Below the pieces are notes generated by a model. It was given only the letters and a program-made list of their open reading frames with translations. It did no database searches and was not told where the DNA came from. Below are positions 1 to 64,000 of a DNA stretch of 64,000 bases, one piece after another. This stretch comes from an archaeon UBA583 (GTDB lineage Archaea; Nanobdellota; Nanobdellia; Woesearchaeales; UBA583), in contig DAXK01000048.1 in NCBI GenBank assembly GCA_002506365.1, positions 18,627 through 82,626 of the forward strand. The letters are read 5' to 3'. Positions within the stretch are counted from its first letter, which is position 1. Every line of letters begins with the position of its first letter. The translations under genes were made by a program, and so were the position numbers.

Positions 1-2
1 AA

Positions 3-146
3 CTATACTTAATTAGTTTAATTTTAATCACAATAACTTTCATAATTCAATTACTTTTAGGATTTTTTGAAATTATAAAATTATATGCTAACATCATAAC
101 AATAGGAGTTTTCATAATTCTACTTTATTTAACACAAAAAAAATAA
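3..146 (+). CDS. 3' end of a hydrophobic (membrane) protein gene that begins upstream of the window
   Basis: Frame 3 is open from the window edge to TAA at 144-146 and translates LYLISLILITITFIIQLLLGFFEIIKLYANIITIGVFIILLYLTQKK. It is too short for the ORF track and no family was recognised. Confidence 0.3.
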   Translation, partial: LYLISLILITITFIIQLLLGFFEIIKLYANIITIGVFIILLYLTQKK

Positions 147-147
147 A

Positions 148-429
148 ATGGCAAAACAAAAAAGAGATAGATTAGATTTGATATACGACATTCTAACTAA
201 TATTAGGAAATCAAATAATACTATTGGACCAACAAAACTTCAAAACAAATCTAATCTATCAAGTTTAATGTTTAAAGATTATATTGAAGAACTAGAACAA
301 ACAAAATTACTAGAAAAAATAGAAACTCCAAAATCCGCAAAATACACATTCACACTCACAAAAAAAGGAAATCAATTTTTAGATAAATATAAAGAAATGA
401 AAAGTTTTGTTGAGAGCTTTGGACTATAA
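148..429 (+). CDS. small winged-helix DNA-binding protein (archaeal HTH_45-like)
   Basis: 93 aa. The pattern RDRLDLIYDIL...GPTKLQNKSNLSSLMFKDYIEELEQTKLLEK...YTLTKKGNQFL is typical of small archaeal wHTH regulators. Confidence 0.5.
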   Translation: MAKQKRDRLDLIYDILTNIRKSNNTIGPTKLQNKSNLSSLMFKDYIEELEQTKLLEKIETPKSAKYTFTLTKKGNQFLDKYKEMKSFVESFGL

Positions 430-430
430 A

Positions 431-1273
431 ATGAAAAATAATAATGTTAATTTTTTTAAAATAATATTTTTAATTTTATTTTTAATATTTAGTTTCAACT
501 TATATACTCACTACAAAGAAATAAAACAAGAAAAATTTGCCTATGATAATTTACATAATTATTTTAAAGATATTGACAAATTACATCAAACATACATAAC
601 ATTTGATTACTGGGGGAAAATTTTATTTTTAGATAAAAATTTAACTAAAATAAATTCATTCAATTTAGGAATGGATACTCCAATGTATAAACTATGGGGA
701 GTAAATAAAATAAATGACGAACTATGGTTTGGATTTAGTTCTATTGTATATACTTGTAATATAGTTTATTGTGACAATGTTAAAACAAATAAAATTTTCA
801 TAATCAATACAAAAAATTCTTCCACATATAAACTAATTGAACTTCCAAATTTATATGGTCCTTATAAATTTTGTAATGACAATAATTTTGTTTATATGAC
901 ATCATATCAATCAGGTGGAGAATTCGGATATGCGAAAATAAATTTAAATAATTACTTAGTAATATTTAATGAATTAATTGGGGATTATAATATGGACCCA
1001 AGTCCCGAGATTTTTTGTAATATTAACAATTCAAATTACGTTCTAACTTCAGGTTCATTAGTTAAATTTAATAAAAATAGTTCTAATTTTGATTTAATAT
1101 ACAGGAGTAACGATGATAACATCCAATATAATTATTTCAATAACTCACTTTCAACTGATAATGAATATATTCATATAAGAGATTTATTTCTTAAAGAACA
1201 AAAATACATACAAAATATTTCAAAAAATAAAGATAATTCTCACACAGTTCAAAGTGTGATATACTTAGAATAA
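431..1273 (+). CDS. membrane-anchored hypothetical protein
   Basis: The track ORF starts at TTG 407, and ATG 431 immediately precedes an N-terminal TM helix (FFKIIFLILFLIFSFNLY). No recognisable domain. Confidence 0.5.
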   Translation: MKNNNVNFFKIIFLILFLIFSFNLYTHYKEIKQEKFAYDNLHNYFKDIDKLHQTYITFDYWGKILFLDKNLTKINSFNLGMDTPMYKLWGVNKINDELWFGFSSIVYTCNIVYCDNVKTNKIFIINTKNSSTYKLIELPNLYGPYKFCNDNNFVYMTSYQSGGEFGYAKINLNNYLVIFNELIGDYNMDPSPEIFCNINNSNYVLTSGSLVKFNKNSSNFDLIYRSNDDNIQYNYFNNSLSTDNEYIHIRDLFLKEQKYIQNISKNKDNSHTVQSVIYLE

Positions 1274-1288
1274 AAATAAATTAAAATT

Positions 1289-1915
1289 TTATTTTTTATT
1301 CTTTTTGCCTCTATTTAAAAAAGCAAAAATTCCTAGCGAAAACACAGCACCAAATGTATCAGCTAAAATATCTTTTTGAGCATCCCAAATATCTCCTTGT
1401 GAACCTAAAACTTCAAGACCTGCTGTAGGATCTCCCATAATCGCAAACTGCCACTCAAACAATTCATAAAATCCAGCAACTGAAATAATAAAAAATAAGG
1501 GGAATAAATATAATATCCAATTAGAATTAACTAATTTTTTTTTACTTAATAACTCAGCGCAAGCAAAAGCGTAAAACCCAACAGAAAAATGAGCAACTCT
1601 ATCATACATATTTCTCTCAAAACCTAAAGCATTCCACAATCCAAAATCAGGAACTCTAGCAAAAGTATAATGCCCGCCAACTGTATGCATAAAAATCAAA
1701 ATTGACATTAAAATATATGCCGTATTTGAAAACTGAAATTTTTTATATGTTAAAACAAGACCTAAAACAATCAACATAATTGGAATATTCTCCGCTAACC
1801 AAATTTCACGCCCATAAGGATTAATTCCCAAAATTGTAAATATAATAATATACAAAATTAACAAATAATGAGGTAACTTAAGTTCTTTAATAAATTTTAA
1901 TAAATTCATAATCAT
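1289..1915 (-). CDS. polytopic membrane protein (possibly YjdF/DUF2238-like)
   Basis: 208 aa with about 6 hydrophobic segments. The family assignment is only a weak recollection. Confidence 0.4.
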   Translation of the reverse strand: MIMNLLKFIKELKLPHYLLILYIIIFTILGINPYGREIWLAENIPIMLIVLGLVLTYKKFQFSNTAYILMSILIFMHTVGGHYTFARVPDFGLWNALGFERNMYDRVAHFSVGFYAFACAELLSKKKLVNSNWILYLFPLFFIISVAGFYELFEWQFAIMGDPTAGLEVLGSQGDIWDAQKDILADTFGAVFSLGIFAFLNRGKKNKK

Positions 1916-1962
1916 AATATAATTATCATAATTATAAATAATTGTATTCTAGAAATAAAACT

Positions 1963-1985
1963 ATGTGAAATTTTTAATTTCACAT
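1963..1985 (-). terminator. hairpin plus T-tract downstream of sod
   Basis: Perfect 9-bp inverted repeat ATGTGAAAT/ATTTCACAT, followed on the minus strand by AGTTTTATTTCT. A second 7-bp hairpin AGAAATC/GATTTCT lies at 1992-2008. Confidence 0.45.
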
Positions 1986-2026
1986 CGGTTTAGAAATCAA
2001 AGATTTCTTGAAATAATCATTAAAAA

Positions 2027-2647
2027 TTATTGGTTAATAATTTTTAAAAATCTTTCAGAAACTTTATCCCAATTAATGATTGAAAAAAATTCATCAATAT
2101 GTGCTGGTCTCTTATTTTGATAATCAATATAATAAGCATGTTCCCAAACATCAATAACTAAAATAGGTTCCTCCTTATTTACACATACATCCATCATAAA
2201 ATTATCTTGATTAGCAGTATTATAAATAACTAATTTCCCATTTGAATCAACTGCAAGCCAAGTCCAACCTGAACCAAAAACTGCTGCTGCTTTTTGTGAA
2301 AACTCATCCTTAAATTTATCAAAACTTCCAAAAGAATCAACAATTGCCTTATGCATCTCAGGCAACTCTGAAGGTCCTGAACACTTAGGTGCCATAGACT
2401 CCCAATAAAATTGGTGATTCCAAAATCCTCCTCCCATATTTCTAATTGCTGGCTTATCAGCAACATTTGCAAAAATTTCTCTAAAATCTTCTGACTCAAT
2501 TTGAGCAGCTTCAAGTGCCCCATTAAACTTATCACAATAAGTTTGGTGGTGTTTGTCGTGGTGAACCTTTAACGTTTCCTCTGAAATGTGAGGTGCTAAA
2601 GCATCATAACTATAAGGTAAATCTTTTAAATTAAATTTAGTAGCCAT
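2027..2647 (-). CDS. sod: Fe/Mn superoxide dismutase
   Basis: LPYSYDALAPHISEETLKVHHDKHH at the N-terminus and DVWEHAYYIDYQNKRP at the C-terminus are canonical Fe/Mn-SOD signatures. Confidence 0.95.
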   Translation of the reverse strand: MATKFNLKDLPYSYDALAPHISEETLKVHHDKHHQTYCDKFNGALEAAQIESEDFREIFANVADKPAIRNMGGGFWNHQFYWESMAPKCSGPSELPEMHKAIVDSFGSFDKFKDEFSQKAAAVFGSGWTWLAVDSNGKLVIYNTANQDNFMMDVCVNKEEPILVIDVWEHAYYIDYQNKRPAHIDEFFSIINWDKVSERFLKIINQ

Positions 2648-2717
2648 ACTCTATAAAATATTAAAGAATATATAAATCTACTTTGTATACTCACAAAACA
2701 AATATTTTTTCACACAT

Positions 2718-3623
2718 TTACTTTAATAAATTTTCCATATTAATAGTAGAATCAAATTTTCCTTTATAATTTTTAAACTCATTATCCAAATCACTAATTA
2801 ACTTTATCATAACTCTATAACTTGTAAAATTATTAACTTTTTCATCTTTATTTTTAGAAAATAACTTTGAAATAAAACCTTGGTGATGATTTTTCAAATT
2901 ATCAGTTAATAACTTCATAGACCCCATATAATTATTATAATTTTTAATTGGAAATGTATCCAAATCAATATTCACCTTAGTCCAATTTTCCACATCATCA
3001 TCTTCATCCTCATTATAAACTCCTAAACCATAATAAGTTTGTTTATTAAAATCAATATGTTTTAATTTTTCTAAAATAATATCTTGTAACTCTACATAAA
3101 AATACTTTTTTAACAACCAATCATTACAAGATAACAAAACTCTATTCCCATAAGGAGCAGCCTTAAATACACCAACAAATTTCCCTTGGAAAAATATTAA
3201 AATTCCTTTTCTATAATCGGAACTTTCCTTATTTAAAATTCTAAAAAAATACTCAGGAGTATCTGGACAATTACCCTCCTTTTTTTCATATTTAGAATAA
3301 ATATTTTCTTGATTTAATAACTCAACATTTGCTTGATTATTTTTTAAAAATGTTTTATTTCTAATAGAAAATTTAATTTTATTATTTTTAAAATAATTAC
3401 AAATCATCTGGAAATAAATTCTATCTCGACTCTCCACATAATCATTCATATAATACACATAAAATACTACATCATCTAAAGAATTAAACTCAACCCTTAT
3501 TATTTCATAATCATTATAACTTAAAATACACTTATTAATTCCTGACTTTTCAAAATATAAAGGTTTTGAAAAATAATCTTTCAACTCATTAACATACTTT
3601 AAATAATCTTCAAACCTATTCAT
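2718..3623 (-). CDS. hypothetical protein, third member of a three-gene paralog array
   Basis: 301 aa, with an ATGA start/stop overlap with the upstream gene. It shares the central motif GILIFFQGKFVGVFK (compare GVLVYLNSELVGLLK) and C-terminal helix with the 3620-4483 product. Confidence 0.6.
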   Translation of the reverse strand: MNRFEDYLKYVNELKDYFSKPLYFEKSGINKCILSYNDYEIIRVEFNSLDDVVFYVYYMNDYVESRDRIYFQMICNYFKNNKIKFSIRNKTFLKNNQANVELLNQENIYSKYEKKEGNCPDTPEYFFRILNKESSDYRKGILIFFQGKFVGVFKAAPYGNRVLLSCNDWLLKKYFYVELQDIILEKLKHIDFNKQTYYGLGVYNEDEDDDVENWTKVNIDLDTFPIKNYNNYMGSMKLLTDNLKNHHQGFISKLFSKNKDEKVNNFTSYRVMIKLISDLDNEFKNYKGKFDSTINMENLLK

Positions 3624-4483
3624 TTTAAATTCCCTAACTTAATCTCATAATCAAAATTCCCATTAAAACTCTTTTCAGACTCATAAACACACTTAATTAA
3701 ATTAAGCAACTTTTTATAAATCGAAATTTTAGTTTTTCCAGATTTAAACTTAAATATCTTTAAATAACTTCTAGAATTTTGTAAATCCATCTCAGAAAAC
3801 TCAGATAACTTCATAATTTCCTCAAAATTATGTAAATACCTACTTCTCTCCATTGGATCAAAATTTATTGGTAAAGAATTTCCAATAAAATTTATTCTTA
3901 TCCAATCCTTTTTTTCATCCTTAACTTTATCAACATTTTTAATAATATCTCCAACTAATTTTTTATTTAAACTATAAACAGCTAACTTTTCATTTCTACT
4001 ATCTCCAAAAGACAAAAGTAACGGATTATTAACAATCTTTAATAATCCAACCAACTCTGAATTTAAATAAACTAAAACACCTCTCTGAGCATAATACCCA
4101 TTTCTACTCAAAATATTAAAAAAATCATACGCTGACTGCTTACACTTTCCATAACTTTCCTTATTTGACTCAACCAAATACCTATCATCAGCCTCAACAT
4201 CCTTTGCTAATTTATTTGCTCTATTCATATAATTATTCTTAACAAAAACTTCACACCCAAACTCCCTAATTAAATTAAAAATAACTCTAAAATACTCCTT
4301 ATGGATACTCTCATCATACTTAAACGTAAACTCCAAATTATTACTATTAGAATAAAATTTTAAAATTCTATCATCATTATAAAAAAATTCAATAGAATTA
4401 ATTCCAGACATTAACTTAATTGGACTAGACAACCTACTATCTAAAAACTTCAACAACTCAAACTTTTTAACATCATCAATCAT
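3620..4483 (-). CDS. hypothetical protein, second member of a three-gene paralog array
   Basis: 287 aa with ATGA overlaps at both ends. Clear paralog of the 2718-3623 product. Confidence 0.6.
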   Translation of the reverse strand: MIDDVKKFELLKFLDSRLSSPIKLMSGINSIEFFYNDDRILKFYSNSNNLEFTFKYDESIHKEYFRVIFNLIREFGCEVFVKNNYMNRANKLAKDVEADDRYLVESNKESYGKCKQSAYDFFNILSRNGYYAQRGVLVYLNSELVGLLKIVNNPLLLSFGDSRNEKLAVYSLNKKLVGDIIKNVDKVKDEKKDWIRINFIGNSLPINFDPMERSRYLHNFEEIMKLSEFSEMDLQNSRSYLKIFKFKSGKTKISIYKKLLNLIKCVYESEKSFNGNFDYEIKLGNLK

Positions 4484-5478
4484 TTTAATTCCTCCAACTT
4501 AACTTTTTCAACACTCTTTAACATTTTATTCTCAAGTTCAATAACAGCATCTAACATTGCTCTCATAATTTTTGTAAAATTTCCATTATTTCTATCTTTT
4601 CTACTAAACAAAGTTCCAAACATAGAATTATTAACTAATGTATTCGCCCTATCAAAATAAATACCATTTAACTTCACATAATCATTAAAAAATTCATTTC
4701 TCCTAGACATCCCAAAACTCTCTGAAACAATAGGAATTGAAAAATAATAATCATGCTCCTGATAATTTCCATCACAAAAATGAATAATATTTGCCCCAAT
4801 TCCCGACACAAATAAATAATCATCCTTCTTATAAGGTAAATAATTAACATTTGAAAATAAATCATTAATATAATTTGGATACTCATTAACTTCTCTAGAA
4901 ACAATTGACAAATTATCAAAACACTTTGAATATCCATTATTAATATACCAATCTAAAATATAATACATAATTGTAAACTCAAAATAATCAACCTGAACTC
5001 CTCTAACTGTAGAATTTCTAAAATACAAAACTAAAGACCTACCAGAAATCTTAAACTTATAATTCTCAAACATTTTTTGAATTTTATCTCCAAACCTATT
5101 TTCTGATATTTCTTTTTCCTGTAAAAAATTAACTTTTTTAATATTTAAATCTCGAATAAACTTTGGAATTGGTTCAATAAAATCTAACTTAATATCTTTA
5201 GAATAAATATCACACAAAGCTCTAAACTTCTCAGGATAACTCATAGAACTAAAATCAAAATTACTTGAATTAAAAATGTTTAAAATTTGGACTCTTAATT
5301 TTTTAATATCTAAATAATTACAAAAAAAAAATTGAAAATCCGAAACATCATCTCTTGGTATTTTTAAAAAATAATTAAGAATATAACAATTTCTATAAAT
5401 TCTATCTTTTTCAAAAATAACTCTATCGGATTTATTTAATTCTAACTTTAAATTTTCATACCGAAAATCCTTAACCAT
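4480..5478 (-). CDS. hypothetical protein, first (more divergent) member of a three-gene array
   Basis: 332 aa. It has the analogous central segment SLVLYFRNSTVRGVQV and a similar C-terminal amphipathic helix. Lies 92 bp downstream of gyrA. Confidence 0.55.
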   Translation of the reverse strand: MVKDFRYENLKLELNKSDRVIFEKDRIYRNCYILNYFLKIPRDDVSDFQFFFCNYLDIKKLRVQILNIFNSSNFDFSSMSYPEKFRALCDIYSKDIKLDFIEPIPKFIRDLNIKKVNFLQEKEISENRFGDKIQKMFENYKFKISGRSLVLYFRNSTVRGVQVDYFEFTIMYYILDWYINNGYSKCFDNLSIVSREVNEYPNYINDLFSNVNYLPYKKDDYLFVSGIGANIIHFCDGNYQEHDYYFSIPIVSESFGMSRRNEFFNDYVKLNGIYFDRANTLVNNSMFGTLFSRKDRNNGNFTKIMRAMLDAVIELENKMLKSVEKVKLEELK

Positions 5479-5569
5479 AAAATAAATTTAATAAAAATAA
5501 TATATAAATACTTGTAATCTTAAATTTAGAAATAAAAAATAAAATAAATAAATTTCAATAAAAATTTAT

Positions 5570-8008
5570 TTACTCTTCAACAACAGACTCTTCACAAGGA
5601 ATCTTCTCAACAGATAAAATTTCATCATCTTCATCTAAATTCACAACCTTCACACCCTTAGTATTTCTACCAATAATTCTAAAGTCAGACACAGGCGTTC
5701 TCACAACCTTCTTTTTAGTAATAATAAATAAATCATCCTCTTCACCAACAGCATTCATTCTAACAACTTCACCATTTCTATCATCAGTCTTAATATCTAA
5801 AACTCCACGACCAGCTCTCTTAATAGTTGAATACTCACTTAATAAAGTTCTCTTTCCAAATCCTTTCTTAGTAACAGTTAATAATGTTTTACCAGGTTCA
5901 GCTAACTCAATTCCAACAACCTCTTCACCATCACGTAAATTCATTGCCTTCACTCCTCTAGCAGTTCTACCAAGCATAGATAAATCACTTTGCTTAAATC
6001 TAATACTCATACCAACATTAGACTCACAAACAATATCAGCCTCAGAATGTGTATAAATCACAGATAAAACAGTATCTCCTTCATCTAAATTAATTGCCTT
6101 AATTCCACCATTTCTAGGTTTTGAAAAATTACTCATTTCAGTCTTCTTAATAATTCCCTTCTTAGTTAAAAAGATTAAATGACCAGTAGTTAAATCAGAA
6201 ACATTCAAAATATTTGTAATCTTCTTACCTTTCAAATCAATATAATTAACAATAGGTCTTCCCTTTGTAGTAGCTTTCGCAGTTGGAATCTCATAAGCTT
6301 TCATCCAATTAATATTCCCATCTGATGTAAAAATTAAAACAGAATCTCTTGAATTAGACACAAATAAATTCTTAATCATATCTTCATCCTTAAAATTCGC
6401 ATTAACTCCCTTTCCACCTCTCTTTTGAGTTCTATACTCTTCGATTGGAACTTTCTTAATATAATCATTTTGAGTAACCATAACTGCAAAATCTTCATCC
6501 TTAATTAAATCTTCAATCGCCATAGTCCCCTCATCAGAAATAATCTTAGTTCTTCTCTCATCATCAAACTGCTCACGAATCTCAGTTAACTCAGATCTTA
6601 CAATCTTTAATTGTTCAGACTTATTATCTAAAATAAATTGTAAACCAGAAATAATATCAACAATATTATTATATTCTTCACGAATCTTATCAGTCTCTAA
6701 ACCAGTTAATTTTTGTAACTTCATATCTAAAATTCCTTGAGATTGAATATCTGATAATTTATATCTACTAATTAATTCTTCCTTCGCTTCTGCTCCTGAC
6801 TTTGAAGCTTTAATTAAAGCAATCACATCATCAATATTATCTAAAGCAATAGTTAAACCTTCTAAAATATGTAACCTATCCTCAGACTTTTTCTTCTCAA
6901 AAATAGTTCTCTTAACAACAACCTCTTGACGAAAGTCAATAAAATTATGTAAATAAGATTTTAAATTTAAAATAGTTGGAACACCAGCAACAATTGCAAG
7001 TAATCTAGCATTAAAATTTGTCTTCAATGATGAATATTGATATAATTGATTTAATACAACATTTGGATCAGCATCCTTTTTAACTTCAATAACAATTCTA
7101 ATTCCATTTTTATTAGTTTCATTTCTAATATCTGAAATATCTTTAATCTTTCCACCCTTAACTAAATCAACAATTTGAGTAATTAATGTAGTAATATTTG
7201 TTTGATAAGGAACTTGTTCAATAATAATTGCTTCTCTATTTTTCTTAATTTCTTCAATAGAACATACAGCCTTCATTGTAACTGCACCTTCTCCATTAAT
7301 ATAAATATCTTGTAAACCTTTCCCTTGTAACATTGTAGCTCCAGTAGGGAAATCTGGTCCTTTAACATGACCCTTTCTAACTAATTCTTCAACAGATTGA
7401 TCAGGATTATCAACTAAATCTAAAGCAGCATCAACAACTTCCCCTAAATTATGAGGAGGAATATTTGTAGCCATACCAACAGCAATTCCAGAACTTCCAT
7501 TAACTAATAAAGTTGGAATCTTTGTAGGTAAAACACTAGGTTCAACAGTTTGTTCATCAAAATTTGGAACCATATCAACAGTTTCCTTATCAATATCGTG
7601 TAAAAACTTTTCAGTAAACTTAGTCATCTTAGCTTCAGTATAACGATAAGCCGCTGCACCATCACCTTCCATAGAACCAAAGTTACCTTGTCCATCAACA
7701 ATTGTATATCTCATATTCCATTTTTGAGCTAATCTTACCATAGCATCATAAACTGAACTATCACCGTGAGGGTGGTATTTTTTTAAAACTTCTCCCACAA
7801 CTCCGGCAGACTTAGAATATTTCTTTCCAGGTGTTAATCCTTCCTTAAACATTGCATAAATAATTCTTCTATGAACTGGTTTTAAACCATCACGAACTTC
7901 AGGTAAAGCACGACCTACAATTACACTCATAGCATATTGTAAATAAGAGTCTTTAAGTTCGGATTCAATATAAACATCTTTAGTTCTTAAACTTTGATTG
8001 TTATCCAT
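5570..8008 (-). CDS. gyrA: DNA gyrase subunit A
   Basis: 812 aa with SYLQYAMSVIVGRALPEVRDGLKPVHRRIIYAM, the active-site region AAYRYTEAKM, and C-terminal beta-pinwheel repeats. Confidence 0.95.
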   Translation of the reverse strand: MDNNQSLRTKDVYIESELKDSYLQYAMSVIVGRALPEVRDGLKPVHRRIIYAMFKEGLTPGKKYSKSAGVVGEVLKKYHPHGDSSVYDAMVRLAQKWNMRYTIVDGQGNFGSMEGDGAAAYRYTEAKMTKFTEKFLHDIDKETVDMVPNFDEQTVEPSVLPTKIPTLLVNGSSGIAVGMATNIPPHNLGEVVDAALDLVDNPDQSVEELVRKGHVKGPDFPTGATMLQGKGLQDIYINGEGAVTMKAVCSIEEIKKNREAIIIEQVPYQTNITTLITQIVDLVKGGKIKDISDIRNETNKNGIRIVIEVKKDADPNVVLNQLYQYSSLKTNFNARLLAIVAGVPTILNLKSYLHNFIDFRQEVVVKRTIFEKKKSEDRLHILEGLTIALDNIDDVIALIKASKSGAEAKEELISRYKLSDIQSQGILDMKLQKLTGLETDKIREEYNNIVDIISGLQFILDNKSEQLKIVRSELTEIREQFDDERRTKIISDEGTMAIEDLIKDEDFAVMVTQNDYIKKVPIEEYRTQKRGGKGVNANFKDEDMIKNLFVSNSRDSVLIFTSDGNINWMKAYEIPTAKATTKGRPIVNYIDLKGKKITNILNVSDLTTGHLIFLTKKGIIKKTEMSNFSKPRNGGIKAINLDEGDTVLSVIYTHSEADIVCESNVGMSIRFKQSDLSMLGRTARGVKAMNLRDGEEVVGIELAEPGKTLLTVTKKGFGKRTLLSEYSTIKRAGRGVLDIKTDDRNGEVVRMNAVGEEDDLFIITKKKVVRTPVSDFRIIGRNTKGVKVVNLDEDDEILSVEKIPCEESVVEE

Positions 8009-8217
8009 AATAATATCTACAAAAATACCCTATTAATGGTTTCGTTACCACTATATGAAAAACGCTAAAAAATCACAAAAAATCAATCCAAAAACAACCA
8101 AATTCTTAAATTTCCTAAAAATTAGCCAATATTTGACGACTTTTTCAAAAACTCACATCGATTTTAAGACGTCTTTTTGAAATTATTTCTAAAATTTAAA
8201 TATTTTCAATTTTTTTT

Positions 8218-8949
8218 TTATCTAGAAAAATCATCCAAATCACAAGTAAATTTTCCATTATTTCCTTTATAATAATAATCTAAAATTAAAACTCCATTTT
8301 GTCTCAAAAATTTAATTTCATTTGAAAACTTATACTTTTCACCACCCATTTCTTGATGAACATTCTCAAAATAATTTGGATACTCATTATCATAATTAAT
8401 TAAATCTTTATCAATATACTTTTTAATTTCTGACTTTCGAGACTCCCTTTTCTCTAAAGAATCATGAAAATTTAAAGTTCCTAAATAACTAGTAATAATT
8501 GTAAATTTATCCCTTTTAATTAAATCAGTAATTGTTGCTAAAATACATCTATTTCTAAACAAACCAACAACAAAAACATTTGAAATATCATTCTTACTTA
8601 ATTGCTCAAAAACTTCTGTGTCATACATCGCAGAATTAGATTTTTTACTAATATTAATTACTTTTGAAAAATTATTTTCCTCACTCAAAACTGATTTCCC
8701 AATTGTTTGTTTATTTGTAACATCAAAAAATAAAATTTCATTTTTTAAACATAATTCCTTAACCTTTCTTAAATAATTAATAAAACCACTTAATTTTTTA
8801 TTTTTCATAAACACATTTGAAAAAAATCCTCTTTGAACATCAACACAAATCACAGCAAATTTTTCATCCTTACTTTTAGAAAAATTATATATTTTTAAAA
8901 AATCATTAATTGCACGATTTTCACTAGAATACTTTTTCAAATCAGTCAT
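8218..8949 (-). CDS. isochorismatase/cysteine-hydrolase family protein with C-terminal extension
   Basis: FAVICVDVQRGFF (catalytic Asp region) and VFVVGLFRNRCILATITDL (catalytic Cys region). Confidence 0.55.
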   Translation of the reverse strand: MTDLKKYSSENRAINDFLKIYNFSKSKDEKFAVICVDVQRGFFSNVFMKNKKLSGFINYLRKVKELCLKNEILFFDVTNKQTIGKSVLSEENNFSKVINISKKSNSAMYDTEVFEQLSKNDISNVFVVGLFRNRCILATITDLIKRDKFTIITSYLGTLNFHDSLEKRESRKSEIKKYIDKDLINYDNEYPNYFENVHQEMGGEKYKFSNEIKFLRQNGVLILDYYYKGNNGKFTCDLDDFSR

Positions 8950-9014
8950 AATAAAATATCTATTAAATTAATATTTTATAAATTTATTCAACAACTAACC
9001 TAAATATTTATTAT

Positions 9015-9428
9015 TTAATCTAAATAAATATGTTGATACACATCTGAAATTCTTTTATCTTTACACTCAACTTTAGAATCTAATAACAAATTTAATTTAT
9101 CATTTTTAGAAATATTCTCTAAAAACTCAATTCCATAACTTAAAACTCTTGTATCTTCTAATTTATAATTATTTAAGCCATCAGAACTTGTAATAAACTC
9201 ATTCCAATCATTAAATAAAACCTCACAATTTCTAATAATTACAAATAAACTCTCAGAAACATTTTGAACTAAACTTGATAACTTATTACCCATTTGTTCA
9301 AAAACTGTTTTCTCTAAACTATAATTTTCACAATCTAGTAAATCCTTAAAATCAATTTCATAAATATTATCATTAAAATTTTTATAACCTTTAGAACTTA
9401 CAACAAGAACTCTTTTTTTAGATGCCAT
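9015..9428 (-). CDS. hypothetical protein
   Basis: 137-aa ORF with no recognisable motif. Confidence 0.4.
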   Translation of the reverse strand: MASKKRVLVVSSKGYKNFNDNIYEIDFKDLLDCENYSLEKTVFEQMGNKLSSLVQNVSESLFVIIRNCEVLFNDWNEFITSSDGLNNYKLEDTRVLSYGIEFLENISKNDKLNLLLDSKVECKDKRISDVYQHIYLD

Positions 9429-9587
9429 AGAATTGAATTTACGATTTATATTTAAAAATATTACATTGTAAATTTATCCCAAAATTAATTTTTTTTCACA
9501 TTATGAAACTTTTTTTTAAATATTTTTATTTTTTATTCACAAAATTGTTTTCCCAAATCTTATAAAAAACAATAAATTAATTAAATT

Positions 9588-10037
9588 ATGAATATCGCAG
9601 AACTAAGAGAAATTTTAACTAATTTTAAAATTGACCAAGATAAAATTAATGAATATCTACAAAATAAAGAAATTGTAGAACTAAATAACAATTTATACTT
9701 ATTACCACAAAATTATGATAAATTAAAAAACGAAATTTCAAATGATAATTTAATTTATATTCAACTAAAATATTTATCTCCAAGTATTTTATTATTAAAC
9801 TGGATTAAAAATAATACAAAAAATGTATTAAAAATTAAATCAGAAAAAAGAGCACTAGATTTTACTTATGGAAAAGATTTATTTCAAGACCTTGTAACAA
9901 AAAATTCAAAATGCGAATTTGAATTAAATAAATACTTTATTGTTGAATTTAATAATGAAATTTTAGGATATATTCAAGTAGCAGATAAAAAATTAAACAA
10001 TGAATTTCATGTTGGTGACTATCTTAAAGAAAATTAA
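9588..10037 (+). CDS. Nip7-like PUA-domain protein (ribosome biogenesis factor homolog)
   Basis: 149 aa. The layout ...KIKSEKRALDFTYGKDLF...YFIVEFNNEILGYIQV...HVGDYLKEN resembles the UPF0113/Nip7 C-terminal PUA domain that ends D.GeYLR.E. Confidence 0.4.
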   Translation: MNIAELREILTNFKIDQDKINEYLQNKEIVELNNNLYLLPQNYDKLKNEISNDNLIYIQLKYLSPSILLLNWIKNNTKNVLKIKSEKRALDFTYGKDLFQDLVTKNSKCEFELNKYFIVEFNNEILGYIQVADKKLNNEFHVGDYLKEN

Positions 10038-10125
10038 ATTATATATAATTTTAAATAATTCAACTTCAAAGATACTCCAAAATTAGACACTTTAGATTTA
10101 AATAAATATTTCAATTCAACAATTT

Positions 10126-11058
10126 ATGACAGAATTTTCAAATCTTAAAACTTTAAGGTCATTTGACGAAAACTCTCTCCCAGACTTAGATGTTGTAACT
10201 TTGGGAGCTCTTGAATTATTTCAAGAAAACAAACCAGAATCCTTAGATTTCTCAAAACATTCTAGACCATTAGTTGTTGGAAGTGGGAATGCAATTTCTA
10301 CAGCAAAAATTTTATTTGAAAATACAAATGCTATTTACGCAAACGAATCAGACTATAAAGAAAAATTAAATTTAGATATTGACTCAGTTTACATATTTTC
10401 AGCTAGTGGTGGAAAGCACGCACCAATTTTAGCGAAAGCAGCTAAAGAAAAAAACCTTGAAACATTTTTAATAACTTGTTCAAATAATTCTCAAGCAGAA
10501 CAAATTGTAGGAAAAGAAAATACAATTGTAACACAAAAAAATAGAGAACCATATACATATAACACTTCAACTTACTTAGGTTGGATTTTAGCAAAAACAA
10601 AAGAAGATCCAAAAGAAATTTATGATTTTATTGAAACAAAAATTAAACCTCAAATTCCTCATAATTTTATTCACTATACTGGATATTTATTAGTAACTCC
10701 AGATAAATTTGTAAACTTAAATCCATTATTTGAAGTTAAATTTATTGAATTGTTTGGAAGAAAAATAGCAAGAGATGTAAAATCAGCTGAAGAACTAAAA
10801 CACGCAGTAACAGTTGTGCCAAGTAACACTGAATTATGTATTAACTTTACTGGAAAAGAAGTTGACTTTGTAGGAGATGTATTAAACATTGAAATTCCAG
10901 AAAATTTTGGACACGGTGCAATGATGGCAATTACATATTATATAATTGGATACATTCAAAAACAAAACCAACCATACTTTAAAGAAAATATAAAAGAATA
11001 TATCCAAAGAAACGCCAAAGGAGATTTCGGAAAAGCAATCAGTACGATTGTAGAATAG
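10126..11058 (+). CDS. SIS-like (sugar isomerase/phosphosugar-binding) domain protein
   Basis: PLVVGSGNAISTAKIL and IFSASGGKHAPILAKAAKEKNLETFLITCSNNS resemble SIS domain motifs. Confidence 0.4.
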   Translation: MTEFSNLKTLRSFDENSLPDLDVVTLGALELFQENKPESLDFSKHSRPLVVGSGNAISTAKILFENTNAIYANESDYKEKLNLDIDSVYIFSASGGKHAPILAKAAKEKNLETFLITCSNNSQAEQIVGKENTIVTQKNREPYTYNTSTYLGWILAKTKEDPKEIYDFIETKIKPQIPHNFIHYTGYLLVTPDKFVNLNPLFEVKFIELFGRKIARDVKSAEELKHAVTVVPSNTELCINFTGKEVDFVGDVLNIEIPENFGHGAMMAITYYIIGYIQKQNQPYFKENIKEYIQRNAKGDFGKAISTIVE

Positions 11059-11059
11059 A

Positions 11060-11084
11060 ATAATTTTTCTTTTAGAAAAATTAT
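11060..11084 (+). terminator. hairpin plus T-tract right after the 10126-11058 gene
   Basis: Perfect 10-bp inverted repeat ATAATTTTTC/GAAAAATTAT with a 5-nt loop, followed by ATTTTATTTATTTTT. Confidence 0.5.
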
Positions 11085-11163
11085 ATTTTATTTATTTTTA
11101 ATTCTTTAACAAAATAGAAATTTTGACAAAGTCAAAATTGTAATTTATGCTCAAAAAAATAGA

Positions 11164-11186
11164 AAAAATTTGTTTCACAAATTTTT
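11164..11186 (-). terminator. hairpin plus T-tract after gdhA
   Basis: 10-bp stem (AAAAATTTGT/ACAAATTTTT) with a 3-nt loop. On the minus strand it is followed by CTATTTTTTTGAG. Confidence 0.5.
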
Positions 11187-11190
11187 ATAT

Positions 11191-12534
11191 TTAAATAATT
11201 CCTTGAGCAATCATAGCATCAGCAACCTTAATAAAACCACCAATATTTGCCCCTTTAACATAATTCACATAATCTTCTTCTTTTCCATACTTTACACAAA
11301 TTTCATGGATATCTTTCATAATATTTTCTAACTTTTCTAAAACTTCTTTCTCACTCCAAGACAATCTAATTGAATTTTGAGCCATCTCTAAACCAGACAC
11401 AGCAACTCCACCTGCATTGGACGCTTTCCCAGGTGCAAACAAAATTTTATGCTTAATAAATTCATCAACCGCAGATTTAGTTGATGGCATATTTGCACCC
11501 TCACCAATAACTCTAACACCATTTGAAATCAAACTCTTCGCATCATCTAAATCAAGTTCATTTTGTGTAGCACAAGGCATAGCAATATCTGCTTTAATTT
11601 CCCAAGGTCTAGAACCTGCTAAATATTCAACTCCATAAAATTCATCTGCATATTCAGAAATTCTCCCTCTCTTCTCATTTTTCAACTTTTTAATATATTC
11701 TAATTTCTCTAGATCAATTCCATCTTTATCATAAACAGTTCCACCTGAATCAGACATTGACAAAACTTTAGCACCTTTTTTAATTAATAATTCAGTTGCA
11801 AACTGAGCAACATTTCCAGACCCTGAAACAAGCACAGACTTACCATTATAATCTTCATCAATAGTTTTTAACATATTTTCAACAAAAAAAACTAAACCAT
11901 AACCAGTAGCCTCAGGTCTAATTTTACTTCCACCATGATGTAAATGTTTCCCAGTTAAAGTTCCAGTAAACTCATTTCGAAGGCGCTTATATTGTCCAAA
12001 TAAATACCCTATCTCACGACCACCAACACCAATATCTCCAGCAGGCACATCTAAATTAGATCCAATATGACGACTCAACTCAGTCATAAAAGATTGACAA
12101 AATTTCATAATCTCATTATCAGATTTCCCCTTAGGGTCAAAATCTGAACCACCCTTTCCACCACCAAGCGGCAAATTCGTTAAAGAATTTTTAAACACTT
12201 GTTCAAACGCTAAAAACTTTAAAATACTTAAATTAACCGATGGATGAAATCGAAGTCCACCTTTATATGGTCCAATAGCAGAATTCATCTGAACTCTAAA
12301 TCCACGATTAATTTGAATTTCTCCATTATCATCAAGCCACGGAACTCTAAACATAATAACTCTCTCAGGCTCAACCATTCTCTCCATAATTTTTTCATCT
12401 AAATACCTTGGATTTTCTTCTAAAAATGGATAAATTGAATCTACAACTTCTTCAACAGCTTGTAAAAATTCACTCTCATGTGAATTTTTTAATCTTACTT
12501 GTTCCATAAATTTCTCAACATTTTTTTGTGTCAT
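11191..12534 (-). CDS. gdhA: NAD(P)-specific glutamate dehydrogenase
   Basis: 447 aa with the LPLGGGKGGSDFDPKGKSD catalytic Lys region and the GSGNVAQ dinucleotide fold. Collinear with hexameric GDHs. Confidence 0.93.
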   Translation of the reverse strand: MTQKNVEKFMEQVRLKNSHESEFLQAVEEVVDSIYPFLEENPRYLDEKIMERMVEPERVIMFRVPWLDDNGEIQINRGFRVQMNSAIGPYKGGLRFHPSVNLSILKFLAFEQVFKNSLTNLPLGGGKGGSDFDPKGKSDNEIMKFCQSFMTELSRHIGSNLDVPAGDIGVGGREIGYLFGQYKRLRNEFTGTLTGKHLHHGGSKIRPEATGYGLVFFVENMLKTIDEDYNGKSVLVSGSGNVAQFATELLIKKGAKVLSMSDSGGTVYDKDGIDLEKLEYIKKLKNEKRGRISEYADEFYGVEYLAGSRPWEIKADIAMPCATQNELDLDDAKSLISNGVRVIGEGANMPSTKSAVDEFIKHKILFAPGKASNAGGVAVSGLEMAQNSIRLSWSEKEVLEKLENIMKDIHEICVKYGKEEDYVNYVKGANIGGFIKVADAMIAQGII

Positions 12535-12680
12535 AAAATCCTTATAAATTTTAAACTATATAAATAAATCTTAATTATGAAATTAAACTAAACAATTTCA
12601 CAAAATAACTAACGAAATTAATAAACAAAAAATCACACAATAAAACAAAATTATAAATATAAATAAATTTAAAATTTAAT

Positions 12681-13565
12681 ATGGAAAAAGTAAATCAAAG
12701 AAAAAAATTAAATTATACAATTCATAATTTTAAAACATCTGATAATATTACATTAAATGGAATTTTAAATCAATCTAAATCAAAGCAAAACAACTCAACA
12801 ATTATATTACATATTCACGGTATGTGTTCAGATTTATTATCAAATGTTGGACAACTAGTATCAGAAACAGCAAATAAAAATAAATTCTCCTCATTTATAA
12901 TTAATACGAGAGGACATGGAATTGTATCAAGTTTTAAACAAACAAATAAAGATGGAACTAAATCCTATCATACAGGTGGAACAGCTTATGAAATTTTTGA
13001 AGATTCACAAATTGATATTCAAGCAGGAATTGATTATCTAAAAACTTTAGGATATAATAAAATTATTTTATCTGGACACTCAACAGGGTGTCAAAAAATA
13101 ATAAATTATCAATTAAATAACCTAAAAACAAAAACTGTAAAAGCATTAATTTTACTAGCTCCAGGAGATGACTTAAATGTTGAAAAAAGAGATAACTCAG
13201 AATTTCAAAAAACTTTAAAATTATCAAAAGAAAAATTCAATTCAAAAGCACTTTTCGCAACACACGACTTTGGATTACTATCTGCGAAAAGATTTTATAA
13301 TTTATTTAAAAAAACATCAATAGAATCAAATCTATTTAATTATACAAAAAATCTTGAATACTTAAAACAAATTAAAATTCCAATTTTAAGCTTAATTGGA
13401 GACGAAGATCCATATTTCTTAGATGTTCAAAAAGCAACAATTAATATCAAAAATAATCTAAAAAATCGAAAATCAAATTCAATATTAACAAAAGGAAATC
13501 ATAGTTACTATGGTGCTGAAGTTGAATGTGCTAGACATATAATTGATTTTTTAAACAAATTATAA
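12681..13565 (+). CDS. alpha/beta hydrolase
   Basis: Nucleophile elbow LSGHSTGCQ. The oxyanion region HIHGM and C-terminal GNHSY suggest the His. Confidence 0.6.
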   Translation: MEKVNQRKKLNYTIHNFKTSDNITLNGILNQSKSKQNNSTIILHIHGMCSDLLSNVGQLVSETANKNKFSSFIINTRGHGIVSSFKQTNKDGTKSYHTGGTAYEIFEDSQIDIQAGIDYLKTLGYNKIILSGHSTGCQKIINYQLNNLKTKTVKALILLAPGDDLNVEKRDNSEFQKTLKLSKEKFNSKALFATHDFGLLSAKRFYNLFKKTSIESNLFNYTKNLEYLKQIKIPILSLIGDEDPYFLDVQKATINIKNNLKNRKSNSILTKGNHSYYGAEVECARHIIDFLNKL

Positions 13566-13631
13566 TTATTTTATAATTTATTTTTTCAAAAATTACAAAT
13601 TATTATAAATAATAAAATTCAGTTTAATTTT

Positions 13632-14000
13632 ATGACTGATGAGAAATCTGCTTGGATGAAATGGAATCATACTAAAAAAAGAAAAAAATTAACTGATACT
13701 TTAGAAATTACAAATAATTTATTTTTTGAAAAACTATCTATTCCTGAAATTGCTAAAAAAAGACATTTTAAACTACAAACTATTGAATATCAAATAATTG
13801 AATTAATTACTTTAGGATATATTTATTTAGGAGATGTTGTTGAAGATAGTTTAGCTCATCAAATTTTAGATACATTTGAACACCAAGTTCCAGAATCACT
13901 AAAAGAAATTAAAGAAAAACTTCCTGAGGATATAACTTACTTTCAAATTAAATGTGTATTAGCATCAATTAATAATCAACCAGATAGTATTCATGATTAA
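13632..14000 (+). CDS. stand-alone helix-turn-helix protein (helicase-associated HTH_40-like)
   Basis: LSIPEIAKKRHFKLQTIEYQIIELI resembles the HTH found at the C-terminus of some helicases. Confidence 0.35.
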   Translation: MTDEKSAWMKWNHTKKRKKLTDTLEITNNLFFEKLSIPEIAKKRHFKLQTIEYQIIELITLGYIYLGDVVEDSLAHQILDTFEHQVPESLKEIKEKLPEDITYFQIKCVLASINNQPDSIHD

Positions 14001-14110
14001 TATTAATATTGCTTAATTATTTTCCACCAATTTATTTACTAAAATTTAATATTAAATTTTAAATAATAAAAATCTTTATAATAACTCAAATTATATTTAA
14101 TTTAATTACA

Positions 14111-15085
14111 ATGGATACAAATGATAAATTATATAGTTCTAAATTCAAAACTGCTGATATAAAATTGGGTTATGGATGTAATGATAAATGTGTTCATTGC
14201 GTTGTTGAAAAACTTCGAGATATCGCAATACAAAATAAACATCTTGATTTAAAAACTGATGAATATCTAAAAGAAATTGATAAAGTTATCTCGGACGGAA
14301 TTAAAAGAATAGTTGTAACGGGTGGAGAACCTACAATAAGAAAAGATTTTCCTATAATTATTGATTATATTAACAGTTTTGGAATTGAAATATTTCTACA
14401 AACAAATGGTAGATTTTTATCTAACTCAAACTTAATTGATAAAATAAAAAATAAAATTAATACATATATTATCGCACTACACGGACCAAATGAAACAATT
14501 CACGACATTGTAACACAAAGCTCAAATTCATTTAATCAAACTGTTCAAGGAATTAAAAATGTTGTTAAAATCGGTGGGAATGTTTGCGGGAAAACAGTAA
14601 TCTCAAAATTAAATTATAAAACATTATTACAAACATGTAAATTATATAACAAACTTGGAGTTAAAGAAATTTATATTGCATACCCTCATTCTTCTGGCGA
14701 AATTGATTATTTAAAAAAAATAGCTCCAACCTATACTCAAATAAAACCATATATAGAACAATGTTTAACTTGGGCAATTGAAAATAATATTAATTTAAAA
14801 TTAGAAAGTATTCTTCCATGTAATTTAGATAAAGAATTTCCAATTAAATATTACTATGATTTCACAGAATTTCTAGCTCAAAAAAAATATAAAATGCTTG
14901 ATGAAAATTATGGGTCTTGGGAAGAATTTACTAAAATGGACAAAAAAAAAGATTTTTCAAAATGTCAAAAATGTGTATTCAACAATTTCTGTAATGGTAT
15001 TTGGCACGAATATACAAACCTTTATGGATTTGAACAAATAAGACCTATAACTAAAATTCACGACAAATCAAATCTTAAATTCTAA
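14111..15085 (+). CDS. radical SAM enzyme with a C-terminal CxxCx5C auxiliary-cluster motif (possible HxsC-like maturase)
   Basis: GYGCNDKCVHCVV gives the CxxxCxxC motif, VVTGGEPTIRKD the SAM-binding GGE motif, and the C-terminus has CQKCVFNNFCNG. Confidence 0.8.
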   Translation: MDTNDKLYSSKFKTADIKLGYGCNDKCVHCVVEKLRDIAIQNKHLDLKTDEYLKEIDKVISDGIKRIVVTGGEPTIRKDFPIIIDYINSFGIEIFLQTNGRFLSNSNLIDKIKNKINTYIIALHGPNETIHDIVTQSSNSFNQTVQGIKNVVKIGGNVCGKTVISKLNYKTLLQTCKLYNKLGVKEIYIAYPHSSGEIDYLKKIAPTYTQIKPYIEQCLTWAIENNINLKLESILPCNLDKEFPIKYYYDFTEFLAQKKYKMLDENYGSWEEFTKMDKKKDFSKCQKCVFNNFCNGIWHEYTNLYGFEQIRPITKIHDKSNLKF

Positions 15086-15130
15086 AATAAAATAACAAAA
15101 ATATATAAATAAAATAATTATAATTTTTTT

Positions 15131-15439
15131 ATGAAAAAGGAACTTCCTAAAATTAAAAAATCGTTAAAATCATTTATTATCGAGGAAGATGCAAAAGTTA
15201 TGGATAAAACTGCAACTAAAGTAGCATTAGCTGTAACATTTGCAAGTTTAACATTTCTAGACTCAGTAGATGATGTAAACGCAAAAGGACATAGTAATCA
15301 CTATCACAAAAATAACTTATTAACTGAAGATTTTAAAACTGTTCAAGATCAAAGTGGAGAAGATTTTGAAGTAACTGAAGTTACACACACAAACGGATAC
15401 ACACACCAAAATAGTAAGCGTAGTTGGTATAAATTATAA
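15131..15439 (+). CDS. candidate secreted precursor peptide, His-rich C-terminal region
   Basis: 102 aa. A basic N-terminus plus hydrophobic helix TATKVALAVTFASLTFL and a VNA|K signal-peptidase-like site precede the repeated motifs GHSNHYHKNN and THTNGYTHQNS. Lies 45 bp after the radical SAM gene. Confidence 0.45.
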   Translation: MKKELPKIKKSLKSFIIEEDAKVMDKTATKVALAVTFASLTFLDSVDDVNAKGHSNHYHKNNLLTEDFKTVQDQSGEDFEVTEVTHTNGYTHQNSKRSWYKL

Positions 15440-15456
15440 AATTTATATCTATTTTT

Positions 15457-16635
15457 TTATTTTTTAAATTTATAATACAAATTAACTTTTTGATTTAAAG
15501 TATAATAAAATTCAAAACTTAAAGTAACTAATTCCTTATCATCATATTTATCTAACTTAATTTCTAACTCTGAAAAAATTTTATCATTTTCAAATTTATT
15601 TAATTCTAAAGATATATCAATTCTTTTAGCAATAATTTTATTATTTTTAATCTTAAAATCTAATAAAACTCCACGCAAACTTTCACTAAAACTATAATTA
15701 ATTATCTTATTATATTTTGATTTAAACTCATCTGGTATATCTGACACAAAATCATCAATTTCATATATTTTAATTTTTTCCTTTTGATGATAAACTTTAA
15801 TTTTAAAATTATTTTCTTCATCAAAATCAATTCCAATCCCCCAAATTTTATCACTAAGTTCAGGTTTTATATTTAAAATATCTACACATACTTTTAATTC
15901 ATTTTCACTATATTCATCACAACTAAAATATAATGTTTTACGAATACTTTTATCTTTCATCTCAGCAAAACTAATCCCAACTTTAGAACTTAATTGAAGA
16001 CATTTTTCAATTTCTAAAAACTTCTTACTTCCAAAAATACTTTGTAAATAATTATCAAATACTTTTGAATTTTTCATTTTATACAAATAACAAACAAATC
16101 TATCATTATTACTTTCTTGACTTTTACCTAAATAAGAATCAACAAAAATAAAAGATGACTTAACTAAAAAATCATTATTTTTAATTAACTCTAATAATTC
16201 AAAAGACATATCTTTAACTTTACAACTTTTAAAATTTTCAATTTTAGAAATCTCCTTACTTGAATTAAACTCAAAATAATCTTCTCCTAAAAACTCAGTT
16301 TCCCCAAATTTTTTTTTATAATTTAAACATTCAAAATCACAATTTAAAATATCAACAAACTTCCAATACTTTAAACACATATGAGATTTTAAAAAAAAAG
16401 AATAAATAATACTTTCTGGAAAATTTTTAAATATTATTTTTTTAATAATTTTTTTATCAATTAAACTATATAAATATTTTTTTTGAATTTCAAAAAATTT
16501 AGAAATAGGCACACCTAAATTATACTCTTTAAAATCAAACTCAAATTCTCCATTACATAAATTAGAATTATAAATGATATCAAAACTTAACTGATTATCT
16601 AACTTAAACTCTAATTTAAATGTATTATTATTCAT
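15457..16635 (-). CDS. hypothetical protein (392 aa), translationally overlapped with the HxsD-like gene
   Basis: 8-nt overlap with the upstream gene. The C-terminal half shows a repeating strand-strand-helix pattern (GISFAEM..TLYFS, GIGIDFDEENNFKIKVYH, GVLLDFKIKNNKIIAKRIDISL, LVTLSFEFYYTLNQKVNLYYKF). No family recognised. Confidence 0.55.
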   Translation of the reverse strand: MNNNTFKLEFKLDNQLSFDIIYNSNLCNGEFEFDFKEYNLGVPISKFFEIQKKYLYSLIDKKIIKKIIFKNFPESIIYSFFLKSHMCLKYWKFVDILNCDFECLNYKKKFGETEFLGEDYFEFNSSKEISKIENFKSCKVKDMSFELLELIKNNDFLVKSSFIFVDSYLGKSQESNNDRFVCYLYKMKNSKVFDNYLQSIFGSKKFLEIEKCLQLSSKVGISFAEMKDKSIRKTLYFSCDEYSENELKVCVDILNIKPELSDKIWGIGIDFDEENNFKIKVYHQKEKIKIYEIDDFVSDIPDEFKSKYNKIINYSFSESLRGVLLDFKIKNNKIIAKRIDISLELNKFENDKIFSELEIKLDKYDDKELVTLSFEFYYTLNQKVNLYYKFKK

Positions 16636-16963
16636 TGTTTGAATTTGAAACTCCTTGACTTAAAATTGCTTTTTCTAAAATTAATTGTCTAATCTCTGAT
16701 GTATTTTTCATTTGATCTAAATAAGAACTAGACTCAATTAATTCATCAAAAAATCCATAAACTGCATCATTTAAATTATTCTCTTTATTATCTTCATCTT
16801 TAAACTTTAAAGATACAATCCAATTTTTATCATCACAATCAATTAAAAAATAAAACTTATCTAACAATACATAAGTAGTTTGAACAACAACTTGTTTAGA
16901 ATAAATTTCTTTATTAATTTTAATTATAGCTTCATTATCAACAATTTCAAAATTTGACTTCAT
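16628..16963 (-). CDS. HxsD-like small protein (radical-SAM partner/chaperone-like)
   Basis: The track start is GTG at 17002, and ATG at 16963 (MKSNFEIV...) is more plausible. The layout (A.I.INKEIYSKQVV..TTYVL...YF.I......W.V.L......, then FFDELIESSSYLDQMKNTSEIRQLILEKA) resembles the HxsD family as I recall it. Confidence 0.5.
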   Translation of the reverse strand: MKSNFEIVDNEAIIKINKEIYSKQVVVQTTYVLLDKFYFLIDCDDKNWIVSLKFKDEDNKENNLNDAVYGFFDELIESSSYLDQMKNTSEIRQLILEKAILSQGVSNSNNE

Positions 16964-16984
16964 AATAATTACTAGCAACAAAAC

Positions 16985-16992
16985 TTTATAAA
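16985..16992. promoter_or_regulatory. palindromic TATA box shared by two divergent, apparently leaderless genes
   Basis: The centre of TTTATAAA lies 25.5 nt from ATG 17014 (+) and 25.5 nt from ATG 16963 (-), matching the archaeal TATA-to-TSS spacing of about 26. Confidence 0.45.
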
Positions 16993-17013
16993 CTTTAACC
17001 ACTAAAATTTCTT

Positions 17014-18444
17014 ATGGAAAATACATTTTGTAAAAAAGAAGGAATCGATTATATTCAAAACTTTTATAGATTCACTCTTTTTGACAAAAAAAAAATGATG
17101 TATCTAATTACTCTTGATGATGGAAACTTTTTATTTATTAATCAATCAATTTTTAAACAAATAAAACGAGGAAAAATAATTGATGAAAAAACTTACAATG
17201 ATTTATTATTAAAAGGAATTTTAATTACTCCTCAAAACATTTCAAAAGTAATTTCACAAACAAAAAATAAATACTCTTTTCTAACTCATGGAACTTCACT
17301 TCACATTGTAATTCCGACATTTAGATGTAATCAAGGTTGTAGTTACTGTTTTGCTTCACCAAAAGCAATTGATGATATTGAAAATGGGAATGACCTAGAT
17401 GAAAAAACTTCTAAAAAAATCATTGAATTTATTTTAAATTCTCCAAGTAAATCAATAACTATAGAATTTACTGGTGGTGAAGCTATGGCTAATTATGAAC
17501 AAATTAAAGTTATGGCATTACATGCAAAACAACTAAACAAAACAAAACAAAAAAAATTAACTTTAACAATAATTACAAACTTAACTATGGTTAATGATGA
17601 AATGATTGATTGGTTAATTGATCACGACATATCTATCTGCACATCATTAGATGGTCCAGAACACGTCCACGATAAAAATAGATATATTCAAATAAAATCA
17701 GGAAAACAAATTGGAACACATAAAACAGTTACAACTTGGATTAACAAAATTAATGAAAAATATAAACAACGTGGATTAAATGAGCAAATTGGTTCTCTTC
17801 CAACAATTACAAAATACTCTCTTCCATACTATAAAGAAATTTTAGATGAACACTTTAAATATAATTTAGATACAGTTGATATTAGAACATTAACATCTGT
17901 TGGTAAAGCAAATGAAGAAGACGATATAACATACTCAACAAAAGAATTTACACAATTTTATGTTAACTGTATTAACTATATTGAAGAACTAGAAAAAAAA
18001 TCAGGTAAAAAATATTTTGAAAGATTAAAAGAATTATACCACACTAAAATTATAAAAAATATGCCTGGTTACCATGCAGACTTTGAAAGTCCTTGTGGTG
18101 CTACAACTGGACAAATAACTTATCATTCTGATGGAAAGATTTATACTTGTCATGAAGGACTAGGACGGGAAGAATTTCAAGTTGGAGATGTTTTCAAAGA
18201 TAAATGGGAAGATTTATTTCAAAAACCTCAAACACAAAAAGCAATATTAAATTCAATGATTGAACAGAATGTTAAATGTGATAGGTGCGCATATAAACCA
18301 TATTGTGGGACTTGTATGGTGGAAAATTTTTATCATTTTGATAAATTTAATTTTTATCCAACAAAAACTCAAAGACACCATATCACAATTATGCAAAGTA
18401 ATGATATATTTGGAAAAATTTACAATAAATTAAATTTAAAATAA
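17014..18444 (+). CDS. radical SAM/SPASM-domain maturase (HxsB-like/anSME-like)
   Basis: PTFRCNQGCSYCF gives the CxxxCxxC motif and FTGGEAM the GGE motif. The C-terminus has CGATTGQITYHSDGKIYTC...CDRCAYKPYCGTC, a SPASM motif. The N-terminal YRFTLFD...YLITLDDGNFLFINQSIF segment is typical of HxsB-type proteins. Confidence 0.85.
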   Translation: MENTFCKKEGIDYIQNFYRFTLFDKKKMMYLITLDDGNFLFINQSIFKQIKRGKIIDEKTYNDLLLKGILITPQNISKVISQTKNKYSFLTHGTSLHIVIPTFRCNQGCSYCFASPKAIDDIENGNDLDEKTSKKIIEFILNSPSKSITIEFTGGEAMANYEQIKVMALHAKQLNKTKQKKLTLTIITNLTMVNDEMIDWLIDHDISICTSLDGPEHVHDKNRYIQIKSGKQIGTHKTVTTWINKINEKYKQRGLNEQIGSLPTITKYSLPYYKEILDEHFKYNLDTVDIRTLTSVGKANEEDDITYSTKEFTQFYVNCINYIEELEKKSGKKYFERLKELYHTKIIKNMPGYHADFESPCGATTGQITYHSDGKIYTCHEGLGREEFQVGDVFKDKWEDLFQKPQTQKAILNSMIEQNVKCDRCAYKPYCGTCMVENFYHFDKFNFYPTKTQRHHITIMQSNDIFGKIYNKLNLK

Positions 18445-18495
18445 TTATTATTTAATAATAAATTAAAATTATATAATTAATATAACTTTTAAAAA

Positions 18496-19734
18496 CTATA
18501 ATGGTTTCATTAAACCAATTTTTTCCATATTTTTCCACCTAATATTTTCCATAGTATGATAAAACTTAGATGAGGGGAACTGTTTAAATCCTAATCCTAA
18601 ACCTTGAGTATCCTTCCCAGTTAAAACAAAATCAATATGTGCTTTAATTGGTGTAGTAGGTTTTTTTAATCTATTTCCATCTTGAAATTTATTTAATTTA
18701 TTAACACTTGAACTAAAAGGTAAATGTCCAAAATTATTTTTAGCTCCAGCATAAATAACTAAATCTACTAATTCTTGTTTAATTAATGGTTTACACATTA
18801 CTGAACTATATTTTTCATCAATAAAATCTCCAATTAATTCATCAGCCCCTCCAGTTACAGGTCTTGCTGAAATTTTATCTAATGTATCAACTGTATCAAC
18901 TAACGCTGCTCCAATCATTGCTGAATAAGCTGCCTTTGGACCTTGTGGCAAAAATAATCTCCCAACTGTTGAAATCATCGCATCATCACAACAACCAAAC
19001 TCATTCTCTCTTTTAATATATAAACAAAATTGATTATCAATATTTCGTCTATAATCACTTTCCAAACTATGAAATTTTTCTAAAACTCCATATTTATATA
19101 ATAATTCTTCTAAATCTTCACCAACTCCCTTTGATGATAATTTTGAAAGTTTTAATCCTTCCAAATCTCTAACTGCATCATAATTTGCAACATGACAATT
19201 CCCACCACCAATATTAATTTTTTTCCCATTAATGTCTCTATATAATTTGGAAACTCTTTGTCTATTTTCAAACTTATCAACTTGAGAAAAAATATAAGCT
19301 CCTTTCAAAAAAGCTTCCTCATCATAAATTACTGCATCTCTAAAATTATTTAATTCAAATGGAGTATCTAAAGTAGGTAAATTAATCATTCTAAGATATT
19401 CACCATGTTTAGAACCTAATAACGAACTTCTTTTATCTTTTTTACCTGTAACAATATCACAAACTTCCCCTAATAATCCCTTAGTTCCTTCAATATGGGA
19501 ACTTACATATTCTCTAACTGACCGCCCTTTATCTTCAAGAGGGTGTAATAAATCTAGAATTGTTGTTTCTGGGTATGCATTACCTCCATGTATATGTCCA
19601 TTATTTATTCTTCCAAGTTGAGATAAATAACTAATTGGTTCTATAATTCTAGCATAATTATTTGTGTCTAAATTAGACTGATTAAACCTTGTCACAGGAA
19701 TAACTTTATTTGTTGGGATAACTCCTTCAATCAT
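18496..19734 (-). CDS. conserved-looking soluble protein of unknown function (about 412 aa)
   Basis: The track start is GTG 19752, with an ATG at 19734. Low-complexity-free sequence with Gly-rich motifs (NGHIHGGNAYPE, NIGGGNCHVANYD, RPVTGGADELIGDF). I could not place it in a family. Confidence 0.5.
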   Translation of the reverse strand: MIEGVIPTNKVIPVTRFNQSNLDTNNYARIIEPISYLSQLGRINNGHIHGGNAYPETTILDLLHPLEDKGRSVREYVSSHIEGTKGLLGEVCDIVTGKKDKRSSLLGSKHGEYLRMINLPTLDTPFELNNFRDAVIYDEEAFLKGAYIFSQVDKFENRQRVSKLYRDINGKKINIGGGNCHVANYDAVRDLEGLKLSKLSSKGVGEDLEELLYKYGVLEKFHSLESDYRRNIDNQFCLYIKRENEFGCCDDAMISTVGRLFLPQGPKAAYSAMIGAALVDTVDTLDKISARPVTGGADELIGDFIDEKYSSVMCKPLIKQELVDLVIYAGAKNNFGHLPFSSSVNKLNKFQDGNRLKKPTTPIKAHIDFVLTGKDTQGLGLGFKQFPSSKFYHTMENIRWKNMEKIGLMKPL

Positions 19735-19924
19735 TTTAATTTGTTCAAACACACAATTGATTTGTTGTTTATACTCACTTATGGTTTTTAATACTTATAA
19801 GTCTTTCGCAAGTATTACTACTAATAGTTACAACACAAAATTTGTAAAATAGAATAATTTTCAATTTAAATTTATTTAATTAGAATTTGAAATAAGAAAA
19901 AATAATTGCTTATTTTTTAAAATA

Positions 19925-19996
19925 AGCGCCTGGCGCGAATTGAACACGCGACCTGCGGTTTACAAGACCGCCGCTCTACCCCTGAGCTACAGACGC
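19925..19996 (-). tRNA. tRNA-Thr (anticodon UGU)
   Basis: The reverse complement folds as a cloverleaf: GCGTCTG TA GCTC AGGGGTA GAGC G GCGGT CTTGTAA ACCGC AGGTC GCGTG TTCAATT CGCGC CAGGCGC plus discriminator U. No CCA is encoded and there is no intron. It is a GC-rich island in AT-rich DNA. Confidence 0.9.
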
Positions 19997-20058
19997 ATTA
20001 GGTAAATATAATAAGTTATTATCCCTTTAAAAACTTTTCGATATATGTCTTAATAAAA

Positions 20059-20610
20059 TTATTTTAATTCTGCATACGCAATTGGCGTATTTTTAGCTGT
20101 ATCCCATAAAACAAAATATTTATGTTCATTTAAATCAACTTTATTTGGAATTTCATAACTTTGATCTCCAACAGTTCCAAGTAAGGAATTAGATAAATAT
20201 ATCACACTTCTTCCAGCAATATTTGTAGATAAAGCAGGTTTTAAATTATTAGTTTTAGTAACTTTAAAATTATTAAAAAATACAAACTTTTTTTCTTTTT
20301 TTAATTTAACTTCTAAATTTCCTTGGATAATAATATTATCATCTAAACTTTTAAAATCTCCAAAACTTTTATCTTCAACAACATATAATGATTTTAAATT
20401 TGAGTCATAATTTTCAACATAATTTTCTGGAACTACTTTATTAGATTCAATATTATAATTTACAATTCTAACTGTTGTAAAAACTAAAAATACTATAACC
20501 ATAAAAAGAATTGATAATCTAATAACCATTGTTTTTGCATCATATTCAATAATGTAATTTTCCAATTCTCTTTTTTCATGATTTTGATTTTTACGATGTT
20601 TAGATTTCAT
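20059..20610 (-). CDS. membrane-anchored DM13-like domain protein
   Basis: N-terminal TM (LSILFMVIVFLVFTTV). The C-terminal FGDFKSLD...FVFFNNFKVTKTNNLKPALS...LGTVGDQSYEIP..VDLNEHKYFVLWDTAKNTPIAYAEL resembles DM13 domains. Confidence 0.4.
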   Translation of the reverse strand: MKSKHRKNQNHEKRELENYIIEYDAKTMVIRLSILFMVIVFLVFTTVRIVNYNIESNKVVPENYVENYDSNLKSLYVVEDKSFGDFKSLDDNIIIQGNLEVKLKKEKKFVFFNNFKVTKTNNLKPALSTNIAGRSVIYLSNSLLGTVGDQSYEIPNKVDLNEHKYFVLWDTAKNTPIAYAELK

Positions 20611-20780
20611 TTTTCAAGTTATATAATTTTATTTTATATTGACTAATATTATAATTATTTAATTTTAAATTAGTATTTAATATTTACTAACTACTCATAA
20701 TTTAATGCTGTGGATACCTAGTATACTGTTTTACAAATTTTGATTTAATTATATAATTAATATAATATTTAAAATTATAT

Positions 20781-20797
20781 ATAATACAATGTATTAT
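20781..20797. promoter_or_regulatory. 17-bp perfect palindrome ATAATACA-A-TGTATTAT (candidate operator, copy 1)
   Basis: Verified base by base. Lies in the 375-bp divergent intergenic region. Confidence 0.4.
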
Positions 20798-20868
20798 TTA
20801 ACTTTATTTTTATTAAATATATATTCTATCTGTTCACAGTAACAAATAACTAGTTTCCAAAGAATTAA

Positions 20869-20885
20869 ATTATACAATGTATAAT
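20869..20885. promoter_or_regulatory. 17-bp perfect palindrome ATTATACA-A-TGTATAAT (candidate operator, copy 2)
   Basis: Shares the 11-nt core ATACAATGTAT with copy 1. Centres are 88 bp apart. Confidence 0.4.
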
Positions 20886-20985
20886 ATATTATTTAAATTT
20901 TATATAAATCTTTACTTTACTAAATATTAGTAATTTTTTTGAAAACTTTAAAAATGAAGAAATATTATTTAAAATATTATATAAA

Positions 20986-21876
20986 ATGGGACATAATTAT
21001 TTAGAAAATATTGAAAAAATTAAAGAACAAAATATTAAAATTTTACAAGATGTAAATTCATCTGGTTGTTTAAAAATAGCCTCAATTTTTGAATTAATGA
21101 ATATTGCTGATCAAGATTCATTAAAAGCTTTATACAAATGTATTAGAGAGGATAAATGTGAATTAGTAAGACATGAAGCAGTATTTGCTCTAGGAGAAAC
21201 AGCTCCTGAAGAAAATACTACCAAATTTTTAAAAGAAATTCTTGAATTTGATGATAGTTTAGTTGTAAAACATGAATGTTTAATGTCTCTTGGAACAATT
21301 GGAAATAAAGATGATATTGATTTTATCAAACAATTTACTAAAAGTCCATTATTTGAAATTAAATGTTCAGCACTTTCAGCAATTGATAGAATTAATCAAA
21401 CAATTGACTATGAAAATGAAGTTTCAAAAAATATTGATAAATATATTCAAATTTTACACGATAAAAAAACACATTCACAAAATGCAAGAATTCAAATTTT
21501 ATTTCAATTAATGTTGATTCAAACACCAAAAGCATTACAAGCAATTCATAAATGTTTAAAAGAAGATATTTGTAGAGTTGTAAGACACGAAGCAGGATTT
21601 GTATTAGGAGAAATTGGAACTGATACTGCTGTTGAAATGATGGAAGATTCATTATTATCTGAATCTACAAATATTACAATCCATGAAACATTATTTGCTT
21701 TAGGAACATCTGGAAATAAATTAGCTTTACCAATAATTCAAAGATACTTAGATCATCCAGATTATGTAGTATCTGAATCTGCAGTAATTGCTAAAGAAAG
21801 AATTGAAGTTTTAAAAACTCCCTACTCTGGAGCAAGACATTTTGGAACTGAACATCAACATTCAGCCACAAAATAA
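20986..21876 (+). CDS. deoxyhypusine hydroxylase-like HEAT-repeat di-iron protein
   Basis: 296 aa with four His-Glu motifs in a 2+2 symmetric layout: VRHEAVFALGE (H63), VKHECLMSLGTIG (H96), VRHEAGFVLGEIG (H201), TIHETLFALGTSG (H233). The intra-pair spacing of 33 and 32 residues compares with 33 in human DOHH as I recall it. Confidence 0.7.
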   Translation: MGHNYLENIEKIKEQNIKILQDVNSSGCLKIASIFELMNIADQDSLKALYKCIREDKCELVRHEAVFALGETAPEENTTKFLKEILEFDDSLVVKHECLMSLGTIGNKDDIDFIKQFTKSPLFEIKCSALSAIDRINQTIDYENEVSKNIDKYIQILHDKKTHSQNARIQILFQLMLIQTPKALQAIHKCLKEDICRVVRHEAGFVLGEIGTDTAVEMMEDSLLSESTNITIHETLFALGTSGNKLALPIIQRYLDHPDYVVSESAVIAKERIEVLKTPYSGARHFGTEHQHSATK

Positions 21877-21889
21877 CTTTTGCTAAAAC

Positions 21890-21912
21890 TTTTTGAACAT
21901 TTTGTTCAAAAA
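21890..21912 (+). terminator. hairpin after the DOHH-like gene
   Basis: 9-bp inverted repeat TTTTTGAAC/GTTCAAAAA with a 5-nt loop, 14 nt after the stop codon. GTTTTTAT lies downstream. Confidence 0.4.
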
Positions 21913-21950
21913 AACAAGTTTTTATATATTCTTTAGCCTAAATATTTCTT

Positions 21951-22517
21951 ATGGAAAAAAATCAAATCATTAGATGTTTTGGAACTGGAAATTCCATTTA
22001 TGAAAAATACCACGATACTGAGTGGGCAAAACCAATTCACAATGATAGATTATTATTTGAATATTTAATTTTAGAAGGAGCACACGCAGGTTTATCTTGG
22101 CTTACAATATTAAATAAACGAGAAAATTATAGATTAGCTTATGATAACTTTGAACCAGAAATCGTTGCAAAATATGATGAAAATAAAATTCTAGAATTAT
22201 TAGAGGACTCCGGGATTGTAAGACACAAACTTAAAATCCTCGCAAGCATAAAAAATGCTAATGTTTTTTTAGCGATTCAAAAAGAATTTGGGAGTTTCGA
22301 TAAATATATGTGGAGTTATGTAAATAATAAAACAATTAAAAATAATTGGAAAGAACGTGAACAAGTTCCAGGTTCAACAGAAATATCTGATAAAATCTCA
22401 AAAGATTTGAAAAAACGAGGAATGAGTTTTGTAGGAACAACTATTATTTACGCTTTTATGCAGGCAGTTGGAATGGTTGATGACCACTTTGTCGGTTGTT
22501 GTGCTTATAGAAAGTAA
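21951..22517 (+). CDS. tag: DNA-3-methyladenine glycosylase I
   Basis: RCFGTGNSIYEKYHDTEWAKPIHNDRLLFEYLILEGAHAGLSWLTILNKRENYR and the C-terminal DDHFVGC Zn-site region are canonical Tag. Confidence 0.9.
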   Translation: MEKNQIIRCFGTGNSIYEKYHDTEWAKPIHNDRLLFEYLILEGAHAGLSWLTILNKRENYRLAYDNFEPEIVAKYDENKILELLEDSGIVRHKLKILASIKNANVFLAIQKEFGSFDKYMWSYVNNKTIKNNWKEREQVPGSTEISDKISKDLKKRGMSFVGTTIIYAFMQAVGMVDDHFVGCCAYRK

Positions 22518-22675
22518 TTTTAAACCTAATATTTATTTATTCTCTAAAAAAGATTTATTATTTTTAGATAAAATTTTAGAAAAATTAGAGTTGGAATTAG
22601 TTTGTGTTTTTTTACCTGATTCGGACAATATGATTAATTTAATTAAATATATTCCATCAATTTTTGACAATAATA

Positions 22676-22695
22676 AATTGTGATTAATCACAATT
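22676..22695. repeat. 20-bp perfect palindrome AATTGTGATTAATCACAATT
   Basis: Checked pairwise for positions 22676-22695. Lies in a 444-bp non-coding gap. Confidence 0.6.
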
Positions 22696-22894
22696 CCCCA
22701 AAACTCTTCGATTTTTAGTGTCTAAACATTCTTCCAGAAAATAGAAGAAAAAGAACTCAATTGATAAGAAAAGGAAAATAAAAAATTACTTTTTATTTCT
22801 TAACGCGATAAATCGCTAAAATAAAAAATAATTTCAAATTAATCTTTTTCGCTCGATTTCCGCGAAAAATTAGAATAAAAATTTTATTTTTTAC

Positions 22895-22926
22895 AAAACT
22901 GGAACTTCACTTCGTTCACCAGTTTT
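22895..22926 (-). terminator. hairpin downstream of the Nog1-like gene
   Basis: AAAACTGG/CCAGTTTT 8-bp stem extended by AAC/GTT after a 2-nt bulge. Two further hairpins lie at 22845-22869 (TTTTTCGC/GCGAAAAA) and 22805-22816 (GCGAT/ATCGC), each followed on the minus strand by ATTTTTTATTTT-like tracts. Confidence 0.35.
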
Positions 22927-22961
22927 CAAAAAAATAAAATAAAATTTTAAAAAGTAAAAAT

Positions 22962-24026
22962 CTATCTAATAGTCTTTAATTTAGATGGATCAAACTTTGG
23001 CTTTTTAGCTAAATAATCATCTAAAATAAACTTTTTAATCTCTTCTGAATCAGTAAAAAACTTATACTTCTTTAAACCTTTCATAGCTTCAATTCTTCTC
23101 TCAGTATCCTCTTCATTATAAATATCAGTCTTAGATAAATACAATACAACAGGTTTATCATCTGATGAAACTTTCTTCAATAAAGCTAATTGTTGTTCAA
23201 CTCTATATCCACAAGACTCAGTAAAATCAATAACAAAAATCATTGATTGACAATAATCTCTTAATACAATCTCAGCTCTCTCTTCAATTCCATTATTTTT
23301 ATCTCTACCTAATAAACCAGGAGTATCAATCATTTGAATTGCCTTTTGTTCCTTATAATATAAATAAGAAAACATTAAACCCTTAGTTGTAAAAGGATAA
23401 TTTTGAATTTCAACATTTGAACCAGTAACTTTCTTCATTAAAGTAGACTTTCCAACATTTGGAAATCCAGCAATAGTTACAGTATATAAATCTTCAAAAG
23501 TTGGTAACTTATTCATAAACATTCTCGCATCATCTAAAGTTTTAAATGCTTTTTTAGACTTTGAAAATAAAGAATTAATCTTTCCTAAATGTTTCTTCAT
23601 TAAAAATCCACTAGTTTCTTGACTCTTTACCTTCTTTAACTTAAACTCTGTTTTTTGAGTAAACTCATCAGAACCATCACAAATCCATTTTAAATCTGCT
23701 AAAGCTTCCTTAATATCTCTAACTGGAGTTTCTGAAGTATTAATTAAATCAACATAAACCTTATTTACTTTCATAAAATTTGGAAATTGTTTCATTAACT
23801 TTCTAACATCATTATTAATTTTAGTATTTAGATGTCTAACTTTTTGTAACTCTAAATCCTTTCTTTTATTTAAATTATTCTCTTCTGCTGTTTTTCTTTG
23901 AAAAGATGCTACTCTTTTAAATCTATTATCAACAACTAACTTCTCTTTTGCTGCAAAATCTTGCATTGACTTCATTGCTCTGTCAATATAAAAATTTTCT
24001 TTTTCTATTTTTGGTATTTTAAACAT
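22962..24026 (-). CDS. Nog1-type (archaeal/eukaryotic) GTP-binding protein
   Basis: IAGFPNVGKSTLMKK (G1), DTPGLL (G3), LSKTD (G4), and an N-terminal NOG1-like helical region. Confidence 0.8.
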   Translation of the reverse strand: MFKIPKIEKENFYIDRAMKSMQDFAAKEKLVVDNRFKRVASFQRKTAEENNLNKRKDLELQKVRHLNTKINNDVRKLMKQFPNFMKVNKVYVDLINTSETPVRDIKEALADLKWICDGSDEFTQKTEFKLKKVKSQETSGFLMKKHLGKINSLFSKSKKAFKTLDDARMFMNKLPTFEDLYTVTIAGFPNVGKSTLMKKVTGSNVEIQNYPFTTKGLMFSYLYYKEQKAIQMIDTPGLLGRDKNNGIEERAEIVLRDYCQSMIFVIDFTESCGYRVEQQLALLKKVSSDDKPVVLYLSKTDIYNEEDTERRIEAMKGLKKYKFFTDSEEIKKFILDDYLAKKPKFDPSKLKTIR

Positions 24027-24437
24027 TTTGATACGCCTCGTATAATTATATTCAAATAAACTCTAACTATTTAGAAATTTATCACACAAATATTATAATT
24101 AAATATCCTCGAAAATTCAAACCACATTTTATCTGAACTTCTAGTTTAATTATCTAATAAAAATTAATCAAAATTCATTTATAAAGGTAGGTTATTTAAC
24201 TTATTTTAATTAAATAATATAAACTAACTCAAACATTTTAATCAATTTAACAAATCAATCTAACAATTAAATTTAATTAATCAATTTAGTTATTTAATCC
24301 AAATACTTTCATTTTTATAAAAATCAACAACTAATTCTAAACAATAAACAATATATACAAACAATTTTTACAATTATTATGAATTTGCTTAAAAGTTAAT
24401 AGAAATATTTAAAAATAAAAAATGCTAAAATCTCAGT

Positions 24438-24959
24438 ATGGCAAACTTTAGTGAAACTCCTCTAATGGAATTAGTCCTTAGAAGATACGAAACTCCTCAC
24501 GATTTATCTGAGAGAGATGCTTTAAAAAAAATCTGTTTATCTTTAGGTTTATTACAACCAGGAGATAGTCGTGATGTAATTGTAGATATTTTAATGGTTC
24601 TAGAAAGAGCTAAAAAAGATAAAAGAGAAATTTCCGCTGTTGAAATTAAAGATGAACTTTTAGAAATTAGAAAAGAAAATGGTTTATCCTTAAATGGGAC
24701 TGCTGATTCTAATATTAGAAGACAATTAAAAAGATTAAGAGATATTTTTTTAGTTGAAAAAATTAAAAATAATTATAGAATTTTAGAATTTATGAGTTTA
24801 GAACAAATTTTTGAAACTAAAATTAAAAAAATTATTCTAGATGCTGTTTTAACAAGAAATGCTGAATATTTTAATTATTATACAAAATATGAATCAGATA
24901 ATAAAACTGAACCAACAACAATTGAAGAACTAAAAGCTCAAAGTGAGGATTCATTTTAA
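24438..24959 (+). CDS. conserved archaeal winged-helix-like protein
   Basis: 173 aa. LVLRRYETPHDLSERDALKKICLSLGLLQPGDSRDVIVDILMVL resembles a family of archaeal DNA-binding proteins. Weak. Confidence 0.35.
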   Translation: MANFSETPLMELVLRRYETPHDLSERDALKKICLSLGLLQPGDSRDVIVDILMVLERAKKDKREISAVEIKDELLEIRKENGLSLNGTADSNIRRQLKRLRDIFLVEKIKNNYRILEFMSLEQIFETKIKKIILDAVLTRNAEYFNYYTKYESDNKTEPTTIEELKAQSEDSF

Positions 24960-24960
24960 A

Positions 24961-25878
24961 ATGAAAATTACTAAATCAAACAATTCAATAAAATCATACT
25001 TTGCTATTTTATTTTTAGCATTTGCTTTAGTTTTATCTGGTTGTTCATCTGATTCAGGAGCAAAAGAATCAGGAATTTTAGGAATTGGTGGAGGTTCATC
25101 TTCAACTAGTTCAAGTGGGAGCGGAGTATCAATTAACTTTCAAGATTTAAGTTTTAAACCACAAAAAGATAATGAATTTTCAATGGTTATGGAATTAAAA
25201 AATTATCAATTACATGATGTTGATGTGAAAGTTAGACCATCAGGTTTTGACTGGAATTATTTACAATCAGGACTTGAAAGAGAATTTGTATTATCATTAA
25301 GTAAGGGGACAACAGATGCTCCAAATCAAAATGCTCACTATATTGAAGGAATTAAATTATCTGGATTTACAGGAGATTATAATTGGAATCCAACATTTAA
25401 ATACTGTTATACTGCAAAATCTACATTTAGAGAACAAGTATGTATTCCTGATAAATTAAATGGATGTTCAGCAGATATTAAATCAGACAAATTTGAAAAT
25501 GGATTATTATCAACAAAAGTTAATTCAATTTATCCAATTTCATCAGATAAAATTGGTGTAGAATTTCAAGTTTCAAACTCAGGAAAAGGAGTTGTTGTAA
25601 ATGAATGTTTTCAAGACGAAAATAAAAATGACTTTGGAAACAAAATTACTGACCCAGTTGTAAAATTAGGAACAACTATTGGAACTTGCTCTGCTACTTC
25701 AACATCAAACGGATTTGCTTTAAATCAAAATAAATTACAATTTAAATGTGAATTTCAAAGAAGTGGGGATGCTTCAGAATCTTACGCATCACAAGTTACA
25801 GTTGACTATGAATACTTATACTCACAAAGTGTAAAAAATCAAATTACAATTGTAGATTTAGAAAATAGGAATAGGTAA
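24961..25878 (+). CDS. lipoprotein, Ser/Gly-rich linker plus beta-rich domain
   Basis: The track start is GTG 24943, with ATG at 24961. Signal/lipobox FALVLSGCSS. Confidence 0.55.
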   Translation: MKITKSNNSIKSYFAILFLAFALVLSGCSSDSGAKESGILGIGGGSSSTSSSGSGVSINFQDLSFKPQKDNEFSMVMELKNYQLHDVDVKVRPSGFDWNYLQSGLEREFVLSLSKGTTDAPNQNAHYIEGIKLSGFTGDYNWNPTFKYCYTAKSTFREQVCIPDKLNGCSADIKSDKFENGLLSTKVNSIYPISSDKIGVEFQVSNSGKGVVVNECFQDENKNDFGNKITDPVVKLGTTIGTCSATSTSNGFALNQNKLQFKCEFQRSGDASESYASQVTVDYEYLYSQSVKNQITIVDLENRNR

Positions 25879-25884
25879 ATAAAA

Positions 25885-26226
25885 ATGTTTTGGAAAGAAA
25901 AAAGAATAATTATCGGATTAATCGAGAGTATAACTCTAGAAAATGGAGTCACATATAAAGCAAAAATCGATACAGGGGCAGATTCTAGTTCAATTGACCA
26001 AAACTTATTAGAAAAATTAGGTGAGAAAAAAATTTTATCTCACAAAATTGTAAAATCTGCTTTGGGTAGAACAAAAAGACCAACTGTTAGACTAGAAGTA
26101 GAATTCCAAGGTAAAAAATTTTCTGAAAAGTTTTCAGTCGCTGACAGAAGTCATCTAAGATATAAAGTTTTAGTTGGAAAAGATATTTTAAAAAAAGAAG
26201 GATTTTTAATTGATCCTACAAAATAA
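25885..26226 (+). CDS. retropepsin-like protease of the RimK-associated family (DUF785/Zn_protease)
   Basis: YKAKIDTGADSSSID (Asp-Thr-Gly active-site motif) and SVADRSHLRYKVLVGKDIL are typical of this family. Confidence 0.75.
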   Translation: MFWKEKRIIIGLIESITLENGVTYKAKIDTGADSSSIDQNLLEKLGEKKILSHKIVKSALGRTKRPTVRLEVEFQGKKFSEKFSVADRSHLRYKVLVGKDILKKEGFLIDPTK

Positions 26227-26439
26227 TTAATATTATATTATGATATATTTAATATATTATTATTATTTTATTTCTATTTATTTTAATTCATAACTCAATT
26301 TAATTTTAATATTTATACTATTTAACGATTAATATTATTTTTTAATCGTATATAAAAATTATTAATTCTTAATTATTTGATTGTTTATATCTCCAACCCA
26401 ATGTTTATAAACAACCAATTCTTTAAAATATTTAGATAC

Positions 26440-27516
26440 ATGGGTTTAAAAATCGGAATTATTAGTATGGGGAGTAAATCTTCTCGTATGATTTTAGAAG
26501 AGGCGGATAACTTTTTTGATGAAGCAGATCACATCGACATTAGAAAAATTGAAGTTAAAATTGATGATAAAACAACTGTTTTATACGACGGAGAACCACT
26601 AAAAGATTATGATTGTTTATATATGAGAGGAAGTTTTAGATATTCATCATTATTATATGCAATTTCAGAACATTTTAAAGATAAATGTTATGTTCCACTA
26701 GAAGCAAATTCTCACGTAATTGCTCATGACAAATTTAAAACTCACTTAAAATTATCACAAGTAAGTTCAATTAAAATGCCTGCAACTTATTTTACAGCTA
26801 AAATTACTGAAACTAAATCTTTTTTAAAAACATTAAATTATCCAATTATTTTAAAATTTCCAAGTGGAACTCACGGGAAAGGTGTAATTTTTGCTGAATC
26901 TTACTCTTCAGCAGCTTCAATGGTTGATGCTTTAGATGTATTTAGTCAACCTGTTTTAATTCAAGATTATATTCATATTAATTCAGACATTAGAGTAATT
27001 GTAGCAGGAGATAAAATTATTGGTGCAATGCGTAGATTTGCTCAAAAAGGTGAAGTTCGTGCTAATTCTCATCAAGGTGGGGACGCTGAACCATATTTAG
27101 TAACTCCTGAAGTTAAAAGAATGTCAATTGATGCTGCTAAAAAAATTAAAGCTGATGTTTGCGCAATTGATTTAATTGAATCTGATTACGGTCCACAAAT
27201 TTTAGAAGTAAATTCAAGTCCAGGATTACAAAAAATTACTGAAACAACTAAAAAAAATATTGCAGGTGAAATTGCTCACTTTTTATTTGAAGAAACTTTA
27301 AGAAGAAAAGATCTGAAAAATAAATCTGATTCAAAAGACTTAAACAAAGATATGGGAATTGAGGAAATTGGTTCAAGAGATTTAGTTACAGAATTAAAAA
27401 TGAATGCAGGAAGAATTATTTTACCTGAATTTGCATCAAAACAATCTGAATTCTGGCCAGGTGAAGAAGTAGTAGTTAAAACTAGTAAAGGTAAAATTGA
27501 AATAACTAAAGGTTAA
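26440..27516 (+). CDS. rimK: RimK-family ATP-grasp ligase with an about 80-aa C-terminal extension
   Basis: The track start is TTG 26377, and ATG 26440 gives MGLKIGIIS. ATP-grasp motifs are PIILKFPSGTHGKGV, VLIQDYI, DIRVIVAGDKIIGAMRR, ANSHQGG and CAIDLIE...LEVNSSPG. Confidence 0.8.
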   Translation: MGLKIGIISMGSKSSRMILEEADNFFDEADHIDIRKIEVKIDDKTTVLYDGEPLKDYDCLYMRGSFRYSSLLYAISEHFKDKCYVPLEANSHVIAHDKFKTHLKLSQVSSIKMPATYFTAKITETKSFLKTLNYPIILKFPSGTHGKGVIFAESYSSAASMVDALDVFSQPVLIQDYIHINSDIRVIVAGDKIIGAMRRFAQKGEVRANSHQGGDAEPYLVTPEVKRMSIDAAKKIKADVCAIDLIESDYGPQILEVNSSPGLQKITETTKKNIAGEIAHFLFEETLRRKDLKNKSDSKDLNKDMGIEEIGSRDLVTELKMNAGRIILPEFASKQSEFWPGEEVVVKTSKGKIEITKG

Positions 27517-27552
27517 TTTAATTTTTACTTTATTTAAAATTTCATAATAAAA

Positions 27553-28275
27553 TTAAACTCTTATATCTAAACTTTTTCCAAGAAAAAACCTTTCAAATTC
27601 TCTTTCAAATTTTATAATTTCACAACTTGGAATCTTAATATCTTTACAAAATTTCACAATTTTATTATATGCATCTATTTTATACTCATTAATTCCATTT
27701 AACATAATTTCATTTTTTAATTTATATAAATAAATTTTTATTAACGTATTAAAATCAGAAATAACATTTTTATTCAAACTTTCCCCTAATTTTAATATGT
27801 CTTCAACAAATTTGAAATTATCTACAATCCAAAAAAAATTATTATTAATTAAATGATTAAATTTATTTATTTTAGTCATATAAATTTGCTCTAAAACAAC
27901 TTTTAATTTATCATGAGAATTCAAATTTAAATTTTCACATTTTTTCCTACAATCATCAAATTTCAAATAAAAATCCTCATTTAAATTTTCAAATATTTTT
28001 GCTAATTCAACTAATTTTTTAATATTTAAATTTAATTTATCTTCACAAGATTCCTCTAAACCTATTTTATTAATAAGTTCAAGTTTTCCTAATTTAGTAA
28101 ATATTTCATAATAATTCATTATTAAAGCAGTATTCTCAGTTGCAACAACTTTAGGTAATTTAGATTTATCGGGATGGAATTTATTAATTAATCTTCTAAA
28201 CGCTAATTTTATTTCTTTATCTGTTGATTTTTTAGAAATCCCTAATAAATTAAATTCATCTAAAATATTTATCAT
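27553..28275 (-). CDS. J-domain protein
   Basis: N-terminal LGISKKSTDKEIKLAFRRLINKFHPDKS contains the HPD motif. The rest is unassigned. Confidence 0.65.
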   Translation of the reverse strand: MINILDEFNLLGISKKSTDKEIKLAFRRLINKFHPDKSKLPKVVATENTALIMNYYEIFTKLGKLELINKIGLEESCEDKLNLNIKKLVELAKIFENLNEDFYLKFDDCRKKCENLNLNSHDKLKVVLEQIYMTKINKFNHLINNNFFWIVDNFKFVEDILKLGESLNKNVISDFNTLIKIYLYKLKNEIMLNGINEYKIDAYNKIVKFCKDIKIPSCEIIKFEREFERFFLGKSLDIRV

Positions 28276-28337
28276 ATATGTTTTATTAAAACCTATTTAT
28301 TTAAAGGTTTGTTAATGAAGTTTGTGACAAATTATAT

Positions 28338-28730
28338 CTATTCATCCTTATAGACACCTTTAAGTGTCCCAGAAACTCTTTTCACATCAATTTTACAAGG
28401 ATTATTATTTCCTAAAAATAAAACTAAACTTAAAATTCCAATTAATTTTTCTGATGATTTAGTTGAACATTTTAAAATAATTTCTTGTTTATCAAAATCA
28501 AACTTATCTCGTAAAACCCAAACTCCAGCTTTCCCCATTTCAACAGTCCCCATATAAGAAATAATTTCTTCAATTAAATTTTCTGAAATAGTCTTAAAAT
28601 CTAATTTATTCTTAGAACTTATAACTGCCCTAATAAATCTCTTTTTTTGTCTTAAAGTTGGTTGTAACGGTTTTAACTTTGTATCTTCAATTTGTGTTTT
28701 TGTTGTTTTATTTGATGTTTTATTAGCCAT
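28338..28730 (-). CDS. rnp2: RNase P protein component 2 (Pop5/Rpp14 family)
   Basis: LQPTLRQKKRFIRAVISS matches the LPPTLRxxxRY-hydrophobic start of archaeal Pop5. Size 130 aa. Confidence 0.6.
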   Translation of the reverse strand: MANKTSNKTTKTQIEDTKLKPLQPTLRQKKRFIRAVISSKNKLDFKTISENLIEEIISYMGTVEMGKAGVWVLRDKFDFDKQEIILKCSTKSSEKLIGILSLVLFLGNNNPCKIDVKRVSGTLKGVYKDE

Positions 28731-28816
28731 TTTTTAATATCTTTTAGAACTTTAATTCTAATACCTATTAAATAAAGTATAAAAGAATTTATAAACTTTT
28801 ATTGCTAAAAATAAAT

Positions 28817-29638
28817 ATGCACGATCTCAGATATATAAAACCTAAAAAATCTGAAATATTTCCAATTTCAATTGTGACATTTGTATTATCATTAATGTTT
28901 TCAATATTTATTTTAAAATTCTCATCTCAAAATGATTTAACTCAAGTTTTTATCCCTATATTTTTATTTTTGAACTTTTTATTTTATACAAAATTAACTA
29001 TTATGAAAATTAGTGGACTAAAAAACGGAATTGAACTTACATTTGACTTAACATATCTAAACCAATATAGTTTTAGGCCATTTGATAAAATTTCAAACAA
29101 ATATTCAGATTTACCTTCAAAAGGATTATCCTCAATTATAATTTCAATTTTAATTTATATCTTAACATTAGGATTTGTAATTTTTCCAGCAATTTGGAAA
29201 ATTAATTATAATAAAATTAATCACAAATACAGAGGAGTTGGAGATCATCACGAGTTAGGATTTGCATACACAAGATTATATGAAGTAACTGACCATAGAA
29301 TTGCCAAAACATACATTGTAGGATTTTTTTACTACTTTTTATTTGCCCAATTAACTGAAATATTTTTTAGTAACTCTGAATTATACATTTGGTTACAAGC
29401 AATTGTATTTTACTTAGCATTTTTCACATTAATTCCAATTCCAGGTTCTGAAGGTTTTGAACTATATAAAAGAAATCAATTTGGTTATATGATGTTAATT
29501 CCAATCTTATTTGTTGGAATGTTATCAATATTAGTATTCAAAAGTGTTTTATTTACATCTTTGATTGTTCTTTTAACATTTGGATATTTATATTTTGATA
29601 AATTATGGAAATCTTTAACTGGTAGTGGTGGACATTAA
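28817..29638 (+). CDS. polytopic membrane protein (possibly a degenerate site-2-protease-like protein)
   Basis: The track start is TTG 28802, with ATG at 28817. IPIPGSEGFEL resembles the M50 LDG motif, but I see no clean HExxH. Confidence 0.45.
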   Translation: MHDLRYIKPKKSEIFPISIVTFVLSLMFSIFILKFSSQNDLTQVFIPIFLFLNFLFYTKLTIMKISGLKNGIELTFDLTYLNQYSFRPFDKISNKYSDLPSKGLSSIIISILIYILTLGFVIFPAIWKINYNKINHKYRGVGDHHELGFAYTRLYEVTDHRIAKTYIVGFFYYFLFAQLTEIFFSNSELYIWLQAIVFYLAFFTLIPIPGSEGFELYKRNQFGYMMLIPILFVGMLSILVFKSVLFTSLIVLLTFGYLYFDKLWKSLTGSGGH

Positions 29639-29733
29639 ATTAAAATAAACTTAATTTTTATTTCATAGTTAGATATTAATTTACTTAAAATATTCATTAA
29701 TTATTTAAATACAAAAATCTTACTTATTTCTAG

Positions 29734-29961
29734 ATGAATTCTGAAGAAATCAAAAAAGACGCTCAAAAGATTATGGATAATTTTATGGACGAGATGAAAG
29801 ATATTCAAGTTGAAGATGATTTTATCTTAGAAAGAGAAACATGTTTCAGAGAAGAAGGGACTGGGACAGAACCTGATGAAAACTTTAAACAAAGATTTCT
29901 ATCAAACGCAAAAAGAACTTCAGGAGATGCAATCTTAGCAAACAAAGGAGATTGGGTATAA
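29734..29961 (+). CDS. small acidic protein, possibly GatC-like
   Basis: 75 aa. The general resemblance to archaeal GatC-like proteins is weak. Confidence 0.3.
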   Translation: MNSEEIKKDAQKIMDNFMDEMKDIQVEDDFILERETCFREEGTGTEPDENFKQRFLSNAKRTSGDAILANKGDWV

Positions 29962-30089
29962 GTTTAAATACTTACAAATATTAATATAAATATAATTAAA
30001 AATGGTTCTCAGTAAAGCACATTGTGTTGGTGAGTTTAGAAATTATTTAGATAATAAAGAATTTCGGCATTTTTTTACATAGTCAAAAA

Positions 30090-30671
30090 ATGGTAAGTCA
30101 AAAAAGATTAAAAGGACACGGTGGAAAACACCAAGAAGAGATTAGTAAAACTGCAAAATACGGAGGATTATTTATTTTAGTAATTATGGTTTTATCAATT
30201 GCAGGATTTGCATTATCTATGGGTGGTGGACAAACTAGTTCTCAATCATCAGATAATCAAAATTTTCCATTAACTGAAAATGCATTCCAAAACCCTCAAA
30301 CAGGAGAAACTTATTGGGGTGCTGTAGTTCAAGGAGAAAGATTTATTTTCATGAACGGTGTTGAAGGGTATGATAATTTTCAAAATATGGTTGATTTATC
30401 AACACAAATTAAATCAAAATCTGAACAAATTTTAACAATAAAAATGGGTTCTAACTTTACAAATGTTGATGCAATTTACTTAATTCAAGAAAAATTATTT
30501 CCAAGTTTAAATATTCAAACTCAAATGGCAACAATTAACTCAACATGTAATGAAAATACAATTTTATTTACAAACGAATTAATTGAAGATTCAACATGTA
30601 TGCAATTTATTGCTCCACAAGGGGAAGAAGCAAACTTTGCAGACATTTTAGTATATCATATGATTAAATAA
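30090..30671 (+). CDS. membrane-anchored extracytoplasmic protein
   Basis: Single TM GGLFILVIMVLSIAGFALSM followed by a soluble domain. Confidence 0.5.
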   Translation: MVSQKRLKGHGGKHQEEISKTAKYGGLFILVIMVLSIAGFALSMGGGQTSSQSSDNQNFPLTENAFQNPQTGETYWGAVVQGERFIFMNGVEGYDNFQNMVDLSTQIKSKSEQILTIKMGSNFTNVDAIYLIQEKLFPSLNIQTQMATINSTCNENTILFTNELIEDSTCMQFIAPQGEEANFADILVYHMIK

Positions 30672-30842
30672 TCATATGATGATTAGAAACACTATGTGTA
30701 TTTCTATCTTTTCATATGATTAAATAATAATATTATTTAACAATAATTTTTAATTCTAAACTAAATATTTATCTTAATTCAACAATATTCTTTAAACAAC
30801 TAAACTCCAAACATTTAAAAACCTCTAAAACATAAAATATTT

Positions 30843-31910
30843 ATGTTAATACACAACAATCACCATAAATTCAAATTTCATACTTGGATGTTAATTCTAG
30901 TTGGAATTGTAATTAGTTTAATTTTTCCACAAATTGGATTAAATTTTCAAGACTATATTGTCCCATTAATGATGTTATTAATGTTTTTAAGTTTTCTAAA
31001 CATTGACTATCATTCAATGGCGCAAAGAATGCACCACTTCAAAAAACCGAGTGTAACTTTATTAGTAATTCACTTACTATCTCCATTATTAGTTTTATTT
31101 TTAAAACCGTTATTTATTGAAGAAATATTTTTAGGATTAATTATTGTATCTTCCGTATCATCAGGACTATCAGTTGTATTCCTATCAAGTTTATTTAAAG
31201 GAAACTCATCAATTGCTTTACTAATCACATTTTTTTCAAATGTATTATCTCCAGTAATCTTACCTGTAATTATTTATTTATTTACTAAAAAAATAGTAGA
31301 TATTGATTATGTTTCAATCTCACTAACAATTGTAAAATTAGTAATTATTCCATTATTATTAGCAATGACAATTCACAAATTTAATATTATAAAACCAATC
31401 TCAAAACATTCAGTTCAACTATCTTCAATTGTTTTATTTTTTGTAATATTAGGAATAATATCACCAGTTCAAAACATTATTTTTTCAAATCCTGAACTAT
31501 CAATTAAACTATTTTTCATTGTAGTTTTACTAACTGGAATTAACTTTTTTGTTGGATACTTTTTAGGAAATACTAAAGAAGAAAAAATTACATACGCAAT
31601 CACATCAAACTATAAAAATTATGCTTTAGCATCAATTATCGCACTTTCAAACTTTGAACCAATTGTTGCATATCCTGCTGCAATGTATGCTCTTGTAAAT
31701 AATTTATTTTTAGTTCCACTTCAATTATTTGTATTAAAAAAAGATACAACTCACTCTGAAAAAAATTTAGAAAAAGCAACTGATAAAAATAAAAAAATTA
31801 CTAAATCAAAACCAGAAACTAAAACAATTAAAAAGAAAACTACAAAAAATAAATCAACTACAAAACAAAATAAACTTAAAGTAAAAAAAATTAATAAAAC
31901 TAAAAAATAA
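30843..31910 (+). CDS. bile acid:Na+ symporter (BASS/SBF)-like transporter with a Lys/Thr-rich tail
   Basis: About 9 TM segments with BASS-like spacing. The C-terminal 60 aa are KKTTKNKSTTKQNKLKVKKINKTKK-like. Confidence 0.5.
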   Translation: MLIHNNHHKFKFHTWMLILVGIVISLIFPQIGLNFQDYIVPLMMLLMFLSFLNIDYHSMAQRMHHFKKPSVTLLVIHLLSPLLVLFLKPLFIEEIFLGLIIVSSVSSGLSVVFLSSLFKGNSSIALLITFFSNVLSPVILPVIIYLFTKKIVDIDYVSISLTIVKLVIIPLLLAMTIHKFNIIKPISKHSVQLSSIVLFFVILGIISPVQNIIFSNPELSIKLFFIVVLLTGINFFVGYFLGNTKEEKITYAITSNYKNYALASIIALSNFEPIVAYPAAMYALVNNLFLVPLQLFVLKKDTTHSEKNLEKATDKNKKITKSKPETKTIKKKTTKNKSTTKQNKLKVKKINKTKK

Positions 31911-31939
31911 TTAAATTTTATTTACTCAATTTTTAAAAT

Positions 31940-32671
31940 TTAATCAATAATTTTTTTAACTAATACTTTCTCAATAAAAAATTCTTTAAAATCATCTGAC
32001 TCAACATCAAACTTAGTTGTATCAAACTCTAAAAACTTAATTTCACGACTTCTTAAATACTGTCCAAACCTTTGTAAAACTAAAATAAAATGTTTTTCAA
32101 AATCATCATACAATTCATAAGGTATATATTCTGTTGCTATTTTTCTATAATAAAATTGATACTTAGAATGTTTATTTTTTAATAACACAAAACACATATT
32201 TTTTAACTCATCATTAGAAATATTATTTTTTGTAACTTCCTTTTCAAATTTTAAAACCATATACTCATACATGTTTAATACATCAAACTTATTTTTAGAC
32301 TCAGCAAAATTATTCATAAAAGCTCCAATAAATACTTCTCCTAATGGTAAACAATCACAAATAAAATTTTGATTAGGATTATTAATAGTTTCAACAATTC
32401 TATTCATCAAATATAAATTATTTCTAAATACAATATTTCTTTGTTTTTTAAAATCATGATTTCTCAAAGCTTTATACAATTCATCTAACTCTTTTTGAGT
32501 TTTAAATTCAGAAATTTTAGTATATTTATATTTACACAAAACATCCATTAACTCATTAACTAACTTAGTTTTTCCAACTCCTAACATTCCACAAAAAAAA
32601 ATTCCTTTTGGTAAATCTAACTTTTTCTTTTTTGAAAATAATTTAAATTCAAACACTTTATAATTCCTCAT
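31940..32671 (-). CDS. P-loop kinase (deoxynucleoside-kinase-like)
   Basis: Walker A FFCGMLGVGKTKL. The size and helical content resemble dNK/NMP kinases. Overlaps the HAD gene by 14 nt. Confidence 0.4.
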   Translation of the reverse strand: MRNYKVFEFKLFSKKKKLDLPKGIFFCGMLGVGKTKLVNELMDVLCKYKYTKISEFKTQKELDELYKALRNHDFKKQRNIVFRNNLYLMNRIVETINNPNQNFICDCLPLGEVFIGAFMNNFAESKNKFDVLNMYEYMVLKFEKEVTKNNISNDELKNMCFVLLKNKHSKYQFYYRKIATEYIPYELYDDFEKHFILVLQRFGQYLRSREIKFLEFDTTKFDVESDDFKEFFIEKVLVKKIID

Positions 32672-33260
32672 AAATAATTCTTTCTAATTCATCAACACAA
32701 TCAACAATTTTATATGGATTACCTTTTTGTAAAATCTCGCTAGAATGAACTCCCCAAGTAACTCCAATTGACTTTAAATTACATTCATTTGCTTCATTAA
32801 TATCACCTAATGAATCTGTAATAAATAAAACATTTTCACAAACTAAATCTTCTGACTCAATTAACATATTAAACCTTTCAACCTTAGACTTAGAAATATC
32901 AGATCCTAAAATTTTAGTAAACTTATCAGTAGAATTAATCAAATTTAAATGTGAAATTAAATTTTCAGTTGGCGCACCAGAAATAATATATAAATTATAA
33001 TTCTTAGATAGATCATTTAACAACTTTTTAGCAAAATCAAAAAAATGTTCAGCATTTGTTAAACTTGAAAATAACTCTCCAATTTTTTTTTCATTTTCGG
33101 ACCAAATTTTCATAAATTTTTCATTTTCAAAAACATTAGTATGAAATATTTTTTCAAACTCAACTTCATCAACATCTGAAACTTGTTTTAAAATATCAAT
33201 AGTTAAACTTTTTGAATTCATTAAAACTCCATCAAAATCAAAAAATATAGCTTTTTTCAT
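32658..33260 (-). CDS. HAD-superfamily phosphatase
   Basis: Motif I is IFFDFDGVLMNS and motif IV is FITDSLGDINEA. Confidence 0.75.
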   Translation of the reverse strand: MKKAIFFDFDGVLMNSKSLTIDILKQVSDVDEVEFEKIFHTNVFENEKFMKIWSENEKKIGELFSSLTNAEHFFDFAKKLLNDLSKNYNLYIISGAPTENLISHLNLINSTDKFTKILGSDISKSKVERFNMLIESEDLVCENVLFITDSLGDINEANECNLKSIGVTWGVHSSEILQKGNPYKIVDCVDELERIIYEEL

Positions 33261-33278
33261 AATTTATTACCTTTTATT

Positions 33279-35675
33279 TTATTCTTTCTCTTTTTTAACT
33301 GATTCTTTTTTTTCAGTAGCTTTCTTATCTGTAGCTTTTTTTGCTGGCGCTTTCTTTTTAGCAGTTTTAGGTTTTGGAACAATTGGGTTTTCTACATCAA
33401 CCTTTCCTCCCTTAATTTGCATCATAGTTTTACATTTAGGATAATTATTACAACCTAAAAATTCTCCATAAAAAGACTTTCTTAAAACCATTTGACCTTC
33501 CTTACAATTAGGACAAACCATATTTTGTTCATCATACTTTTTCTCAACTTCCGCCTCAGGTTTTTTATCTGGATTTACCATATATCTTTGTAATTGACCC
33601 TCTGACTTTCCAGCTAAACACCAAATTTTCCCATTTTCATCAACAGCATCTTCCTCAAGACCTTTAATCACTGGCACATTTGGAGCAGAATAAATATTTT
33701 TACAATCTGGATACTTGTTACATGCAAAAAATCTTCCAGGTCCATTTTTTTGTTTTCTTAAAACTAAATACCCTTCATCACACTTATTACATTTAGCAAT
33801 CTTAGTTGCTTGAAATACTGCTAACTTTGAAGCTGTTGCTAACTGTTTACCTAAATCTGCTTCCTTAGACTTAATATCTCCTAATACAACTTCTAACTTT
33901 GCTTTTGCTTCAGCTAATACTTTATCAGGTGTTGTTTTTTCCAAACGAACATCCTCCATTTCATCCTCAAATTGTCTAGTTAAAGCTTCATCTACCAACA
34001 TTGGAACTTCTCTAGCTAAAATTTCATCCATTGATAATCCTAATTCAGTAACTTTGATAGATTTATCAACAATAAAAGCTCTCTTTTTCAAATTCTCTAA
34101 AATCTCGGCTCTTGTAGCTTTAGTCCCTAAATTTCTTTTTTCCAATTCCTTAATAATACTTGCATCAGTATATCTTTTAGGAGGATTTGTCTCTTTATCA
34201 ACCTTAGAAATTTCTTTATTTGTAACAGTATCACCTTCATTTAAAACAGGTAATTCAACATCTTTAGCTTTTACATAAGGAGCATATAATTCATGCCAAT
34301 TTTTAATTACAGTTCTAGTTCCCTGTAAAACAAAATCGTGAGAATTAACATCAACTCTAATTGTATTAGTTTCCTTAACTGCGGGTTCCCCAAACACTGC
34401 AAAAAATCTCTTCACAACTAAATCATAAACTTTCATCTCATACTGATCTAAACTTTTAGGAACTTCTCCTGTTGGATGAATCGCAGGGTGAGCAGGATCA
34501 TCTTTTTTACCCTCATTTGGTTTAATCTTAGGGTTAATTTCTAAAACTTTAGCAACAAAATCTTTATACTTTGCTTGTCTATTTAATTGATCTAAAACAT
34601 TCTTTAAATTTAATTCCTCAGGTAACTTTTGTGAAGAAGTTCTAGGATAAGAAGTAACTCCCTCAATATATAACTTTTGAGCAATTTCAAGTGTTCTCTT
34701 TGGAGAATAACCAAATAAATTTGAAGACTCCATCTGTAAAGAAGTTAAATCAAAAGGTAATGGAACTGCTTGATTAAATTTCTTAGCTGAAATTTCAGTA
34801 ATCTTCCCATCTTTTCCAGTTGTCTCACTAACAACTTGATTTGCAAACTCTTCATCAAAAACTTTATGCTTATCAACAGCAACCTTTTTCCCATCTTCAT
34901 CAACAGCTGCTTCTAAAATTTTCTTTCTCTCAGCAATTTTATCTTTAGGTAACTCATAATGTAAATTTACATCAATACTTTCACAAGTTCCATCCATAAA
35001 AATTTCAGAATACTTTTCAGGTTCAAAAGCTGCAATCTTTCTTTCCCTTTCAGCTAAAAAATGTAAAGCTGGAGCTTGAACACGCCCAGTTGACATAACT
35101 TTAAACTGTCCAGCACCCTTCTTAATAGACTCAGTAAATGCTCTTGACAAATTAATTCCATAATACCAATCTAAATTATGTCTAGTAACTCCAGCATTAG
35201 CTTGACCCCAAACAAGTGTAGGTAATTTATTTTCATATGACTTAATTAAATCTTTTTTAGTAAGTGTTGAAAACTTCATTCTTTGAGCATCCTTTAACCC
35301 TAAAGCATGTAAAACAACATTTAAACCAATAACTTCTCCCTCAATATCAAAGTCAGACGCAACAGTTACACTATCAGCTTCCTTTCCTAATTTTTTAATT
35401 GCATCAATATAATCTTTAGTATAAGCTGCAGCCTTATTCATTTTATATGTAGGTTTCCACTCAGTATCAAAAACTGGATACTTCCAACTCTCTCCACCCT
35501 TTTCACCTAAACCATACAAATGACCAACAGCAGAACAAACCCTAATTTGTTTTCCATTGTGTGTTAAAGAAAAAAAATTTACTTTTTCACGAACTTTCAT
35601 TGCTGTTTTATCAGCAAGAGCATTAGCGATTTTTTCAGCCGCTTGAGGTTTTTCAGAAATAATAAGTTCATACAT
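33279..35675 (-). CDS. topA: type IA DNA topoisomerase with two C-terminal zinc ribbons and a Lys-rich tail
   Basis: Toprim ELIISEKPQAA and DFDIEGEVIG, active-site Tyr region VTSYPRTSSQ, and zinc ribbons CNKCDEG...CNKYPDC and CPNCKEG...CNNYPKC. Confidence 0.92.
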   Translation of the reverse strand: MYELIISEKPQAAEKIANALADKTAMKVREKVNFFSLTHNGKQIRVCSAVGHLYGLGEKGGESWKYPVFDTEWKPTYKMNKAAAYTKDYIDAIKKLGKEADSVTVASDFDIEGEVIGLNVVLHALGLKDAQRMKFSTLTKKDLIKSYENKLPTLVWGQANAGVTRHNLDWYYGINLSRAFTESIKKGAGQFKVMSTGRVQAPALHFLAERERKIAAFEPEKYSEIFMDGTCESIDVNLHYELPKDKIAERKKILEAAVDEDGKKVAVDKHKVFDEEFANQVVSETTGKDGKITEISAKKFNQAVPLPFDLTSLQMESSNLFGYSPKRTLEIAQKLYIEGVTSYPRTSSQKLPEELNLKNVLDQLNRQAKYKDFVAKVLEINPKIKPNEGKKDDPAHPAIHPTGEVPKSLDQYEMKVYDLVVKRFFAVFGEPAVKETNTIRVDVNSHDFVLQGTRTVIKNWHELYAPYVKAKDVELPVLNEGDTVTNKEISKVDKETNPPKRYTDASIIKELEKRNLGTKATRAEILENLKKRAFIVDKSIKVTELGLSMDEILAREVPMLVDEALTRQFEDEMEDVRLEKTTPDKVLAEAKAKLEVVLGDIKSKEADLGKQLATASKLAVFQATKIAKCNKCDEGYLVLRKQKNGPGRFFACNKYPDCKNIYSAPNVPVIKGLEEDAVDENGKIWCLAGKSEGQLQRYMVNPDKKPEAEVEKKYDEQNMVCPNCKEGQMVLRKSFYGEFLGCNNYPKCKTMMQIKGGKVDVENPIVPKPKTAKKKAPAKKATDKKATEKKESVKKEKE

Positions 35676-35857
35676 TTTTTATTAATAATATAAAACATCT
35701 AAAATGTTTTTTTATAATAAAATCAAAATATTCTTCTTTATATATCTTTGTTATCAATCTAATACATTTTTATCAAATTTAACAAATTATTAAACCTATT
35801 CATTAGTATAGTATAAAAAACAAGTTTTATAAATATAAAAATTCATATCTATTATCC

Positions 35858-36691
35858 ATGACGCCAGAAGAAAAAATAATTCAAATCAAAAATTTGGGAA
35901 TAGAAAATTTATGTATTCTTTCAGATTTTGACGATACAATATCAAAAGGAATAAAATCAGACGGTACTAAAAGTTCTAATTCTTTTTCAGTATATGTAAA
36001 CAACCCAGATTTGATGGGTGAACAAATGAATAAGGAAATTTCAAGATTATATAATTTTTATTATCCAATTGAACAAGATCCAAATATGCCTAAACAAGAA
36101 AAAGAAAAAATTATTGTTAAATGGTGGGAATCTACATTTAAAGAATATAAAAAACACGGATATTGTAAAGATACAATTAAAAAGATTGTTGATAATAAAC
36201 TAATGGAACTAAAAGATAAAACTGATGAGTTTTTAGAATTTACAGTAAAACACAATATTGATACTGTAATATTCTCAGCAGGAATCTATAACTTAATTCA
36301 TAAATTTTTAGAATTAAATCATGTTGACCATAAAAATATTCATGTTGTAGCAAATAAATTCAAATTTGATGAATCTGGTTTTTTTACACACACATACGGA
36401 GATATAATTCACTCTATGAATAAAACATTCTTTGAACTTTCAAGAATTCCAGTATATGAAGAACTAACTCAAAAAAAATCCTGTATAATATTAGGTGATT
36501 CATTATCTGATACTTATATGACAAAAGGTGCAAACTTTCAAGTAGAATTAAAAATTGGTTTTTTAAATACTCTGCCAGAAGATCCAGCTTACAAAATGAG
36601 ACTAAAAGCGCACCAAGAAAAATTTGATATTGTTTTACAAGGTCAAGAAGATTTCACAAAAATTAACAAAATATTAAAACAAATTATATAA
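35858..36691 (+). CDS. pyrimidine 5'-nucleotidase, eukaryotic UMPH-1/NT5C3-like HAD enzyme
   Basis: ILSDFDDTISK (DxDxT), VIFSAGIYNLI, IHVVANKFKFDESGFFTHTYGDIIHSMNK and ILGDSLSD are collinear with NT5C3 motifs (IFSAGIGD, VVSNFMDFDETG...LIHVFNK, LLGDSQGD). Confidence 0.65.
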   Translation: MTPEEKIIQIKNLGIENLCILSDFDDTISKGIKSDGTKSSNSFSVYVNNPDLMGEQMNKEISRLYNFYYPIEQDPNMPKQEKEKIIVKWWESTFKEYKKHGYCKDTIKKIVDNKLMELKDKTDEFLEFTVKHNIDTVIFSAGIYNLIHKFLELNHVDHKNIHVVANKFKFDESGFFTHTYGDIIHSMNKTFFELSRIPVYEELTQKKSCIILGDSLSDTYMTKGANFQVELKIGFLNTLPEDPAYKMRLKAHQEKFDIVLQGQEDFTKINKILKQII

Positions 36692-36765
36692 TTTTTTTAA
36701 TAATTTAAATTAAAATAAAAATTAAATAATGTATTCATTTTTTCTAATTCAATTAATTATTTAAT

Positions 36766-37071
36766 TTAATCTGAATTAATTTGTTTTACAATTCTAATAT
36801 TATTTTTATCATAAATACAAACATATTCATCAAAAATAATATTAAATGAAGTTAAAGTTCCATACTTCAAATTCCAATCATGTTCAATTAAATCTCTATT
36901 ATTATTAGAAATTCTATAACTTTGATTTTCTAAATTATATAAAATAGGTAATCCATTTTTTTTCAAAATAGATTCAAAATGCATCTCCAATTCAGAACTT
37001 ACACAAAATTCAAAACTCTTAATTTTATTCTCTAAATTATTATTAAATTCTGTTCCAAAATCACAAACCAT
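36766..37071 (-). CDS. hypothetical protein
   Basis: 101-aa ORF with no motif recognised. Confidence 0.35.
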   Translation of the reverse strand: MVCDFGTEFNNNLENKIKSFEFCVSSELEMHFESILKKNGLPILYNLENQSYRISNNNRDLIEHDWNLKYGTLTSFNIIFDEYVCIYDKNNIRIVKQINSD

Positions 37072-37135
37072 ATCCCAATATGGTTTTTAATATATATAAA
37101 TTTGTCGAAAATTAAAATTCATTAAAATTAATAAA

Positions 37136-37493
37136 TTAAAATTCACTATCAATTTTTGGTAACTTTCTATCAACAGCAAATTTATCATTATTTTCACATA
37201 ATGACCCAACAACATCATAAGTAAAATCATTAACATTATTTTCCTTTCCTAAAACAACAATATGATGAACAACCTCCACCAAATCCAACTGAACTTAAAC
37301 TCTTTAAAATATGTGGATTTGGATTAGCCTTAACAGCAAAATATTCTTTAAAACCTCTATTCCAACTAAAAGCATTTTTTAATTTTTTAGCATTTTTAAT
37401 CATAGCCCTTTAATCATAAATATAAAACGGAGTTGAAAACTCCTCGCTAATCTTTTCAATTCTCTCTTTTGTAAACGGTAATACTCTATTCAT
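37136..37493 (-). pseudogene. decayed PLP-dependent (group IV, DapDC/ODC-type) decarboxylase
   Basis: The minus-strand translation is MNRVLPFTKERIEKISEEFSTPFYIYD*RAMIKNAKKLKNAFSWNRGFKEYFAVKANPNPHILKSLSSVGFGG, containing an in-frame TAA. After a frameshift it continues EVVHHIVVLGKENNVNDFTYDVVGSLCENNDKFAVDRKLPKIDSEF*. So the N-terminal PLP-Lys motif and a C-terminal barrel segment are present, and the roughly 250 central residues are missing. Confidence 0.7.
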
Positions 37494-37495
37494 TT

Positions 37496-38443
37496 TTAAT
37501 TCTCATCATAAATATAAAATCCACTCTCGATTAATCTATCAAATTCATTATTAAATAAATTAATTGTGCAATTTTTCTTAAAATAAACTTTTCCATTTTC
37601 AACATAAAAATATTTTTCAATATCTAATTCATTAAATCTAAAAAAATCTAAATTGTCGCAATCAGCAAAAAACTCACCAGCACTAATTTTAGTAATATTT
37701 AAACTCTCAATATCTTCTCTAATAATCACATCATTTAAACTTGTATTCTCATTAAATTTAATATTTACTTCTCCATTAAAAACGCCTTGTGAGATATCAA
37801 AAACATTCAAATTTTCATAATTACACACTTCAAAAATTTGAAAAAACTTTCTAATTGTATTAAATGCAAATTCATCAGCACCAGTAGTTTTATTAGAACC
37901 ACATTCAACAATAAAACTAGGACAAATATCTCTAGTTAAATCCACAAATAAATTTTCATCTCCTCTATTAATAAAAGTAAATTCACAAAATTTTCTTGAA
38001 ACATTAATACTAAACTCATCAGTATTTGAAGTAAAACAATGTTGAATTAAATTTGAACAATTATATGAATGTAAATCTAAAATTCCAACTAAATTTAAAG
38101 ACTGTAAAAATTCATAAATTTCATACGCTTTTAATTCAATTTCACTTGTTGGGTTTTGAGTCCAAATTCTATTAAAATTCACATCAATTAATCTCTCACA
38201 AAATCTAGCAGCATTAACATTCCCAATCATAAAATACACATCACAATTATAATTTTGATTTGAATCTAATTCATTTAAAATCGCATTCAAACCACAAACT
38301 TCATCCCCATGTAAAATAGTTGAAATAAAAACCGCTCTTGAACTATCATTTCCTTTTTTTCTAAAAATTGAAAAATCATCATAATTATTAATTAAATAAT
38401 TTAAATCTTGATTTTCAATTTCCTCAAACTCATAAATATTCAT
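37496..38443 (-). CDS. succinylglutamate desuccinylase/aspartoacylase (AstE/AspA) family zinc hydrolase
   Basis: RAVFISTILHGDEVCGLNAI (His/Glu zinc ligands), ILDLHS, and FIVECGS. Confidence 0.65.
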   Translation of the reverse strand: MNIYEFEEIENQDLNYLINNYDDFSIFRKKGNDSSRAVFISTILHGDEVCGLNAILNELDSNQNYNCDVYFMIGNVNAARFCERLIDVNFNRIWTQNPTSEIELKAYEIYEFLQSLNLVGILDLHSYNCSNLIQHCFTSNTDEFSINVSRKFCEFTFINRGDENLFVDLTRDICPSFIVECGSNKTTGADEFAFNTIRKFFQIFEVCNYENLNVFDISQGVFNGEVNIKFNENTSLNDVIIREDIESLNITKISAGEFFADCDNLDFFRFNELDIEKYFYVENGKVYFKKNCTINLFNNEFDRLIESGFYIYDEN

Positions 38444-38454
38444 TTTAATTTACC

Positions 38455-39633
38455 TCAATTATAATCAAATTCATTTAAAATTTCATCTAAATAATTATTT
38501 GTCCCCATTCTAATTTGCTGTTGCGCTCTAGTCTCCTCAAGTAATGGAATTAAATTTTCAACATAACTAAATGAAACCTCATCTAAATAATCTCTAGCCT
38601 GTGAAATCATCAAATGAGCATAATCTCTTAAATTTCTATCGTCCACTTGACAATTTAAACCAAATCTTCCAGCATTTGAACTCAAAACTTCTAATTCATT
38701 AGTATTAGATGAAATATTTGATAAAACATTATTCCCATCCAAGCAAGATAAAATATGCCCTTCAAGTAATGCACTAACACCTAAATTTTCACCTAATGTG
38801 CAAAGCATATCGCAAGGTCTATATTCAACTCTAATCTCATCATTTGCAAATTTATTTCCGGCTTTATCCTCAGTCCTAGGTCTAATATCAACATATAATT
38901 GTGATTCAACTCCAACAGGATTTCCACGACCACCAAAATGAGTCAAATAATCAATATAATCATCATAAGATTCATAACTTTCAGGAATTCCAAATCCACA
39001 AATTGTATCTTCTAAATTTACATTTCCTTTACCTTCACATCTCTCCCAAATATGTCTTCTACCATTTAAAATAGGATGTCCGCCATTTCTTTCCAAATAG
39101 GAATTAGTATGAACTCTACTATTTTGAAAAACAGGTGAATTTGCTGTTAAAGCAACCATAATTGGAATAGTTGGACGCAAAATATTATTTAAATAAATAA
39201 TTTGTTCAGTCTCACTCATTTCTGAACCAACTAATGAATAATTAACTTGAAAAGCTTGTAATCCCGTTTCCAATTCAACACCCTCACCATTAGCAAAATC
39301 AAACATTTCGTTTGTACTATTTGTGATATTATTTAATCTTTCATTTGGACTAACCAATGGATTAAATTCTAAGGGAAAAGCGCCAACAGATAACAATCTT
39401 GAACCCTCATCTAATCTAGATTGAACCATATTAACATATTCTTTAATATTTGATTCTAATTCTAAATAACTAGTTGACGGATTTGACGCAATTTCAAATT
39501 GGTATGGTCCATATTCATGAGATATATTCTCATGCCCTAAATCTCTTACAATATTATAAACATTTGAATTTGGGTTAAAATTTTCATCAGTTACAAAAAA
39601 TTCTAACTCCAATCCTTTTTTTACACTTATCAT
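38455..39633 (-). CDS. carboxylate-amine ligase, glutamate-cysteine ligase family 2 (YbdK/GCS2-like)
   Basis: GLELEFFVTDENF...YQFEIASNPSTSYLELESNI...LLSVGAFP matches the GCS2 N-terminal pattern (G.E.E, .E....P). Confidence 0.65.
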   Translation of the reverse strand: MISVKKGLELEFFVTDENFNPNSNVYNIVRDLGHENISHEYGPYQFEIASNPSTSYLELESNIKEYVNMVQSRLDEGSRLLSVGAFPLEFNPLVSPNERLNNITNSTNEMFDFANGEGVELETGLQAFQVNYSLVGSEMSETEQIIYLNNILRPTIPIMVALTANSPVFQNSRVHTNSYLERNGGHPILNGRRHIWERCEGKGNVNLEDTICGFGIPESYESYDDYIDYLTHFGGRGNPVGVESQLYVDIRPRTEDKAGNKFANDEIRVEYRPCDMLCTLGENLGVSALLEGHILSCLDGNNVLSNISSNTNELEVLSSNAGRFGLNCQVDDRNLRDYAHLMISQARDYLDEVSFSYVENLIPLLEETRAQQQIRMGTNNYLDEILNEFDYN

Positions 39634-39704
39634 AGTAATAATAAATTATATAAATAATATTAACATAATGTATATTATTATACAAATAATTACAAAACTG
39701 TAAA

Positions 39705-40361
39705 ATGAAACAAATAACTAAACAAGTAGAACAAATTCTATCAAATAAACCGTTTATTCAACAAGGATTACTAAAAGGAATAATGAATGTAGCAGCATTA
39801 AGTGAAGAATTTATACCTGAGATTGAAGCAAATTTAAAGACTAAAATTAATTTTTCATCCGTAAATATGGCAATTAGAAGATATGCTGAAAAATTAGAAA
39901 AAGCTGATTTTAATCAAGTTTATTTTGAAAAAACAACTTCTTTAAACATTAAATCAAATTTAATGGAAATTACAATTTATAAAAATGAAAATGTTCAAAA
40001 TTATATTAAAAAATTATACAAATTAATTAACATGCAATCAGGAGATTTTTTAACAATAACTCAAGGACTTCACGAAGTAATGATAATTTTTGACGAAAAA
40101 TATAAAGAAGAGATAATAGAAATTTTACCTAAAAAAATAATTAAATACTCACAAACAGACATCGCAAGTTTAACAATGAGTATACCACAAACATCAGTAG
40201 ATTCAGTTGGTTTTTATTATACAATAACTAAAACACTAGCTTGGGAAAACGTTCCAATTATTGATATTGTATCAACATACACAGAAATAACAATATTATT
40301 ATCAAGCGAAAATGTAGGTAAATCCTTTGATGTATTAAAAAAATTAATATCAAACAAATAA
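39705..40361 (+). CDS. HTH plus ACT-like domain protein (paralog A)
   Basis: 218 aa. N-terminal NVAALSEEF...SSVNMAIRRYAEKL and C-terminal ACT-like DIVSTYTEITILLSSENVGKSFDVLKKLI. Paralogous to the 41187-41834 product. Confidence 0.45.
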   Translation: MKQITKQVEQILSNKPFIQQGLLKGIMNVAALSEEFIPEIEANLKTKINFSSVNMAIRRYAEKLEKADFNQVYFEKTTSLNIKSNLMEITIYKNENVQNYIKKLYKLINMQSGDFLTITQGLHEVMIIFDEKYKEEIIEILPKKIIKYSQTDIASLTMSIPQTSVDSVGFYYTITKTLAWENVPIIDIVSTYTEITILLSSENVGKSFDVLKKLISNK

Positions 40362-40410
40362 GAAACAAACCTCAAAAAAATCAAAATTTAAAATATTTTT
40401 AATTTTATAT

Positions 40411-41076
40411 TTATTCTAAAATATGATACAAATTTCCTTTAAAATGTTCTTTTGAAATAATTTTAAACCCACAAGATAAAATCAAATTATCTAGTTCATC
40501 TTCATCAAATAAATAATAAAATCTATCTAATTTTTCACCATCTAAATCATAAGTTACACGAACTTTTTTATCATCTCCTTGATCAAATACAAATTTTTTT
40601 TTTTTAATTTGTTTATCTAAAAATTCTTTTTCAGGAAACCAATTAGAAATTAAAATTTTTCCACTTGACTTTAAAATTCTTCTAAATTCAACTAAAGCCT
40701 TTTTTTGTAAATCTACATCTAATAAATGATGAAATGCTGCAATACACACAATAGAATCAAATGAATCTGATTCAATTGGAATATTTGTAAAATCACAACA
40801 AACAGTCCTATAACCCTTTTCACTAACAGTCTTTAACTGTCCTGAAGATATATCTGAACCAACTAAATTACTTTTTAAAAATCCACTCTGCTCTGCTAAT
40901 TGTAAATGACGTCCACCTCCACAACCTAAATCTAAAAATTGTAACTTTTCCTTATCTGAAAAACTCTCAACAAACTCAACTACAGGTTTCCAAAAATATT
41001 GTCTTTTAGTTTCCCAATTCTCACAAATTTTATTATAAGTTTCTTCATTAATTTTAGTATAATTAGTATTTTCCAT
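40411..41076 (-). CDS. class I SAM-dependent methyltransferase, Trm9/ALKBH8-MTase-like
   Basis: FLDLGCGGGRH (motif I). WETKRQYFWKPVVEF, IAAFHHLLDVDLQKKALVEFRRILKSSGKILISNW are collinear with Trm9. Confidence 0.65.
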   Translation of the reverse strand: MENTNYTKINEETYNKICENWETKRQYFWKPVVEFVESFSDKEKLQFLDLGCGGGRHLQLAEQSGFLKSNLVGSDISSGQLKTVSEKGYRTVCCDFTNIPIESDSFDSIVCIAAFHHLLDVDLQKKALVEFRRILKSSGKILISNWFPEKEFLDKQIKKKKFVFDQGDDKKVRVTYDLDGEKLDRFYYLFDEDELDNLILSCGFKIISKEHFKGNLYHILE

Positions 41077-41186
41077 TTTTATTAAATCCTAATAAAATTA
41101 ATTTATATTAATATATAAACTTATTTTACAACTAAAATTAAAATTTATACAAAAATGTTTTAAATAAAACAATTTTACATAATTTT

Positions 41187-41834
41187 ATGTCTAAAACAAA
41201 AACTTCAACTGCTCAACTAGCGATAGAATATGTTAAAAAAAATCCAAGTATCGAAACTTGCCTACAAAATGAATTAATTAATTATTCATCTCTTTCAAGA
41301 TTAATTGCTAAAAAACTTGAACTTAAAAATCAAACTTCTATTGACGCAATCTTAATTTCACTAAGAAGATACCAAAAAGAACTAACTTCAAAAAAAGAAT
41401 CTCAAAAACCAATTGAAAATTTATTAAAAAATTCAGACATTGAAATTAAAAATAAAATTGTAAGATTTGTAGTATCTAAACAAATTGAAATTGAAAAAAT
41501 CTTTGAACTTCAAAAACAAATTAAAACTCAATTTGGATTATTCTATGTATTTGAAGGAAGTGATAATTACACAATAATTACTCAAGAAAAATACTTTGAT
41601 TTATGTTCTGAAAACTTTATAGATAAAATTATTTATTCAGGAAAAGACTTAGCATTTGTAATGATAAATTCTCCTCCAGAAATTGAAGAAATAACTGGAG
41701 TAATATCATATATTACAAGATTATTTTCAGACTATAATGTTAATGCTTTAGAAATATTATCTTTCTGGAAAGATACATTTATTGTAATTGAAAAAAAAGA
41801 TATTCAAAAAGTATTAGAATTTTTAGAATTTTAA
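41187..41834 (+). CDS. HTH plus ACT-like domain protein (paralog B)
   Basis: 215 aa with NYSSLSRLIAKKL...DAILISLRRYQKEL and C-terminal ALEILSFWKDTFIVIEKKDIQKVLEFL. Same architecture as the 39705-40361 product. Confidence 0.45.
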   Translation: MSKTKTSTAQLAIEYVKKNPSIETCLQNELINYSSLSRLIAKKLELKNQTSIDAILISLRRYQKELTSKKESQKPIENLLKNSDIEIKNKIVRFVVSKQIEIEKIFELQKQIKTQFGLFYVFEGSDNYTIITQEKYFDLCSENFIDKIIYSGKDLAFVMINSPPEIEEITGVISYITRLFSDYNVNALEILSFWKDTFIVIEKKDIQKVLEFLEF

Positions 41835-41840
41835 TAATCT

Positions 41841-42797
41841 TTAATTTTTAACATCTAAAAATTTATCTAAAATTGTTAATTTCATTCCCTTAGAAATATC
41901 AAACTCAACATTTGCATAAAGAGGTAAAAATGCGTGTGGAAAATAATGTCCAAACTCATCTATTTTCATAATTGGAAAATCATATTCTTTTAACAAATTA
42001 AAAACAATATCCTCATAATTAATATGGGACTCAGTTTCCTCACCATCAAACTCAAAAATATGTCCAATAACTAAAGCTGATATTTTATCAAAAACTCCAA
42101 CTTGTTTTAATTGCGTAATTCTTGCAATTAAACCTGAAACATCTGGTTTATGATCCTCTAAAAACAAAACCTTTTTATCAAAATCTGGAAAAAAAGGAGT
42201 TCCAAGTAATTTTAAAATTGATTTTGAATTACAACCAACAATTTCTCCAGAAAATTTCATAGAATCATTCTCACGCATAAACTTCCACGGGAAATATGGA
42301 ACAATATCAGATTCACCCTTAAACAATCTTTCTTGAAAAAATTGTTGAGTATATTCATAATCAAACTCTTTTTTATTTCCATACTTAGCATCACACCCAT
42401 GAAAAGTATAAAAACCACACTTTTTAGAAATTGCCATTAACAAAACATCACAATCAGATTTCCCAACAATAATTTTAGGATTTTTAGAAATTAAATCATA
42501 ATCTAAATAAGGTAATAACTCATTACAAGTTTGCCCACCTTGAAATAACCAAATTGCAGAAATATTTGGATCAGAAAACATTTCATTAATATAATCTGCT
42601 CTCTCTTTTGGAGAACTTGAAGATACATTAAATTCATCAGATTTCCCAAAATCTGAACTAAATACAACTTTTAATCCTACTTCTCTCATATATGATACAA
42701 AATTACTAGCTAGTTCTTTATCATCAGAACTTACTTTTTTAGAAGGTGCTACAACTCCAACTGTATCCCCTCTTTTTAATCCATTAACTTTAAGCAT
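41841..42797 (-). CDS. LD-carboxypeptidase (peptidase S66, LdcA/MccF-like)
   Basis: LKRGDTVGVVAPS at the N-terminus, a GKSDCDVLL Ser-nucleophile region, and a C-terminal FGHYFPHAFLP His region. Confidence 0.65.
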   Translation of the reverse strand: MLKVNGLKRGDTVGVVAPSKKVSSDDKELASNFVSYMREVGLKVVFSSDFGKSDEFNVSSSSPKERADYINEMFSDPNISAIWLFQGGQTCNELLPYLDYDLISKNPKIIVGKSDCDVLLMAISKKCGFYTFHGCDAKYGNKKEFDYEYTQQFFQERLFKGESDIVPYFPWKFMRENDSMKFSGEIVGCNSKSILKLLGTPFFPDFDKKVLFLEDHKPDVSGLIARITQLKQVGVFDKISALVIGHIFEFDGEETESHINYEDIVFNLLKEYDFPIMKIDEFGHYFPHAFLPLYANVEFDISKGMKLTILDKFLDVKN

Positions 42798-42878
42798 AAA
42801 AAATTAAATTATCTAAACTTTAAAAATATGATTAATTTAAAACGCAGATTTATAAATTTAAAAAATTAAAATAATTTT

Positions 42879-43295
42879 ATGGACATTTATTTATACCCAC
42901 ATAATGAACTTTTTAAAGAGGATAAATTAAAACAAGTAAGTGAATACTTAAAATCAAGATATTTTATTTTACAAAAAACTGCAGCTTTTTGTGATTCTTC
43001 TGAGTTTTTCATATTAAAAGATACTGAAAAAAGTGAAAACAGAAATAGTTATTGTAGTATTGAATTAATGAAAAATACTATTCAAATTAATTTCCCAGTT
43101 AAAGATGAAGATTTCAAATTACTAGAAAATTTAAAACCAATTAGTTTTGAAAAACATTTTTTTCTCGATACAATGAAATTTATAGTAGAAACATTACATC
43201 CTGAAGAATGGAGCACAAGTTCTATTCCAGCATATGTTGGAATGGTGTATGATTTTCATAATAAAATACTATTCACGCCTAGTAGATATAAATAA
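42879..43295 (+). CDS. hypothetical protein
   Basis: 138-aa ORF with no motif recognised. Confidence 0.4.
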   Translation: MDIYLYPHNELFKEDKLKQVSEYLKSRYFILQKTAAFCDSSEFFILKDTEKSENRNSYCSIELMKNTIQINFPVKDEDFKLLENLKPISFEKHFFLDTMKFIVETLHPEEWSTSSIPAYVGMVYDFHNKILFTPSRYK

Positions 43296-43358
43296 ACATA
43301 ATTATATAATTTATATAATCAATTTATCTTATCTCTTAAAAATTAATTAAATTAATAA

Positions 43359-44114
43359 TTATAAAGTATCAACAAACCAATTAACAACTAACTTATTTGT
43401 TCTCTCTAAATTTAAACCTAAACTATGATTTTCACCTTCAATAATATCAATTTTTTTATTTTCAACTTTTAATAAATTAAATGCATTTTCACTATGTTTA
43501 AATGGAATTACTTTATCTTTTGTTCCATGAATTAAATAACAAGAGATATTAACATTCTCCATAATTTCTTTTTGATCAACATTATGTCTTTCAACCTCCA
43601 TTTTTTCAGAAATATCGTAAACTCTATCATTTTTATCAGTAACTCTCATAAAACCATTTCTATGCATCTCATCAACTTTTTCCTTTCCAAATCTATCCTC
43701 AAACAAATAAGAAATCTTATCTGTAACTGGAGCTAATAAACAAATTGACTTTAATTTTTCTAAACTTTGATTTAAAGTAATAACTCCTCCAAGTGAATGT
43801 CCGCAAACACCAATATTTTGATATCCTTGATACCTCACATACGAAAGTATACATCGAACATCCATAATTCCTGAACTTATAGAAATTTGCTCTGAATCTG
43901 AATCTCCACTCCCTGACAAATCAAAAGAAAACACATTAATATTTTTTTCAACTAACAAATTTGCAAGTTCCACAAATTTACCCTTCCTTTTACGCTCAGA
44001 CATAAAACCATGAACTAATACAACAACTTTATTTTTATTTTTATCACTAGTACAATAAAAATCTCCAACTAAAGTTTTTCCTAAAAGATTTTTAATCTCT
44101 ACAACTTCACTCAT
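43359..44114 (-). CDS. alpha/beta hydrolase
   Basis: The track start is GTG 44126, with ATG at 44114. VVVLVHGF and the nucleophile elbow VCGHSLGG. The C-terminal GENHSL suggests the His. Confidence 0.7.
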   Translation of the reverse strand: MSEVVEIKNLLGKTLVGDFYCTSDKNKNKVVVLVHGFMSERKRKGKFVELANLLVEKNINVFSFDLSGSGDSDSEQISISSGIMDVRCILSYVRYQGYQNIGVCGHSLGGVITLNQSLEKLKSICLLAPVTDKISYLFEDRFGKEKVDEMHRNGFMRVTDKNDRVYDISEKMEVERHNVDQKEIMENVNISCYLIHGTKDKVIPFKHSENAFNLLKVENKKIDIIEGENHSLGLNLERTNKLVVNWFVDTL

Positions 44115-45063
44115 TTTTAACCTCACAACAATTAAAATTTAAATTCTCCAAAATAAAAATAAATTCCTTTAATTTAATTTTATGATCAACTAATTTACAA
44201 ATACTTGGCAAAATTACTAAATCATCAAATAAATTTGAATTATTTTTTTGCATTTTAATTAATGAATAAATAGAATTCAAACCTTCAACAGTGTAATCAA
44301 TTTTTTCTAAACTTGAATTAACATCTCCCTTAACACACACAAGTTCCCCAAACTTAAAATTTCGTGATTCTTCTTGACTTGTAGTCATATACAAATCAGC
44401 TTGTAATAATGGATTAGTTAAACAATTAACAAAATCTCCTCCAAACTTTTCTACAATTGATGAAATTTCACAATAAATTTTACTTGCAACTGAATACTTA
44501 AAATTCAAAGACTCAAACTCACCAAAACTAATACCACAAACAAAAGCTGCAACATTTTTCAAAGCTGAAGTAATTTCAAAACTTAAAATATCACTTGAAT
44601 ATGAACAAATATTTTTACAAAATAATTTTGAAAATTCTTTAGCTACAAAAATATCAAATCCTGAAATATTTAATCTTGTAATATTTGGATTAATCATAAT
44701 CTCACTTGCAAACCCAGGCCCTGCCAAATAACAAATATTATCTTTATCAAAATATTCTCTAAACAAAGAACTTAACAATTTTCCATCACTAGAAAATCCT
44801 TTAGTTCCGATTAAAACTTTTTGACTTTCCTTAAAAAAACACACATATTGTTTCAAAAAATCAAAAATAAACATACTTGGAATTGCAAAAACTAAATAAT
44901 CACAATTCAAAACTTTTTCAATTGAAGAAAAATTAGAAATATCTTTTTTCTCAACATCCCAAATTAAAACATCATTATTTTTATTTAAACACAATAACTT
45001 ATTCAAAGCTGCTCCATAAGCTCCAGCTCCAATAATTCCGATTTTTTTTTTAGACATACTCAT
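44107..45063 (-). CDS. gpsA: NAD(P)H-dependent sn-glycerol-3-phosphate dehydrogenase (GpsA-like)
   Basis: KIGIIGAGAYGAAL (Rossmann), LAGPGFASEI, SALKNVAAFVCGISFG, DLYMTTSQEESRNFKFG and YTVEGLNS are collinear with E. coli GpsA motifs (ISGPTFAKE, AVKNVIAIGAG, DLVLTCTDNQSRNRRFG, VVEGYRN). Confidence 0.7.
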   Translation of the reverse strand: MSMSKKKIGIIGAGAYGAALNKLLCLNKNNDVLIWDVEKKDISNFSSIEKVLNCDYLVFAIPSMFIFDFLKQYVCFFKESQKVLIGTKGFSSDGKLLSSLFREYFDKDNICYLAGPGFASEIMINPNITRLNISGFDIFVAKEFSKLFCKNICSYSSDILSFEITSALKNVAAFVCGISFGEFESLNFKYSVASKIYCEISSIVEKFGGDFVNCLTNPLLQADLYMTTSQEESRNFKFGELVCVKGDVNSSLEKIDYTVEGLNSIYSLIKMQKNNSNLFDDLVILPSICKLVDHKIKLKEFIFILENLNFNCCEVKNE

Positions 45064-45067
45064 TTAT

Positions 45068-45811
45068 CTACTCAAACCCTAATAACTTTTTCTTTTCACT
45101 CAAATAAAAATTTAATAAATAATCTAAATTAACAATATCCTCTTCATTATACTTTAATAAAATTCTTAAAGCTTCCTGGTCACCATTTCTATATCTTCGC
45201 CATAACCTAACGGCCTCACGACCATCAACATCCGCAACTTCACCATCACGCACAATTCCAAGTTCACGCTCAATTTTTTTTAATCCTCCAGCATAACCTA
45301 ACTCTTTTAATAAAAATCTTAAATCAAAATGAACAAAATCAAACTTTTCACCAGATTTTTGTTCAATAAAAGGCATATCAAACTGCTTTCCATTAAAAGT
45401 TACAACTGTATCAAATTCCTTTAACTTTTCAAATCCTTTCTCCATATCCTTATCGTGGATATAAATATGTGGAGTCTCACCATCATAAATTCCTAAAACT
45501 GTTAAAGTATCAGTCCACCTAGATAAACCAGTAGTTTCAATATCTACAAAACAAATTTTCCCTAATTTTTTTAATCTCCAATGTTCATTTAACTTCAATT
45601 TATCAGCAAAATATTTCAAATTATTTTCACCTAAATGTTGTCTAGAAAATGCAATTTCATTTCTAATTGTAGCCTTTTTTTTCTCAGGTATAAAATCAAT
45701 AGAATCATAATTATCAACATAATCTTGCCAAGACTTAATTCCATTCTCCCACAACTTTTTTTCCGTATTTTCTGATACTCCATCAATATGTACAAAAGTA
45801 TTTTCAATCAT
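45068..45811 (-). CDS. RNase H-fold 3'-5' exonuclease (YprB/PolB-exo-like)
   Basis: The track start is TTG 45823, with ATG at 45811. ICFVDIETTGLS (DxE motif), VVTFNGKQFDMPF, and a C-terminal YNEEDIVNL. Confidence 0.6.
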   Translation of the reverse strand: MIENTFVHIDGVSENTEKKLWENGIKSWQDYVDNYDSIDFIPEKKKATIRNEIAFSRQHLGENNLKYFADKLKLNEHWRLKKLGKICFVDIETTGLSRWTDTLTVLGIYDGETPHIYIHDKDMEKGFEKLKEFDTVVTFNGKQFDMPFIEQKSGEKFDFVHFDLRFLLKELGYAGGLKKIERELGIVRDGEVADVDGREAVRLWRRYRNGDQEALRILLKYNEEDIVNLDYLLNFYLSEKKKLLGFE

Positions 45812-45896
45812 AAATAAAATCAAATCTATTGTCTTTAAAAGTATTAGTTACCCATAATTTCAAAACACTTATAAACCTAAAAAACACATAAAAACT

Positions 45897-46466
45897 ATGA
45901 ATAAAATTGTCCCATTATTTAAACAATATGATGAAAAAACTTTCATCTATACTCCAACTCACGGGGAAGTTACAGCCCTTCAAACAATTGCCACATACAC
46001 TGGAGAAAAATATTTCTTAGTTGAAGAACTTCAAACAGTATCCAAACTAATTTCAAATATATATCATGATAACAAAAAAGAAACTCTTGACAAAATAATT
46101 GATAAAAGTTTAAACAACTCATGGGATTTAAGTATTGGTTGTCCTCAAGTAACTACACCAACATTTGGAGTTGAATATACTCTAGACATCACAGAACCAT
46201 TTGAATATTTATTAAAAGAACATGATTTATTACCTCAAGAACTCCCAAGATTATTTCATTCATTTTACATTAATCAATTTTTAGAACAATTTAATGAAAA
46301 AAATAAAGCTCTATTTATACAATTTCCAGATAAATATCTTACAAGGAAAGATGCAATGAGCAAAGCAAATTCAGATACACTTGAACTGTTTTCAATTGGA
46401 AATATAAAAGGATTCAAACAAAATAAAATCATTGGTGAAAATAAAACACTAGAAATAATATTATAA
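45897..46466 (+). CDS. hypothetical protein
   Basis: 189-aa ORF, 2-nt gap to the next gene. Confidence 0.45.
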   Translation: MNKIVPLFKQYDEKTFIYTPTHGEVTALQTIATYTGEKYFLVEELQTVSKLISNIYHDNKKETLDKIIDKSLNNSWDLSIGCPQVTTPTFGVEYTLDITEPFEYLLKEHDLLPQELPRLFHSFYINQFLEQFNEKNKALFIQFPDKYLTRKDAMSKANSDTLELFSIGNIKGFKQNKIIGENKTLEIIL

Positions 46467-46468
46467 AA

Positions 46469-47098
46469 ATGTCAAACAAAATAATCCAACTAAATCAATT
46501 TAGAAAACAACCAACATCATTTGAAAAAAATCAAACTTTAGATTTTGACACATATCTAACTGGGGATGAAATTATTTATAATAAATCACCAAATCAAGAA
46601 TTATTTGAAATATTTATATTTAACTGTGACCCTAAATTAAAACATTGGGAACTATCTCACAACGGACTAAAAGATTTACAACAAATTCAAGAAATCTTTC
46701 CAAAAGATTTAGAAGATACAATTAAACAACTTCAAACATCAAATTTTTATTTTAATGAAACCTTATCTGACTTTGAATACTCTTCAGAAATAATTATACA
46801 AGAAGATAAAATAACAAATCATTTAATCTCACAATATAAATTAAATATCTCAAAAGTAACATCATTAGGATACACAAGATTTTTTCAATTATTCTGTGAT
46901 AGATATAATGGAATTAATGAATTAGATTCTGACTTTGAACTATTCACAAAAGACCAAATTAGATACTTAGCAGTAAAAGAAAATAATCAAAATGTTCTAA
47001 AAACAATAGTAGAATTTCCACAAATAAATGAGGAAAATTTAGAATACTTTTTACAATACTGGAACGATACAGTATTTGATAAAAATTCAAAAATTTAA
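46469..47098 (+). CDS. hypothetical protein
   Basis: 209-aa ORF. Of similar size and composition to the adjacent upstream ORF, but I cannot establish paralogy by eye. Confidence 0.45.
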   Translation: MSNKIIQLNQFRKQPTSFEKNQTLDFDTYLTGDEIIYNKSPNQELFEIFIFNCDPKLKHWELSHNGLKDLQQIQEIFPKDLEDTIKQLQTSNFYFNETLSDFEYSSEIIIQEDKITNHLISQYKLNISKVTSLGYTRFFQLFCDRYNGINELDSDFELFTKDQIRYLAVKENNQNVLKTIVEFPQINEENLEYFLQYWNDTVFDKNSKI

Positions 47099-47144
47099 TA
47101 ATAATTCAAATTAAATAACTTAAAATAAAAAACAAGATCAATAA

Positions 47145-48236
47145 TTATTGAACTCTTTGCCTTGAAGTTTTAATTAATTGACTTCTAATACTATTTCTTA
47201 AATCAACAAGTTCATCAAAATCATAAAAAAAATTAATCTTTTCATCCTTAATCAAACTTAAATCACTTGGTTTTTTACTCAAAACAAACTGTGTAAAACT
47301 CTCAGCAATATCCTCTCCAGGATTAGTAGCTGCATACTCTGTAACAAAATCATTCTCATAACTATAATAATCAACATTATCAATACCATAATCAGCACCT
47401 TTCCAAAATAAATTATAATATTTTTCAAAATAAGAACTTGACTTTAAACAACCTTCACCAGAATAATAATTATAACACTCATCAAAATTAATATCATAAT
47501 CAACTTGATTTTTATTTAATGTTAAAATATGTGCAAATTCATGAATTAATGTATACTGAAATTCCTTTAAATCATTTGGATTATAATCAGCAATATCAAT
47601 TGCTAAAAACCATTTATTCTCATCATTTTCAAGCTGAGAAACGTACGCTAAAGTCTCATCCTTACCATCTGTAAAAACTTTATACTCAAATAAATCTTTA
47701 TCAAAATACTTAGAAGGAATTAAACGAACAAATTCTTTAAACATTAAATTATGAGTTTTAATATCACTTTGGAAATCTAAATACTCATCAGAAACATCAT
47801 CATTATAACCTTCACTTAATAATCCTTTATTAATATCATAACTAGTTAAAGTAATTTCAAGTACTTTTTCAGAATTTTCATCATCATTATAAATATCAAC
47901 ATCTTCAAATTCAGAACCAAAATCTAAATCATCTAATTTATCTAAATACTTATCATATAAAACATCAAACTTATCACACTCTTTATCAGTATCACAAACA
48001 AAATCAACATAACACTCATCAAACTCAGCATCATAACTTTCAAATTCAAAACATCCATTATCGGACACTTCTAATTTTTCTAATCTTGAATTAACAATTT
48101 TATCAAACTCTTTAACACTAATAGAATTTATATTTTCATCATTTTCAATCTCAACACTTTCATTCAAATTATCATCTAAGTTTGCACACCCAGAAAATAA
48201 AATTGAAATAATAATAATACTTAAAATACTTTTCAT
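47145..48236 (-). CDS. acidic lipoprotein with an HExxH zinc-metallopeptidase motif
   Basis: Lipobox ILFSGCAN and YTLIHEFAHILTL (HEFAH). The N-terminal half is very Asp/Glu-rich. Confidence 0.5.
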   Translation of the reverse strand: MKSILSIIIISILFSGCANLDDNLNESVEIENDENINSISVKEFDKIVNSRLEKLEVSDNGCFEFESYDAEFDECYVDFVCDTDKECDKFDVLYDKYLDKLDDLDFGSEFEDVDIYNDDENSEKVLEITLTSYDINKGLLSEGYNDDVSDEYLDFQSDIKTHNLMFKEFVRLIPSKYFDKDLFEYKVFTDGKDETLAYVSQLENDENKWFLAIDIADYNPNDLKEFQYTLIHEFAHILTLNKNQVDYDINFDECYNYYSGEGCLKSSSYFEKYYNLFWKGADYGIDNVDYYSYENDFVTEYAATNPGEDIAESFTQFVLSKKPSDLSLIKDEKINFFYDFDELVDLRNSIRSQLIKTSRQRVQ

Positions 48237-48319
48237 AATAACATAAAAATTAATCTCCTTAAAAATATTATTAACTAAAATAAAAAACTATTTAACTATC
48301 AAAATATTATAATACTCAA

Positions 48320-48727
48320 ATGTTAATTCAAACCGTAAACCTAATTCCACTAAATCAGGATAAAACAAAAATATTATTATTCAAAAGAGCAGATTTAGGA
48401 GAAAATTTAAATAAATGGTGTCTGCCTGGTGGAACTTTAAATCAATTTGAAAAATCTCAAAGAGGATTAGAGAGAGAAATTTACGAAGAAACAGGATGTG
48501 AAATATCAAAACTCAGATTTTTTAGAGAATATAAATCTTTTATGGAACAATCGGAAATCCAATCAAAATACTATAGTGGAAACTTATTTGGTAAAATCGA
48601 ATTAAATCCTTATGAACTATCTGAACATAAATGGTTTAAACTAAATTCATGTCTTAAAAAATTAGATTTCGCATTTAACCATAAAGAAGTAATATTTAAT
48701 TATATTGATTCTAAAAAATATTATTAA
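48320..48727 (+). CDS. Nudix hydrolase
   Basis: Nudix box GGTLNQFEKSQRGLEREIYEETG. Confidence 0.8.
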   Translation: MLIQTVNLIPLNQDKTKILLFKRADLGENLNKWCLPGGTLNQFEKSQRGLEREIYEETGCEISKLRFFREYKSFMEQSEIQSKYYSGNLFGKIELNPYELSEHKWFKLNSCLKKLDFAFNHKEVIFNYIDSKKYY

Positions 48728-48743
48728 TATTTTAATAAAACCT

Positions 48744-49844
48744 TTATTTTTTATAAAATACATCAATATTAATTGGTTCTCCACCAAGCTTACCAAATCT
48801 TTGGGAACCTAATTGTGAATGGAAATGCTTTCTTTGACTCGCAGGTTTCATTTCTTCTAAAGTATTTTCTCTAAAAAATACTCCATCTTTTATCATTTGA
48901 GTTTTTTCTTCAACTGATTTTCCAAGTAAAACATAATCAGGACTAGTATCCATACAAACAGACATTTTACCCTCAGGCATAATTCTTAATTTATGACAAC
49001 CTCCGCAAGCATATCTATCAGTATGCATAGATAAAACTCCAACATTTACACCCGTATCACCAACAGTAAAATAACTATATGATGGATTATCTCCTTCAAT
49101 ATTTTTTCTATGCATTGGAGTTAAAGGCCCAATTCTCTCAAGTGCGGAAATAATTTCATCACGTTGAACCATTTCATTTTCCCAATAATTTCTCCCATGA
49201 TCTTGTAATTGAGCAGGATTTGAAGCAAAAAATTGATTTAACTTTAAAACTAATTCTCCCTTATTATCTCTAGAATTAATATCTTGAACATATCTAACCA
49301 TATTTTCAATTTCAGGTAAAGTGGATCTCATAGTACAACAACTCATCTTAGTAATACCAGACATTTTTTCAACAGAATCCTCTAAAGAACTTAAAACTCT
49401 AGGTAAAATATCCTTTTTAGTTAAATGATAAAATCTTTCTTTATCTAAAGTATCCAAACTAACAATAACTCTAGTTAAACCATTCTCAATACACTCATCT
49501 AAATTTTTATATAGATTATACCCATTTGTTGTAACAACTTGTTTTTCAAATCCAACATCCTGAGCAGCTTTAACACAATCTACAAAATCACGCCTAACAG
49601 TAGGCTCACCACCAGTCCAATGAACTCTTTTAATTCCATTATTATTAGAAGCTTGTAAAATTTGAGTAACCTCCTCTAAAGAGATTTCACTCTGTCTTGG
49701 GAAACCTCCCTCAGGAGCACAATATGTACAACTAAAATTACAATTTGGGGTAAGTCCAAATCGTACATGCCATTTATTCATTTCATCCCCTTCAAACATA
49801 TGTGAATAACCAAATTCTCTCTCTATTCCTGATTTATCAACCAT
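48744..49844 (-). CDS. MoaA-like radical SAM enzyme (divergent, with N- and C-terminal extensions)
   Basis: LTPNCNFSCTYC (CxxxCxxC), HWTGGEPTVRRDF, VVTTNGYNL, SLDTLDKERF, and a C-terminal second-cluster region YACGGCHKLRIMPEGKMSVC like the MoaA C..C..lRlt.dG....C. Confidence 0.65.
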   Translation of the reverse strand: MVDKSGIEREFGYSHMFEGDEMNKWHVRFGLTPNCNFSCTYCAPEGGFPRQSEISLEEVTQILQASNNNGIKRVHWTGGEPTVRRDFVDCVKAAQDVGFEKQVVTTNGYNLYKNLDECIENGLTRVIVSLDTLDKERFYHLTKKDILPRVLSSLEDSVEKMSGITKMSCCTMRSTLPEIENMVRYVQDINSRDNKGELVLKLNQFFASNPAQLQDHGRNYWENEMVQRDEIISALERIGPLTPMHRKNIEGDNPSYSYFTVGDTGVNVGVLSMHTDRYACGGCHKLRIMPEGKMSVCMDTSPDYVLLGKSVEEKTQMIKDGVFFRENTLEEMKPASQRKHFHSQLGSQRFGKLGGEPINIDVFYKK

Positions 49845-49967
49845 ACCTTCTCTGTGTTTTCGATATTTATAAAATTTACTTAACGAGATATTTATTTATA
49901 CTTTAAATTAGTTACATTTAAATAATTTGAAAATCATACTTAAATATAATTCATAAAAAATTCAAAA

Positions 49968-50993
49968 ATGGAACAAACATTTTATATTATTAAACCTGAA
50001 GCTATTAATTGTTCTGATCAAATTAACTTCCAAATTTCATCAGAATTTAAAATTGTTGAAAAAACTAAAATTGCTTTAACTGAAAATGATTTAAAATATT
50101 TAGCTAAATATGATTTAGGTTATTTACAAGATCCAAATTTATTTGAAACATTTAAATTTTTTATGCGACAAGATGTTGTTCAAGTTGGTATATTAGAAAA
50201 ATTTAATGCCATTAAAGATTTTCAAAATTTATGTGGTTTACTTCCAAATCCAAAAGATAATTTAAGTTCCACATTAAGAAATCAATATGGAAAACCAACT
50301 CAAAGTTATAATGGAATTCAATTTTTTTTAAATGCAATTCACAAATCCCAAGACACAACTGAAGCTCAACATGAAATAGATTTATTTCATACTTCATTAA
50401 AAAAAAGAACACTATTAGAAAATTCAAAAGAACTTGCTAAAAGAGTTTATGATTATCCTCATTCTAATACACACAAAGCATATTTAGAAAGCCTTGATAC
50501 AATATGGAATCATCACATTATACCAGTTGTAGATTCAGTTCAAAATCATAATAAACATTATGATTTTAACTTAGAAGAAACATTAATTGCAGGATACTTT
50601 CACGATGTTGGAAGAATTATAGGTGATGATGATAATCACCATACAATCGGTGCTGAATATATGAGTGAAAAACTATTAAACTTAGGAGTTTCACAAAATA
50701 AAATTGAAAGAATTTATGATACAGTATTAAACCATAGAGGTTCAGTCCCAGTAAATAGAAAAACTATTGAATCTCAAGTTTTAGCATCAGCAGATGGATT
50801 TGCAACAATCCAATATTTCCCCTTAGTATTTCATTCATCATATTCAAAACATAACTTAAAAATTTCAAATGGAGTTTCAAAAGCAAAAATAAAACTTCAA
50901 AAAGCATGGAATAAATTAATGCCAGAAATAAAACCACAAATAAAAGAAACATATAGTTTATTAGAAAAAACTCTAACAACTATGGAAAATTAA
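49968..50993 (+). CDS. nucleoside-diphosphate-kinase domain fused to an HD phosphohydrolase domain
   Basis: N-terminal EQTFYIIKPEAI and LNAIHKSQDTTEAQHEIDLF (NDK catalytic His motif N..H.S). C-terminal GYFHDVGRI (HD motif), HHTIGAEY, VLNHRG. Confidence 0.65.
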   Translation: MEQTFYIIKPEAINCSDQINFQISSEFKIVEKTKIALTENDLKYLAKYDLGYLQDPNLFETFKFFMRQDVVQVGILEKFNAIKDFQNLCGLLPNPKDNLSSTLRNQYGKPTQSYNGIQFFLNAIHKSQDTTEAQHEIDLFHTSLKKRTLLENSKELAKRVYDYPHSNTHKAYLESLDTIWNHHIIPVVDSVQNHNKHYDFNLEETLIAGYFHDVGRIIGDDDNHHTIGAEYMSEKLLNLGVSQNKIERIYDTVLNHRGSVPVNRKTIESQVLASADGFATIQYFPLVFHSSYSKHNLKISNGVSKAKIKLQKAWNKLMPEIKPQIKETYSLLEKTLTTMEN

Positions 50994-51065
50994 TATATTG
51001 ATAATTTTATCTTTAATTTATATAACTAAAAAAATAGAATTAATTTTCTTTGAAAATTAATAAAA

Positions 51066-53030
51066 TTAGAAAGTAATTGCTTTACTTTCTCTCTCTTCTT
51101 CTAACTTTGAAATAAACTCTTCAACTGAACATGTAAACTCTTCATTTTTCCCATTCACAAATTGTCTAGTTCTAACTGATACATTTCCAGCCTCAACATT
51201 CTCATCACCTAAAACTAAAGTATAATTTGGTTTTCTCTCATCACGAGCAATCGCAATTTTCTTTCCAACACCTAAATTATCAAAATTACACTCAACTCTG
51301 AAATTTCTCTCAACTAACTTATCCTTAATCTCATTACAAAAATCTTGATGTCTATCTGCAACATTAATAATCTCAACTTGATTAGGTGATAACCATAATG
51401 GGAATTTTCCTGCAAAATTTTCAATCATAACAGCCATAAATCTTTCAATTGAACCAAGCACAGCTCTGTGAATCATAACTGGTTGCTCTTCAGTTGAATT
51501 TTCATTTTGGAACTTTAATTCAAATCTGCTAGGTAAATTAAAATCTAATTGGATAGTTGCTGTTTGCCAAACTCTCTTTAAACAATCTTTAATTCTAAAA
51601 TCAATTTTTGGTCCATAAAAAGCTCCATCTCCTTCACAAATTTCATACTCCTTTCCACTTCTCTTTAAAGCAGCAGCAAGTGCACCCTCAGCCTTATCCC
51701 AAACTTCATCAGACCCAGTTCTCTTCTCAGGACGAGTAGATAATTCAATCTCATAACTCATCTTAAAAACATCATTATAAACATGATCTACAAACTCTAA
51801 ACATTTTGCAATTTCATCTTCAACTTGATTCATTGTACAAAAAATATGAGCATCATCTTGACAAAATTTCCTTACTCTAGTCATACCGGAAAGTGCTCCA
51901 GACAGTTCATTTCTATGTAAAGCTCCAAAATCAGCAATTCTTAAAGGTAACTCTTTATAACTTCTAAAATCATTTTTAAAAATTAAACAATGGGATGGAC
52001 AATTCATAGGTTTTAAAGAAAACTCTTGCCCCTCAATATCAAAAACAAACATATCTTCCTTGTAATGTTCCCAATGCCCTGAAGTCTCCCAAAGTTTTTT
52101 ATTAAACATATTTGGAGTCATAACTTCTTTAAATTCATATTGTTTATACAAATCTCTAATAAAATTTTGTAAAGTTCTATACACTTGAAATCCTTTAGGT
52201 AAAAAAAAAGTCATACCTGGAGCATACTCATGATTCATAAATAAATCCATCTTTTTTCCAACAATTCTATGATCTCTCTTTTTAGCTTCTTCAAGCATAG
52301 TTAAATGTTCTTCAAGTTCACCTTTTTTCCAAAAAGCAGTCCCATACACACGGCTCAGTTGCTTATTATCAGCATTTCCTCTCCAATAAGCTTTCGTAAT
52401 TTTTTGTAACTTAAACGCTTTAATTAAACCAGTTGATGGTAAATGTGGTCCTCTACATAAATCTTCAAAATCTCCTTGTTTGTAAAATTGAAATCCACTA
52501 TCAGTAACACTTCCTTCACCTTTTTCTTCTTCAGATAAATTTCCTGAAATTAAATCATTAATGATTTCTGTTTTATATTCATTATCCTTAAAAAATTCTA
52601 AAGCTTCATCATTTGACTTAAAGTTTTTAGTAACTGTTAAATTTTCCTTAACAATTTTTTGCATCTCTGCCTCAATCTTTGGTAAATCAGAATCAGTTAA
52701 CTCTTCACAATCAACATCATAATAAAATCCTGACTCAACAGCAGGCCCAATTGTAATCTTTGCACTAGGAAAAACTCTTGACATTGCCTGAGCAAAAACA
52801 TGCGCAGTTGTATGTCTTAAAATTTCTAAACTCTCTGGACTCTTTTGAGTCACTAATTCAACTTTACTATCTTCGGAAATGGTAGTGGTGATGTCAGTTA
52901 ATTCGCCATTAATTTTAGCGGCAATACACATTCTAGCTAATCCGTCTGAAATAGACTTAGCAACATCTAACGCAGTAACTGCATTATCAAAATTCTTTTC
53001 ATTTCCGTCTGGTAAAGTAATTTTAACCAT
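51066..53030 (-). CDS. thrS: threonyl-tRNA synthetase
   Basis: 654 aa with TGS domain MVKITLPDGNEKNF, editing-domain HTTAHVFAQA, class II motifs and an anticodon-binding domain. Confidence 0.95.
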   Translation of the reverse strand: MVKITLPDGNEKNFDNAVTALDVAKSISDGLARMCIAAKINGELTDITTTISEDSKVELVTQKSPESLEILRHTTAHVFAQAMSRVFPSAKITIGPAVESGFYYDVDCEELTDSDLPKIEAEMQKIVKENLTVTKNFKSNDEALEFFKDNEYKTEIINDLISGNLSEEEKGEGSVTDSGFQFYKQGDFEDLCRGPHLPSTGLIKAFKLQKITKAYWRGNADNKQLSRVYGTAFWKKGELEEHLTMLEEAKKRDHRIVGKKMDLFMNHEYAPGMTFFLPKGFQVYRTLQNFIRDLYKQYEFKEVMTPNMFNKKLWETSGHWEHYKEDMFVFDIEGQEFSLKPMNCPSHCLIFKNDFRSYKELPLRIADFGALHRNELSGALSGMTRVRKFCQDDAHIFCTMNQVEDEIAKCLEFVDHVYNDVFKMSYEIELSTRPEKRTGSDEVWDKAEGALAAALKRSGKEYEICEGDGAFYGPKIDFRIKDCLKRVWQTATIQLDFNLPSRFELKFQNENSTEEQPVMIHRAVLGSIERFMAVMIENFAGKFPLWLSPNQVEIINVADRHQDFCNEIKDKLVERNFRVECNFDNLGVGKKIAIARDERKPNYTLVLGDENVEAGNVSVRTRQFVNGKNEEFTCSVEEFISKLEEERESKAITF

Positions 53031-53108
53031 ATTATAATAAAACCATCAATCTTTATAAAATTTTACCATTTTAAGCACATTTATAAGTATAAATATACTA
53101 TTAATTCT

Positions 53109-53783
53109 ATGACAGAAAAAAAAGTAAACTTAATGGAATTCGATTCCAACCCAAATATTGGATTATATATGTTCGCTTGTGATAAATTTGCAATTATTGG
53201 TATTGATGCTAATAAAGAAAAAATGGCAGCAATTGAGGATGTATTAAAAGTTCCAGTATATAAAACAACAGTTTTATCAACTGAATTAATTGGTATTTTT
53301 GTAGCAGGAAACGAAGATTTTCTAGTTGTTCCTGATATGTATGATTACGAAATGAAAGTTTTTAAAGAAATTGCAGAAAAACACGATGTTAAATTATTAG
53401 TTAAAGACTACAAATTAAACACACTAGGAAATAATTTATGTTTTGGAAATAAAACAATTTTAATTAATCACCAATATCCAAAAGGATTTGGATTAGAATT
53501 AGAAAAAGAAACAGGATACAAAGTAATTGAATTAAAAGTTCCTGAATACGAAAACGCTGGTGCAATCGCAACTTTCAAAAACGGTAAATATTTTATGGCT
53601 CAACAAGTTACTGAAGAAAACGTTAAAGAAATTGTTGATCAAATTGGTGGAATTGGAACAATTAACTCTGGTTCAAATTTTATTTCATCAGGGATTGTTG
53701 GAAACTCATTTGGAGTTTTAATTGGTTCACTATCAACAACAGTAGAAATTCAAAATGTTGTTGAAGGATTAGATTATTTATAA
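53109..53783 (+). CDS. eif6: translation initiation factor 6 (aIF6)
   Basis: 224 aa. FDSNPNIGLYMFACDKFAIIG and the five-fold pseudo-repeat layout are typical of e/aIF6. Confidence 0.85.
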   Translation: MTEKKVNLMEFDSNPNIGLYMFACDKFAIIGIDANKEKMAAIEDVLKVPVYKTTVLSTELIGIFVAGNEDFLVVPDMYDYEMKVFKEIAEKHDVKLLVKDYKLNTLGNNLCFGNKTILINHQYPKGFGLELEKETGYKVIELKVPEYENAGAIATFKNGKYFMAQQVTEENVKEIVDQIGGIGTINSGSNFISSGIVGNSFGVLIGSLSTTVEIQNVVEGLDYL

Positions 53784-53837
53784 TTTTTCCAAATTTTAAA
53801 CCAACCCTTTTTTAATTCTAAAATCTAAATAAATTAT

Positions 53838-54425
53838 ATGTTAGAAAAAAAGTATAAATATATTACAATTTATTTTATTATTTTACAAATACTTTTATTA
53901 TTTAGAAATTTTTTATTAAATGATTTTATATTATTATTTTTCTTTTGTAATCATCTAACAACACTACTCGCAATAGGTTTTTATTCAAAAAACATTCAAT
54001 TAATTAAAGGATTAATTAGTGTTGGACTAATTCCTCAACTTGTATACATTCTTGAATTTTTTTCAGAACTTTTATTTAATACAAATATTATATCTTCAAC
54101 TGGAAATTTATTTTTCTATCATCCTCTAGAATTTATAATTACTTTATTAATTCATTTCACAACATTAACAATCGCATTACTATTTACATACAAAGAAAAA
54201 ACAAATATAAACTCATTAAAATATTCATCAATTTATTTAATTGTATTATTTATATTAACAATACTATTAACACCAAAATCTTATGACTTAAACTGCGTCT
54301 TTAATGCTTGTGGTATCCAAATACTCCAATTTACAAATTTCACACTCTTTTGGATTCCCTTAACATTTTTATTAATAATACTTCCAACATACTACTTTCA
54401 AAAATATATCTCCAAAATAATTTAA
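53838..54425 (+). CDS. polytopic membrane protein
   Basis: 195 aa with about 6 hydrophobic helices. Confidence 0.5.
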   Translation: MLEKKYKYITIYFIILQILLLFRNFLLNDFILLFFFCNHLTTLLAIGFYSKNIQLIKGLISVGLIPQLVYILEFFSELLFNTNIISSTGNLFFYHPLEFIITLLIHFTTLTIALLFTYKEKTNINSLKYSSIYLIVLFILTILLTPKSYDLNCVFNACGIQILQFTNFTLFWIPLTFLLIILPTYYFQKYISKII

Positions 54426-54437
54426 ATTATATACTTT

Positions 54438-55538
54438 CTATAATAATAAACTTTTATATGATAAACCATTTACAATTAATTCATCTTCTTCACATAACTC
54501 AACATATGGAATTTCCACTAACTCAAACGAAAAATTTTCTAAATATTTAATATCTGAACTAACATTATAACTTTTATCATATATACCTCTATAACAATTA
54601 GCAACAAATCTAAAAAATAAATCAATCACTTCTTCCGAATAATATTTTTTAATATTTTTTAAAAAACTATTCTCTAATCTTATATGTTTTTTACATCCAC
54701 CTATTAATTCAATTCTACCAAAACCAGAAATATCAAAAGTGTTCAAAATTGCCTCATAAATTTCATCTCCAATTTCATTATCATAATTTAAATATATATT
54801 CACAAAACTTATCCCTGTTAAATATCCAAAATTAATAAAAAAATCACAAAATTTTTTATCATAATTACTAAAATTTAAAATATTAAATAAAGTATAATAC
54901 GGTAAATTAACAAACCTCATCCCACAAAATAACAAATTTCCTTCATTATAATTAACTTTATCATTTAATAAAATATTAAATAACTTTTTAGAAATATTTC
55001 CAGTCTCAAACTCAGGATAATTTCCATCAAATTCATAATTAAAATCTTCATCTAAAACACAAAAATCAAACTCAATTAAATTTGGACTAACAATTGAATT
55101 AGCCTTTACTCTTTTATTAAAATAACATTTAAAAAAATTTTTCAAAACAACTAAATAAATTAATTCTAAATGTTGATCTTCATCATTTCCAAATATTTGT
55201 TTATAACTTTTTGACAAATGTGGTTTTTTTGAAACTATTTTAAATTTCTTATCAGAAATAAAAAAAATTTCAAGTTCACTAAATCCTAAATGATTTAAAT
55301 CTTCAATAAAATTTAATAAAATTTCATTAAAATTCTTTGACTTTTTTTTTGAACTTTCACACAAAATAAAAACATCACTCAAACAAGAAATTTCATATAT
55401 TTTTAAAATAGTTTCTCTTGGATAATTTTTAAAAAAATAATTTAAAAAAAATATATAATGACTCACAAAAAAATTAAATACTAAAAATTCATTATTTAAA
55501 ACAATTCCTCTATTAATTTTAAAGTTAAACTTAGACAT
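54438..55538 (-). CDS. hypothetical protein, possible C-terminal V4R-like domain
   Basis: LLFCGMRFVNLP...FGYLTGISF...FDISGFGRIELIGGCKKHIRLENSF resembles V4R small-molecule-binding domains. Weak. Confidence 0.35.
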   Translation of the reverse strand: MSKFNFKINRGIVLNNEFLVFNFFVSHYIFFLNYFFKNYPRETILKIYEISCLSDVFILCESSKKKSKNFNEILLNFIEDLNHLGFSELEIFFISDKKFKIVSKKPHLSKSYKQIFGNDEDQHLELIYLVVLKNFFKCYFNKRVKANSIVSPNLIEFDFCVLDEDFNYEFDGNYPEFETGNISKKLFNILLNDKVNYNEGNLLFCGMRFVNLPYYTLFNILNFSNYDKKFCDFFINFGYLTGISFVNIYLNYDNEIGDEIYEAILNTFDISGFGRIELIGGCKKHIRLENSFLKNIKKYYSEEVIDLFFRFVANCYRGIYDKSYNVSSDIKYLENFSFELVEIPYVELCEEDELIVNGLSYKSLLL

Positions 55539-55634
55539 AAAGTGTATACTTTTTTAAACTATTTAAACTTTTATCACACCTTTAGAATTAATTATAAAAA
55601 TTTAACTAAAACAAAAATAATTTTTTTTTTTTTT

Positions 55635-56714
55635 TTAATTATTTTCATTAATCTCATACTTTGCATTACTCTCATTTAATTGTCTATTTACTCTAATAAA
55701 AGTTGCTCTTTTCGCAAATTCTTTTAACTTTCTAGCTCCAATATAAGTTCCAGTGCTACGCAAACTTCCAAACAAATCTGATAAAAAATATTCCATACTT
55801 CCCTTATGAGGAATCAAAGTATATCTTCCCTCTGACGCTCTATGAGAATCCTTTTGTCCATAATTAACCAACATTGCTTTATTAGAACTTGAACCATAAT
55901 ACTCTTTGAATAATTTTCCATTCATCTCAACAGTTTCTCCTCCAGACTCCTCAAATCCAGAAAATAAACTTCCACACATATTAAAATCAGCACCACCACA
56001 ATAAGCTTTAGCAATACAACTTGGATGAACTTGACCACCATCAGCAATAATTAGTCCACAATGTCCTTTAGGATTTGAAATTCCATGAGCTGCATCAGAA
56101 CACTCAATCACCGCAGAAAGTTGCGGATATCCAACTCCCGTCATTTTTCTAGTTGTGCAAGCTGACCCTGGTCCAATTCCAACCTTAACTATGTCAGCCC
56201 CATTTAAAATAATTTCTTCAGTCATTTCATTAGATACAACATTTCCAGCTATAATAATATGTTCAGGTAATAACTCCCTAACTAATCTAATAGTTTCCAA
56301 AAATTTTTCTAAATAGCCATTTGGAACATCAATACACACAAAAGAAAAATTATCCATTAACTTATTATCAATCATAACTTTTAATTGTTCAATATCTCTA
56401 TCTCTAATACCTAAAGTATAACTAACATAATCAGGATTACTAAACGAAGAAAAAAATTCTTTATATTCAGAAATAGTATAATATTTGTGAAATGTCGTAA
56501 TAATTTTATGCTTTGATAAAACTCTCGCAGTTGAAAAAGTTCCACAACTTGCCATATTTGCAGTCATAATTGGAATTCCAGTCCATTTTTTAGGAGAATG
56601 ATAAAAAGAAAAAGTTCTCGTCAAATCTACATCCTTTCTGGATTCCATTGTGCTTCTTTTTGGTTTTAATAGCACATCACAATAATCTAACATAACTTCA
56701 TTAATAATTCTCAT
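55635..56714 (-). CDS. guaC: GMP reductase
   Basis: LDYCDVLLKPKRSTMESRKDVDLTRTF and VKVGIGPGSACTTRKMTGVGYPQLSAV match GuaC type 1. Confidence 0.85.
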   Translation of the reverse strand: MRIINEVMLDYCDVLLKPKRSTMESRKDVDLTRTFSFYHSPKKWTGIPIMTANMASCGTFSTARVLSKHKIITTFHKYYTISEYKEFFSSFSNPDYVSYTLGIRDRDIEQLKVMIDNKLMDNFSFVCIDVPNGYLEKFLETIRLVRELLPEHIIIAGNVVSNEMTEEIILNGADIVKVGIGPGSACTTRKMTGVGYPQLSAVIECSDAAHGISNPKGHCGLIIADGGQVHPSCIAKAYCGGADFNMCGSLFSGFEESGGETVEMNGKLFKEYYGSSSNKAMLVNYGQKDSHRASEGRYTLIPHKGSMEYFLSDLFGSLRSTGTYIGARKLKEFAKRATFIRVNRQLNESNAKYEINENN

Positions 56715-56756
56715 ACCACTCCATTTATGATTTTGATAGTATATAAATTTATCTGA

Positions 56757-57689
56757 TTAAATTTTAGTAAAAAAACTATATTTATCCACTAAACTTTCTG
56801 GCACATAACCTACAACTTTTTTAAAACCTAAATCTTTGGCAACTTTAGACCTTGTATGTCCATCAAATAATATTAACTTTTCTTTACTTGACCTTACACA
56901 ATTTACAATAATTGGACTAACTTTATTAAAATCTTGAAAAAAATTTGTAACTTTACTAACTCTTCCATTATCATCTTTAAAATAAGGTAGACAATTTATA
57001 TCAATATAACACAAAATAAAATTTCCATTTTTCCCAATCGAAGACTTTACATTATTAACACTAATTAAAGTTCCATCATCATGAATATTATTAGTTGATT
57101 CATTTAATTGATTAACATATTCAAGCATTTCATTATAATTTAACTCTTTTTTAAAACCATTAAACGTTTTTTTAGTAAAATATCTTGAAACACTAAAACT
57201 CTCCTCAATAACCTTATTAAAATCTTTAGATTTATGATTAAATACAATTTCATAACTTTCAAAATAAACTTTAATCTCATCAGTTTTTGGAAAAACTAAA
57301 ATATCTCTTTTCTCAAGAGTTTCAATACTTCCAATAACCTCAATATTATTAAAACTACAAAATCTATAAATTTGTTTAATATCCTTACCACCAACTAAAA
57401 CAGCAAACAAATTATCCTTTTGACTAAACTTTAATTTTGCTTCATTAATATCATTTTCAACAAAATTTTCCACATGGATTAAACACCCCTCACCAAATCT
57501 ATTAAATAAATAAATCCCATTACAATTAGAATAATTACACGATAAAATTGGTGTAGAATTAGAATAAAAAAATCTATTCTCTAAATGCCATAACTCTAAA
57601 ACATTCCCAACAAATTTTAAATCTTTTTTAACTTTAAAAAAACAATAATCCAAATGTTTTCCAAAATCTAAATGTTCATCAAAGTCCAT
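56757..57689 (-). CDS. hypothetical protein with a C-terminal ParB/Srx-like (DGHxR) domain
   Basis: LILFDGHTRSKVAKDLGFKKVVGYV resembles the ParB N-terminal-domain motif. The N-terminal 230 aa are unassigned. Confidence 0.4.
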   Translation of the reverse strand: MDFDEHLDFGKHLDYCFFKVKKDLKFVGNVLELWHLENRFFYSNSTPILSCNYSNCNGIYLFNRFGEGCLIHVENFVENDINEAKLKFSQKDNLFAVLVGGKDIKQIYRFCSFNNIEVIGSIETLEKRDILVFPKTDEIKVYFESYEIVFNHKSKDFNKVIEESFSVSRYFTKKTFNGFKKELNYNEMLEYVNQLNESTNNIHDDGTLISVNNVKSSIGKNGNFILCYIDINCLPYFKDDNGRVSKVTNFFQDFNKVSPIIVNCVRSSKEKLILFDGHTRSKVAKDLGFKKVVGYVPESLVDKYSFFTKI

Positions 57690-57854
57690 AATAACAATGA
57701 AATAATATTTATTTTAAATATTTGTATACTTAAAAAATAATAAAAACTATTTTTAAAAATTATTTATTTTTTTATCAAAAATTATATTTATTCTTTTTTA
57801 AGTATTTACTTAGTGAATACGATTATATATAAATCAAAATAATTCTAAATTCGT

Positions 57855-58163
57855 ATGATTGAAACAACACCATATGCAATTGGATTTATAGTATATGTCA
57901 TATTTAACTTAATAACATTTGATGTATACTCAAAAGGAAAAGAATATGTGAACCATATTGTGTTATATATGATTTATATTTATTATACCTTATTAGCAGG
58001 ATATGTAATTAATTTAGTAGATACAGCAAACGGAGAAGATGCTCTAATCATTTTTCTTCAAGTATTAGTCTATGCTATTGCTGGAGGATTATTTATGGTA
58101 TATCACTATAAATACGAAATTTCAAAAAATAAAAAATTTCAAGACAAAGAAGGAAGTTTTTAA
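57855..58163 (+). CDS. small membrane protein (3 TM)
   Basis: 102 aa with three hydrophobic helices. Confidence 0.45.
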   Translation: MIETTPYAIGFIVYVIFNLITFDVYSKGKEYVNHIVLYMIYIYYTLLAGYVINLVDTANGEDALIIFLQVLVYAIAGGLFMVYHYKYEISKNKKFQDKEGSF

Positions 58164-58312
58164 CTTCAAACTTAATTTTTTTTAATTTGACTTATTTTCC
58201 AAAAAATTAAATTTGAATACTTCAAGTATCCAAACTACTTAAATTTCACATTATATAATTAATATTATATAACTTAAAATAACTTATATTAAAAATGATA
58301 TATTAAATATTT

Positions 58313-58876
58313 TTAATCAACAATTTCATTTCTTAAAAGAAATTCTTTAATTAATTCTCCAGAAACATTTTTCATAGAGTAATCATAATTATTAAACTTT
58401 TTAGATTTTAAAAATTCTACAAACTCCTCTCTTTGAGATAATGGCATAAACCCCCAAAACTTAACTGTTTCGCATTCAAAATCAGTATCACAATGTCCAA
58501 CTCGCAAATCTTGTTTTGGAGCGGTAGTTTTTTCCTTTGGAACAATTGAATTTACAAACTTATGTAATGGACAAGCTAAACACCCTTCCCCAAAATCTAC
58601 TAAATTCATACAAACTCCAGACTCAGACACTTCATCAGCAGCAAATCTATCTTTAAAAGTTTTCAAATCTTCTTCAGATTTATTTCCCTCAGTATAAATT
58701 TCTTTAAAATCATTAGAATTTAACCAAATATCATTTTCAATATCTTCCTTACTTGACCAATCATCACCACAACAACCATAACAAGATAATTTTAAATCCT
58801 TTAACTGACAAGGATAAGCTTTCATTAAATCTTGTTTTTCAGAATTAAAACTTTTTTGATTATTATTTTCAGTCAT
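58313..58876 (-). CDS. Cys-rich protein, YkgJ/UPF0153-like metal-cluster motifs (paralog 2)
   Basis: YPCQLKDLKLSCYGCCG, GVCMNLVDFGEGCLACPLH, VGHCDTDFECETVKFW. Confidence 0.55.
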   Translation of the reverse strand: MTENNNQKSFNSEKQDLMKAYPCQLKDLKLSCYGCCGDDWSSKEDIENDIWLNSNDFKEIYTEGNKSEEDLKTFKDRFAADEVSESGVCMNLVDFGEGCLACPLHKFVNSIVPKEKTTAPKQDLRVGHCDTDFECETVKFWGFMPLSQREEFVEFLKSKKFNNYDYSMKNVSGELIKEFLLRNEIVD

Positions 58877-58929
58877 TTCTAATTAAAAAAACCTTTTTGT
58901 ATTTAAAAAGTAAAGTTTTTACTAAAAAT

Positions 58930-59490
58930 CTACTCCAAATCTTCAAACTCAAATCTTCGCCTAAAAAATTCTTGAATTAACTCTCCAGAAATATTTAACA
59001 TTGAATAATTATGATTATCAAACTCTTTACTTTGTAAAAATCTAATAAATGCTTTTCTTTCATTTAACTCCATATTACACCAAAACTTAACAGTTTCACA
59101 CTCAAATTCAGTATCACAAAATCCTACACGTAAATCTTGTTTTGGAGCAATAGTTTTTTTAGAAGATACAACTAAATTTACAAATGGATGTAATGGACAA
59201 GCAACACAACTATCTTTAAAATCAACTAAATTTCTACAAACTCCACTAGATAAGGTATCTTTAATACCATACCTATCACGAAACGATTTTAAATTTTCAT
59301 CGGACTTTTCTTTATCTAAATAATATTTTTTAAAATCATAATTATTTTTCTCTAAATCAGAATTAATTTGTGAACTAGAACTTAGTCCATTTCTACAACA
59401 ACCATAACAAGACAAACTTAAATCCTTTAATTGACAAGGATAAGAATTCATCAAATTCATTTCGTCCTCTTGCTCACAATCTTTAATCAT
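58930..59490 (-). CDS. Cys-rich protein, YkgJ/UPF0153-like metal-cluster motifs (paralog 1)
   Basis: YPCQLKDLSLSCYGCC, GVCRNLVDFKDSCVACPLH, VGFCDTEFECETVKFW. By eye more than half the residues are identical to the downstream paralog. Confidence 0.55.
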   Translation of the reverse strand: MIKDCEQEDEMNLMNSYPCQLKDLSLSCYGCCRNGLSSSSQINSDLEKNNYDFKKYYLDKEKSDENLKSFRDRYGIKDTLSSGVCRNLVDFKDSCVACPLHPFVNLVVSSKKTIAPKQDLRVGFCDTEFECETVKFWCNMELNERKAFIRFLQSKEFDNHNYSMLNISGELIQEFFRRRFEFEDLE

Positions 59491-59519
59491 TTCAAAATAA
59501 AAAATAAAGTTTTGTTAAA

Positions 59520-61505
59520 TTAACAAACTTTTCCTGGAATCTTTTTATCAACAGACACACCAGAAACTTCCTTTCCAGAAAATGAAACTTTCCCATTTTC
59601 ATCTCCAAACATTTCAACCTTCTTAAAAGCCTTAGAATTAATAATTTTCTCATTATCAGCAACATCAGAACCAACCTTTAAATTACTTCCAACATCTAAT
59701 TCACTTGATAATAAACCACAATCATTTTCATCCTCACAAGCTAAAATCATCCCATTTGAATCATAACCCCCAAGCTTTGCAGGCTTTAAATTCGTAATAA
59801 CAATAACCTTTCTATTTTCTAATTGTTCTAAAGTATATAATGTTTGTAAGCCAGAAACAATTTGTCTCTTTTCATTTCCTAAATTTACTTGAATAATATA
59901 TAACTTATCAGAATCTGGATGTTTTGAAACTTCATCAATTTGTCCAACCTTTAAATTTAATTTAGCAAATCCTTCTCTAGGTTTCTCAACTTCAACAGCT
60001 GGCTTCTCCAATTTAATTCTTTCAAATAAATTTTCCTTAGCTCCTAACTTATGCCCCGCAGGTAAAAATTCAACCTCAAACTTATTATTATTTTTAACAT
60101 TAAACTGTTTAAATAACAATTCAGTTTTAGACGGAATAATACAATTTGTATACTTACCAAAATAAATACAAGCTGAACATAAAACATTCATAATAGTCCC
60201 TAATCTCTTCTCATCAGATTCAGCCCAAGGAGATACTTTATTCACATAAGCATTAGTATCTCTAATTGCAGTCCATAAAACAGTAAAAGCTTTAGTATAT
60301 TCTAAATTTTGCATCAAAGAATTAAACTCCTCATAAATTGAAATACTAGAAATTAACTCTTTATCAACATCCTCTAATTCTCCAATTTCAGGCATTCCTT
60401 CACTAAATGGTTTAGAAGTCATAGCATGAACTCTTGAAACTAAATTCCCAAAATCATTATTTAATTCATTATTAACTTTTTCAATAAACATTTTTTCAGA
60501 AAAATTCATATCTTCCCCAAAACTTCCACCAGTAATTAAAAAATACTTAAACTCCTCAACACCAAACTTTTTAGAAAACTTTAAAGGATCAATAACATTT
60601 CCAAGAGATTTACTCATCTTATGTCCATTTTCATCTAAAATCATCCCATGAGCAAAAACTGATTTTGGCATTTGCATATCAACGGACATTAAAAAAGCTG
60701 GCCAATATACCTCATGAAACCACTTAATATCTTTTCCAATCATATGAACATTACAAGGCCAAAAATCCATCTTATCATTATTCTCAAGCGCTGACATATA
60801 ATTAAATAATGCATCAAACCAAACATAAGTTACATGAGTTGAATCAAAAGGTAACTCAATTCCCCACTCTAACTTATCCTTTGATCTAGAAATTGAAATA
60901 TCTCTTAATCCCTCTTTAACTCTATTAATTGTTTCTTGTGCTTTAGACTTAGGTTTTAAAAAATCTGTTTCTTCATAAAATTTTAATAACTTATCTTCAT
61001 ACTTTGATAACTTAAAAAAATAATTTTCCTCTGAAACTGTTTCACATTCCTTTTTATGATCTGGACAAATATTTCCTTCTAATAAATCATCTTCCTCAAC
61101 ATACTTCTCACATCCAACACAATATAAACCTTCATAAGATCCTTTGTAAATATCCCCATTATCAAATGCTTTTTGTAACATTTTTGACACAAATACTTTA
61201 TGATCTTCATCAGTAGTTCTTACAAAATAATCATTAGAAATATTTAATTTAGTTAATAACTGTTTAAACTGAGGAACCATTAAATCAACAAACTCTTTTG
61301 GAGACTTATTTATCTTCTCAGCATTTTCAACAATTTTTTGACCATGTTCATCAGTCCCTGTTAAAAAAAAAACTTCCTTTCCAATATCTCTATTCCATCT
61401 AGCTAAAACATCACACGCAATAGAAGTATAAGCGTGACCTAAATGTGGTTTTCCACTCGCATAATAAATTGGAGTAGTAATAAAAAATTTATTATTATTA
61501 TTCAT
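59520..61505 (-). CDS. metG: methionyl-tRNA synthetase with a C-terminal Trbp111/EMAPII-like tRNA-binding domain
   Basis: The track start is upstream, with ATG at 61505. PIYYASGKPHLGHAYT (HIGH), HKMSKSLGN (KMSKS), Zn knuckle CVGCEKY...CPDH, and C-terminal LKVGQIDEVSKHPDSDKLYIIQVNLG. Confidence 0.95.
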   Translation of the reverse strand: MNNNNKFFITTPIYYASGKPHLGHAYTSIACDVLARWNRDIGKEVFFLTGTDEHGQKIVENAEKINKSPKEFVDLMVPQFKQLLTKLNISNDYFVRTTDEDHKVFVSKMLQKAFDNGDIYKGSYEGLYCVGCEKYVEEDDLLEGNICPDHKKECETVSEENYFFKLSKYEDKLLKFYEETDFLKPKSKAQETINRVKEGLRDISISRSKDKLEWGIELPFDSTHVTYVWFDALFNYMSALENNDKMDFWPCNVHMIGKDIKWFHEVYWPAFLMSVDMQMPKSVFAHGMILDENGHKMSKSLGNVIDPLKFSKKFGVEEFKYFLITGGSFGEDMNFSEKMFIEKVNNELNNDFGNLVSRVHAMTSKPFSEGMPEIGELEDVDKELISSISIYEEFNSLMQNLEYTKAFTVLWTAIRDTNAYVNKVSPWAESDEKRLGTIMNVLCSACIYFGKYTNCIIPSKTELLFKQFNVKNNNKFEVEFLPAGHKLGAKENLFERIKLEKPAVEVEKPREGFAKLNLKVGQIDEVSKHPDSDKLYIIQVNLGNEKRQIVSGLQTLYTLEQLENRKVIVITNLKPAKLGGYDSNGMILACEDENDCGLLSSELDVGSNLKVGSDVADNEKIINSKAFKKVEMFGDENGKVSFSGKEVSGVSVDKKIPGKVC

Positions 61506-61546
61506 AATAAATATTAACAAATTAGACTTTAAAAACCTATTTAGAA

Positions 61547-62047
61547 TTACTTTAATATTTCACGCAAATTATTAATTATAATTTGTTTTTTTCCATCATC
61601 AACTGGCAAAATTACTTTTAAATTTTGACCACCAAAAATCCATTTAATCTTATTATTAGTAATTAAAGGAATCTTAAGGGAATGTGGAATTTTTCCACCA
61701 ACCATCTTTAAATCTAAATACCTTAAAAATTCACTCTTTAAAATATCCTCATATAAAACCAATCTTAAATCAACTGAATTTCTAATAGCAATACCAATAT
61801 CTGTAAAAAAAACATCAACACCTCTATCAAAAACCTTATAATTTGCTAAAATATTTGATGACTTAAACTCCTCATCAGAAATTTGTTGAAATAATTTTTC
61901 CTTATTTTCTCGATATTCATCAAGACTCAATAAAGCAAAAACTCCCCAACTAAGAATTAATCCTAAAAATAAAATAAAAATAATCATACTTACCTTAAAA
62001 CTCAATGAACCTAATTCAAATGCAGTTAAAAGATAAGATATGACCAT
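61547..62047 (-). CDS. membrane-anchored hypothetical protein
   Basis: Two N-terminal hydrophobic segments. The start overlaps the ATPase stop by 1 nt (TAATG). Confidence 0.45.
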   Translation of the reverse strand: MVISYLLTAFELGSLSFKVSMIIFILFLGLILSWGVFALLSLDEYRENKEKLFQQISDEEFKSSNILANYKVFDRGVDVFFTDIGIAIRNSVDLRLVLYEDILKSEFLRYLDLKMVGGKIPHSLKIPLITNNKIKWIFGGQNLKVILPVDDGKKQIIINNLREILK

Positions 62048-64000
62048 TAGTCCTCAAACCACCCAAACTTTTTACGAATATTAATTCCAACAAAATTAAA
62101 CATAAATACAAGACCTGTTGCAACAAAAATTAAAAACCATTCAAATTGACCTAAAGGCACAACATTAAATAACTTTGAAATAACTGGAACATATAAAACT
62201 AATAAATGTAAACCTAAACTTGAAACAATTGCCCAAAACAAATACATATTAGAAAATAATCCTAAACCAAATTCACTCCTAATTGAATAAATTCTCACCA
62301 TCTCCATCATAACAATCGCAGTAAAAGCAATAGTTTGTAACTTAATAATATCCCAACCTAAAGTTGAACCATATTTAATTAATCCTAAAATAGAAATACA
62401 AATTAAAATTGCAACATACACAACATTAAATGCCATAGTTTTATCCATAATACTCTCACTAGACTTTTTAGGTTTAGAATCCATTAAAGTTTTAGAATAT
62501 GGGTCAACACTTAAAGCAAGTGCAGGTAATCCATCAGTAACTAAATTTAACCAAACTAACATCACAGCAGTCATTGGAAGTGGCATATTTAAAATGATAG
62601 CAAAAAACACAACAAACACTTCAGCTAAATTTGAAGAAAATAAATAATTAATAAACTTCTTTAAATTTTCATAAATTCCTCTACCTTCCTCAACAGCTTT
62701 AACAATTGTTGTAAATTTATCATCAAGTAAAATCATATCAGAAGCTTCCTTTGAAACATCAGTCCCATTAATCCCCATAGCAACACCAATGTCAGCCTTT
62801 TTAATTGCTGGAGCATCATTTACTCCATCCCCAGTCATCGCAACCACATTTCCTTGAGATTGTAATATTCTTACAATCTCCATTTTATGCTCAGGTGCAA
62901 CTCTTGCAAAAATATTTGTATTTTTTAAAACATCTCTTTTCTTAACATCAGATAACTTTTCAAAATCAACTCCCAACATACCATTCCCAACAATTCCAAT
63001 CTTTTTAGCAATTCCTTGCGCAGTATTTAAATTATCTCCCGTAATCATAATTACACGAATTCCAGCAGTATGACATCTAGCAATTGATTCTTTAACTTCC
63101 TTATGAGGTTGATCCATCATTACCTGTAATCCAACAAAAACTAAATCTTCTTCAATATTTTTAGAATTAAACTCTTTATATGCAAACCCTAAAACTCTTA
63201 ATGCTTCATCAGCATAATTTATATTTTGTTTTAAAATAATTTCCTTATCTTTATTAGTTATCTTTCTAACTTTCCCATTATCTAATATCTTATTACAAAT
63301 ATTCAAAACATTCTCTGGAGCACCTTTTGTAAAAACTAATTTTTCCTTAGTTTCAACATTTTCTCTAACAACACTCATTAATTTTCTTGTAGAATCAAAA
63401 GGAACTTCATCAATTCTTTTCCAGTTTTTTCTTAAATGCTCAAAATCAATCCCATACTTTTTCCCGGATACAACCAAAGCTCCCTCAGTTGGATCTCCGG
63501 TAATAGTCCAATGCCCATCCTTTTTCAAAACAGTAGACTCACTCGCATTAATTCCAATCTCAAATAATCTTTTTTCAATTGACTTGTCAACTTTTCCATT
63601 AGGATTATACCCTGTCCCAGTAACCTCTGACTCATTATCTATTGTCCAAACATTTCTAACAGTCATTTTATTCTCAGTTAAAGTTCCAGTTTTATCTGTA
63701 CAAATAATATTAGTTCCACCTAATGTTTCAACTGAATCTAACTTTCTCATTAAAGCATTTTGAGAAACCATCTTTTTAACTCCAATAGCTAAAGCAACAG
63801 TTACAATTGCCGGTAATCCTGAAGGCACAGCAGCAACTGCTAAACTAATCGCAACTAAAAACCACTTCTCACTAGCAGCACTAATAAATCCTGCTACATC
63901 ACCTGAAAATAATAAACTTAAAAATCCTGCTTTATATGTTCCCATAAAAAATACAATAAAACAAATAATAATAATTCCAAATCCGATTTTTTTTCCAAAT
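62047..64000 (-). CDS. P-type cation-transporting ATPase (P2, Ca2+-ATPase-like), 5' end beyond the window
   Basis: ICTDKTGTLT phosphorylation motif, MITGDN, GDGVNDAPAIKKADIG. The frame stays open upstream of the track Met to position 64000. Confidence 0.9.
   Translation of the reverse strand, partial: FGKKIGFGIIIICFIVFFMGTYKAGFLSLLFSGDVAGFISAASEKWFLVAISLAVAAVPSGLPAIVTVALAIGVKKMVSQNALMRKLDSVETLGGTNIICTDKTGTLTENKMTVRNVWTIDNESEVTGTGYNPNGKVDKSIEKRLFEIGINASESTVLKKDGHWTITGDPTEGALVVSGKKYGIDFEHLRKNWKRIDEVPFDSTRKLMSVVRENVETKEKLVFTKGAPENVLNICNKILDNGKVRKITNKDKEIILKQNINYADEALRVLGFAYKEFNSKNIEEDLVFVGLQVMMDQPHKEVKESIARCHTAGIRVIMITGDNLNTAQGIAKKIGIVGNGMLGVDFEKLSDVKKRDVLKNTNIFARVAPEHKMEIVRILQSQGNVVAMTGDGVNDAPAIKKADIGVAMGINGTDVSKEASDMILLDDKFTTIVKAVEEGRGIYENLKKFINYLFSSNLAEVFVVFFAIILNMPLPMTAVMLVWLNLVTDGLPALALSVDPYSKTLMDSKPKKSSESIMDKTMAFNVVYVAILICISILGLIKYGSTLGWDIIKLQTIAFTAIVMMEMVRIYSIRSEFGLGLFSNMYLFWAIVSSLGLHLLVLYVPVISKLFNVVPLGQFEWFLIFVATGLVFMFNFVGINIRKKFGWFED

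Follow-up and report, generated by a model that had tools for sequence, protein, structure and literature searches.

A likely archaeal variant of the HXS maturation locus with a predicted prenyltransferase-fold protein

Do two radical SAM enzymes, a small HxsD-like protein, a short peptide and a 392-aa protein, all encoded side by side in an archaeon, form a peptide maturation system of the His-Xaa-Ser type, and what might the 392-aa protein contribute? HxsABCD was reportedly defined by Haft and Basu in 2011 by comparative genomics. The preliminary description of this DNA took the system to have no known product or function, a view that is now outdated. In E. coli, HXS acts against phage by blocking the entry of DNA, and its reported distribution is 99.7% Pseudomonadota (Li et al. 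2026, PMC13128918). In E. coli, HxsB, HxsC and HxsD are needed for a +8 Da change in an HxS repeat and for HxsA to be processed at its N terminus, and HxsC binds HxsD (PMC13128918). With moderate confidence, we read the locus as a variant, from an archaeon of the DPANN/Woesearchaeota type, of the HXS radical SAM system for peptide or effector maturation, to which a prenyltransferase-fold tailoring protein, probably prenylating, has been added.

All five open reading frames claimed for the locus were found at positions 14111-18444 of the 64-kb stretch of DNA analysed (the window; Table 1). The peptide gene begins 45 bp downstream of the 324-aa radical SAM gene, the stop codon of hxsD overlaps the start of the 392-aa gene by 8 nt (ATGAATAA), and the 476-aa radical SAM/SPASM gene is divergent from hxsD, all as first described. 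The small open reading frame had been called as 16628-17002. It exists, but its start needed correction: the longest frame reaches a GTG at 17002, and relatives align from the Met encoded by the ATG at 16963. That ATG is most likely the start, judging from the alignment, and its use gives the divergent spacer its length of 50 bp.

Table 1. Features of the locus, with positions in the window.
Feature	Position	Strand	Basis
HxsC-like radical SAM enzyme, 324 aa	14111..15085	+	Pfam Radical_SAM; best NCBIfam matches HxsC4/HxsC
HxsA-like precursor peptide, 102 aa	15131..15439	+	HxsA3 match over leader; family alignment
Two-domain accessory protein, 392 aa	15457..16635	-	N-domain HxsC-derived; C-domain predicted PT-barrel
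HxsD, 111 aa	16628..16963	-	TIGR03976 above cutoff; start inferred from alignment
Divergent spacer, 50 bp	16964..17013	.	palindromic TTTATAAA at 16985-16992
HxsB-like radical SAM/SPASM enzyme, 476 aa	17014..18444	+	TIGR03978; Pfam Radical_SAM, Fer4_12, SPASM

We found the genes to be genuine and maintained: independent samples carry near-identical copies (99% in P0001, 95% in P0002 and 99% in P0151), the 392-aa protein has a confident structural model (see below), and dN/dS is low. Measured against the closest relative, L007, dN/dS was 0.06 for the HxsC-like enzyme and 0.16 for the peptide; both are under purifying selection.

The 476-aa enzyme and the small protein resemble HxsB and HxsD. The enzyme scored 324.3 bits against the NCBIfam HMM for HxsB over positions 3-426 of 466 (cutoff 370), ~190 bits ahead of the second-best family, PapB (132 bits). 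A Cx3Cx2C motif is present (CNQGCSYC), and the SPASM domain is C-terminal (CDRCAYKPYCGTC). Its relatives, 54-57% identical, occur in Woesearchaeota/Nanoarchaeia MAGs, which bears out the archaeal host. HxsD scored 59.4 bits, above the curated cutoff of 50, and has orthologs of 51-73% identity in five related loci (L001, L004, L005, L006 and L018). Between the two genes, the centre of the TTTATAAA palindrome lies 25.5 nt from each ATG. L006, L001 and L005 have a 50-bp spacer too, again with TTTATAAA at its centre, and L004 likewise carries the motif. TTTATAAA occurs 13 times in the 64 kb, a chance of ~1% per 50-bp interval. The palindrome is a candidate for a shared bidirectional archaeal TATA box that would serve leaderless hxsD(-ABBA) and hxsB transcripts.

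The 324-aa enzyme matched Pfam Radical_SAM (E=4.8e-21), and its top two families were HxsC4 and HxsC. The HxsC4 alignment (NF038332) spanned the whole enzyme with its C-terminal Cys module, at 107 bits (cutoff 500); HxsC (TIGR03977) gave 75.8 bits (cutoff 267.9). The N-terminal Cx3Cx2C motif is C23/C27/C30. In the family alignment C237, C285, C288 and C294 are invariant, and they lie within a C-terminal CxxCx5CxG...Y..GFxEFxP module. A leader-peptide gene follows that of the enzyme in the window, as it does in L006, L007, L008, L009, L014 and L018 (homologs 36-95% identical). In L015 the peptide gene adjoins HxsC on the opposite strand.

Across the peptide family the ~53-aa leader hardly varies, and there are two (His-x-Asn/Ser)3 clusters. 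In the window peptide the leader (residues 1-53) consists of a Lys-rich N-region, a hydrophobic stretch of ~13 residues and a signal-peptidase-like site, VNA/KG, at which the -3/-1 rule suggests that it would be cleaved. The core motifs are HSN-HY-HKN and HTN-GYT-HQN; one His of the second has become Gly, and one residue is missing from the first. M1, P6, K10, K13, F15, K22, K30, H54, H59, N61, H86 and N88 are invariant in the family alignments, and an HMM of the leader detects the peptide in 10 loci. The peptide had been called His-rich, which holds modestly: it has 5 His, all confined to a pair of short motifs in the C-terminal half. The window peptide has His-Xaa-Asn triplets, no His-Xaa-Ser triplet and no peptidoglycan-binding domain. 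The sole NCBIfam family matched was HxsA3 (NF038309), over the leader only (E=0.011); the L006 ortholog matched it over positions 2-79 of 81 (E=3.7e-5).

The peptide leader and the 324-aa enzyme thus score best with the HxsA3 and HxsC4 models, respectively, but at 15-23 bits (cutoff 65) and 107 bits (cutoff 500) they fall far short, and by these scores the window genes are distant relatives of those variants, not members. The proposed Hxs-type identity was upheld in that HxsD passed its cutoff and HxsB, HxsC and HxsA3 were the top families; HxsB, HxsC and HxsA themselves fell below their curated cutoffs.

We found that the 392-aa protein is not the ORFan it had been taken for. A word-indexed search returned only a 99% copy, whereas an exhaustive HMMER search gave a small family of 30 representatives on archaeal-type contigs, with syntenic homologs in L006 and L018. 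The family had zero matches in Pfam, NCBIfam, PADLOC and PHROGs. Its N-domain (~residues 1-125) and the C-terminal half of HxsC are homologs (hhalign of the two family alignments, 96% probability, E=4.4e-9). A 4-Cys motif in this domain is present in 16/28 family members and has been lost in the window lineage. The C-domain (~157-390) is predicted to be a 10-stranded PT-barrel, the ABBA prenyltransferase fold. The AF2 model (pLDDT 87.4, pTM 0.83) was searched with Foldseek, and the top 50 PDB matches were all ABBA prenyltransferases (best E=1.9e-8), including the RiPP enzymes PagF, KgpF and LimF and the His-prenylating FunA. The partner expected to be uncharacterised thus has a recognisable, if predicted, fold, from which we suggest that the C-domain is probably a prenyltransferase.

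Alternatively, the barrel might be non-catalytic, a scaffold, chaperone or immunity-type binder of the peptide or HxsD that adds nothing, like the catalytically inactive ABBA homologs. The prenyltransferase match is by fold, and a sequence-level link was absent in Pfam and PDB searches. The 392-aa protein is also fast-evolving by comparison with its neighbors: between the window and L006 its dN is 0.56, against 0.14-0.19 for HxsB, HxsC and HxsD. The window lineage lacks the N-domain Cys motif and departs from conserved strand residues (K160S, R161S, Y182C, N186K and S336A). With the missing Cys motif, the His-to-Gly change and the one-residue deletion, the window copy of the locus looks somewhat degenerate. 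No genes for isoprenoid-diphosphate synthesis lie within the 64-kb window; many DPANN archaea lack that pathway. Against a non-catalytic role, 75-95% of the family retain ~20 polar or aromatic positions on the strands, at an overall identity of only ~30%. Conserved Arg, Lys and Tyr alternate on most strands, a pattern typical of the interior of a ligand-binding barrel, and the window protein keeps most of them. On balance we consider a non-catalytic barrel unlikely, and the strongest of the alternatives to a tailoring enzyme.

Is the locus a single unit? L006 and L018 show the whole arrangement again, as does L009 up to the end of its contig, but archaeal relatives at a greater distance retain no more than the HxsD/HxsB pair locally, so that the synteny expected of the five genes was found in part of the group. 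Two or three independent modules (HxsC with the peptide, HxsD with HxsB, and the ABBA gene) might then be merely adjacent in this lineage, with the 392-aa protein serving some unrelated pathway, such as one shared with its neighbors elsewhere, a rhomboid protease and a Cys-rich secreted protein. HxsD/HxsB stand alone in L001, L004 and L005, as do HxsC and the peptide in L014, and even L007, the 95% relative, has a different flank from the window upstream of HxsC. A rhomboid-165aa-ABBA arrangement is found in L010, L012 and L019; where the ABBA-family member adjoins the rhomboid protease in L012 and L019/L020, there are zero Hxs genes or peptide genes within 7-8 kb. However, in three lineages (the window, L006 and L018) the 392-aa gene and hxsD share 8 to 11 nt, and the N-domain of the 392-aa protein derives from HxsC. 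In L010/L017, with no adjacent radical SAM gene, the ABBA gene is again within two genes of a same-family peptide. B, C, D and A form a single unit in bacteria and in L015, where the order is D-(67 aa)-B-C and the peptide gene lies next to these. We regard mere adjacency as improbable.

It is very improbable that both radical SAM enzymes are housekeeping proteins (heme/siroheme, MoaA-like or anaerobic sulfatase maturase) with a superficial Hxs resemblance: a heme b synthase model about equals HxsC on the 324-aa enzyme (76.1 bits), many bacterial homologs of that enzyme (33-40%) lack Hxs partners (e.g., L016), and some relatives have HxsD/HxsB pairs among ribosomal-protein genes, but HxsB outranked the sulfatase maturase (324 bits against 77), HxsD is above its cutoff, HxsC4 aligns through the Cys module, a dedicated leader peptide always adjoins the HxsC-like gene, and the window has a separate MoaA-like radical SAM gene at 48744-49844.

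Our preferred reading, an HXS-type system with an added tailoring protein, can be set beside known systems. Like the HXS of E. coli and Klebsiella, the locus combines an HxsB-type radical SAM enzyme that bears SPASM, a shorter radical SAM enzyme of the HxsC type, a small HxsD, and a substrate with an N-terminal export or processing region and short His-x-(small polar) motifs. It differs in its archaeal host, in gene order (C-A / ABBA-D / B against D-B-C-A), in a 102-aa peptide with His-x-Asn in two clusters in place of tandem HxS repeats and a peptidoglycan-binding domain, and in the extra predicted PT-barrel protein of the archaeal locus. The C-domain shares with the ABBA peptide prenyltransferases (PagF, KgpF and LimF of cyanobactin pathways, and FunA) a predicted antiparallel barrel of 10 strands in five beta-beta-alpha(-alpha) units and genetic linkage to a ribosomally made precursor peptide; imidazole (His) prenylation has precedents in LimF and FunA. 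Unlike these enzymes, the 392-aa protein has undetectable sequence similarity to them, an extra N-terminal domain derived from a radical SAM enzyme, an archaeal family, a putative activity, and radical SAM partners rather than cyanobactin proteases and heterocyclases.

We suggest the following pathway. The 102-aa precursor would be synthesised with its highly conserved leader. In the cytoplasm, the HxsB-like and HxsC-like enzymes, aided by HxsD, may modify the core His-x-Asn(/Ser) motifs; this is proposed by analogy with the E. coli requirements for HxsB, HxsC and HxsD and with HxsC-HxsD binding. The 392-aa protein would be translationally coupled to HxsD, and its copy of the HxsC C-terminal module, probably by docking on HxsD or the peptide, would bring it to the substrate. 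There the PT-barrel would modify the substrate once more, most likely by prenylating an aromatic or imidazole side chain. The leader would then direct export and be removed.

There is no recognisable defence island at the locus, where PADLOC gave generic radical SAM matches only. The host is a tiny-genome, DPANN-type archaeon, and its version of HXS is divergent from the bacterial one. By analogy with E. coli, its role could be antiviral gatekeeping at the cell surface; it could also be metal binding, among others.

We found five adjacent ORFs at positions 14111-18444 of the window, each where the preliminary description had placed it (see table). The locus is best filed as an archaeal variant of the HXS kind and not as a curated member. 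It is also best filed as one that adds an accessory protein, a predicted member of a clade that is orphan in sequence, has the prenyltransferase fold and carries a fused domain derived from a radical SAM enzyme.

Features of the Hxs-like locus in the window and of related loci on contigs of other genomes (L handles); identity is that of the window protein to its counterpart in L006
Feature	Sequence	Position	Strand	Identity (%)	Remark
HxsC-like radical SAM, 324 aa	window	14111-15085	+	79	ORF
Peptide, 102 aa	window	15131-15439	+	66	ORF, 45 bp 3' of HxsC
ABBA-fold protein, 392 aa	window	15457-16635	-	36.5	ORF; start overlaps HxsD stop by 8 nt
HxsD, small ORF	window	16628-17002 (longest form; start taken as ATG 16963)	-	73	ORF; HxsD alignment
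HxsB-like radical SAM/SPASM, 476 aa	window	17014-18444	+	77	ORF, divergent from HxsD
Second ABBA paralog	L006	9398-10489	-
Second ABBA paralog	L009	8586-9665	-
Second ABBA paralog	L018	1469-2542
Rhomboid-165 aa-ABBA synteny	L010	5099-8272
Rhomboid-165 aa-ABBA synteny	L012	5401-8365
Rhomboid-165 aa-ABBA synteny	L019/L020	6310-9182
HxsB-APH fusion	L015	4638-7004	+		Pfam APH E=8.9e-14
Weak kinase-like ORF	L006	7094-7999	+		matches of these ORFs as a group: TCAD9 E ~4e-4, APH E=0.04
Weak kinase-like ORF	L009	6409-7245	+		see L006 row
CN_hydrolase gene	L010	8193-9644	-
CN_hydrolase gene	L014	9230-10207	+

The Hxs-like reading survived family HMM tests that were able to refute it. Membership by curated cutoff was found for HxsD and not for HxsB, HxsC or HxsA, all of which scored below theirs. 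The small ORF matched HxsD (TIGR03976) with 59.4 bits (cutoff 50; E=3.3e-16; model positions 1-84 of 90); its single-sequence structure model had a pLDDT of 57. The 476-aa enzyme scored 324.3 bits against HxsB (TIGR03978) over positions 3-426 of 466, below the cutoff of 370, and the next family, PapB, scored 132. This enzyme is a divergent HxsB homolog that lacks equivalog status under the NCBI criterion. The two top-ranking families for the 324-aa enzyme were HxsC4 (NF038332; 107.2 bits, aligned end to end, cutoff 500) and HxsC (TIGR03977; 75.8 bits, cutoff 267.9), the latter tied with heme b synthase at 76.1. Both scores are far below cutoff, and it is gene context that speaks for an HxsC-like role. 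Both enzymes matched Radical_SAM (PF04055) above cutoff, and Cx3Cx2C is visible in both translations. The 476-aa enzyme also exceeded the cutoffs of two SPASM models, PF13186 (22.2 bits, cutoff 21.5) and TIGR04085 (44.7 bits, cutoff 27).

The sole family match of the 102-aa peptide was HxsA3, at 15.5 bits (cutoff 65; E=0.011) and in the leader part only. The ortholog in L006, a syntenic relative, matched positions 2-79 of 81 of the same model with E=3.7e-5. We defined the peptide family from 16 cluster representatives and the copies derived from the loci. The leader of about 53 aa is near-invariant (MKKELPKIKKSLKSFI.EEDAKVIDKTATKIA...VDDVNA/KG); its N-region is rich in Lys, and it also has a short hydrophobic stretch and a site that resembles a signal-peptidase site at -3/-1. 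In the core, His-x-(Ser/Asn) triplets come in two groups of three, typically HGS-HTN-HKN and HAN-HYN-H.N, with a variable linker between the groups. Often a Gly-rich tail with a final Cys comes after them. Relatives' peptides have one HGS and then H-x-N triplets. The core of the window peptide reads HSN-HY-HKN and HTN-GYT-HQN, and has four H-x-N triplets (HSN, HKN, HTN and HQN), no H-x-S triplet and no terminal Cys. Judged by its motifs, this copy appears a little degenerate relative to the family. It is under purifying selection despite the degenerate motifs: compared with L007, the closest relative (HxsC 95% identical), dN/dS was 0.16 for the peptide and 0.06 for HxsC.

We found that the 392-aa protein belongs to a family. 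It had been called an ORFan, and a word-indexed search returned only a 99%-identical copy. An exhaustive HMMER search yielded 30 representatives of 370-470 aa, so the label does not hold. Among 28 aligned members there was no credible Pfam match (best E=0.021, to unrelated families). Over its first ~125 residues the protein shares homology with the C-terminal half of the HxsC-like family (hhalign probability 96%, E=4.4e-9), including the module FPxC...CxxCx5CxG...Y..KFG..EF.P. The CxxCx5CxG motif is kept in 16 of the 28 members, and has been lost from the window protein and from the two relatives nearest to it.

The remainder of the protein is predicted to adopt an ABBA fold. An AF2 model built from the family alignment (pLDDT 87.4, pTM 0.83) has ten strands in residues ~157-390, arranged as five beta-beta pairs with helices between. 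The 10-stranded antiparallel barrel of five alpha-beta-beta-alpha units is seen in a predicted structure, not a solved one. The top 50 Foldseek matches in the PDB were all ABBA/PT-barrel prenyltransferases (E=1.9e-8 to 1e-5, target-normalised TM at most 0.59), among them the RiPP enzymes PagF, KgpF and LimF, plus FunA. LimF transfers a geranyl group to His-C2 in RiPPs, and the substrate that FunA prenylates is free histidine. The family profile found no prenyltransferase among PDB sequences, with chance matches only (E>0.1). The predicted link to prenyltransferases is at the level of fold only. Conserved basic (R159/K160/R161, R179, R232/K233, K280, K328, K337/R338 and K383) and Tyr positions (Y182/183/185, Y236, Y282 and Y387/388) alternate on the strands. 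They are kept in 75-95% of members of a family that is only ~30% identical, and the window protein keeps most of them. If these residues point into the barrel, the pattern would match that of a diphosphate-binding interior.

The arrangement is syntenic in relatives, where a lack of synteny would have counted against it. L006 contains HxsC, the peptide, a 363-aa ABBA paralog, a 374-aa ABBA ortholog (E=2e-57 to the window protein) overlapping HxsD, and a divergent HxsB, followed by the same downstream genes as in the window. L009 and L018 have the same arrangement to their contig limits. In all three, a second and more divergent ABBA paralog (359-363 aa, 27% identity with the window protein) separates the peptide gene from the first copy; a single copy is present in the window. 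Between the window and L006, dN was 0.56 for the ABBA-fold gene and 0.14-0.19 for HxsB, HxsC and HxsD. Because dS was saturated (~1), only dN was used, and the ABBA ratio of 1.19 carries no interpretation.

In more distant relatives the modules of the locus occur apart. HxsD and HxsB stand alone amid ribosomal-protein genes in L001, L004 and L005, and HxsC and the peptide stand alone in L014. In L010, L012 and L019, an ABBA-family gene lies downstream of genes for a TPR-rhomboid protease and a Cys-rich 165-aa protein that is secreted or in the membrane. A peptide of the same family is encoded two genes from the ABBA-family gene in L010/L017 with no radical SAM gene nearby, and this is an independent link between the barrel protein and the peptide family. 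The peptide leader contains a hydrophobic segment, which would make the rhomboid a possible processing protease for it in L010, L012 and L019/L020. We rejected the small ORFs beside other ABBA members as HxsD-like proteins (165 and 111 aa in L010, 165 aa in L012), which had no NCBIfam match. A CN_hydrolase (nitrilase/Lnt-like) gene adjoins the His-x-Asn peptide gene in two otherwise unlike contexts (L010 and L014; proteins 39% identical). Scans of viral contigs for the ABBA family and HxsB found no relatives; the metagenome scan for the ABBA family was run with the four closest sequences.

L015, a Woesearchaeota MAG, encodes HxsD, a 67-aa ORF, a fusion of HxsB with an APH kinase domain, HxsC and a peptide with a related leader. 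Just upstream of HxsC in L006, L009 and L018 is an ORF of 278-301 aa with weak kinase-like matches. We rejected a kinase as a partner for the locus: the L006 and L009 matches are weak (E ~4e-4 to 0.04), and the window has no such gene.

The HxsD and HxsB genes are divergent. If HxsD starts at ATG 16963, as in the HxsD alignment, their spacer is exactly 50 bp, with the palindrome TTTATAAA at 16985-16992, 25.5 nt from each start codon. Both the spacing and the central motif recur in L006, L001 and L005; TTTATAAA occurs 13 times in the 64-kb window. The arrangement fits a single putative archaeal TATA box driving two leaderless transcripts, one on each side.

The locus lies in ordinary chromosomal DNA of ~25% G+C, with genes for GyrA, TopA, ThrRS, MetRS, a NOG1-type GTPase and glutamate dehydrogenase in the window. 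The nearest genomic relatives of the HxsB-like protein are Woesearchaeota/Nanoarchaeia MAGs, which places the host among DPANN-type archaea. GC skew is negative over nearly all of 1-64000, with a cumulative skew that declines steadily to -8.7 and lowest single 2-kb values of -0.56, a strong excess of C over G on the + strand. A third radical SAM gene (48744-49844, -), MoaA-like with Radical_SAM and a sub-threshold Mob_synth_C match, has weak similarity (~28% over 78-102 aa) to the HxsC-like core of relatives; it seems to have a housekeeping role and no connection with the locus.

The flanks of the locus differ between relatives. Upstream of HxsC, the window (12681-14110) is unlike L007 1-8000 despite the 95% identity, so there is a rearrangement boundary immediately upstream of HxsC. 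An alpha/beta hydrolase and an HTH_40 gene (13632-14000) occupy this flank in the window; L006, L007 and L009 have GyrB, SecDF, TatD and a 362-370-aa protein with no assigned family. On the other side, a 418-aa ORF (18496-19752, -) lies between HxsB and the single tRNA-Thr of the window (19925-19996, -). It had no match in Pfam, NCBIfam, PADLOC or PHROGs, and is missing from L006, where HxsB is followed by the counterpart of window ORF 20059-20610. The 418-aa ORF may have been inserted beside the tRNA in this lineage only. A PHROGs search left the 392-aa protein, ORF418, ORF183 and the HTH_40 gene without a match, and PADLOC (2023), which has no HXS model, gave only generic viperin/rSAM-core matches over the locus.

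The preliminary description was confirmed as an observation; its interpretation stood in part and in part needed updating. It had stated that Hxs systems have no known function, which is outdated: HxsABCD of E. coli is reported to give broad protection against phages by stopping DNA entry (Li et al. 2026, PMC13128918). Binding of HxsC to HxsD was reported for that system, Pseudomonadota hold 99.7% of HXS systems, and the gene order is D-B-C-A in 99.6% of the bacterial systems (PMC13128918). In contrast, the order in the window is C and A (+), then ABBA and D (-), then B (+); the D-x-B-C order of L015 is nearer to the bacterial one. The tandem His-Xaa-Ser repeats of bacterial HxsA are absent from the window peptide, which has H-x-N instead. 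A Pfam search of the peptide found no domain, and the peptidoglycan-binding domain of the characterised E. coli HxsA is absent. Our literature search found no paper on archaeal Hxs systems.

By homology to the system of E. coli, the precursor would be modified in the cytoplasm by the two radical SAM enzymes together with HxsD. The 392-aa protein, probably co-translated with HxsD and carrying the HxsC-derived module, would be brought to the same complex. Its fold, conservation and linkage suggest that the barrel makes one more addition to the peptide. The likeliest is a prenyl chain, attached to an imidazole or aromatic side chain. Sequence features of the leader suggest that it drives export and is then cleaved. 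By analogy with E. coli, antiviral surface gatekeeping is one possible role. A lipid anchor could take the place of the peptidoglycan-binding domain, an attractive but speculative idea. Alternatively, the peptide may be metal-binding.

Against the proposal as a whole we count the HxsB, HxsC and HxsA scores under cutoff, a predicted prenyltransferase link by fold only, the lack of isoprenoid genes within the window, the scattering of modules in other genomes, and apparent signs of degeneration in the window's own copies. We tentatively suggest, as a reading that is rather unlikely, that DPANN archaea rebuilt HXS. A secreted HxN peptide would be modified or cross-linked by HxsB/C/D and then lipidated by a clade of PT-barrel prenyltransferases, brought in by a domain that was copied from HxsC. 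In place of the peptidoglycan-binding domain, the isoprenoid would anchor the effector in the membrane/S-layer space, possibly as an antiviral surface gatekeeper.

If this reading were true, the locus would provide the first RiPP-like pathway to pair radical SAM enzymes with an ABBA enzyme, as well as the first archaeal Hxs-type system to be described. It points to a sequence-orphan prenyltransferase-fold clade fused to a radical SAM-derived module, and peptide-modifying pathways are not known to include this combination. Should the barrel act on histidine, modified or not, it would lengthen a very short list of imidazole prenyltransferases. The archaeal peptide is short and soluble-sized, with ~50 residues expected after maturation and simple conserved His-x-Asn motifs, and could be a more tractable model of HXS radical chemistry. 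To our knowledge, the virus defence and surface biology of DPANN archaea are poorly known. The anti-phage role of HXS was established only recently, and the system was reported as near-exclusive to Pseudomonadota; an archaeal version would widen its range to DPANN.

Follow-up and report, generated by a model that had tools for sequence, protein, structure and literature searches.

The locus described here raises the question of whether an archaeon can encode deoxyhypusine hydroxylase (DOHH, EC 1.14.99.29), the di-iron enzyme that finishes the formation of hypusine on translation factor 5A in eukaryotes. According to papers from 2016, 2018, 2020 and 2021, no archaeal homologue or orthologue of DOHH is known, and archaea possess deoxyhypusine synthase (DHS) but lack a DOHH homologue, so that hypusine in archaea is not accounted for (PMC5178350, PMC6105217, PMC7773846, PMC8153317). 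An earlier note, made from the letters of a 64,000-nucleotide stretch of DNA (hereafter the window, meaning this whole stretch), had read one of its genes as encoding a DOHH-like protein in an archaeon, on the premise that no archaeal DOHH had been clearly identified. The premise held in the light of the 2016-2021 papers, and the literature that we searched, including that on Asgard archaea, Heimdall archaea and DPANN, contained no paper describing an archaeal DOHH. The reading itself is supported by sequence, structure model and phylogeny, whereas the enzymatic activity is inferred.

The window and its DOHH-like gene

The window has a G+C content of 25% and a dense arrangement of genes of prokaryotic type. 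It encodes a NOG1-type GTPase (22962-24026), Rpp14/Pop5 (28338-28730) and aIF6 (53109-53783), kinds of genes that occur in archaea and eukaryotes but not in bacteria, as well as the housekeeping proteins gyrase A, topoisomerase I, ThrRS, MetRS and glutamate dehydrogenase. Close relatives of the DOHH-like ORF were found in metagenome-assembled genomes (MAGs) labelled Nanoarchaeota, Nanoarchaeia, Woesearchaeota or Pacearchaeota. Given the archaeal genes of the window and the presence of these relatives in DPANN MAGs, we assign the host to the DPANN archaea, and among these to the Woese-/Pacearchaeota type, and the archaeal context claimed in the earlier note thus held. A eukaryotic or contaminant origin of the window was considered and rejected, since its genes are packed densely in the manner of prokaryotes and the DPANN proteins form a monophyletic clade.

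The DOHH-like ORF (Table 1) starts with ATG. The strand opposite to it contains many stops and is closed in that frame, and small ORFs that overlap the gene in other frames are without support. The gene appears to be monocistronic, with an AT-rich gap of 375 bp upstream; on its downstream side, a Tag DNA glycosylase gene follows after 74 bp, which contain a short inverted repeat. This AT-rich repeat, TTGAACA-TTT-TGTTCAA, lies after the stop codon at 21893-21909, with a run of A and a run of T behind it, and may represent a terminator-like element.

The translated protein contains exactly four HE dipeptides, namely H63 (VRHEA), H96 (VKHEC), H201 (VRHEA) and H233 (IHET), which are spaced by 33 residues in the first pair (H63 to H96) and by 32 in the second (H201 to H233). 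The length of 296 amino acids, the four His-Glu motifs, their positions and their spacings, all of which the earlier note had given, held in every detail.

Table 1. Positions of the annotated features in the window.
Feature	Position	Strand	Remarks
HxsC-like gene	14111-15085	+	Hxs cluster
HxsD	16628-17002	-	Hxs cluster
HxsB	17014-18444	+	Hxs cluster
DOHH-like CDS	20986..21876	+	296 aa and stop TAA at 21874-21876; 76 close homologues; AF2 model; Foldseek
N-terminal four-hairpin HEAT lobe	21064..21393	+	about residues 27-136; aligns with human N-lobe
His-Glu motif 1, H63-E64	21172..21177	+	corresponds to human H56-E57
G70	21193..21195	+	corresponds to human Gly 7 residues past H56
His-Glu motif 2, H96-E97	21271..21276	+	corresponds to human H89-E90
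Inter-lobe connector	21394..21477	+	about residues 137-164; helices 142-148 and 150-157 (AF2 model)
C-terminal four-hairpin HEAT lobe	21478..21810	+	about residues 165-275; AF2 model and alignments to human
His-Glu motif 3, H201-E202	21586..21591	+	corresponds to human H207-E208
G208	21607..21609	+	corresponds to human G214
His-Glu motif 4, H233-E234	21682..21687	+	corresponds to human H240-E241
DPANN-specific C-terminal tail KTPYSGARHF	21814..21843	+	family consensus NPYSGxxHF; no function assigned

Separation from generic HEAT repeat proteins

The family comprises 76 close homologues of 169-304 aa, mostly of 264-304 aa, some of which carry the automatic JGI annotation 'deoxyhypusine monooxygenase'. 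In the alignment of 41 family sequences, all four histidines and three of the four glutamates are invariant, while the remaining one, E97, is conserved in no less than 90% of the sequences. We compared the occurrence of His-Glu at its position in the repeat motif: the dipeptide is present in 98.9% of 264 repeats of the DOHH-like family and in 97.6% of the repeats of other small DOHH-like proteins, compared to 0.8% of 1,253 repeats from 92 large generic HEAT proteins. Because the four His-Glu motifs are conserved in the family and rare in generic HEAT repeats, they are not a product of chance.

The AF2 model of the protein (pLDDT 94.1, pTM 0.91) has human DOHH (4D4Z) as its top Foldseek match, with TM scores of 0.77/0.79 over 295 columns, and this was the sole full-length structural match. 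Other HEAT structures did not exceed a TM of 0.45 relative to the query: query-normalised values were 0.25-0.39 for alphaRep, armadillo, CpcE and YibA, with 0.37 for the CpcE structure 5N3U, and 0.42 for Rpn2, a subunit of the 26S proteasome. CpcE/CpcF, CpeY, NblB, E. coli YibA and alphaRep have the HEAT_PBS-type repeat unit in common with the window protein but possess neither the His-Glu motifs nor the two-lobe dyad (query-normalised TM 0.29-0.39). The NCBIfam models for such proteins all remained far below their cut-offs, with 51.7 of 300 bits for NblB, 43.8 of 600 for CpeY, 26.3 of 330 for CpcE and 17.9 of 220 for CpcF.

By sequence profile, human DOHH is the best natural match in the PDB (E-value 8.7e-32). 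Synthetic alphaRep proteins score level with it in PDB sequence searches, because many overlapping repeat matches add up to high scores. The sequence score alone can therefore not separate DOHH from alphaRep, and structure and motif specificity are required; where the window protein has His-Glu, alphaRep has R, Y or Q followed by A or S. In a profile-profile comparison with hhalign, the DPANN family aligned with 30 eukaryotic DOHH sequences at a probability of 100% and an E-value of 9e-43 over 263 colinear columns. One of these 30 sequences, P0166, matches human DOHH at 2.6e-74. The distinction between DOHH and generic PBS-lyase HEAT repeats, which the earlier note had put forward as a check, thus favours DOHH on the grounds of fold, NCBIfam models, profile-profile alignment and residues. 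The outcome that the note had named as a refutation, best matches to generic HEAT_PBS proteins without conserved His-Glu pairs, was not borne out.

Overall, we consider it very likely that the window gene is an archaeal member of the DOHH family. The family itself is already present in databases, without a paper on it in the literature searched; the window gene would be a new member of it.

Catalytic residues and comparison with eukaryotic DOHH

Mutagenesis and the crystal structure of human DOHH have assigned iron binding to H56, H89, E90, H207, H240 and E241, while deoxyhypusine is bound by E57, E90, E208, E241 and two glycines (PMC9117371). We mapped these residues via the human sequence taken from an alignment. 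The ten functional residues correspond to H63, E64, G70, H96, E97, H201, E202, G208, H233 and E234 of the window protein. The human glycine that matches G70 is G63 in the 4D4Z sequence and is printed as G65 in the review (PMC9117371). All ten columns are kept in 21 of 21 DPANN, 30 of 30 eukaryotic and 10 of 10 Heimdall sequences, apart from a single Heimdall E-to-K exchange in the E90 column. Both glycines are located 7 residues past the first His of their lobe. In an alignment of 66 sequences, comprising DPANN, Heimdall, eukaryotic and unassigned ones, the G70 column holds glycine throughout, and the G208 column is likewise invariant in all groups.

The overall architecture is shared as well. 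Human DOHH (4D4Z/4D50) and yeast Lia1 consist of eight HEAT hairpins in two four-repeat lobes, as does the window protein, in whose AF2 model the N-lobe shows DSSP helices at residues 27-40, 43-55, 59-70, 76-88, 92-105, 108-119 and 123-136. The four His-Glu motifs and the two glycines of eukaryotic DOHH are found at aligned positions, although the identity between eukaryotic DOHH and the DPANN proteins amounts to only about 24-25%.

Differences concern the connector, the residues flanking the His-Glu motifs and the C-terminus. The DPANN connector is shorter than the eukaryotic one, and hhalign places gaps at the eukaryotic 'SVDPAP' segment, which is invariant in the eukaryotic sequences sampled but absent from the DPANN proteins and also from those of Heimdall; the invariance of D152 and P153 is confined to the eukaryotic alignment. 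To our knowledge, the literature does not treat 'SVDPAP' as a defining trait of DOHH, and the segment is likely a eukaryote-specific elaboration rather than a criterion of the family. The flanking residues are lineage-specific: DPANN proteins have 'LGE' where eukaryotic DOHH has 'LGQ', and 'VV(K/I)HE.L..LGT.G' where it has 'MVRHEAAEALGAI'. The NPYSGxxHF tail occurs in DPANN only and is missing from the Heimdall and eukaryotic consensus sequences. Within it, Y280 and G282 are invariant and P279 is kept in at least 90% of the 41-sequence family alignment; it is also a region of lower confidence in the AF2 model.

Proposed function and pathway partners

Since the fold and the catalytic residues match those of human DOHH, we propose the eukaryotic mechanism for the window protein. 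According to this model, H63, H96 and E97 of the N-lobe and H201, H233 and E234 of the C-lobe would form a non-haem di-iron centre between the lobes, where O2 would be bound as a peroxo-diiron(III) species. E64, E202, G70 and G208 would position the aminobutyl side chain of the deoxyhypusine of aIF5A, which would have been made beforehand by a DHS encoded elsewhere in the genome, and the enzyme would hydroxylate this side chain to hypusine. We regard the assignment of the window protein as the aIF5A deoxyhypusine hydroxylase as likely; its activity, iron binding and substrate are inferred by homology.

What speaks against a hydroxylase function is that there are no biochemical data for any archaeal member, that the 'SVDPAP' segment is missing and that few genomes yielded the gene. 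Furthermore, DOHH chemistry requires O2, and many DPANN archaea are described as anaerobes. The window encodes an Fe/Mn superoxide dismutase (2027-2647, minus strand), which makes contact of the host with oxygen plausible. Its sequence also occurs in bioreactor and aquaculture metagenomes, and in a seawater metagenome only partly (few words); these habitats, together with the superoxide dismutase, might favour an exposure of the host to oxygen.

The earlier note had linked its reading to the occurrence of aIF5A and DHS in the same genome. Neither was found in the 64-kb window, and both were seen only on contigs of relatives. No protein with a GKHG loop is encoded in the 64-kb window, DS and eIF-5A domains were not detected among the window ORFs scanned, and neither DHS nor aIF5A is located in the 3.6 kb past the left end of the window. 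On a 1.09-Mb contig of a relative, DHS (NCBIfam equivalog, 391.5 bits compared to a cut-off of 380) is located 2.6 kb downstream of the DOHH-like gene. The contig of another relative carries aIF5A, with the loop SKPGKHGHAK, at a distance of 7.5 kb. A conserved linkage to either partner was not found, as each occurs within 10 kb only once in about 25 loci, which is not more than chance. The proximity of DHS and aIF5A to DOHH-like genes in relatives is a co-occurrence and not an operon. DHS was reported to be present in every archaeal genome that had then been sequenced (PMC5178350, PMC7773846).

We additionally observed a compact cluster around the DOHH-like protein P0120 on an 18-kb Logan contig with 40% G+C and no taxon assigned (L035:2857-9902). 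The order of genes is DHS, Orn/Arg decarboxylase, N-carbamoylputrescine amidase-like, agmatine deiminase, P0120 and a second IF5A-like gene; the first IF5A-like gene (loop KAGKHGGPK) is divergent and located upstream of DHS. The three genes between DHS and P0120 belong to the putrescine pathway. P0120 has an N-terminal hydrophobic segment and groups with eukaryotic DOHH at 86% bootstrap. This cluster and the half-size genes described below strengthen the view that non-eukaryotic DOHH-like proteins are part of hypusine biology.

Distribution and phylogeny

A search of 1.84 billion representative proteins with the profile of the DPANN family retrieved, beyond the family itself, Heimdall proteins, eukaryotic DOHH (including sequences of Geosiphon and Digyalum) and long HEAT proteins, the scores of the latter being sums over many repeats. 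In a second search, a combined DPANN and Heimdall profile was run against 5.8 billion proteins. Named sources above 216 bits were exclusively DPANN and Heimdall, with eukaryotic DOHH next, at 147-167 bits. Neither a Thermoproteota name nor a named source from the known hypusine-containing Crenarchaeota was among the matches of the combined-profile search. As no Crenarchaeota source was among the matches, the family does not explain the hypusine of Sulfolobus; there are apparently no crenarchaeal members, and the hypusine of Sulfolobus and other Crenarchaeota stays unexplained by a DOHH-like family. In 185,579 species genomes, 19 loci with the gene were recorded in a scan that was limited by its search patterns, and a metagenome scan for further loci added short contigs only.

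The clade nearest to the DPANN family is that of Heimdall, with a mean identity of 29% and a profile alignment at an hhalign E-value of 1.5e-54 over 256 columns. These Heimdallarchaeial proteins have 248-265 aa and exhibit the two lobes and the four His-Glu motifs of the window protein. They form a separate clade nonetheless, are shorter, lack the C-terminal tail and possess lineage-specific motifs of their own. In the literature searched, no paper on these proteins was found, and they exist as database entries only. The sister clade includes P0085-P0111, P0142 and P0261-P0297, which stem from MAGs of Heimdallarchaeota, Kariarchaeaceae and 'Asgard group'. Two Heimdall loci (L034 and L038) also contain a gene for the O2-dependent 3-hydroxyanthranilate dioxygenase, and a third (L037) lies near genes for eIF-1A and ribosomal proteins. 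Full-length proteins of the DOHH family with intact catalytic residues thus occur in at least two archaeal groups.

A phylogeny including eukaryotic DOHH, which the earlier note had suggested as a check, was run and placed the archaeal clades apart from the eukaryotic one. In the unrooted neighbour-joining tree, a bootstrap of 100% supports the monophyly of each of the three sets, DPANN, Heimdall and eukaryotic, and none is nested within another. The existence of three separate clades with such support excludes contamination and a recent transfer from a eukaryote. An ancient transfer between the lineages remains possible, since the root is unplaced. Rooting by the internal duplication, i.e., N- against C-halves, was attempted and failed, as the N/C split received 0% bootstrap. 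The N- and C-halves within one lineage share 35-37% identity, compared to 25-28% between matching halves of different lineages, and this greater likeness of the lobes within a lineage is seen in DPANN, Heimdall and eukaryotic proteins alike. It would be compatible with concerted evolution, symmetric constraints on the active site or repeated duplication, but is so far unexplained.

Alternative explanations

The plainest alternative to a DOHH is an ordinary HEAT_PBS protein with incidental His-Glu motifs, which would serve as a scaffold or be lyase-like in the manner of CpcE/NblB. This view is supported by Pfam, which reports only HEAT_2 and HEAT_PBS on the protein, by the name 'HEAT repeat domain-containing protein' that NCBI gives to its relatives, and by alphaRep sequence scores that equal those of DOHH. 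However, alphaRep structures do not superpose (query-normalised TM of at most 0.39, compared to 0.77 for DOHH), the models of NblB, CpeY, CpcE and CpcF reach merely 18-52 bits against cut-offs of 220-600, and His-Glu, which is invariant in the family, occurs in only 0.8% of generic repeats. We regard this explanation as all but excluded. More difficult to dismiss, yet still unlikely in our view, is a di-iron oxygenase with the DOHH fold that acts on another substrate, such as a different aminoalkylated protein or a free polyamine. In its favour are the absence of a conserved linkage to DHS or aIF5A, the conserved C-terminal tail and the shorter connector of the DPANN proteins, and an identity to eukaryotic DOHH of only about 25%. 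On the other hand, the equivalents of E57, E208, G63 and G214, which bind the deoxyhypusine side chain, are kept in addition to the iron ligands, eukaryotic DOHH has a single known substrate (PMC9117371), and in the one clustered example, DHS and IF5A-like genes accompany a DOHH-like gene.

A further alternative concerns the origin of the gene rather than its function. The DPANN gene might have been acquired horizontally, with Heimdall-type archaea or an early eukaryote as the donor, and not represent old heritage; in that case it would say little about an archaeal ancestry of eukaryotic DOHH. The gene was seen in two archaeal groups only, DPANN archaea are known for acquired genes, and the root of the tree is unplaced, all of which is in line with a transfer. 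This is opposed by the monophyly of each of the three clades, with 100% neighbour-joining bootstrap and no nesting, by the deep divergence inside DPANN, with identities down to about 34-41%, and by the occurrence of half-size forms in both archaeal groups. On balance, we lean slightly against an origin by transfer.

Implications for the origin of DOHH and further observations

If the window gene is read, as we prefer, as an archaeal DOHH-family gene, it is relevant to the question of whether eukaryotes inherited the final reaction of hypusine formation, a eukaryote-signature modification, from archaea. Heimdallarchaeia are usually placed closest to eukaryotes. A bolder interpretation is that DOHH predates eukaryotes and that a working archaeal enzyme survives in Heimdallarchaeia and DPANN. 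The eukaryotic set of IF5A, DHS and DOHH would then be archaeal, and some archaea would make hypusine in the 'eukaryotic' way. We put this forward with reservation, as the present data do not quite tip the balance towards it.

Complete half-size genes of 134-147 aa, which encode one four-HEAT lobe with two His-Glu motifs, were identified in both archaeal groups. Those of the DPANN-like type are P0104, P0119 and P0314 and those of the Heimdall-like type P0305 and P0315-P0317 (loci L040-L043). They are located inside contigs, their neighbours are unrelated, and a second half is not nearby. The proteins are about equally distant from the N- and C-halves of full-length proteins, with 43-44% identity for the DPANN type and 42-47% for the Heimdall type. 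An action as homodimers is conceivable, and the proteins could represent either an ancestral-like form or a product of deletion. Under the bolder interpretation, these single-lobe forms might resemble a homodimeric ancestor from before the duplication.

Several loci deserve separate mention. The DOHH-like genes of L009, L012 and L020, 40-55% identical to that of the window, are located in MAGs labelled Bdellovibrionales or Methanosarcinales, which likely reflects binning or labelling errors for DPANN contigs. In L023 (OZ242164.1, a Woesearchaeota chromosome of 1.2 Mb), L024 and L025, the best tblastn segment is partial, with about 390-425 bases, and the gene might be interrupted or more divergent there. 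P0139, P0141 and P0177, which are presumably eukaryotic, combine a DOHH domain with either DAP3 (mitochondrial ribosomal protein S29) or WD40 repeats; they could reflect genuine fusions or gene models that were merged.

Elsewhere in the window, a His-Xaa-Ser (Hxs) radical-SAM cluster extends over 14111-19752 (Table 1). Two large ORFs amid it, at 15457-16635 and 18496-19752, gave no family match. At 25885-27516, a RimB-like retropepsin-type aspartic protease adjoins a RimK ATP-grasp ligase, an arrangement that is also present in L001, L002 and L036. A relative with a DOHH-like protein of 55% identity has the RimB-like/RimK pair, NOG1 and Rpp14 in the same order.
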